A stretch of DNA of 64,000 bases. Origin: Pocillopora damicornis (Eukaryota). The DNA lies in contig NW_020846779.1 in the NCBI RefSeq assembly GCF_003704095.1, forward strand, positions 248,001-312,000, written 5' to 3'. The notes below the pieces were generated by a model that saw nothing but the letters and a program-made list of their open reading frames with translations, was not told the DNA's origin and ran no database searches. Positions 1 to 64,000 of this stretch are shown here, piece by piece. Positions within the stretch are counted from its first letter, which is position 1. Each line of letters opens with the position of its first letter. The position numbers were made by a program, and so were the translations under genes.

Positions 1-713
1 TTCATTCGTGTCGAGCAAATTTACTCAACCCCGCATATGCTCATGACATAAAGTGAACATTTCAAAATCACTTCTACAGTACTTGGACACTGAACAGTGT
101 GGTTTCGATATTGTCAGACTACAATAGCTATCATTTACATAATTGTGGAAAGATGCCAAAAATAGCTTTCTGTCGCATGCCTAAGGAGTCAATCTCCATA
201 TTCACCAAGACTGATTGTACTACTAATTCACTTCTTACATAGTATTTCATGGTACGGAGATTACATCTTTATTTTGTTTTGTACAAATAAGCTTCAAAAT
301 AATCTTCTCCAAAATGTACGCGCGTGTAACTGATCAAATTGGTAACGATATCCGCGATCTACTTAGACTCTACTTTCCACAATTTGTTCCAGCTCCTTCG
401 ACCCAGAACAGTCACTTCTAACGACCATTTTTGACTTTGGCTAGGAAATGACATGAGTAGCGATTGACATAAATCTTTCGTTAAGATTACCCAATTAAAT
501 AACGCTATAAAAACAAACCGTCATTGTCGTGTTATCTCTGCAAGAAACAGCTGATACCAACAAGCCTTATCGCTTATTTGCATAAACTCGAGCATGCTTT
601 GTCTTTGAATAGTGTCCACAGCTAGTGACAAATAAACGTGACAAAGTTTATTGATCTAACCACACAACTGAAACAAAGACTGCTCCACCGGAATAATCAA
701 ACTGAAGGCACTT

Positions 714-930
714 ACCGCCATGCTGTGGGCAGCAATCTGATCTGATCACTGAATGTAAGTGAGCACCGATCGTGCCTAAATCCCTTCCAGCAAAAAGGAC
801 AACCAAGAAGCACAGGTAACCCAAGTTGTAGATATGCAAATGCTAAATTGCGCAATATGACACCTCTTACTTCCGCTCACTTATTACTGACCTTCAAGCG
901 CGTCAAAACGTCATAAATAGCGTCAGATAA
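714..930 (-). promoter_or_regulatory. Candidate promoter and first exon (ends ATG GCG|GTAAGT) of a gene extending leftward out of the window
   Basis: Minus strand reads CCCACAGC ATG GCG|GTAAGT (ATG 721-719, GT 715-714). Upstream are an ETS core CGGAAGT (875-869) and three CGTCA half-sites (901-925). A possible phase-0 acceptor (catttcctag) lies at 442-441. Confidence 0.4.
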
Positions 931-1271
931 CTTATGCTCGAAAATTCGAGCATCGTGCTTTTGAGTGTCACCCCTTGAACCATGACATTATGCCGAAAAT
1001 TATGCTCAAAATTTTTCATAATGCTTAAATCAATTATTCATGATAATAGCCGTTAAGATGCCTCAAACTACACCCCCCTATTCCTACTACTATCAGGTAA
1101 AACTTGCTAACAGTAACTGGAAATATTTATTAAAGAACAAGCGAGAAAAACAAGGTCACTCTTGACATTAATCAGGCTACAGAATTTATCTCTTGTTAGA
1201 CGGCAACATCGAGGGAAATTCTAGGAAGTTAATCATTATGTCAGCATTACGTTCGATGCTCTGACTGTAGC

Positions 1272-1787
1272 ATTCGAAGTTTCAACATCCCCCCCTGAGC
1301 AACCCCTGGGTATTTGAACTTTTGAAGATTGGCTTGTCCAAATTCCTGACCCTACCCCCCATCAGGTTAAAAATTGTATTTAGATGCACCGCTCAGATTT
1401 TTCATAAAACGAAAATCTGGTGGCCGTGACTTTCTGCACATTGACAAAGCCTTGCTGACCTTTTCCCTTTATCGCAGTCATTCGCTTGTGAAAGTGAATT
1501 GTTTACCTTTAAACACCCCCGTGTTAAAAAGATATAACGCTTGTCTTGTATTCCGCTGGGAAGATTTGACACCTATGGTCCAAATTCTCCATCCCAGGTA
1601 GGCAAGATCTAAATCCGTCCTCCCCCCCAGGCATGGACGACGATCAAATACCTGTGGGTTACCAGTAAGGGGGGGGGGGGGGGNNNNNNNNNNNNNNNNN
1701 NNNNNNNNNNNNNNNNNNNNNNNNNNNNNNNNNNNNNNNNNNGGGGGGGGGGGGGGGGGAATTGAAGCTTCGAAATGATCGGCGCAT
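1272..1787. mobile_element. MITE-like element with terminal inverted repeats (second copy ~5132-5558)
   Basis: Left end ttcgaagtttcaacatcccccc...ctgggtatttga; right end tcaaat(a/g)cc..ggg...gggatgttgaagcttcgaaatgatcggc. No coding capacity. Confidence 0.65.
1684..1742. other. Assembly gap (59 N) inside a poly-G run
   Basis: Run of N flanked by G homopolymers. Confidence 1.
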
Positions 1788-2540
1788 CATGCCCAAAATT
1801 ATGTTGGTCTGAAAGGAACTAGTCGATCGTGGAAATGTTGCGCAATTATCCAAGTCTTTGACATGATATCACAGTACTTTAAACGATGAAAAAAATTCCT
1901 TGCAGGATATGTTCCCAACGGCGAAAGGAACTAATACAAAATTTCCCTGGTCCAAAATAATCGGATTAACTCGCTTCCATATGGTTCAAATCAATGTAAA
2001 ACCCTTGAAATACTTCTCTATAACAACTGTATAGGCATGTGACGCCTAACGGAGTGCTAGTATCTACAAATATGATTTTCGAGAGAGAAAGAAGAGCATA
2101 AGAACATTTCTGTCTTTTCAACTCCAAATGTATAATAGAGAAAGAGATGTAACCGTAAATTTGCCAAAATTGTAGCCGTCAGCCGTAAAAGCCATCACTC
2201 ATCCATTTAAACGCTCTTTTGACGAAAACAGTTATTGACTGCTTAGAAACATTATATTTTTTTATATCTTATTGGACGTTTGGTGTGTACTAACGCTGAG
2301 GGCTTTTACGAGCTGTCCCGTATTTTGACAAGCCTAGAGATTTTATCTGCATTCTTTATTAAGATGTAAAAGCGAACCAGATAAAGAGGCGTAGCAGGCG
2401 CACCCTACTGGTTAAACAAGCTTTTTTTTTAACAGTGTAAAATAAGCAATTATTTGAAAATTGCGTATTAACTGTATAGAGGGAACAATTAATTATATGT
2501 CGATTGGCTGATATGTAGGGCATTTTTCATTGATTTTGGT

Positions 2541-2794
2541 AATTGCCCCGTGTAATAACCAAATTTAGTAACATTAAATGAAACCGTGAGCAAAACGGAA
2601 GAAAACAAGCGAAACCAACGAAACGACCAGAACGAAACGATCGAAACGAAACAAACCTACCGACCAAACAAAACGACCGAAACGACCAAAAATAATATAC
2701 AAAACAGTCAATAATAATAAAATGAATGCCCAGGGGTGTCATATTTGTCTCGTTTCGATAGTGGTCTTCTTCTGATCTACCTCACGGGGCAATT
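2541..2794. mobile_element. MITE-like element, 12-bp TIR AATTGCCCCGTG, with internal GAAAC-like pentamer array (copies ~4193-4444 and 6865-7119)
   Basis: aattgccccgtg at 2541-2552 and cacggggcaatt at 2783-2794. Interior contains aaacgaaaccaacgaaacgaccagaacgaaacgatcgaaacg-type repeats. Confidence 0.6.
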
Positions 2795-5700
2795 CAATTA
2801 TCGTATCTCTCGACAGCCATCGGCTTGGCGCAAGGCGTCGAACAAACCTTAATTAAAAAAACTGATATTAAAATAAAATAATAAAAAAAATCACGGGCAT
2901 AAATGTTTCCATTGAATTATACTTACCGCCATACTGTGGGCAGCAATCTGATCTGATCACTGACTATAAGTGAGCACCGATCGTGCCTAAATCTCTGCCG
3001 GCAAAAAGGATAACCTGGAAGCACAGGTAACCCAAGTTGTATACACGCAAATGCTGCAAAGCTGCGCATTATGACGCCTCTAACTTCCGCTCACTAATTA
3101 ATGACCATTAAGCGCGTCAAAACGTCATAAGTAGCGTCAGATAACTTATGCTCGCAAATTCGAACATCATGCTTTTGAGTGTAAAAGAAGAGCAGAAGAA
3201 CATTTCTGTCTTTTCAACTCCAAATGTATAATAGAGAAAAAGATTAAACCATAAAAAACAGTCAATAATTGTAAAATGAATGCCCAGGGGTGTCATATTT
3301 GTCTCGTTTCAGTAGCGGTCTTCTTCTGATCTACCTCACGGGGCAATTCAATTATCGTATCTCTCGACAGCCATCGACTTGGCGTAAGGCCTCGTGGAAA
3401 CCTTAGTTTAAAAAACTGAAATAAAAATAAAATAATACTAAAAAAATCACGGGCATAGACGTTTCCAATGAATTATACTTACCGCCATACTGTGGGCAGC
3501 AATCTGATCTGATCACTGATTATAAGTGAGCACCGATCGTGCTTAAATATCTGCCGGCAAAAAGGATAACCTAGAAGCACAGGTAACCCAAGTTGTATAC
3601 ATGCAAATGCTGCTAAGTTGCGCATTATGACACCTCTAACTTCCGCTCACTTATTAATGACCATTAAGCGCGTCAAAACGTCATAAGTAGCGTCAGATAA
3701 CTTATGCTCGCAAATTCGAGCATCATGTTTTGAGTGTAAAAGAAGAACATAAGAACATTTCTGTCTTTTCAACTCCAAATGTATAATAGAGAAAGAGATG
3801 TAATCGTAAATTTGCCAAAATTGTAGCCGTCAGCCGTAAAAGCCATCACTCATCCATTTAAACGCTCTGTTGACGAAAACAGTTACTGACTGCTTAGAAA
3901 CACTATATTTTTTATATCTTATTGGACGTTTGGTGTGTAGTAACGCTGAGTGCTTTTATGAGCTGTCCAGTATTTTGACAAACCTAAAGATATTATCCGC
4001 ATTCTTTATTAAGATGTAAAAGCGAACCAGATAAAGAGGCGTAGCAAGCCCACCTTACTGGTTAAACAAGCTTTTTTTTTTTAACAGTGCAAAATAAGCA
4101 ATTATTTGAAAATTGCGAATTAACTGTATAGAGGTAACAATTATTTATATGCCGATTGACTGAGATATAGGGCATTTCTCATTGATTTCGGTAATTGCCC
4201 CGTGCAATAACCAAATTTAGAGACATTAAACGAAACCGTGAGCAAAACGAAACAAAACAAGCGAAACCAACGAAACGACCAGAACGAAACGATCGAAACG
4301 AAACAAAGCTACCGACCAAACAAAACGACCGAAACGACCAACAATAATATATAAAACAGTCAATAATAATAAAGTGAATGCCCAGGGGTGTCATATTTGT
4401 CTCGTTCGATAGTGGTCTTCTCCTGATTTACCTCACAGACAATTCAATTATCGTATCTCTCGACAGCCATCGGTTTGGCGTAAGGCGTCGAGGAAACCTT
4501 AGTTTAAAAAACTGAATTAAAAATAAAATAATAAAAAAATCACGGGCATAGACGTTTCCAATGAATTATACTTACCGCCATACTGTGGGCAGCAATCTGA
4601 TCTGATCACTGATCATAAGTGAGCACTGATCGTGCCTAAATATCTGCCGACAAAAAGGATAACCTAGAAGCACAGGTAACCCAAGTTGTATATATGCAAA
4701 TGCTAAGTTGCGCAATATGACACCTCTAACTTCCGTTCACCTATTACTGACCTTCAAGCGCGTCAAAACGTCATAAATAGCGTCAGATAACTTATGCTCG
4801 CAAATTCGAGCATCATGCTTTTGAGTGTCATCCCTTGAACCATGGCATTATAGCGAAAATTATCCTCAAAATTTTTTACAATGCCAATTCAATTATATAT
4901 GATAATAGCCGTTAAGATGCCCCAACTTACCCCCCCTATTCCTACTACTATCAGGTGAAACTTGCTAAGAATAACTGGAAATAATTATTAAAGAACAAGC
5001 GAGAAAAACAAGGTCACTCTTGACATTTATCAGGCTGCAGAATTTATCTCTTGTTAGACGGCAACATCGAGGGAAATTCTAGGAGGTTTAGTCATTATGT
5101 CAGCATTACGTTCGATGCTCTGACTGTAGCATTCGAAGTTTCAACATCCCCCCCTGAGCAACCCCTGGGTATTTGAACTTTTGAAGATTGGCTTGTCCAA
5201 ATTCCTGACCCTACCCCCCATCAGGTCAAAAATTGTGTTTAGATGCACCGCTCAGATTTTTCATAAAACGAAAATCCAGTGGCCGTAACTTTCTACACAT
5301 TGAAAAAGCCTTACTGACCTTTTCCCTTTTCTTCGCAGTCATTCGCTTGTGAAAGTGAATTGTTTACCTTTAAACATCCCCATGTTAAAAAGATATAACA
5401 CTTGTATTCCGTTGGAAAGATTTGACACTTATGGTTCAAATTCTCCATTCCAGCCAGCCAAGGTCTAAATCCCCCCCCCTCCGGTATGGACGACGATCAA
5501 ATGCCCGTGGGTCACCAGTGGGGGAGGGGATGTTGAAGCTTCGAAATGATCGGCACATCATGTCCAAAATTATGTTGGTTACTTTTTCCGACCATGGTAA
5601 TGAACGGAACTAATCGATCGTGGAAACGTTGCGCAATTATCCAAGTCGTTGACATAATATTACAGTATATTAAACGATGAAAAAAAATTCCTTGCAGGAT

Positions 5701-8501
5701 GTGTTTCCAACGGCGACAGGTACTGATACAAAATTTTACTGGTTCAAAATAATCGAATTATCCCGCTTCCATATGGTTCAAACCGAGATGAAACCCTTGG
5801 AATACTTCTCTATAACAACTGTATAGGCATGTGACGCCTAATGGAGTGCCAGTATCTGCAAATATGATTTTTGAGAGAAAAAGAAGAGCATAAGAACATT
5901 TCTGTCTTTTCAACTCCAAATGTATAATAGAGAAAGAGATGTAACCGTAAATTTGCCAAAATTGTAGCCGTCAGCCGTAAAAGCCATCATTCATCCATTT
6001 AAACGCTCTTTTGACGAAAACAGTTATTGACTGCTTAGAAACACTATTTTTTTTTATATCTCATTGGACGTTTGGTGTGTAGTAACGCTGAGGGCTTTTA
6101 CGAGCTGTCCCGTATTTTGACAAGCCTAAAGATTTTATTCGCATTCTTTATTAAGATGTAAAAGCGAACCAGATAAAGAGGCGTAGCAGGCGCATCCTAC
6201 TGGTTAAACAAGCTTTTTTTTTAAACAGTGCAAAATAAGCAATTACTTGAAAATGGCGTATTAACTGTATAGAGGGAAGAATTACTTATATTCTGACTAC
6301 ACTCAGGCGAGGTATTCAATGTGAAAGTTTATTTAGGATGAGTCAGCCAGTCTTGCAGTCTACACATCCTACTACAATCTGCAATGTACTACAAGTATTC
6401 ACTAAAACTGAAGGGTTATACAAAAATAGGCTGTGCTACGCCAGATACGAAAAACCACTAAAAAACCACTCTTTAGAAGTGGCCAAAAAATATGTGGAAA
6501 CGTATTCCTCATCTAATGCAGCAGCACTATACTCCGAGGAAAGGATAACTAAAATAAACTTAGTTACACTACTAATCACAAAGAAAATTCAATGAAAGCA
6601 GTGATTTTTTACAAAGAGTTGTAAAAAAAATCACATCAAAAAAAAAAAAAAGAAAGTGGTCGAACCTAAGACTGACCGACGTAGAATGGCTTAATTTTCC
6701 CGCGAAAAGCTTAAATAATCCGAAACTACCGTGTTGCCATGCGAACCTCTTCAACGTGCCGTCTGAATTTTAATTTCTAACTAATTCGTTCCCATGTCAC
6801 TCAAACGTCAGAAATTACATATGGCGATTGGCTGATATATAGGGCATTTTTCATTGATTTTGGTAATTGCCCCGTGCTATAACCAAATTTAGAAACATTA
6901 AACGAAACCGTGAGCAAAACGAAACAAAACAAGCGAAACCAACGAAACGACCAGAACAAAACGATCGAAGCGAAAAAAAGCTACCGACCAAAAAAAAACG
7001 ACCGAAACGACCGAAAATAATATACAAAACAGTCAATAACTATAAAATGAATGCCCAGGGGTGTCATATTTGTCTCGTTTCGATAGTGGTCTTCTTTTGA
7101 TCTACCCCACGGGGCAATTCAATTATCGTATCTCTCGATAGCCATCGTCTTGGCGTAAGGCGTCGAGGAAACCTTAATTAAAAAACTGAAATAAAAATCA
7201 AATAATAATAAAAAAAATCACGGGCATAGACGTTTCCAATGAATACCGTTATCTGTTTCTTCCTCTCCTCTCCGTATACGCTTTGGCATTTGATGTGGCT
7301 GGCGTTCGGTCCTGGAAATTACATGTAATTGTCAAATTAAGGTTTAAACTGCTAGCGTGGTGGAAAAAAGGTTTCGTGAGACGGCCTTAACATTTAAAAG
7401 CCGTAAATGCGAGAGAACATCTGCAGTGCAATCTACATTTAACTGCGACATTCCAATCTCTCTCGTCTCGATCGTTGTGATAGTTTTGTTTTGGTCGTAA
7501 CAGTTGTTTAGTTTTGGTCGTTTCGCGTGTTTCACTTGTTTCGTTTGTTTCGGGTTTTAGTACGTAGCAAACATGATAACTTTAATTGATGAGGAATGTT
7601 TATCATCAGGGTTGCTTTCATTGCTTTGACGTTGATATACAAAATTAGAATTTCATTCAGCTGATCCGTGCGTTCTACTGTTCATCGACGGTAGTTGGAC
7701 ACTGAAATGGCTTCCTACGAAGCGTGCGTTGTTGATCTTCATCATAAAAAAAATTTTTCCTTTTGTACTATAAACAAGCAATCGCTTGGTTCCTTGTATA
7801 ATTAAGGATTGATATCACTCGTGTTTTCAGAAGTCGTAGAAATTCCCCTTAATTGTGGCTTCGTGACTCGCGCTGAAAGCATGCCTGAAAAGAATCCTTC
7901 ATTTTATTCAGCCCCATGCGATGAACGTGAAACACAAAGTCAATGGGGATTGGCAGGGTATACTGAAGGGTCAAATTAAAGGGGGACAGGGTCAGAGCAT
8001 CCAAGGATGATTGAGCAATCTGGTGATTTTTAATAGCAATAGATTGTTCTTTGCACAAGAGTCACGTGTTTTAATGGAAAGTTAATAAGTCTCCAGACAT
8101 CAGTATAAGACATAATATGTTTCGCTAGTTCGTCGTATTTGTCTTCAGACTTGACCCTACTCCTCCTCTTTTCGTTAATGTAATTATATGGTATGAGACC
8201 TTGCCTTTTTTATCGTGCCTTTACGTTCGCTGGAGCTTAACAAATTCTTTGATTAATTATACTATATCTAATTTTTAGACAATAGATCGGCCATCTTTCG
8301 TGGCAAAAATTTATCCCAACACAGATTTGTCTGGTTTTTATTTGTCACAGTGCTCTTGCAAGCAAAGCTTTACTGTTGACCTGGAAATCGACCAAAATAT
8401 CCACAAAGGTATAATTTCATACTCAGTGTAGATTTCCAACAAGGGGGGAGACATAAATGAGACCTGCATGTTTTGAAGCCAGCTTAGTATAGATAATCAC
8501 T

Positions 8502-8765
8502 TGATTTCGAATGCAATTTGGTGTAAATAAGCGCAAGTAACAAGTGCTTATTTACTCCAAATTGCACGAGAAATCATATTGTTACTTGTTAATGATCTAC
8601 ATGAAAAAAGCATGACAAAAAGTCGAGACATACGAAATTTTGACAGCGCGCGCGCTATTTGTAATTTGCACTCGTATTACAACTTTGCAATCGTGTTTCA
8701 TGAAAAATGCACTGTTTCCAGCCAATCAGATGCGCATAATTTGTTCTCGTATATTATCAAATAAG
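8502..8765. repeat. Interspersed repeat with a 33-bp-arm hairpin and (CG)n core; related copy at ~58335-58450
   Basis: Arms tgatttcgaatgcaatttggtgtaaataagcgc and gtgcttatttactccaaattgcacgagaaatca (8502-8576). The core agcgcgcgcgctatttgtaa..tgcact is shared with ~58420-58447. Confidence 0.7.
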
Positions 8766-8873
8766 TAGAAAAATATAAGATGGTTTTGATCCACCTAAAC
8801 TTTGTATAATGTTGCATCTTGATGAAATATTTATTGATCATGCATCACCAAGAGAGGTTCAGACGTTACAAAG

Positions 8874-9121
8874 AGCTACAACCAGTTACAAAAGTAGTTG
8901 AGACAAGTTACCATGTGTCATAATGTGATCTTCTCACTCCCCTCTTTGCAATGTTGGTAGCTGAGCAGTGTCATGTAAAAAACTTCAATGAAAAACATTG
9001 AATATGGGAAGAAGGGTAGCTCTTGGTTTTTTCACTAAATTTCTCTCTTGGCCATCTGATGAGGTTGGTATGCTCACTTTTTGTTCAAGATGACTCAACA
9101 TTTTTGTAACTGATTGTAGCT
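8874..9121. mobile_element. MITE, ~248 bp, with ~28-bp imperfect TIR
   Basis: agctacaaccagttacaaaagtagttgag ... ctcaacatttttgtaactgattgtagct. Confidence 0.75.
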
Positions 9122-10109
9122 TGAAAGTCTTGGAATAACTCCGCCCAATTTCATACTGTTTCAATGATACCTGGTCACTTCGCCGACGCCCTTGGTCAAT
9201 TAGCTGACACCGCAGGTCAACTTTCCGACGTCAATTTCCCTACACTAGTTTTGTTACTCGATTTGCTACACTTAAAGCGTTGTTTATGCCCCCTTTGAAA
9301 ACGAAATTAAAATCTGGGCCTTTCAAAATAAAACTAAAATAGTTCTGAATGAAAAAGTTCCGACATTTACTAACTCATACGTACTTCCTACTCAGCTGTC
9401 GAACGTATCAAAACAATTCATAACGTGAAGCAGAGTGTGAAGGGGAATTTCTGGTTAAACATAACCACATAATGCTATACGCGAATGTTTCGTATATTTT
9501 GCAGTCTTATTCGTTTTTCATTTTGTCATCTTTTTATTGAGCTCTCAAGTTGCCTCAGAAATATTACAAATTTAATTTCATAGATATTCAGTCAAAATGT
9601 ATTTTACATCTTATAAACAATAATGTTATTGATATAATGTTTTTTCTTACATCTATAGACAAAACACGAGTACTCCAACAATCTTACGCTGGAATAGATC
9701 GTATCCACATATTTTCATATATTTGGTTTTTATTGACACTCTAACTTTACAAAGGCCGGCCGGCTTTGCATACAAAATATCACGTGGTGCGTATAGCCCA
9801 TGGCATTCCTTTTTCGATCCTGGATTTTCGTCAATAACAATAGCAGCGGCGGTTCAAGGTCAATTTTTCTTTTCTTCGATTATTCCTTGCTGGTCATGTA
9901 TAAGAATAGGCTCAAATTATATTGGCCAGAAGGAGTCATAAAATATGCGAAGGAATCATTCGAAAAGCTACGTGATATTCCATATCACTGCATTGCCAAA
10001 TCATTCTGCAAAGTATGATTTTTGTCATGATACAATATTTAACTTTTCATTGCAAAACTTACAGCTGCTTCGTTATCATTGTTTTTTTGTTTGTTTGAAG
10101 CTCATAAGC

Positions 10110-13100
10110 CTAGTATACACATGTAGTGTCCAGGTCCCACTCTGCTTGATAACAACTGGCTGAGGGGTTGACAAAGTGCTGTTGAGGAAAGGGTGGCTTG
10201 GGATATGATTCTTTTGGCATAGGAAGAAGCTGCTGAGGTGCGTGCGGGCTCACAGGCTTTGGCTCCCGACACTCTGGCTTGATGTAAGGTTTCTGTGAAT
10301 CAGGAAATGCCATGCTGAAGAGGGCCTCAGGACTGCACACAAATTTGTAGACATAACGTTCGCCAGCTACTTTCTGCATAATTCCTTTCTCGTAGTAATA
10401 ACGAAGAGAACGGCTCAGTTTGTCGTAGTTCATGGCAGGACGGTTTTTCTGAATTCCCCATCGACGAGCTACTTCTTCAGGGTCAATGAGTTTGAACTCC
10501 ATGCCACGCCCCGTCCAAGCGATAAACGAGGAACATTCAGGCTCGTCCAAAAGAGCCACAAGGAACTGCCACAGTTGCAATGAACCCCGTCTTTGGAAGG
10601 CCCTGGGTTCTGGATATGTGACACCGTTCGGAACTTTAAACTCAGGACCTATGTTTTGCAAAAGAACGGCACGTTTTAATAACTTACACATCCATTTTAG
10701 ACTTTACGGTGACCTTACTGGTGATTTAAAGAATGACATCCAAAGGGAGATATTCATACAATCAGTCGTATTTTTCTTGGCAAGTTAAACATAAACATTA
10801 CTTTTGGAAAATTCATTGTTGCATGTAAAAGTATAGAAATTTAATAGATCATTCATGAATCATTCATACACAGTTAGCTGCTAATGTCAAAGTGATTCTG
10901 TTTTAGATATTACTCGGAAAAACAGTCTGGACCAGAAAATAAGAAAAAAAAACACAATTGCATTCGCAATGAGGCCAGATGTGCAGGAAATCTTTAGGAC
11001 TATTGACAACTTTCGAACCAAACCAATACACCATTTTATGAATCAAAAAAGCAGCGAGGGCTATCTTGGTGGGTGAAAAGCAAATTTTGTCTGAAGTCGC
11101 AATAATTGAATTACATGTTTTTCAGGAAGGCAAGATGTCCACTTCATAAACAGGGAAAATTTGATTGTGAATATTTTTAGTTACTTAGGTTCGAAACAGC
11201 AATGAATAAATCTTTAAAGCACATTTAATTGTATACTGCCTTTTTCACCTTTCGAAGTTATAAGTAACCTTTCAAAACTAAAAGAATACGCTGTTCCGTT
11301 TGTTTTTCCACGAGAAGAAATGCCGAGTGTATCAAATACCTAAAAGCCGTTTCTAGGAGCGCTCTGCAACAATTTTTAAACGTGGTTTAAATTTCGTCTC
11401 CTTTCATGCTTCGTTTTTTCATTTTCCCTAATTTTCACCGTGTGTTTAAGGCCATGCCTATTGAAAAGTTTTTTTTTGATTCCTAACCGAAGAATAGAAG
11501 AATTATTTTCCCATTTTGCTGAGTGTATTCAAATTAGACTGCTCTCGTAAAATGCTACTCTTTACAGCTGTTACGCATACTAAATAGTTCAAAATAACCG
11601 AGCAGAGAAAAGCCATGTGTGGGGAGCGTATTAGCCAGAGCTTATCATTGAAAGAATACGATGAAACTTGATTAATTGCAAGAAAACACCATTAGCTGCA
11701 CTTTGACAAAGCGCCCAGAGATATGAAATGGCTCTTCTAACTTTCCATTGATATTCAAAACACTTTTAGTCGATTAAGAAACTTCAGCGCAGCAGATGAC
11801 GCATTTGTAAGTCCGAAGGTTGCTCTGTTTGCATAATGTAGTTTGGCCGTGATCTTTGCGATAGAGACATCCCATGGGTTTTTACGAGCAATAGTTTTCA
11901 TTTGAAATTGCTGTCTTCGCGTGTGGCTTAATTTGATGTTCGGTGGGTGATCTCTGCAAAAACGTTTGCATTTCACGTTTTAATTAAGTTACAAAACGAA
12001 AATAACAAATAAAAGATCGAAATTAATCTTGCGACGTGCAAAGTTCCCTTAACAGAATAGAAATCAAACGATTTTGACATTTGTCAAAGATTCTGAAAAG
12101 TTTGGCGTCATCATGTTTGGTTTTCCTAAAAGTAATTTATCTTGTAATTATTCAAAAAAGGAGAGCAAAGAAGCAATACTTTCTGGAAAAAAGGTAAAAA
12201 ATGATTAGACCGACATTGTGTTTCCCACTGGTTTTTGAACAAAACCGTATTCACGCGGACTTAGTTGGTTCTGTGCTCATTGTCTATTTTAGCTGTTTCA
12301 AGTGGCGCTAACATCCGGGTCTTTCAAACACTCCTCGCACACCCATTTTGAATCGAGGCATAGATCTCGTTGGAAAAGTTGCGTTTTTGCCTAATATTTA
12401 TGTCTTAATCAGCAAGAAAACTTCCTGAAATTAATTGATGATATAGAATCGAAAAGGAGGTGAATTTTCCACCAATTTAAGCAATTACACGTTAGCGGAT
12501 GGTTTCGTTTTCTTAAGGCAAGATACGAATAAAAAAATTGCTTGGCAAGAATAATGGTTAAGTAAAGATTACACTGTAGCTTTTATCCGGAAAACGGTTT
12601 ACTTCGTGTAATGACTAGGTAATGGCAAAGTGTTTGATAAATATCTCAACGGTGTTCATGTGTCGCATTGAATATTTCTTGGGTGCCTTGCTGCTTTACG
12701 AATGTAATCAAAATAAGTCTGGTAATTAGTGCAATACAGAGATAGCGCGCACGCTTTTAGCGCAAAATTCATCTCATCAGTTATCGAGCTAGAATTTGCG
12801 ATTTTGGAGCACTTTGTATCCGTTCGTTAAAAAATATGTCCAGAAAGAAAATCAACATTTCTATAAATCCTCAGAAAACGAGAAAGTTCTATAGAGCTAG
12901 ATATGATATCCAATAGGTTTAATTTTGACCAAATAAAGCAGGTGCAATGAAAAATTTAATGCTTTTTTCCATGGTCTTCTTTCACATCGGTTTATTATCG
13001 AGAAATAGAAAATCTTGTAAAGGAAACCCCCTCTGTGATACGCGTAATACCTTGATCGTTTGCAAACTAGAGCGGTGTTGTATAAATCATATTAATTTAC

Positions 13101-28209: not shown

Positions 28210-29230
28210 TTCGAATACAAAGAACAGGATGCTTCATCTTTCTATAGTTATATCAACATCCAGCACCCCAACATTAAGATTACTATGGAGAGGGAAGAAA
28301 ACCACCAGCTCCCCTTCTTAATTGTTCCTTTAAAAGACAATAGAAATCAGGGCTTTATCACCTCGGTGTTTCACAAGAAGACTCCTACACTGGTCTTCTC
28401 ACTGAGTTTTACAGTTTTGTACCTTTCAGTTACAAATCAGGATTAGAACGCACTCTTGTAGACCGAACATTTAAATTAATAATATATGGGCTGGCTTTCA
28501 CCTTGACGTAAATAACTTTACTCATCGAGGATGTTGTAAGAAAATTTCTTAACAATAACTTCATGTCCGATTCTTCTCAGAGTGCTGCTCGCAAGGAAAA
28601 TTGTTTTTATTTGAAATTACCGTACATCGGTCCTTTTTCCATCACAACGCAACGCAGAATTAAGAAATTAGTTAGCACATTTTGCAGCGACCTTGACATT
28701 AAGTTGGTGTTCACCCCGTTTAAAATTAAGAGTTGGTTTGGGGTCAAGGATCCTATCCCTGCGGGTTTACGATTGCGAGTTATTTATAAGTTTTCATATG
28801 TAGGCTGTACTGCCTGTTAGTTGGTGAAACCAACAATCACGTCGCAGTTCGCATCCGCAAACATCTCTCTTCTGACAAACATTCCCACATCTTTCAGCAC
28901 CTGAGAGGTTCTGAAAATTGTCGCTCCCTTTGTTCAGAAGATTGTTTTAAAATTCTGGACTCTGCTTCCACAAGCTTCCAATTGAAAATTAAGGAAGCCA
29001 TGCACATCCTCTGGGAGCAGCCGTCTTTAAATTCCCAGGTCAAACATCTTAATTTATCCCTTTCATACTAATTAGTCTCCCTAATTAGCTTAAGTAGTTT
29101 CACTTTTTTGTTTTTTTAATTATTCTTGTTAACATCTCACTTTGCTATACTATTTATTGTATAATTTCATTTATTTCTCATTATACAACTGACGATGGAT
29201 GATGTTTCATCCGAAACATGTTTTGTCTTC
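28210..29230 (+). mobile_element. Decayed, 5'-truncated Penelope-like retroelement (RT C-terminus plus GIY-YIG endonuclease)
   Basis: RT thumb region YINIQHPNIKITMEREENHQLPFL, then LKLPYIG and VKDPIP..LRVIYKFSYVGC. After a 1-bp frameshift at ~28819 the frame continues VGETNNHVAVRIRKHL..SHIFQHL..CFKILDSA..LKIKEAMHILWEQPSLN to a stop at 29069-29071. Several frameshifts are present. Confidence 0.9.
29185..29226 (+). ncRNA. Minimal type I hammerhead ribozyme motif of the Penelope-like element
   Basis: ACAA-CTGACGA-T-GGATGA(TGTT)TCATCC-GAAA-CATG-T-T-TTGT. This gives the conserved CUGANGA/GAAA core, a 6-bp stem II, a palindromic stem III (AAACATGTTT) and a 4-bp stem I. Confidence 0.75.
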
Positions 29231-29319
29231 ATTAAAAAATATAAAAAAAATAAACTTCAAAAGCATCGTGTGGTTCATCAAAGCGATATCTTACTTCGAG
29301 CTGCAACGAAGCCTTATCG

Positions 29320-29460
29320 TCATTAATATTATTATTATTATTTTTATGATTACAATTGTTATTATTTTCAATATCATTATCATCATTACTGAGAATCATT
29401 TTGATTGTCATTGTCAGTATCATTAGTATTATTATCATTACCGTTATTATTATTATCACT
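29320..29460. repeat. Degenerate (ATT/ATC)n microsatellite
   Basis: Trinucleotide low-complexity tract; it explains the poly-I and poly-N ORFs in the track. Confidence 0.9.
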
Positions 29461-32400
29461 TTGAACCTTTTTTCTTTAGCAGCACCACTAAAATCATTCA
29501 ATGAGAAAAGATAAATTGGAAAGGAACGAGAAAAATTCGTGGGAGGTCCAAGAAAAGATTATCAGTCTCATCAGTCTGTCTCAAGTATGTCCAAAGTGGA
29601 GGACGGTATTGATACTGAGTCAAACACTTCAAAGGGATTGCGTCAACGTCTTGTCAAACCTTTAAGCCCTTTTTTCTAAGTGGATAGTTTACAATCCGAG
29701 TCAGCGTACTCCATCTTTGATCACGCTTGTTCTGTCTTGGTTTGCTCTTTTTCTTGTGCTTTTTCTTTTTTCGCTAATCCACTGGATACTTTGTAGTTAA
29801 AAAAAAAAGTGCCTGAACTTAACGTTATTTTAAATGACGCAATAAGCGACCGATGAATTTGACGTTGATCGTTAAGTGCTTTAAGTGCGGCTAACCTGAT
29901 CCTTAAAGAAGGACGAGAATAGCATGACAGACAATGACGAGGGAGCAATATTCAACGAGATAACACCACGTCGCGGACGAGGGGGGTCTTCTTTCATACG
30001 AGCTAGACAGATAAGGACCGATTTTAGTCCGAAACGGGTTTCAATTTAGACCTCTATGGTTTTAAAATGGGTTTGGTATCAAGGGAACCACCCTCTCTTC
30101 ATTTCCACTGGAATTGATAAGAGAATAAAGGAACAGAGAAAGAGACTTCAACAAAAATGTTACGTGCGATCTTCTGATGCATTTTACTATATCTTAACCT
30201 TGGCACTGATGCGAAACTCTGGTGCGCAATTACTGTTGAAAACCACCGGGAAACGTCACTCATGTAATATGCTAAGCGGTTTCGCAAACACGAACACGGC
30301 AATTAAATGTAGTCAAGGATTACAAAACTTTTCAATTAACTGACTGAAGGTCAAAACAATTCAGTATGTTACCCATGAACTTATTTCGAAAGTTACGTTC
30401 AGAAACGAATACTGATAAGCAGCCAGGTGTGGAAACAGGTGTAGAAAGTGACTTTTAATGAGGTACAATGATGGGTACCCTGCTCCCCTCCCCTCGGAGC
30501 CACGAACTCCTTGTCCGCAAAGGGACAACGAAGGCGAGCGCGGATTTAGAGGTCAGATCTTTTCGAAACCTCAGGCCTCTATTATTCGAAGAGCTGTCTG
30601 CGATGATCCAAGATAAATAGCCAGGCGAGGTTTTTAATATATTTTCTCCAAAACCGTACATAAGGCTTGGGTTTTTTAGCAAGGGTAAAACTGAAAGACT
30701 AGTCGTCACTGAAAATAGAACTGAGCAGTGATACTCTCCGCTGAGCCATCAGAACTACATGAAAATGATATATATCCGTGAAAGAAAAAAAAAATTAAAG
30801 AAAGAAAGAAAGATAGAAAACAGGTTGTGGACGAATGTAACAAGTAAGTAAAAAGCCATGCAAAGATAATCGAGATAAATTTACGCCCACAGTGGCTGCA
30901 TCTACACTTCAGTGTGCAACTTTGAAACATTCAATAGCTACCCGACTGAGGTACAATTCATATTCTAGTAATGTTGGAGAATTCTAAGGAAGCCTCATCG
31001 AAGCCCGTTGATATGATGATGTACCGTGAGACATACTTTGCAAAGGGAGGTTGCAAGGTAATTGAAAAGAAGTAGCGTTTGACCTCAGTAAGCAATTTTA
31101 TCTCTTATATCCAACATTTATTAGCGTGCACGGAGCAAATCAATCACCATATACACGTAAACAAAATTGGTGTTAAGAGCCACTTCTTTCACAAGCACTC
31201 CTAAAAAGGGTCTCTTCTACGGATGAAATATTTTCAACTTCACGGGGCAATTTTTAGGGAGAAAAATCTTTGCTGGGAACGTTGTAGAAAATGGTTGATG
31301 CTGAAGGTATTAGTTAGCAATTCTTTTAAGAAAGATACATTACTATCGGTTAGGAAACCAGAAATGGTTTCAGGTTTCAAGTGAAGCAATCGAACCTCCC
31401 CGGAACAAAGCACTTGTGATTGTACCTTTGATAGCTCTTAACAACATACTTGACGGGATATCGCTAATGGCTACGAACGCGGAAAGTCAAGTCAAATAAT
31501 TACGACGTGAGGGGAAAGAATTACGAACAGTTGAGAGAAGTTTGTACGACTGAAGTATTTAAAACATGTTCCACTGTTGTTTACTTTGAAATGCAAAACA
31601 TCACGTCTACGCGCGGTTCTGCAAGGGCGTATCTGTAACCGTGCCAAAATCTGCATTCAATGAGTACATAGCTGTAGTATTGAACATGTAACATTCTTCT
31701 GACAGTTTGTTAAAGTTGTCTGGTGACCAGCTGCTCTAATCATTGTGTTTTAAGAACGCCCGCCCCCGCCACGTGTCGTACAATAATGAGCCCTCTTAAA
31801 GAGAGCAGTGCCGTCACCTTGCGTTTACAGGGCTTAACAAATTTACCTTGCTAATCAAAAATGCATTCTTCATGTAAAACTTCAGCAAATTTAATGTCAA
31901 TTACTATGTTGTTAGTTGACTAGGAAATGCGTAAAAAGCTTTAGAAACAACGTCAGAGATCCGGTGGCTTGTGAAAGAGGCTAATCAAATTTAAAACAAA
32001 ACTTGCCTTAAGGCTAACTTGCCGAAGATCAATGAAACTCACTCGGATTTTGTTGTTCAAGAGGCTTAGTGTCCGCTCGAGTGAAAAAGACCCATTGTTT
32101 TCGTCTTTTAAGGGGTTGTCGTACGTTATTTCGGGCAACCAATCAAACGAAACGTCGCTGTGATTTATTTGTCCAACGTGTGTATTGTCCTTGAACAATA
32201 AGCTGATATTATTGCTTTGAATGAAAAAAGGCACAGACATTGATGAAAGAGCCATTGTTATTCTCTAATAAACTTTATTTATATATTGCGATCTAGGAAC
32301 TGTCTTACAGAATGTTCGGATCAAATGTACAACATGGTCTTGTCTATGCGCCTCAACAACCTAAGTATGACCATAAGAAGTGAACACGCCACTGGCTCTC

Positions 32401-33095
32401 CTTGGTTTAATTACTTAAGATTCTATAAGAACACATAGCTTATTTACATTTTCTAGTATTCAAGAGCCATGCTTCTAACGAAACGCTAACAATCTATCTT
32501 ACTTCTGTTATATATAATATATAAATTTTCTTTTTATGATCTGAAGACTCAATTGCTCACAACACAAAGTTTCGATCAAGCGGTTTGATAATAACGGACC
32601 GCCTTTTGCGAAGACATGACTAACAGTAGACTTGCATAACATGAGCAATTCCCTGGTCGAATATCTTTGATGAGACTTCGGGCAACTCGATGTTGTTGGT
32701 TAATGTTACAAGTTTTCAGTGTAGTATGGTTTGATGCGAATCGCCATGCGGTTGACACGTGTGCTCCGCTGTTAACACTTCTAACACAATTATCAGTCAA
32801 AAACTGTTGTAGCACTCGGCAATGTTGTACCAAATTGTGATGTAACCGGCTGTAGATAAATCGCAAGGTGCACAACAGGCAAGAAATTTATACAAAATAT
32901 AAACGCGTGCAACGGAAAGTATTGCACTTAGCTGTCGTGCTGACGTACCAGAGTTCATTCAATTTACAACTCACTGACACTTTGTACAACTGTATGTTAC
33001 ATTACGAAGCAATAGAGTGAAGGAATGTCTGTGCGGGAATGTCTTTTGACAGTTGCTCCACATTGTAGATTTTGTTTTGTTTTGAACAGAACTCG

Positions 33096-33832
33096 TCAAG
33101 GGTTCGTTTGGTTCTGTTTGTGTGTGTATCTCTTACACTTGCACGAGCGAACAACTCGTACCCGATACTTGAACTTGTTCCCGTCTATGCACACCACAGT
33201 CACCTTCTTAGTTTTAACTTCGTCCGGGACACAACGCCACTCTCTCTTACGACGACTGATGACTTTGGAATATTCCGGAAACCAGGGCAGCTCATCCATA
33301 GGCATGCACTGTCCATCGCAAATTAGGTCGCGGAATGGTCTTCTACTCGTGCAGCGGCCATTCGACACATACCTACGAATCCGGATTCCTTGACATCCAA
33401 GATTGAGAATGCCTAAGAAACAATACACATATGGTCAATAACAGACTTCCTTTGCACGCTGTCGACTCGTGGCACCACACACGCGTCCGGCCACTGACGA
33501 GTGTGAATGAAAATTTTCTGTACTGATCAATGGGTAAATAGCGCACAAGCGACGGATTCAAACAGTGTAAAAGTTTGTTAGAAGATGAATCATTTTGCTG
33601 CTAAATTACCTGCTGTTTGATGTGGCTTCTCTAATTCCAAGCCTGTTTCATCAGCAGAACTTTGAACCGCATTCGTTTCATTTGTAGCTGCTACACGAGG
33701 AATTGATTTTGCGGACGGTTCGTTCTGCCCATGTCCTCGCGCCTTTTGGCGAGCAATAACTCCATCCCAACACTTGCAGACGACAACGATTAGCAGTATG
33801 AAATTCCGTCGCCAACATCTCAATAAGATCAT
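33096..33832 (-). CDS. SOSTDC1: Sclerostin/SOSTDC1 (Wise)-like secreted cystine-knot protein, 2 exons, 179 aa
   Basis: Exon 1 33832-33610 (signal-peptide-like MILLRCWRRNFILLIVVVC..), phase-1 GT-AG intron, exon 2 33412-33096. Eight-Cys knot LGCQGIRIRRYVSNGRCTS..LICDGQC..EWRCVPD..VVC..VVRSCKCKRYTHKQNQT matches the SOST/SOSTDC1 pattern (EWRC, CKCKRYT, C-terminal N-x-S/T). AATAAA on the minus strand at ~32279-32274. Confidence 0.92.
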
Positions 33833-36800
33833 TATGCGTCGGGAATTTTTGTTCACAGTTATGAACGACTTTACAAGGAAGTTTAAGGTTAGGAAACAAA
33901 ACTTTCCGTGTGTGGTGCTTTGCTGTTCAACAACTGGGAGGCGAATGTCAATAACACGAGATCTGGCGCCACTTGACATGAGATGTGCATGGCTGACCAA
34001 TCGTAAAGCGTAGCTCCATAATAGCGCGCTCCCGCGAATGAACACAAATGACTTTGAAAATGAATCGGGTCAAACACAAAACACAAAGAGTTGTGTATTA
34101 TTAAGAATATAAAAACAACCCAAAACACACCCTGAACGTTCTTTCTTAAACTGTGAATAAAAGCGACGTGAAAACAGTTGTGAAAGTTTGTTTAGCGAAC
34201 AGCCACGTTCCTATTGGTGGTATGTAAATGAAGACTAAGTCTTGGTAAGCATCTTCCAGTATTCGTTTCCGGAGTCCTTTCATAATTTTATTGCACGCAT
34301 GCTATTGGCAAACAAAAGCGAATAAACATCATCAATGTACAAAACGCATTCGCGTCTAACGTTTTATAAGGATTATCTCGGAATTTTGAGGATCTGAAGA
34401 ACTGTGTTGAGGATGAAAAAAACTAACAGATCGAAGATTCTAGAAATTACCTTTTTATGTGACGCTTGTCGTGCGAATTAAGTGGTCTCACTGTCAGTAC
34501 GGTTACTCTACACACAAAAGCTCTGCATGTAGCCTACCTCCCGTGATTTGTCAGGAGGTGCTCTTTCTGCTAATTTCACAGGTTGTCACAGTCTTTTTCT
34601 TACACTATTTTCATGGAAAGCGACAAATCTTCTCCAATGAATGAAAATTGATCAATTTAGTAAGAAAAACAATATATTCTTCTATGTGCTGTGGCTGATA
34701 TCAACTCTCAAACAGATCTTAGAGATAGAACTAAGTGTTGAGACGCCCCTAAATACAGGCCGCTTGTTTCACGCGGTTGTTATCTTTGGATAGTACTGCT
34801 CTAATAGGTTTGCCGTGAATTTTCGTACTCCAGTGTTTGGATTTAAATCAGGTCAGTCCTTTCTGCTTTCGTCTTCTATTTGCGTTACTATTTTAAGACC
34901 AAAGTGAGTTGGCATGTCTTTTGTAAAACAAGAACTCGTTTCGATGTACCAATATATATCAATTGGTCGTGCTATTAAACCACTCATAGTATCGTTATCT
35001 TTACGTATTTGCAGGGAAATGCTTATCACGCTGTACAAACTTTACCGCTATGCGTTTGAAGGAGTAAAACCGCTTGATAATAGTGTACTTGCCAATAACT
35101 TGAGGCACTTTTTGCTCACGTCACGGAAATAAAGAACTATAATTACTTTCGAGTGTTCCAATTCCGGTTATGTTTGGATGAGTTCCCTAATTTCTCTTCG
35201 TAAAAGATCTGCTTCGCTCTTGATGTTGGTTAAAACGTCAGAACCCTAGCTCTTCTCAATAATTCCCTGATATTTCTGTGCGCAATCATCACACACATGC
35301 CACAAGCTATATCAAACACTATGAAACGTGTCGCTCATTTTAAAATAATTTTATAGTACGCATATTAATTGTTTACGAAGGAAACTCGGGACAGCAGTTG
35401 ATTTCAGGAGTTCTACATCAGAAGATTAAGACATACGCGATTGTGACCGGGAGAGCATGCAACCCAGGGAATAATTTCTTTACTGGTTTTTCCCGATGGG
35501 TAGCTAAATGGGTAGCTAAATAAAAAGTAAAATAGGGAAAAAATGAATAAATAGATAGCTGAATGACTAAATAAATATATTAAATCAATGCACTAATTAA
35601 ATAAATAAATGAAGAAATAGGTTAATTAATTAAAGAGGAAGTTGGTCGGTGAATATGTAAATAGTTCAAGCGTTGATGACATACGTGTAAATCAGGAAAA
35701 ATAATTTAAAAAAAAATACACATATAGCTTGACAAGGCTTGATGATCACTCGATCACTCAGAGTATTTGACCTCAATACAAAACTGGTAAACATGATATT
35801 GAAACCGGTGAAACAAATGCATCAATAACGTAGCGTATTGAATTAGAGAATCGAAAAAGTTGTCCTTTTAAACTATAAAAAGAACATGTTTTTTTCATAA
35901 AAAATCACAAAACTTGAATCATAGAAGTGGTTACTGTCAGAGACAAGATTGTCTCTCGAAGAGATATGAAGGGCCTATTTGTTCGCGTAAAGAAATAGAT
36001 GAAGGAATTTAGTCGTCTATCAATCTCACCAGAAAAAATGGTCTATATTTGTTTGGTTAAATTTCCCTGGTGTTTTAATGTCGCTGTGAAAACTAAAGAT
36101 GAATCTTCCTTTTTTCTTTTTTAGTTTTCTTAACAAATGCGCGTCTTGTGTTGCTATTACGTCTTCTCTTTGTCCATTGGACTGTCAAACATTCTCTGTA
36201 CATTTTCTCTGATTCAAGTTAAAATTATTGTTATACAATGATACTCCTGAATGCCACCACGTGGCCAAAAATAAATCTCAAAGTTAGCGACACAATCAGG
36301 AATCAATAGGTCTGACTTTAACCAATCTGGTTCCTCATGTCATAATTGGGTACAATGTATGTAACGAAGCATGTGTTAACCCAGTTTTATTTTATCTTTT
36401 TAATTTTTAAGCATGGGCCCATAACATGGGCCTGTAAAGGCGAGTTTGGATTTCGAAATACCCTCAGGTTCAAGGTATTTTCTACGGCTAACTTAACGAA
36501 AACAGATATTATTCTACGCTGGAGGTCTTTTTGTGAATTGAATTAGCCCCAACGACTCGAATAATTTATTTACCCTTTAAACCTTAACATCAGTAAGCGT
36601 ATTCTCAATACCGTCCTCCACACATATCCAAAAGTGCAGTTAAGGAGAATTTGTTTTTGAAACAATACAGAGCTTCTTTAGTTGTTGATCATTCCATTGC
36701 TCTTGCGACGTTCATGAGCGATTCAGGGACGATGTTGTAAGAAGAAATTCGATGCTGGTCACCCATGTGGATTTTACTTTCTATGTCCTGAAGCTCGCAT

Positions 36801-37737
36801 GCAAACAGCGTGCCATTTGCTCATGTTCATTCATAAACCAGTGTAAGGCCATGTACGTGTACGTTTGCCCGCAATCCTGATATTAAACCGTTGATGTCTT
36901 ATCAGCTCGTTAGTGGCTTAACTTCGCAATTCGCCTCATTTCCTCCCCTACTTCAAGTTCTAGTAGCCACCACTGTAGCGTCTAACTTGCCTCAGCTAAC
37001 AACCTCTGCGATCTTTAATCACTGAAGCTTGATGAGTGGGTTCATTTCAATGAAAGACAGTTGAAGATTCAAGGAAATTAAACGTTTAGAGTTGAACAAA
37101 TGCCAAACTTCACAATTTTGAGTCGAAACCAAATGAATCAGAAAAAGATACGATACTCTCTCATTTGTATTAGACTCAGCACATGCAAAATTCGACGCTT
37201 ATGTCTCAAATATCGTGAGGACTTAAACTTTTACTTTTCTTGCATTTTATCAAGACTTACTAAAAAAAACCAAAACAACAACAACAACAAAGCGCCACAT
37301 ATAAATTTGGTCAACATTTACTTCTTCAAGAGCCCTAGAAATTAACAATTTCACAAGGATGTTTGTAATCCTCGTCAGTAAAAACTAGCAAAATACATAA
37401 ATATTACAAGCAGACACCGCTATAAAGAATTAAGGTGTAGCGTATATCGGGTGTAACATGGACTTGTAAAGTGATACAGAATCGGCTTCCTAGCGCTGTG
37501 CGAGTTACCACACCAAGTCGCACATCAATCAACAGAAGTAACCCGACAGCTCTTTTTTTAAGCAAGAAAAACTTCATTAAGCCAGTGTGAGTTATTTTCA
37601 GTCACTGCTGGTTGGTTGGTGTGAAGTTTGATTTATAAAACACGAAAATATTTGGTTTTGTCCAGGCTGACGCATGCGCAGCTGCTGACTTAAAAACCGT
37701 AACGTTTAGCAGCAGTAAATCAGCTGCTGCCCAGTCC

Positions 37738-52887
<15,150 letters not shown>

Positions 52888-53300
52888 TATTGTAGCCTCA
52901 ACGAACGCAAGCTATCGTAAGACGGGCTTCTTGGAAAAAAAATGCTTTCCTTGTGACTCAGAGGAAAGCTTCGCAGCTCTCTTTACCAATAAAACTATCC
53001 TCCAAAAGATAACAGTGACAGTTATAAACTTACAAGCTTCATCCCAAACGAGAAGAGTTCACAGTTTGACAACTCAGATGCATATACAGTCGCCAACCCA
53101 ACTGAATGGTTGAAATAAATGCTTGTTTTATCGCGTAAAAGGCGTCAATCAGGCACGGTTTCTTTAAGATATAAAATCCATTCCTTTATCCTGAGGTCTA
53201 CTTGAAAAATACTCCGTGCCTGGACAAAGATATCATCTTTTTATGACTTTCTTTTTCGTACATAGCCGGAGGAACGTAAAAGTAATATGGCTGCAGGTCT

Positions 53301-53310
53301 GTGACGTCAC
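53301..53310. promoter_or_regulatory. Full palindromic CRE (GTGACGTCAC) in the CUL1 upstream region
   Basis: TGACGTCA at 53302-53309, ~415 bp upstream of the CUL1 ATG, in a CpG-containing segment. Confidence 0.5.
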
Positions 53311-56300
53311 AAAGCCAAGACCGAAATGCATGCTCACCCGCGCCTTTCAAATAAATTCCGTGTCACGCGGTTTAATCTGCAGCGGACAAAAGGAGGAGAA
53401 ATTATTTTTTCTTTCCGTAAATTTCCCATAGATATAAGAAAATTATATCAGAATAGTAGATAAAATATGGCCGTGAATCTTAAGGATCTAATCCCTTGAA
53501 TTTATCTATAAACTGGCCAGCTGGGACTGTAAGATCATTCTGAGTCCTCAGATAAATAACTTGCCTCCTTGGTTACTTCTATCATTTGTCAGTATGATTT
53601 TTTCAAAACGAAACAAGCAGAAATAAAAAGTGAATTATTCACAAAAAATACAAACAAACAGGACCTAACTAGAAAATTTTTTTAAGGCAACGAGAATCCT
53701 CAGATGGTAGAAAATGATAGTCTCTCCCTCCCTAAAGTGGGGGGGGGGGGGGGGGGGGGGGGGAATTCCTAGTAATAGGCTGCTAGAGATGATCAGCTGG
53801 ATGGAGTCGCATTTTCACCATTTTCAGTAGAGTTACTAGAATGGGGTCACGCATTTCCAGAATCTTGGGGATAGGAAAATTCAATTTTTGTTTGCCTGAT
53901 CATGACTACTATAATTTGTTATTGCCATCTTTTGCAATTCTAATACAACACCGCCACCTTTGGTAGATCTAAAAAGTCTCAGCCATATTTCATAAGTATG
54001 CATCAACTCCTAAAACTATGTTTGGCTTTAGAAGCTTTCTTTTTAAATAACTGAGGTTGTTGAACTCATCAGAAATGAACCTATATTTCCGCATGTCTAC
54101 TGTTTGATGATCATTAGGGACGAAATTCTGAGAATTTGTGCGGAGTAATGCCATAAAATGTAAAGTTCGTATTATTGTGGAGTGAAATTCTTGTTGTATT
54201 GTTTATTATGCAGTTTTCGATTATTTTGCTGATTATTATTTTTTCGGTTGACCTTGGGAACTAAAAACCTGTCTGTACACATGCTTGTCGTAGGTTCGAT
54301 ACAGGTGGGCATATTTGAGATTTCTCCAGAGCAGGCTAATAACAAACACTAAATATGATGGTATTTTGTGATTTTGCACGTTCCATATGTTGTATTAGAA
54401 TTGCAAAAGATGGCAATAACAAATTGTAGTAGTCATGATCAGGCGAACAAAAATTCAAACTGTCACTAGGAACCAAATGGCAAAACATTGAAATAATACT
54501 AGAAAATGGTATTCCTAATTGTTGCTGACTCTGATTCCATAATAAATCGAAGGAACAGAAGGATATCGCATATACTCTTCGTTTTCGCATATCTTAATTT
54601 TGCAGATGTGTATAAGTTATTTTCGCTTTTTAGTCATGGCTTTCGGAAATGGCGCAGGGTTGAATGATATTTTAGAATTCAGGGTTAATGGGTCAAAGTC
54701 AATAAGGCAAAGCGTCACAAACTGGTTAAATTACGTTAATATTTTACCCTGTATTTCACTCAATTCTTATCATTGCGGGGGAGATTACCAGTTTTCTACT
54801 AATGCATTAGGCGGACGGCTAAATCCGGCAACAAAGTGTGTCAACTAAAAACCGGAAAACAATATAAGAGTACCATGAATTCTCATAAGTTTCCGTATTT
54901 TTATAATACCTTATCATAGGTTCAGTTGTTTCTCGGATCGTGGAAAATTGTCGTTGAGTATTAGTTTAACGGGGAAAAAACGAAACAAGGATGGTTTGAA
55001 TTAAATCAAAACGGATTAAAGTGAAAAACATCATTGACAAATGCGGAAAATTTGGGCTGAGTTCTCGAGATTTTTTAGCTTTTTATTAAGAGGGCTCTGT
55101 AAGCTCAATTTGACAGTTTGAGATATTCCAGTTATTTTTTTTTAACCTGGCATCAATTCAATTTGTTGTAGTTTCATTGTACAAGCTGTAAAAGGACACT
55201 TGATCTCTGTATTGCAAAAATGTTTGTCCCCTTCTAAGATTCAAAAAAGATTCACCTCGCGATAACTTGACAATTAGACAGAGATTTATTGAACGCAAAA
55301 CTCAGTTCAGTACAGTACGTACTAGTAGAATAGGACAGGATACTTCTGTCAATGTTTCTGCAATATTCATTGTATTTTTAACAAAAGCATCGGGACATTT
55401 CACTTCCTTAGCATCGACCTTTATTTACGGTGCAAAACTAAATCAGTGCAAAGTGAAATGCAGCAACTTTCTCCACTATGAACCGTTTTTCCAGCATGAG
55501 AAGTTACGGAACTTAAAATTAAGTGTAACAGATCATAAGACTACAAAACATTCGTCTGGAAAATAAAACGTAGCTTACCTCTTTCTTGTCTAAATTAGAC
55601 TACTTTGATGACAAAGTTACTCTTCATTTCAGCTGGATCGATCCCCAATTAGCACTGGCGCGTGTTCAACTTCCCAGTATTTACAATATGACGGGAAGTT
55701 TTTTGGTAAAGATTCTCATTTATATTTATTCTCAATATTTTCATCATAGTCTTTCCGGAAAAGATCTTCATAATATAACTTCAATATAGTTTGCATTCGG
55801 TCCATCAATTTGAAAGGCATTAAATTTAGTTTGAATATCGTTACACCAAACTTGGAGAAAATTCCCGGCTTTCTTAAGCAAACTCTGGCCTATTCTCTCT
55901 CTTTTCAAACCCCTCTCTCTCACCCTGGGGCGAGAGAATGAGAGAACCTGGGAACGAATTTGGTTCTTGAGATTGAAGTCTGTGGTCAGGTCTTGCTGAT
56001 AAGATTATTTTAGCAAAAATCATACAAATCAACTCCAGAAATTTGATTGAAATTTTTGTTCGAATGTTCTTGATTGCTCTATTACTTTTAGTGAGAAGTT
56101 GACTGACGCAGGCAACAACTCTACACAGCTGTGCCTTGTTTCAGGCAGAAACTTGCAGATTTGGGAGTGAAAAAAATTTCATGAATCAAGTGCATCATTT
56201 ATTTTGATAGGAACTCATATGCATAAGTGTTTTAAGAGTTAAGCCCTCAACGTTGTTCATGTTGAGTAAGAAGGAATAGCCTTAATCCTTTACTCCCATG

Positions 56301-57101
56301 GGTGACCAAGACAGAATTTCACCTAAGAATATCAATACAATAATTTCTAACAGACAGGTGAAAGAAATATATCAATTGGGGATTATTAGTTGATCCAAAA
56401 CCAAAATCTCCAATCTAGCATCAAAAACATAACTAAGTAAATTAAAGAACAAGACAACTTTATATATTTTTTTAAATTTCATTTTGACTTAACTGAAGAA
56501 AGCTAAAACTGTGGCTTTTCTCACACGAAGTAGAAATAACGGGATGTAGCAGAGAGAAAGACGGAAATTGTAATAACTAGCAGATTTGCGATTGCTGTCG
56601 CTCCCTCACGATAGCTCTGATGACACGTCAATCAGTAGATGAGCTGAAAAAGACAGCTGATGATGTAAATTTCCGCAAAAAGAGATTATTAAAGCGAAAC
56701 CTGAAACCCACGCGACTCCCTCGGTGCAGGGTCAGTTTATCGTCTGACAGCACTGGAATACAGTTTACGTAAAGATCACAGTAGAAATTCCTCGTAAAAC
56801 CTTACGTGCAAGAGAGTGAGTAATCGACAATCCCTCGAGTCAGGAATTTTCGGATATATTGACTTACAACGATAGTGAAACTCAAGTATCATATTAAGCT
56901 TTCTTCAGGATTTTAATCAACAAAAACACTTAATCTTGGTGTCGCTGTCCGCTCAGTAGAAATGTCTGGTGACTGCGGACTCATCCTTAAGTAAATTTTA
57001 AAGAAATTAACTAGTACCTAGGCTAGTGCCCGTCTAGTACTTGTTTCATCGTATGTGTTTGGTATTCTATTAATATCCTTTATCTTGAAGCCGGCAGAAC
57101 G

Positions 57102-60100
57102 ATGTGTCGTCCAAGAGTTACTGCAGTCTTGCTCATGTTCATTCCTTGTTTGGTTTTCTCCGCGGAGATTCCGAATATCTTGCCGGGTGATGTTGCTCCT
57201 TCATTTGTTCTTCAAGCAAAGGAAGTAATTCATGGTACCGACGTACTTCTCAGATATGGAGGCAACGATTCCAACATCCAAGGACCCATTGTGTTCCTCG
57301 CGTATACCGACCGCTCAGGATTCTTAGATCGTCTTCTATCCGACCCAGATTGCTTCAAGACTCTGATGGAGAACTCCCCTGACAATACGAATTACGTGTT
57401 TCTTTTTTATGCGACTTCTTCATCTTCGGTCAAAGATGCTGCTGACCAGCTCGCTCGGAGATTTAAAGAAGCAATGTATAACTACTTTTTTCGGTAAGTC
57501 CTATGTCCCTCAGAATTGCTTTTCATTCTCGCGTTAATTAACTACATTGAGATTGTTGTGACCCGAATGAGTTCCGAAATACAAAAGCAGGCTTCTTCAA
57601 GATAGCGATACTAGAGTATTGTGACCCGAAAGAGTTCCGAAATACACGAGCAGGCCTCTTCACAACAGTGATACTAGCTAAGAAATTGCAACATCTTGGC
57701 CGACAAGGACCATTTTTACCTAAGGTGCAATATTTTGGAAAATTAACCCAAGTTTCGTGATCCGGAAGTCACGAATTTCACTTCCTTTCGCTAAACCCGA
57801 GCGGAAATGTTTTTCGCCATGAACACAATGCTGAACGACACTGATACAATCGGAAAGAGGCGCTGAAATTGAGGTTCAGGCAATCTTGATTTTCCGTTTG
57901 TTGACTTCTTTACCTCGGAGGGTCCTGACTTTTTACAACAGTGAGATCAATCCCTATATACATGCCGGCCAAGAGTGAGGTTTATTGGATTAGTAACTCT
58001 GGGATGCACTCATGTATTCATTGAATATAGTGTTGGCCACCCTCATGAAATGAAATAAACATCTGTCACTCTTCAATTCTATTTCATTAAGAGCACTACC
58101 ATCTTGGGTCCGCGGCAGCTGTGAACCTTGCTCCGGGTAAAGGATTCTTAGAACACTTTTGGCAAAAAGCCACCAGCGTAGATTTGCTGTCCAAAGAAAA
58201 CTGAAACCCTTGATATATTAGTTAGTAACACAACATAAACAAAAGGAACTTGAAATAGCACGTCCCAAAAATTATCAAAGTTTACTGCTTACATTACAAC
58301 TGTAAGAGCAGCTGAAACCATTTACTATAGTAATTAATAATATACACGAAAAAATTACGCGGGTCTGATTAGCTGAAAACGAGTGCATTTTTCATGTAAC
58401 ACAAGTGCAACTTACAAATAGCGCGCGCGCTATTTGTAAGTTGCACTTGTCGGAGTATTTTAAGGGGGATCATATGGTTTTCAGGAGGAACAGATGTAGT
58501 TTAGGTAACAGAATATAAATGGGGGAAGATAGAAAATTGACTGCCTATTAACTGCTATTAAAGAAAGGGGGGGGCATATATATTGCATAATCTTATGAGG
58601 CGATCAGGTAAATTTCATCGTGACATAACCAAAGGAAACGTGTGAATCGGAATTTACAGGCTTCATTGCTGTTGCAGATCCAGCAGGTCCCTCGAATTCT
58701 CCCGGGTAAGGAGATTCCCTACCTTGACCGCGAGAATGGGAACATTACTGGATTTCAGTAACAACTGGCTTTCGCGGGTACATATTGCGACATTTCCTGT
58801 ATTTACTCTCGGAAATTGGATCCCGCGGGTGCTATCTCAGTGGTATTGTTCCGGGCACGGGTGTGGCTTTGCCCAGATCGTCATTGAAAATGATAAAGGT
58901 ACTGCCATACATTTAGAGAATTAGTTTAGACACAAGAAATCAACTGTCAGAGACGGACAATCGGGCAGTTTTCCTGAATGTAAGGATTCCATCAACTTAA
59001 CTTTAGTCTCAGACGGAAACGGAAGTTTGTTTCTCCAGACTTCTGCACTTTAGATTCTTGCTTTAAAATAATAATACTAACACTCTTACTCTTAAAAGTC
59101 GTCTTTATCGACAAAACCAATCTCTAGGTCAGGCTTCATGCACACCTATAAGAAACATGCTTCGTTCTGCCGGAAACTGTCAGAAAGGGAAGACAGTGTA
59201 TCTTAAAACTAAGACCAAGAGCTTCTTTTTCTGTTCCCTCTTCGTAAATAATTATAAATACCATTAGCTTTACTTGATCTATTTTGAATTTTCACATTAC
59301 GCATTTTGTACTAAAGTTGTGTCGAATACTATTAGGAAAGGACATTATCCTGTTTTGAGTACGGTCTTATTACCTTTCTTTGTTTAAATATCAATGCTAA
59401 TAACTTGTACTTTTTGACTTTAATGAAGGTGAAATCCACATGGTGTCAAAGCGTTTAGATGCACGCTATGATTGGCTGCCGTCTCCAGACACGCTCGCAA
59501 AATACGGACATTTGCAAGTGGCGTTTGTTGGAGATGCCTGCAATGCCAGCTCGTTTGTGAATCCTGTAAATGGTAAACTTGCCCTCGTTTCAATGGAGGG
59601 CGTCCAATGTTCATACTTTACAAAGGTTAGTTGCTGTTTTTTCCATCGCCCAGAATGCTATTGTCTTTCGCGACATGTACTTGCAGTGCCCATTTAATCA
59701 GCGGGCAGCATAATAATTTGCATATCCTGAACCAGTCGGTTGTGATTGGTCAGCAGGTAAAGCTTTGGGAATACATGAGTCTCTTTGCAGATTTCAGCTG
59801 CTGTCAATCAAACGGTTGGATGCGTAAAGTAAATCCCAAGGTGACATAAAGTGAACAATAGCAATAATGAACAATAGCCACGCTCTTAACAAAGCGTTTA
59901 GCAAATTCGTTTGCAGCGAATAGTCCATTTTACAGTTGTGTGCTTGGTTGCCAAGCCTTTGAACAGGAGTGNNNNNNNNNNNNNNNNNNNNNNNNNNNNN
60001 NNNNNNNNNNNNNNNNNNNNNNNNNNNNNNNNNNNNNNNNNNNNNNNNNNNNNNNNNNNNNNNNNNNNNNNAGCGCCAGCGTCTCAATGAAAGTCCCGGA

Positions 60101-63100
60101 TATGTCGCTGAATTCTGGGCGATGTCTTCAATTTCTCGAAAGCCTTGCCTGATAAACGTTTGTCATGCTATGAGACTATTATCTAGAAAGATGTCACTCA
60201 TCTGAACGCGATCGTGGAACAAAAAAAAAAAGCGCCACCGAGAAATTTAAGCGTTCGACCTTCCAATTTTGCTTTCGGATGCTTTACAAACTGTGAGCAA
60301 AGCCTTACTGTCTTTCACTTTACCCCCCAGGTACAAAACTCTGAGAAAAATGGCGCTCTTGGTGTCCTGGTGTTTCCTGAACCGAACCAGGCTTTGCTAG
60401 ACATGAACTGTAACGGCTCAGAATGTAACACACAGCTCAACATCCCAGCATCCATGATTCCACATAGCATTGGGTTTAATTTGAGCAAGGGCAGTGGTAT
60501 TTATGTCCGTTTCCAGACAACGCCCTCAGACACATTTGTATTTGGAATTGACGGGGAGGGCAAAGTGGAGGAAACCGGTTGGTTTTTGTATCCGTCCACG
60601 CTCTTCATGGCCTATCAGGCCCAGTGGTGAGTTTACTTTAAACTCAGTTTCTGGAGTACTGTACTTTTGTTGTTTGAGTTGTTAGTCGATGGAAGCATTT
60701 ACAGAATACAGGGCCATTAAGGTCGGCACTTTGTCGGCATGCTGTGAAGAACGAGGCAGAACACAAAAGGATCAGTATTATGAATCGGTGAGGGGTAAAT
60801 AAGTGGCCCAACATTCTGTAGTTTTACTGGTCGCTGTATCTCTTTGTATCACTTCCACCAAGGACATCGGATCACGTAATACGTATATGTAGTGACGACA
60901 GAACGCTGTTTACATCTGTACATTTGAAGAGATTGGAGGGTTTATAGTTATCCTCATACATCAGTGTCTCCGCCTCAATCCCGGTTGGCCACGAGTTGAT
61001 TCTCGCTGGCATTGCTTTCGTTTTGTAATAGATACCTGCAACAATGTTTGTCTCATTCCCCCTAGCCTCAGAGCCATGTTAGAATTTCAATATATCGAAA
61101 ATGGCCTATGACAACACTGTTTTCCATTGGGACAAATAACATGTTGGTTGTTGTTGTTATTGTTTTTTTTTTAGTGCAGTTCCGTTTACGTTATCATTCT
61201 CTCCAACAGTAGTGGGAGCTGACCTCCCACCTCGGTCGAGAGCGGAGACATTGTATTGAAGTTCAGTTTTTAGTAGACCAGTGTTTTAGAGAAAAAACCC
61301 TAACATGTCATTACCTTTGTTAACACAGGTTTAATTATAAAACGCAGTTGTTGAAGAACTTGACAACGGGAGATGCGATGGTAATCAACGTGTTCAACCA
61401 CAGTGTGATGCAGGGAGAGAAAGGGGTCAGCGGTACTGTTCATCTGCCTTCTTTGAATGGTAAGATACAGGTATTACGATGCATTCGATTCCCTTCATTG
61501 TCCAGACAAAGGTGATACTTCCCTGAATGCCGGTAAGACGATGTGGAAAACCAATCTGCGCATAGGAAATAGCGAAATATCTCTGAAATTTCGTGAAAAA
61601 TTTGATTGTGTTTAAGGACGAGATTTTAGCACAAACACTGTGATCCTAAAATTTGTTGAAATAAGGTATTCACGTGTTTCTCTTTGTTCTGTGTTCTTAC
61701 TGTCTAGTAAGCTTTGAATTTGTCAGAAATTATTGTGGCAACAAATTGCCAATAACCATTATTTGCCACGCTAAGATCAAGCCCAAAACAACTTTTCTTC
61801 AGTAGTTTGGTTTGAGATCTAAATTGTTTGATATCTCTATTTAAGTTCATTGTGAATGCGGTTTGGTTTTGTGGCAATCACAGCTGACGTTTTCACTTCT
61901 CTTTCTAAGACCTCCAGAGGTACGAACACGTGGAATTGGACTTTGCTTTATCGTGCCCAGGCTCCAGAGACGAAACTTGCGCCAGATGGGATCACGTAAT
62001 ACAGCTGTACGTTTGCTGTAACTCTACAAGTGAGCTATGTGGCCTGGAACTAGGCAGATGGATAACACCCTTTAGACGGTAGGAGTAGAAACCAGAGACA
62101 AGCACATTTGTTAATTTTTTTGTTGATGTCATGATAGATGACGTCTCGAAGGATGCCAGGAAAATGCTTGTTATCAAGTCAATCAGCACACTTTTGAAAT
62201 AGCCGAGAAGATGGTAAAAACATTACAACTTTGATGATCATTGTCTGTTTGTTTCCACACAGACGTATTGGACGCTGGTTAACGCCAGTGAAGCCGCTGA
62301 TTCCTCTGCTACAATCCGCGGACTCCGGCTCAACCAACACTTGTAACTTTACAATGAAAACAGTTCCCTGGGCAATGGCGTGGGTTCCAACACTCAACAT
62401 CAGACTTGTTGGCAAAATACAAGGTATTACTCTGACTCAGCTCTACACAATGAAAAATTTCTTCTCATCAGTTTCACGGGGTGCTTATTAACTATAATAA
62501 TACCTTTTTGTATCCTCTTTAATGTTCAACTGAAGAAGATAACTGAACTCTGGTTTTTCTGTACGTTACTGCTTGACATTTTTACTCACACGTTCATTTT
62601 TATTCACAGTATTAAACAAGTATGAGACATTTCGCTCGAGAGAGAAGACTCTTGTTCCAGTAGAGGTTATACCACTCTTCAGGGGAGGAACATTTGACAA
62701 GAACTACAACACCAAATACAGACCCTTTACTTTTGCTCCTCCACAAGGAACTGACAAAGTAAAGCTTGTCGCAACCATAACAGGCCATGGCAGTGATAAT
62801 AACAACTGCGCCGAGTTCTGCGTCACATCGCATCATTTTGTTGTCAACAACAAACATAACTATACCCGTGTGTTCAAAAACGCCGGCACCGCCCTAGGGT
62901 GTGCTGACCGCGTGCCAGAGGGAGTGGTACCAAATGAGCATGGCACGTGGCTGTATGGGCGGGACGGTTGGTGTGATGGCCAGGAGGTAGTGCCCTGGGT
63001 CGTGGATATAACAAGTGCACTTACAACTCCTGAAAATCAGATCAAGTACTTTGGTTGGTTTAACAATACTGATCCCAATCCAACACGTGACCCTGGTGAT

Positions 63101-63205
63101 ATCATCATGTACTCTTATTTAGTGTACTACAAGTACTTAGCCCCGGAGCCGGACCTCCCTCGGCCAACCACACGAGTAGGAAGTGGACACGACATAAACA
63201 AATAG
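57102..63205 (+). CDS. Secreted/lysosomal peptide-N-glycosidase F-like protein (signal peptide + thioredoxin/AhpC-like + PA + PNGase F domains), 8 exons, 720 aa
   Basis: Exons: 57102-57493, 58678-58898, 59429-59625, 60331-60626, 61329-61459, 61910-62078, 62263-62423, 62610-63205 (2163 nt, all GT-AG, phases consistent). Motifs: signal peptide; GDVAPSFVL; PA domain GKLALV..CSYFTKVQNSEKNGALGVLVF..LNIPASMI; PNGase F motifs CARWDH, ELGRWITPF, ITGHG, CAEFC, GTWLYGRDGWCDG. AATAAA at ~63286. Confidence 0.92.
57556..57680. repeat. Two-copy tandem repeat, 63-bp period
   Basis: ttgtgacccgaa(t/a)gagttccgaaatac..agcaggc.tcttca..a.ag.gatactag at 57556 and 57619. Confidence 0.85.
58401..58450. repeat. Perfect 50-bp spacerless palindrome with (GC)5 centre
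   Basis: acaagtgcaacttacaaatagcgcgcgcgctatttgtaagttgcacttgt is its own reverse complement. Confidence 0.97.
59972..60071. other. Assembly gap (100 N) in intron 3 of the PNGase F-like gene
   Basis: Run of N. Confidence 1.
60205..60300 (-). mobile_element. Possible highly degenerate tRNA-derived SINE head
   Basis: Minus strand gctcacagtttgtaaagcatccg...ggaaggtcg..cttaaatttct..(T)n gttccacgatcg resembles decayed A/B boxes followed by a T-tract. No intact cloverleaf. Confidence 0.3.
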
Positions 63206-63555
63206 TTTGACCTTTGAATGACATTCGAGCCGCATACTCTGATACATGTTACGGCTGGTAATATTTTCACTCGTAACAAAATGCGAAATAAAAATTTCAA
63301 AAGAAGGCGGGGACCGGCAGCCCCTCAGCTCCGAAGATTGTTCTATTCTGATCCATTTTCCCGGCAATTTGGCTATTAATATACATGGCTGTAGAGGACG
63401 AATAGCCTTGCAGCGAAGCGACAAGGGCCGAGAGAAGTGTTTGCATAGCCTTCTGAAAAATTCTTTGTTCTCATTGGCTAAATCGAGCGTATTCAAGGCC
63501 CCTAGTACGGAATATTTGCGTGTAGATGACTTCTCTCCTCCTTTATGGCAATATA

Positions 63556-63892
63556 AGGGTCGTCCACGACGACGACGGTAACGAGGACCTTGTAAAACAA
63601 AATATCTAATGATCAAAACAATAGCTTAGCATGTGCATTTCAATCCTCTGCAAAACAACTACGTGAAATCACCAAAATTTGCGTAGCCTGAGAGCGGAAA
63701 CCCGAGGGTAAATCATTAGTCTCCATTTTGAACTCAACGCCGCTCACATTTGTTATGCTGAATTAAAGGTGTAGCGCTGTAAGAGACGGTAAACACGTCC
63801 AACCATTTGCAAAATTCTGACTTAAAATTTAACATTTTTTTTTTCTTTTGATGTCTACCTCAGCGTTGCCGTCCTGGCTGCTTAATATCCCC
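63556..63892. mobile_element. MITE-like element with imperfect TIR
   Basis: Left end aggg..cacgacgacgacggtaacg; right end cgttgccgtcctggctgcttaatatccc. Confidence 0.5.
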
Positions 63893-64000
63893 AATGTTTT
63901 TGTCCCACGTTTGGTAAATAAGAACCATAATGAACTCAAAATGTGCCATATTCCTATGTCTATTTCACTAATTTCGTCCACAATTTTTGTACCTTGGTGA

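Follow-up and report, generated by a model that had tools for sequence, protein, structure and literature searches.

The window analysed here, a 64,000-nucleotide stretch of the Pocillopora damicornis genome, holds three genes on one strand in a head-to-tail block that runs from CUL1 to a sclerostin/SOSTDC1-family gene to a PEA3-type ETS gene (ETV). The trio is compact, spanning 45 kb, and its members are adjacent, with no intervening gene recognized in checks against Pfam, Rfam, tRNA predictions and runs of N, or in RNA evidence over positions 30465-36464. It is likely that the linkage of the CUL1, SOST-family, and PEA3 genes reflects common ancestry. The reading we favor adds to this that regulatory constraint, for which the case is made by analogy, may have kept the block together; we put the probability of ancestry and constraint jointly at roughly 0.45. 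The linkage itself is not new, and the coral is a further example of a published association, seen at better resolution.

The ETV gene, read exon by exon, has eight coding exons separated by GT-AG introns and runs on the minus strand from 19122 down to 10110. Coding exon 1 (19069..19122), with its ATG at 19122 and a GT donor after 19069, was placed by tblastn of the public proteins P0020 and P0290. Exon 2 (18885..18978) sits between an AG acceptor before 18978 and a GT donor after 18885, and exon 3 (18728..18775), which encodes an acidic PEA3 activation motif, lies within the ETS_PEA3_N match of P0290. Exons 4 (18492..18569), 5 (17421..17753), 6 (16639..16722), and 7 (13353..13463) were likewise located by tblastn. 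Exon 8 (10110..10648) encodes the ETS domain and the C-terminal tail, ends in a stop codon at 10110-10112, and is 100% identical to residues 268-446 of P0290. The resulting coding sequence (1,341 nt; 446 amino acids plus stop) equals P0290, titled "ETS translocation variant 1-like isoform X1," in length and sequence. Exon frames come from arithmetic and exon-wise translation, with P0290 standing in for the joined model; a shorter public isoform, P0295, begins just upstream of coding exon 5.

Several lines of comparison place this gene among its relatives. The open reading frame that contains the last exon (10110-10691) matches Pfam Ets (PF00178) at 3.1e-35, and a phmmer search of the PDB with the ETS exon gave human ETV4, ETV1, and ETV5 at 209, 205, and 199 bits, with ETS1 next at 136. 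The ETS_PEA3_N domain (PF04621) scores 59.6 bits in full-length P0290 (cut-off, 30); an exon-wise genome search with this profile returned no match, the domain being visible only in the full-length public models. The genome has 17 ETS loci, and this one is the only PEA3-type gene among them. Identity to its ETS domain is at most 66% for the other 16, compared with about 92% for human ETV1. As far as sequence can decide it, membership of the coral gene in the PEA3 subfamily (ETV1/4/5) holds.

The sclerostin-like gene (33096-33832, minus strand) has two exons and a predicted product of 179 amino acids. Exon 1 (33610..33832), found by tblastn of full-length anthozoan homologues and aligning with, for example, P0002 residues 1-76, contains the start codon, an N-terminal arm, and a hydrophobic leader, recognized by eye, that is a putative signal peptide. 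Exon 2 (33096..33412), matched by PF05463, encodes the entire cystine-knot domain with its eight Cys. The phase 1 intron between them (33413..33609; 197 nt, GT..AG) is spliced out in RNA contigs from all four runs, which come from three studies, and in each run the joint is read as 33411>33609 (cut +1, CT..AC on the plus strand). The contigs end at 32239-32288 in three runs and at 31969 in the other; in two runs they extend past exon 1 to 34147-34172.

Among 15 DAN-type loci genome-wide, only this gene reaches Pfam Sclerostin (PF05463; 89.9 bits, cut-off 27), and its score for DAN (PF03045) is lower, at 46.3 bits. Sclerostin was the sole PDB match of its cystine-knot exon, and all eight Cys align with those of the human sclerostin chains 2k8p and 6l6r. 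The predicted protein's place in the Sclerostin/SOSTDC1 family (PF05463) thus holds. The sequence-only reading of this DNA had proposed both the PEA3 and the SOST assignment, and both stand. In vertebrate sclerostin, the NxI motif of loop 2 binds LRP5/6. This motif is absent from the coral protein, where "wfpey" lies opposite human "pnaig" in the PDB alignment, and it is also missing from the anthozoan homologues P0002-P0018. Therefore, Wnt antagonism via LRP5/6 cannot be assumed for the coral protein.

The third member of the block, overlooked in the earlier reading, is CUL1, as identified from its predicted coding exons. Its coding span (37738..52887, minus strand) is defined by exon matches to Pfam Cullin and Cullin_Nedd8, and 3,905 nt separate its stop codon from the ATG of the sclerostin-like gene downstream. 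All nine PDB matches of the N-terminal exon are Cullin-1 chains, with no other cullin at E ≤ 0.001.

Of the two remaining minus-strand genes, the sclerostin-like gene is the upstream one, and 13,973 nt separate its stop codon from the ETV start codon. The earlier description of the pair as immediate, same-strand neighbors about 14 kb apart, with SOST upstream, is therefore accurate. This interval (19123..33095, no strand assigned) contains no recognized gene and no N; runs of N occur in the window only at 1684-1742, 49741-49840, and 59972-60071. We submitted 20 open reading frames of at least 70 amino acids to Pfam, and none of the 15 within the interval reached a family cut-off (the frames at 29199-29426 and 29232-29501 were left out). 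Scans of the interval with Rfam and for tRNAs found nothing. At its right end, about 0.85 kb is 3' UTR of the sclerostin-like gene. The RNA evidence covers 30465-36464 only, and an unannotated transcript is possible in 19123-30464. Two repeats (no strand assigned) lie inside: one of about 350 nt (27563..27914), which recurs dozens of times on other scaffolds at 78-90% identity, and a transposon-like fragment of about 1.1 kb (28222..29316), which recurs on at least seven scaffolds at 80-89% identity and whose open reading frames have no Pfam match.

Where is Mox, which separates the corresponding genes in vertebrates? In a genome-wide homeodomain scan in which 150 of 193 candidates were scored, at least 147 matched, and Mox was found neither between the ETV and sclerostin-like genes nor elsewhere on the 567-kb scaffold. 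Two of the matches scored fall on this scaffold, namely a POU gene (contig 209191-210252; POU6F1, 99 bits, versus Pit-1, 95.5, in the PDB) and a split, divergent homeodomain (contig 318000-318131); neither is Mox-like. Mox itself forms a tandem cluster of three genes on a separate scaffold, C371. Among 120 listed homologues of the Mox-like open reading frame, 38 were named, 31 as MOX/MEOX and 7 uninformatively, with no other homeobox family represented; a protein-atlas search gave generic "homeodomain" clusters only. The sequence-only reading had noted that no Mox lies in the interval and had offered later insertion or loss as explanations. The absence is borne out by the scored matches, and loss of Mox from the genome is ruled out by the cluster on C371. 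The location of Mox on another scaffold fits with later insertion in vertebrates, of which it is not proof.

The surroundings of the block were surveyed through open frames of at least 100 amino acids in 200 kb, 10 of which were compared with Pfam and one with the PDB. The flanking genes identified (contig 148-412 kb) are dNK, histones, SLC34, POU, DNMT3-like, Ngly2, SDR, and an ALK/LTK-GRD array. None of these, within at most 100 kb on each side of the window, is known to lie in human 7p21 or 17q21, a weak negative, drawn from long open frames, that would make the conserved block small.

The vertebrate counterparts differ from the coral block in scale and content. On human chromosome 7, further genes lie between SOSTDC1 and ETV1, and CUL1 is on the other arm. 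The sequence-only reading had given the human order and orientation as ETV4-MEOX1-SOST (17q21) and ETV1-MEOX2-SOSTDC1 (7p21). Published descriptions give SOSTDC1/MEOX2/ETV1 and SOST/MEOX1/ETV4 as paralogous (PMC3861057) and name the genes of the SOST region (PMC7825314). In what these sources describe, as in the coral, a SOST-family gene neighbors a PEA3 gene, and the 3' end of SOST points toward ETV. However, Meox stands between the two in vertebrates, whereas Mox in the coral is clustered on a different scaffold; the distance from SOST to ETV is hundreds of kilobases to megabases in vertebrates and 14 kb in the coral; and CUL1 adjoins the sclerostin-like gene in the coral but not in humans.

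The linkage had been described before, in passing, in work on glycoprotein hormones. Roch and Sherwood (2014, Genome Biol Evol 6:1466; PMC4079206) report that limpet SOSD is flanked by Cul1 and ETV1, that Cul1 and ETV1 are near amphioxus SOSD and on the SOSD chromosome in humans, and that in Nematostella they are on the SOSD scaffold (their wording is "same scaffold," not "adjacent"). The coral trio fits their "flanking genes Cul1 and ETV1." The passage of their text that concerns this synteny does not take up orientation, MEOX, the ETV4-SOST paralogon, or regulation. It also reports that the Nematostella scaffold carries two Burs/GPH genes; on the 567-kb coral scaffold, neither these nor any further cystine-knot gene was found. 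The proposal of the sequence-only reading that the linkage predates the cnidarian-bilaterian split is thus supported and was already in print, the claim across phyla resting on the text of this one paper (PMC4079206). In our literature search, no other paper connected CUL1 and ETV with a SOST-family gene outside vertebrates, and a search for SOSTDC1 with Nematostella returned 0 papers. As a separate observation, the SOSTDC1- and ETV1-named proteins of Desmophyllum pertusum both list a longest contig of 8,340,740 bases, which suggests that the two genes share a scaffold in this second stony coral.

Could the block be an artifact or a coincidence? One of the genes might be a generic DAN-family or ETS member, or ETV and the sclerostin-like gene might have been joined by an assembly error. 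The lack of the NxI loop motif and the empty exon-wise ETS_PEA3_N search could be taken that way. Against mis-assignment, Sclerostin outscores DAN by 89.9 to 46.3 bits at the sole PF05463 gene of 15 DAN-type loci, the PDB match is to sclerostin only, and P0290 reaches 59.6 bits for ETS_PEA3_N; against misassembly, there is no N between the genes, and four runs (X19-X22, probably DNA) each hold 97-100% of the words sampled from 30465-36464. This explanation is already largely refuted, and we give it very little credence. Somewhat less remote, and still quite improbable, is that chance or an independent event in the coral lineage brought the genes together, in an arrangement that only resembles that of vertebrates. 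The pair was picked from many scanned windows, each genome has tens of thousands of neighbor pairs, and genome-wide a few of these should, by chance alone, have human orthologues that are linked (a handful within a few hundred kilobases, by estimate rather than computation). However, the genome has a single PEA3-type ETS gene and a single sclerostin-like gene, the other flank is CUL1, as named for limpet, amphioxus, and Nematostella (PMC4079206), and both strand and order, with the SOST 3' end facing ETV, match the orientation given for human SOST (PMC7825314).

A more searching question is whether shared ancestry needs any constraint to go with it. The linkage may be ancestral and simply unbroken in slowly rearranging genomes (anthozoans, limpet, and amphioxus), with no regulation common to the three genes, an account that we consider a real possibility. 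The lineages in which Roch and Sherwood place the linkage are all known for slow genome rearrangement, and in humans drift has carried CUL1 to the other arm of chromosome 7. The functions of the three are also unrelated: one product is a scaffold for a ubiquitin ligase, one a secreted cystine-knot protein, and one a transcription factor. Cnidarian enhancers are described as close to their genes, and conserved runs of at least three orthologous genes as scarce in cnidarians (PMC10719294), a picture at odds with long-range regulatory constraint acting generally in the phylum. The scarcity of such runs, however, makes survival of the trio by drift alone over this time span unlikely, if possible (PMC10719294). 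Also against unconstrained linkage, contacts of the human SOST promoter extend to ETV4 and DHX8 DNA (PMC7825314).

How, then, might ancestry and constraint together have produced what is seen today? A CUL1-SOST-ETV block would go back to the ancestor that cnidarians and bilaterians share. In vertebrates, it may have been stretched, with CUL1 shifted away along the chromosome and Meox coming between SOST and ETV; the whole block would then have been duplicated to give SOST-MEOX1-ETV4 and SOSTDC1-MEOX2-ETV1. The weakest step is that the 14-kb interval may contain regulatory DNA serving the ETV gene, its sclerostin-like neighbor, or both, so that a break within it would sever a gene from its enhancers and the block would persist. 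In 4C-seq of human bone cells, as described, the SOST promoter contacts ECR5, 32 kb downstream, and enhancers in the MEOX1-ETV4 interval, all of them downstream of SOST (PMC7825314). By analogy only, these contacts with the MEOX1/ETV4 region make shared cis-regulation plausible. The arrangement is reminiscent of genomic regulatory blocks, in which a developmental transcription factor has unrelated "bystander" genes on its flanks and the order is conserved. However, such blocks rest on enhancers, whereas the coral locus is known here from its genes, and their use as a model in cnidarians meets the doubt expressed about long-range regulation in the phylum (PMC10719294).

A bolder form of the favored reading, which we regard as rather unlikely, would make CUL1-SOST-ETV one of a very small number of three-gene microsyntenies common to cnidarians and bilaterians. 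There, interleaved regulation would keep the block together, through enhancers of the sclerostin-like gene, the ETV gene, or both in the interval and through a spliced antisense RNA that would begin near the sclerostin-like promoter and pass through CUL1; vertebrate Meox would have been inserted later into this existing regulatory landscape. If true, this would account for the position of human SOST enhancers around MEOX1 and for their reach to ETV4. Were the trio equally tight across phyla, it would be a tractable case of unrelated genes kept together for more than 600 million years, and one that would stand in a phylum said to be without long-range regulation. The coral, where SOST and ETV have no Mox between them, would then also serve as an outgroup state for the regulatory region of human SOST, which is of medical importance.

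The ETV and sclerostin-like (SOST-like) genes of Pocillopora damicornis stand in a row with a third gene, cullin-1 (CUL1). Exon matches to the Pfam families Cullin and Cullin_Nedd8 span window positions 37768-46647, the N-terminal exon (52555-52887) has Cullin-1 chains as its sole PDB matches (9/9), and the last exon has its stop codon at 37738. The end of CUL1 lies 3,905 nt from the sclerostin-like ATG, with CUL1 upstream on the same strand. Read along the minus strand, the order is CUL1, SOST-like, ETV, head to tail; a stretch of 43 kb contains this tandem of three unrelated genes, of which two are single-copy. The sequence-only reading had placed the ETV and SOST-like genes as same-strand neighbors, SOST-like upstream and ~14 kb away, and this holds: the sclerostin-like stop codon and the ETV start codon are 13,973 nt apart (window 19123-33095, zero N), with no recognized gene between them.

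The contig that carries the trio (C3414) has 567,066 bases, in an assembly of 234 Mb and 4,393 contigs. The ETS domain of the ETV gene (ORF 10110-10691, minus strand; Pfam 3.1e-35) is identical to that of human ETV1 at 92/100 positions, counted in the printed alignment. Against all PDB chains, the ORF scores 209 bits with human ETV4, 205 with ETV1, and 199 with ETV5, and 136 with the next group, ETS1. Using tblastn with a close relative (protein record P0020) and the public model P0290, plus splice sites, we placed eight coding exons on the minus strand: 19122-19069, 18978-18885, 18775-18728, 18569-18492, 17753-17421, 16722-16639, 13463-13353, and 10648-10110. Every intron is GT-AG, and the exons sum to 1341 nt (446 codons plus stop). 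The exons were read one by one, and the joined protein is represented by P0290 (“ETS translocation variant 1-like isoform X1,” 446 aa), which equals the exon-wise reading and contains Ets and ETS_PEA3_N domains, the latter at 59.6 bits (cut-off 30). None of the other 16 of the 17 ETS loci in the genome exceeds 66% identity to the ETS domain of ETV, so ETV is the sole PEA3-type gene of the genome. The public isoform P0295 is shorter, at 365 aa. It departs from the longer model in the region of window 17754-18490, opening with another first exon before it meets exon 5, which implies an internal alternative promoter and a product without the acidic activation domain.

The sclerostin-like ORF (33096-33428, minus strand) matches the Pfam families Sclerostin (89.9 bits), DAN (46.3 bits), and Cys_knot (35.5 bits), and it is the single PF05463 locus among 15 DAN-type loci in the genome. 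Its sole PDB match is sclerostin (63.5 bits), with 8/8 cysteines aligned. These Pfam and PDB matches bear out both gene identities proposed earlier, PEA3-type ETS and sclerostin family. Mapping of full-length anthozoan homologs, including Desmophyllum “Sclerostin domain-containing protein 1” and Actinia, Porites, and Nematostella records, gives two minus-strand exons (33832-33610 and 33412-33096) that encode 179 aa. RNA contigs from 4/4 runs in three studies have the 197-nt intron spliced out exactly as mapped; their lower end is at ~32240-32290 (31969 in one run), and their upper end is at 34147-34172 in two runs and beyond in the other two. The sclerostin-like gene is therefore expressed, with a 3′UTR of ~0.85 kb. 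In vertebrate sclerostin, an NxI motif in the loop binds LRP5/6. This motif is absent from the corresponding loop (window 33255-33310) of the coral protein in the PDB alignment, and from anthozoan homologs. The loop that replaces it, LPMDELPWFPEFSKI-type, is well conserved among those homologs, which hints that the protein may have a different partner.

A plus-strand spliced RNA (window 34100-35468 and 41700-41786) starts near the sclerostin-like 5′ end and reaches into CUL1 in antisense orientation. Its joint at 34851>35381 (RNA run X1) is GT..AG on the plus strand, and loose ends lie at 34853 (run X11) and 35468 (run X1). The continuation matches window 41701-41729 with two differences and is preceded by an AG acceptor. 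In run X1, this RNA and the minus-strand sclerostin-like mRNA are merged in one contig.

Within the interval between the sclerostin-like and ETV genes, Rfam family and tRNA scans gave no match. Pfam was run on 20 ORFs with a length of 70 aa or more, 15 from the interval and the remaining 5 within or next to the two genes, and none reached a family cut-off; the interval ORFs at 29199-29426 and 29232-29501 lie outside this set. Searched against the genome, the interval has interspersed repeats at 27563-27914 and 28222-29316, a lower bound, as scoring covered 39 of 1,794 first-look candidates and weaker repeats may exist. RNA evidence covers window 30465-36464, and an unannotated transcript is possible further left.

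A homeodomain scan of the genome placed none in the interval, in agreement with the sequence-only reading, which had seen no Meox homeobox there and proposed that Mox was inserted later or lost from the block. Two matches fall on the trio's scaffold, neither of them Mox: a POU gene that lies 38 kb to the left of the window, and a divergent homeodomain 6 kb right of it (contig 318000-318131, minus strand; L004:5955-6164; intron after position 46; Pfam 33.9 bits), which is not Mox-like. Another scaffold, C371 (278 kb), carries three tandem same-strand homeodomains ~10 kb apart (181346-203109, loci L021-L023). A short motif that we took to be typical of Mox, used as a lead only, matched two of the three. 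For the middle ORF (L022:5763-6086), 38 of the 120 listed matches are named: 31 as MOX/MEOX, and 7 with names that tell nothing about the family. These names therefore place Mox in a cluster on a scaffold other than the trio's: it is absent from the block, as proposed, but kept in the genome. In the sections of Zimmermann et al. (2023; PMC10719294) on Mox, the Nematostella gene is on chromosome 2 alongside SuperHox genes.

The flanks were scanned over 100 kb to the left and right of the window (contig 148-412 kb) and contain a deoxynucleoside kinase, an SLC34-type transporter, an Ngly2-type PNGase, and a short-chain dehydrogenase. A histone cluster (H1, H3, H4, H2A, and H2B, named by eye from open frames) lies ~90 kb left of the window (158500-164000, L011). 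The POU gene is a single exon on the plus strand (209191-210252; L002:1191-2252), and its best PDB matches, POU6F1 (99 bits) and Pit-1 (95.5 bits), score too closely to separate classes. Directly downstream of ETV is a DNMT3-like gene with PWWP and ADD_DNMT3 domains (240091-247003, minus strand, L006), and at 336000-401000 there is a tandem array, on both strands, of at least 8 genes or fragments with the ALK/LTK glycine-rich domain (PF12810; L005, L014-L019). Two near-identical 71-aa ORFs ~1.65 kb apart, also downstream of ETV (window 2527-2742 and 4179-4394, minus strand), suggest a tandem duplicated unit. To our knowledge, human 7p21 and 17q21 contain none of the recognized flank genes, so that conservation seems not to extend beyond the trio.

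How much can be read into this linkage? A priori, one specific single-copy gene would directly adjoin another with a probability of roughly 2 / gene number, and we roughly estimate that chance alone would give a handful of neighbor pairs per genome with human orthologs within a few hundred kb. Since the ETV and SOST-like pair was found by scanning and such pairs are expected, what gives the finding weight is CUL1 as the third member, together with the linkage published for other phyla. The passages of Roch & Sherwood (2014; PMC4079206) on the sclerostin-family gene, there called SOSD, report orthologs in Nematostella and Acropora, and linkage of the trio in three bilaterian lineages and one cnidarian: Cul1 and ETV1 are the flanking genes in a limpet, are near SOSD in amphioxus, and are on its chromosome in human and its scaffold in Nematostella; our literature search for further papers linking CUL1, ETV, and SOST-family genes outside vertebrates found none beyond this one. 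We consider the trio linkage ancestral, with a probability of about 0.8. The core of the earlier claim, that the linkage predates the cnidarian-bilaterian split, stands, with CUL1 as the third gene; its novelty does not, as the linkage had been briefly published. In vertebrates, Meox would then have entered the space that separates SOST from ETV, ahead of the genome duplications, and the adjacency of CUL1 would have been lost.

For human ETV4 and ETV1, strand is taken here from general background. As outlined by Collette et al. (2013; PMC3861057), ETV1 and MEOX2 beside SOSTDC1 are paralogs of ETV4 and MEOX1 beside SOST. The regional account in Martinez-Gil et al. (2021; PMC7825314) lists DHX8, ETV4, MEOX1, SOST, DUSP3, and MPP3, and its 4C-seq data put the SOST promoter in contact with ECR5, 32 kb downstream, and with enhancers between MEOX1 and ETV4. 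From these contacts, human SOST points towards ETV4, as does the coral sclerostin-like gene. The trio may have persisted through regulatory entanglement in the 14-kb interval, or neutrally in slowly rearranging genomes; we lean slightly towards entanglement, because of the analogy with human SOST. For cnidarians, the relevant sections of PMC10719294 describe few retained cases of microsynteny spanning three genes or more, and enhancers close to genes. Altogether, the coral trio is a well-resolved further case of a known linkage, one already in print, in brief, in the passages of PMC4079206 on SOSD.

What the first reader, a model, noticed from the sequence alone, without database searches (positions are those of the whole stretch)
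57102..63205. Intron-containing animal gene for a bacterial-type PNGase F enzyme routed to the secretory pathway
Seen in sequence: 8 spliced exons, a signal peptide, 10 N-x-S/T sequons, an AhpC/thioredoxin-like N-terminal segment without CxxC, a PA domain, and a C-terminal region with CARWDH, ELGRWITPF, CAEFC and GRDGWCDG. Established: Elizabethkingia PNGase F uses W59-D60, E206 (CAEWC) and R248 (RAGWC), and is unrelated to cytosolic transglutaminase-fold NGLY1. Inference: the D60, E206 and R248 equivalents are intact, so this is probably an active lumenal or extracellular N-glycan-releasing amidase, a second de-N-glycosylation system in a basal metazoan. From memory, unverified, a fish acid PNGase (Ngly2) has a similar architecture. 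A role in digestion, yolk turnover or editing symbiont glycans is speculative.
Basis: partly seen in the sequence, partly recalled or inferred. Interest (0 to 1): 0.8.

Follow-up and report, generated by a model that had tools for sequence, protein, structure and literature searches.

The report
Coral orthologue of acid PNGase Ngly2
This is a real, expressed eight-exon coral gene for a secreted-pathway enzyme that cuts N-linked sugars off proteins, but it belongs to the Ngly2 acid PNGase family that was cloned, solved and reported in stony corals in 2025, so it is correct but ordinary.

Summary
Eight exons (57102-63205, + strand) give a 2163-nt, 720-codon reading frame. All seven GT..AG junctions appear in RNA contigs from four runs in four studies. 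The assembly gap (59972-60071) lies inside intron 3. Transcripts join exon 3 directly to exon 4, and zebrafish Ngly2 residues run on without a break across that junction.

Pfam finds PNGase F N and C domains in exons 6-8. Seven of the eight exons align, in order, to PDB 9LWG, zebrafish Ngly2; exon 1 needed a two-paralogue profile, and exon 5 matches nothing on its own. Ngly2 is the lysosomal acid PNGase published in J Biol Chem in 2025.

Every residue that paper tested or highlighted is kept: W420, D421, H422, W480, H546 and E555. So is the equivalent of PNGase F R248. The paper already lists orthologues in 14 stony corals.

Extras found here:
- A second, diverged paralogue with the same eight exons lies on another contig.
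- NGLY1-type PAW domains occur elsewhere in the genome.
- A dispersed repeat abuts the gap.

The scan had no earlier finding of this on other DNA.

The parts
57102..57493 (+). Exon 1. Start codon and signal-peptide-like N-terminus (about residues 1-20, 57102-57161). N-terminal part of the thioredoxin/peroxiredoxin-like domain, with no CxxC; the TDRS stretch sits about where peroxiredoxins have T-x-x-C (from memory, not tested here).
   Evidence: Translation. Hydropathy. A profile of this exon plus the paralogue's exon 1 hits 9LWG chain 76-168 (native 51-143, Tx-like domain) at E 2.6e-12. The donor joint is seen in RNA contigs.
58678..58898 (+). Exon 2. End of the first Tx-like segment and start of the PA domain (GNWIPRVL, C-x4-C).
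   Evidence: Residues 30-70 align to 9LWG chain 176-216, E 1.2e-10. Joints.
59429..59625 (+). Exon 3. First half of the PA domain, ending ...CSYFTK.
   Evidence: Aligns to 9LWG chain 224-277, E 0.025. Joints.
59626..60330 (+). Intron 3. It contains the assembly gap (59972-60071). The end of a dispersed repeat (about 59918-59971) abuts the gap on its left side.
   Evidence: RNA contigs skip 59626-60330 with GT..AG ends and no letters between. The 9LWG chain is continuous at 277|278. The repeat has at least 629 first-look candidates in the genome.
60331..60626 (+). Exon 4. Second half of the PA domain, the second Tx-like segment and the start of the linker.
   Evidence: Residues 1-98 align to 9LWG chain 278-377, E 1.7e-26. 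Weak Pfam PA match, E 0.2.
61329..61459 (+). Exon 5. Linker and start of the PNGase N-terminal jelly roll, placed by position only.
   Evidence: No PDB or Pfam hit on its own. It fills the space between chain 377 and 422. It is 52% identical to the paralogue's exon 5. Joints.
61910..62078 (+). Exon 6. PNGase F N domain with the W-D-H motif (61987-61995). The Asp at 61990-61992 corresponds to PNGase F D60 and Ngly2 D421. The His corresponds to Ngly2 H422, replacing PNGase F R61.
   Evidence: Pfam PF09112, E 8.8e-9. 9LWG chain 422-474 at E 2e-21, and 1PNF residues 51-85.
62263..62423 (+). Exon 7. End of the PNGase F N domain. The Trp at 62369-62371 corresponds to Ngly2 W480.
   Evidence: Pfam PF09112, E 6.6e-5. 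9LWG chain 478-517, E 4.1e-10.
62610..63205 (+). Exon 8. PNGase F C domain and stop codon. His at 62786-62788 corresponds to Ngly2 H546 (PNGase F W191). Glu at 62813-62815 corresponds to E206/E555. Arg at 62960-62962 corresponds to PNGase F R248. A C-terminal tail of about 25 residues extends beyond the last residue of the solved zebrafish chain.
   Evidence: Pfam PF09113, E 9.9e-35, full profile 1-140. 9LWG chain 522-687 at E 4.6e-66, and 1PNF 175-286 at E 2.7e-7.

Best explanation
This gene is a stony-coral orthologue of Ngly2, the animal acid peptide:N-glycanase.

Shown here:
- It is an expressed eight-exon gene.
- The product has a signal-peptide-like N-terminus and 10 sequons.
- It carries a thioredoxin-like domain without CxxC, a PA domain and a C-terminal PNGase F-type two-jelly-roll domain.
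- All residues known to matter in zebrafish Ngly2 and PNGase F are intact.

Inferred by orthology:
- The protein enters the ER, becomes N-glycosylated and is delivered to an acidic lysosome-like compartment.
[quoted passage not shown] - Catalysis uses the Asp of W-D-H and the Glu of CAEFC. The products are a free glycan and an Asp residue.
- The two histidines that replace PNGase F R61 and W191 predict an acidic pH optimum.
For: Gene model and expression:
- Seven GT..AG joints appear in RNA contigs of four runs from four studies, including polyA libraries.

Domains:
- PF09112 lies in exons 6 and 7, and PF09113 (full length, E 9.9e-35) in exon 8.

Collinear mapping onto zebrafish Ngly2 (PDB 9LWG), exon by exon:
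- Exon 1, as a two-paralogue profile, maps to chain 76-168.
- Exon 2 maps to 176-216, exon 3 to 224-277 and exon 4 to 278-377.
- Exon 6 maps to 422-474, exon 7 to 478-517 and exon 8 to 522-687.

Residues:
- Equivalents of W420, D421, H422, W480, H546 and E555 are conserved, as is PNGase F R248.
- In zebrafish, D421A and E555A abolish activity and W480A leaves about 3.6%.

Literature (PMC12753239):
- Acid optimum (active at pH 3.5, hardly at pH 6.0), Lamp1 colocalisation, homodimer, and a Tx-like domain lacking CxxC.
- Orthologues are listed in Anthozoa, including 14 stony corals.

This protein:
- No CxxC and 10 sequons.
- Hydrophobic N-terminal core.
Against: - No activity, pH profile or localisation exists for any cnidarian protein. 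Acid optimum and lysosomal targeting are inferred from about 60% identity in the C domain and two conserved histidines.
- Exon 1 alone does not match 9LWG, and exon 5 matches nothing on its own.
- The AlphaFold model of exon 1 was too poor to test the thioredoxin-like fold (pLDDT 46).
- The Pfam PA match is below its cut-off.
- The gene's RNA is found in whole-colony coral libraries, whereas zebrafish ngly2 is almost ovary-restricted. The biological role may therefore differ.
- No joined full-length protein was analysed.
Confidence: 0.82

Rival explanations
1. The same enzyme family, but the product is secreted. It would go to the gastrovascular cavity, mucus or egg coat and act extracellularly, possibly at near-neutral pH, in digestion or in editing microbial or symbiont glycans. 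It would not be a lysosomal acid hydrolase.
For: - It has a signal peptide and no transmembrane segment or obvious retention signal in the exon translations.
- Transcripts are present in adult colony RNA from several studies.
- A C-terminal tail of about 25 residues extends beyond the last residue of the solved zebrafish chain.
- Some bacterial relatives work at pH 6-9.
Against: - The two histidines proposed to give Ngly2 its acid optimum are conserved, rather than the R61 and W191 of neutral PNGase F.
- The only characterised animal member is lysosomal and barely active at pH 6.0.
Confidence: 0.12
2. A catalytically dead or decaying copy. It would be either a glycan-binding protein that kept the fold but lost activity, or a pseudogene, with the paralogue on contig C1762 being the working enzyme.
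For: - A second full paralogue exists.
- No activity data exist.
Against: - The 720-codon frame is open, with canonical splice sites.
- It is spliced in polyA RNA.
- All catalytic and substrate-binding residues are intact.
- This copy scores higher against zebrafish Ngly2 than the paralogue does: 226 versus 190 bits for exon 8.
Confidence: 0.03
3. Bacterial contamination, or a very recent horizontal transfer into this coral, rather than an old animal gene.
For: - PNGase F was first known from bacteria.
- PF09113 also rings in Deinococcus radiodurans among the control genomes.
Against: - It has seven spliceosomal introns that are removed in polyA RNA.
- Intron GC (0.33-0.43) brackets the window's overall GC of 0.38.
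- A paralogue 34-64% identical per exon has the same eight exons in the same order, with junctions at matching points where compared.
- Orthologues occur from sponges to fish.
- Peptide-pattern scans of 185,579 prokaryotic species found no close relative, although that scan has limited sensitivity.
Confidence: 0.02

Closest known systems
Zebrafish Ngly2, the acid PNGase (si:dkey-256h2.1, PDB 9LWG; Honda et al., J Biol Chem 2025, PMC12753239)
   Same: - The domain order is the same: signal sequence, Tx-like domain without CxxC, PA domain, linker, then PNGase F N and C domains.
- Seven of the eight exons align collinearly; exon 5 fits by position only.
- Exon 8 is roughly 60% identical over 165 residues (E 4.6e-66).
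- W420, D421, H422, W480, H546 and E555 are all conserved.
- It carries many N-glycosylation sequons.
   Different: - The coral protein is longer (720 versus about 662 residues), with a C-terminal tail of about 25 residues and a six-residue insert in exon 7.
- The N-terminal Tx-like part is so diverged that a single-sequence search misses it.
- RNA holding the gene is found in whole-colony libraries rather than only ovary.
- The coral has two diverged paralogues.
- No biochemical data exist for the coral enzyme.
Elizabethkingia meningoseptica PNGase F (PDB 1PNF, 1PNG, 1PGS, 3PMS)
   Same: - Both have the two-jelly-roll PNGase domain (PF09112 + PF09113).
- D60, E206 and R248 equivalents, W59, and the flanking cysteines in the C..WD, CAE.C and GWC motifs all align.
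   Different: - Similarity is low (E 2.7e-7 for the C domain).
- R61 and W191 are replaced by His.
- The coral protein adds the N-terminal Tx-like and PA domains.
- It is a eukaryotic intron-containing gene.
- PNGase F works at pH 7.5-9, while an acid optimum is expected here.
Cytosolic NGLY1/Png1 (transglutaminase fold with PUB and PAW domains)
   Same: The net reaction is the same: release of N-glycans with Asn-to-Asp conversion.
   Different: - The fold and the compartment are unrelated.
- No exon of this gene gave a transglutaminase-core, PUB or PAW match at E up to 1.
- PAW-domain exons lie on a different contig, C2278.
Plant and fungal PNGase A (PF12222) and bacterial PNGase H+
   Same: They are acid-active PNGases of the secretory or vacuolar route.
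   Different: - They belong to a different family.
- No PF12222 match appeared in any exon.
- The paper reports only about 20% identity between Ngly2 and PNGase H+.

Membership tests
Ngly2 (animal acid PNGase) | C-terminal PNGase F-type domain made of PF09112 plus PF09113 | tested here: met
   PF09112 lies in exon 6 (35.8 bits) and exon 7 (23.2 bits). PF09113 lies in exon 8 (119.8 bits, profile 1-140 of 140). All are above the curated cut-offs.
Ngly2 (animal acid PNGase) | Catalytic Asp and Glu (zebrafish D421, E555; PNGase F D60, E206) | tested here: met
   The Asp in CARWDH aligns to chain 446 of 9LWG (native 421) and to D60 of 1PNF. The Glu in CAEFC aligns to chain 580 (native 555) and to E206.
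Ngly2 (animal acid PNGase) | Family-specific histidines (H422, H546) in place of PNGase F R61 and W191, plus W420 and W480 | tested here: met
   W-D-H is in exon 6, the His of TGHGS is in exon 8, and the Trp of TVPW is in exon 7. Each aligns to the zebrafish residue. Their roles are described.
Ngly2 (animal acid PNGase) | N-terminal thioredoxin-like domain lacking CxxC | tested here: met
   The exon 1 profile hits 9LWG chain 76-168, inside the Tx-like domain, at E 2.6e-12. No CxxC occurs in any exon. The fold itself was not confirmed, because the AF2 model had pLDDT 46.
Ngly2 (animal acid PNGase) | PA domain inserted between the two Tx-like segments | tested here: met
   Exons 2-4 align to 9LWG chain 176-377 (native 151-352), which covers the PA domain at native 186-318. 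The Pfam PA match alone is below its cut-off, E 0.2.
Ngly2 (animal acid PNGase) | Entry into the secretory pathway (signal peptide, N-glycosylation) | tested here: inconclusive
   The N-terminus has Arg residues, a hydrophobic core and small residues at -3 and -1, and there are 10 sequons. Only a simple hydropathy scan was run, not a trained predictor.
Ngly2 (animal acid PNGase) | PNGase activity with an acidic pH optimum, lysosomal location, homodimer | not testable with these tools
   These are known only for the zebrafish and medaka enzymes.
Bacterial PNGase F sensu stricto | Chitobiose-binding R61 and W191, and a stand-alone two-domain enzyme | tested here: not met
   Both positions are His here. 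The protein also carries additional Tx-like and PA domains.
NGLY1/Png1 cytosolic PNGase | Transglutaminase-like core with a Cys-His-Asp triad, and a PAW domain in animals | tested here: not met
   No such Pfam match appeared in any exon at E up to 1. PAW exons lie on another contig.

The most novel reading that the evidence does not exclude
The two deeply diverged coral Ngly2 paralogues have split roles. One would work in yolk or lysosomal turnover, as in fish eggs. The other would work in the acidic phagosome or symbiosome, stripping N-glycans from ingested microbes or from the algal symbiont's surface, and so would take part in symbiont recognition or digestion. Nothing here tests this. It rests only on three facts: the gene's RNA is found in adult colony libraries, a second paralogue exists, and the family is acid-active.
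Probability: 0.08. Interest if true: 0.6.

Novelty: already known. Interest (0 to 1): 0.2.

Why it matters
It confirms that a stony coral carries and transcribes an intact gene of the recently defined Ngly2 acid PNGase family, alongside NGLY1-type PAW-domain genes. It also confirms that the gene model is sound despite the assembly gap.

The family's discovery, structure, catalytic residues and wide distribution in aquatic animals, stony corals included, were published in 2025. The general point is therefore not new.

Three modest questions remain open. What is the enzyme's role outside fish eggs? Why does this coral keep two old paralogues? Does the enzyme act in acidic digestive or symbiont-holding compartments?

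Tried and rejected
- Single-sequence PDB search with exon 1 gave only chance hits, E about 1. A two-paralogue profile solved this.
- Exon 5 alone gave no PDB or Pfam hit. It is placed by position only.
- AlphaFold2 of exon 1 with a two-row alignment gave pLDDT 45.9. That is too poor for a fold search, so none was run and the thioredoxin-like fold rests on sequence alignment to the solved zebrafish domain.
- Two peptide-pattern scans of prokaryotic genomes, with exon 8 and then with the two-paralogue alignment, found no relatives. These scans need exact 7-8-residue words, so this only says there is no close bacterial relative. It does not settle the origin of the family.
- The large protein searches (search for homologous proteins, the search of protein representatives) were not used. 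The family scans and the PDB had already identified the protein, and the word search cannot reach full-length relatives from single exons.
So there was no full-length structure prediction, no whole-protein phylogeny and no dimer prediction.
- A hidden exon in the assembly gap was considered and rejected.
- Contamination or recent horizontal transfer was considered and rejected.
Full report
**Observation**

Reading the region and translating each exon by reference gives eight exons on the + strand:
- 57102-57493
- 58678-58898
- 59429-59625
- 60331-60626
- 61329-61459
- 61910-62078
- 62263-62423
- 62610-63205

All introns have GT..AG ends. The phases are consistent (2, 1, 0, 2, 1, 2, 1). The coding length is 2163 nt, or 720 codons plus a stop. 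Exon GC (0.44-0.50) is above intron GC (0.33-0.43) and the window mean (0.38), as expected for a native gene.

- CARWDH at 61978-61995
- ELGRWITPF at 62047-62073
- CAEFC at 62807-62821
- GRDGWCDG at 62957-62980

There are exactly 10 N-x-S/T sequons and no CxxC anywhere. No sequon spans a junction; I read the split codons one at a time.

The N-terminus has two arginines, a hydrophobic core over residues 6-19 and V-F-S|A. That is the usual shape of a signal peptide. No trained predictor was available.

**The assembly gap, tested first**

The N run at 59972-60071 lies inside intron 3 (59626-60330). Two independent tests show nothing coding is lost.
- RNA-derived contigs from four runs in four studies join 59625 directly to 60331, with GT..AG ends and no letters in between (tables 5 and 5c).
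- Exon 3 aligns to the zebrafish Ngly2 chain up to residue 277 (...CSFFTK). Exon 4 begins at residue 278.

No attempt was made to fill the gap. The gap's left flank (about 59918-59971) is the end of a dispersed repeat with at least 629 first-look candidates in this genome. That explains both the assembly break and the very high contig depth there (table 2).

**Expression and gene model**

Runs that hold exon 8 include polyA metatranscriptomes labelled marine metagenome and RNA-seq labelled coral metagenome. When laid on 57080-63079, contigs of runs X1, X13 and X5 show all seven predicted joints, and X6 shows six. In X1 a single 2956-nt contig crosses all seven joints, and its listed pieces show no mismatch. 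It extends about 290 nt upstream of 57080 and about 600 nt beyond 63079.

The refutation condition 'no transcripts span the predicted junctions' is therefore not met. These are contigs, not raw reads, so they show that the spliced form exists. They do not show its level, strand or ends.

**What it is**

Pfam finds Peptide-N-glycosidase F N-terminal domain (PF09112) in exons 6 and 7. It finds the complete C-terminal domain (PF09113, E 9.9e-35) in exon 8.

Against solved structures, exon 8 hits PDB 9LWG chain A (Si:dkey-256h2.1, 687 residues) at E 4.6e-66. It hits Elizabethkingia PNGase F at about 3e-7.

9LWG is zebrafish Ngly2. This is the long-sought acid PNGase of fish eggs, described by Honda et al. 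in J Biol Chem 2025 (PMC12753239). The paper reports the following:
- a thioredoxin-like domain lacking CxxC (native residues 58-185 and 319-343)
- a PA domain (186-318), a linker helix and a PNGase domain (369-662)
- activity at pH 3.5 but hardly at pH 6.0, and colocalisation with Lamp1
- dead D421A and E555A mutants, and a W480A mutant with about 3.6% activity

**Exon-by-exon mapping**

Seven of the eight exons map collinearly on the 9LWG chain, whose index is the native number plus 25.

| Exon | 9LWG chain residues | E-value |
|---|---|---|
| 1 (profile of the two coral paralogues) | 76-168 | 2.6e-12 |
| 2 | 176-216 | 1.2e-10 |
| 3 | 224-277 | 0.025 |
| 4 | 278-377 | 1.7e-26 |
| 5 | no hit alone; fills 378-421 by position | - |
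| 6 | 422-474 | 2e-21 |
| 7 | 478-517 | 4.1e-10 |
| 8 | 522-687 | 4.6e-66 |

That includes the 'AhpC/thioredoxin-like segment without CxxC' and the PA domain, for which the Pfam match alone is sub-threshold (E 0.2).

**Catalytic and binding residues**

Counting along the printed alignments gives these correspondences.

| Coral residue | Window position | Zebrafish Ngly2 | PNGase F |
|---|---|---|---|
| Trp of W-D-H | 61987-61989 | W420 | W59 |
| Asp of W-D-H | 61990-61992 | D421 | D60 |
| His of W-D-H | 61993-61995 | H422 | R61 |
| Trp of TVPW | 62369-62371 | W480 | - |
| His of TGHGS | 62786-62788 | H546 | W191 |
| Glu of CAEFC | 62813-62815 | E555 | E206 |
| Arg of GRDGWC | 62960-62962 | - | R248 |

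Every residue that was mutated or highlighted in the zebrafish enzyme is conserved.

The His replacements that another first-stage note (s1-783814) read as hints of broader specificity are the signature of the Ngly2 family. The authors propose that they underlie the acid pH optimum. They are not a peculiarity of this coral.

**Mechanism**

Shown here: an expressed gene for a full-length Ngly2-type protein with an intact active site and an N-terminal signal-like sequence.

Inferred from the zebrafish work:
- import into the ER and N-glycosylation
- delivery to an acidic lysosome-like compartment
- homodimerisation
- hydrolysis of the Asn-GlcNAc amide on flexible glycopeptides held in the PA/PNGase cleft, giving free N-glycans and Asp

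I put about 0.8 on this. A secreted, extracellular version of the same enzyme is the main rival (about 0.12). A dead copy or a contaminant is unlikely.

**Context in the genome**

The window is G000:C3414:248001-312000, in a 234-Mb assembly of 4393 contigs. Those figures and the coral run labels fit a pocilloporid stony coral from memory only; I did not verify the species.

A six-frame search of the whole genome with PF09113 finds a second locus, C1762:80107-80532. The region fetched around it holds all eight exons in the same order. They are 34-64% identical to the window copy exon by exon, and the junctions fall at matching points where I compared them (...YFKR|gt...YFTK|gt...AKW|gt...PYRR|gt). 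The W-D-H, SGHGSD, CAEFC and GRDGWC motifs are intact.

The paralogue's exon 8 scores 190 bits against 9LWG, against 226 bits for the window copy. So the coral keeps two old Ngly2 paralogues, and the window copy is the one closer to the fish enzyme.

PAW domains, the animal NGLY1-type C-terminal domain, are found as two tandem sets of exons on C2278. This fits the idea that Ngly2 is a second system beside the cytosolic one. I did not examine the transglutaminase core of those loci.

**Novelty**

The paper reports orthologues in sponges, cnidarians (Anthozoa: 14 stony corals, 3 soft corals, 4 sea anemones; Scyphozoa; Hydrozoa), echinoderms, hemichordates, cephalochordates, ascidians, tardigrades, brachiopods, annelids and molluscs, and in fish but not tetrapods. 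A library search for 'Ngly2' found no other relevant paper and none on cnidarians.

But the kind of gene, its architecture, its mechanism and its presence in stony corals are already in the literature.

Origin (ancestral versus transfer) was not resolved here. Two peptide-pattern scans of prokaryotic genomes found no close relative, but these scans are insensitive. The introns, the ancient paralogue with the same exon order, and the sponge-to-fish distribution argue for an old animal gene.

**Verdict**

Observation confirmed. Interpretation supported. Novelty low. Interest about 0.2.

The most novel reading left open is subfunctionalisation of the two paralogues, with a role in acidic digestive or symbiont-holding compartments. 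It is untested and I give it a probability of about 0.08.

Noticed in passing
G000:C1762:73506-80556 (locus L003:2507-9557): A second Ngly2-type gene in the same genome. It has the same eight exons in the same order, 34-64% identical per exon. The W-D-H, SGHGSD, CAEFC and GRDGWC motifs are intact, and its PA domain has a longer insert in exon 3. This looks like an old duplication.
   Followed up: partly
window 59918-59971 (left flank of the N gap at 59972-60071): The end of a short dispersed repeat runs into the assembly gap. The genome search gave at least 629 first-look candidates, with many 98-100% identical 53-54-nt copies. RNA contig depth over it is very high. It probably caused the assembly break.
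   Followed up: partly
window 58401-58450 (intron 1): A perfect 25+25-nt palindrome with no spacer, centred on GCGCGCGC. One RNA run has some contig depth in this bin. It may be a transposon end or a hairpin. Unexplained.
   Followed up: no
window 57550-57675 (intron 1): Two tandem copies of a 63-nt unit, 84% identical.
   Followed up: no
G000:C2278:381629-382662 and 391850-393931: Two neighbouring sets of exons match the PAW domain (PF04721) of NGLY1-type cytosolic PNGases. This suggests a tandem pair of PAW-domain genes. The rest of those genes was not examined.
   Followed up: no
window 57120-63008: About 20 single-base differences, mostly transitions, separate the contigs of runs X5, X6 and X13 from the window, while X1 is identical to it over the exons. 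This looks like allelic or population variation among coral samples.
   Followed up: no
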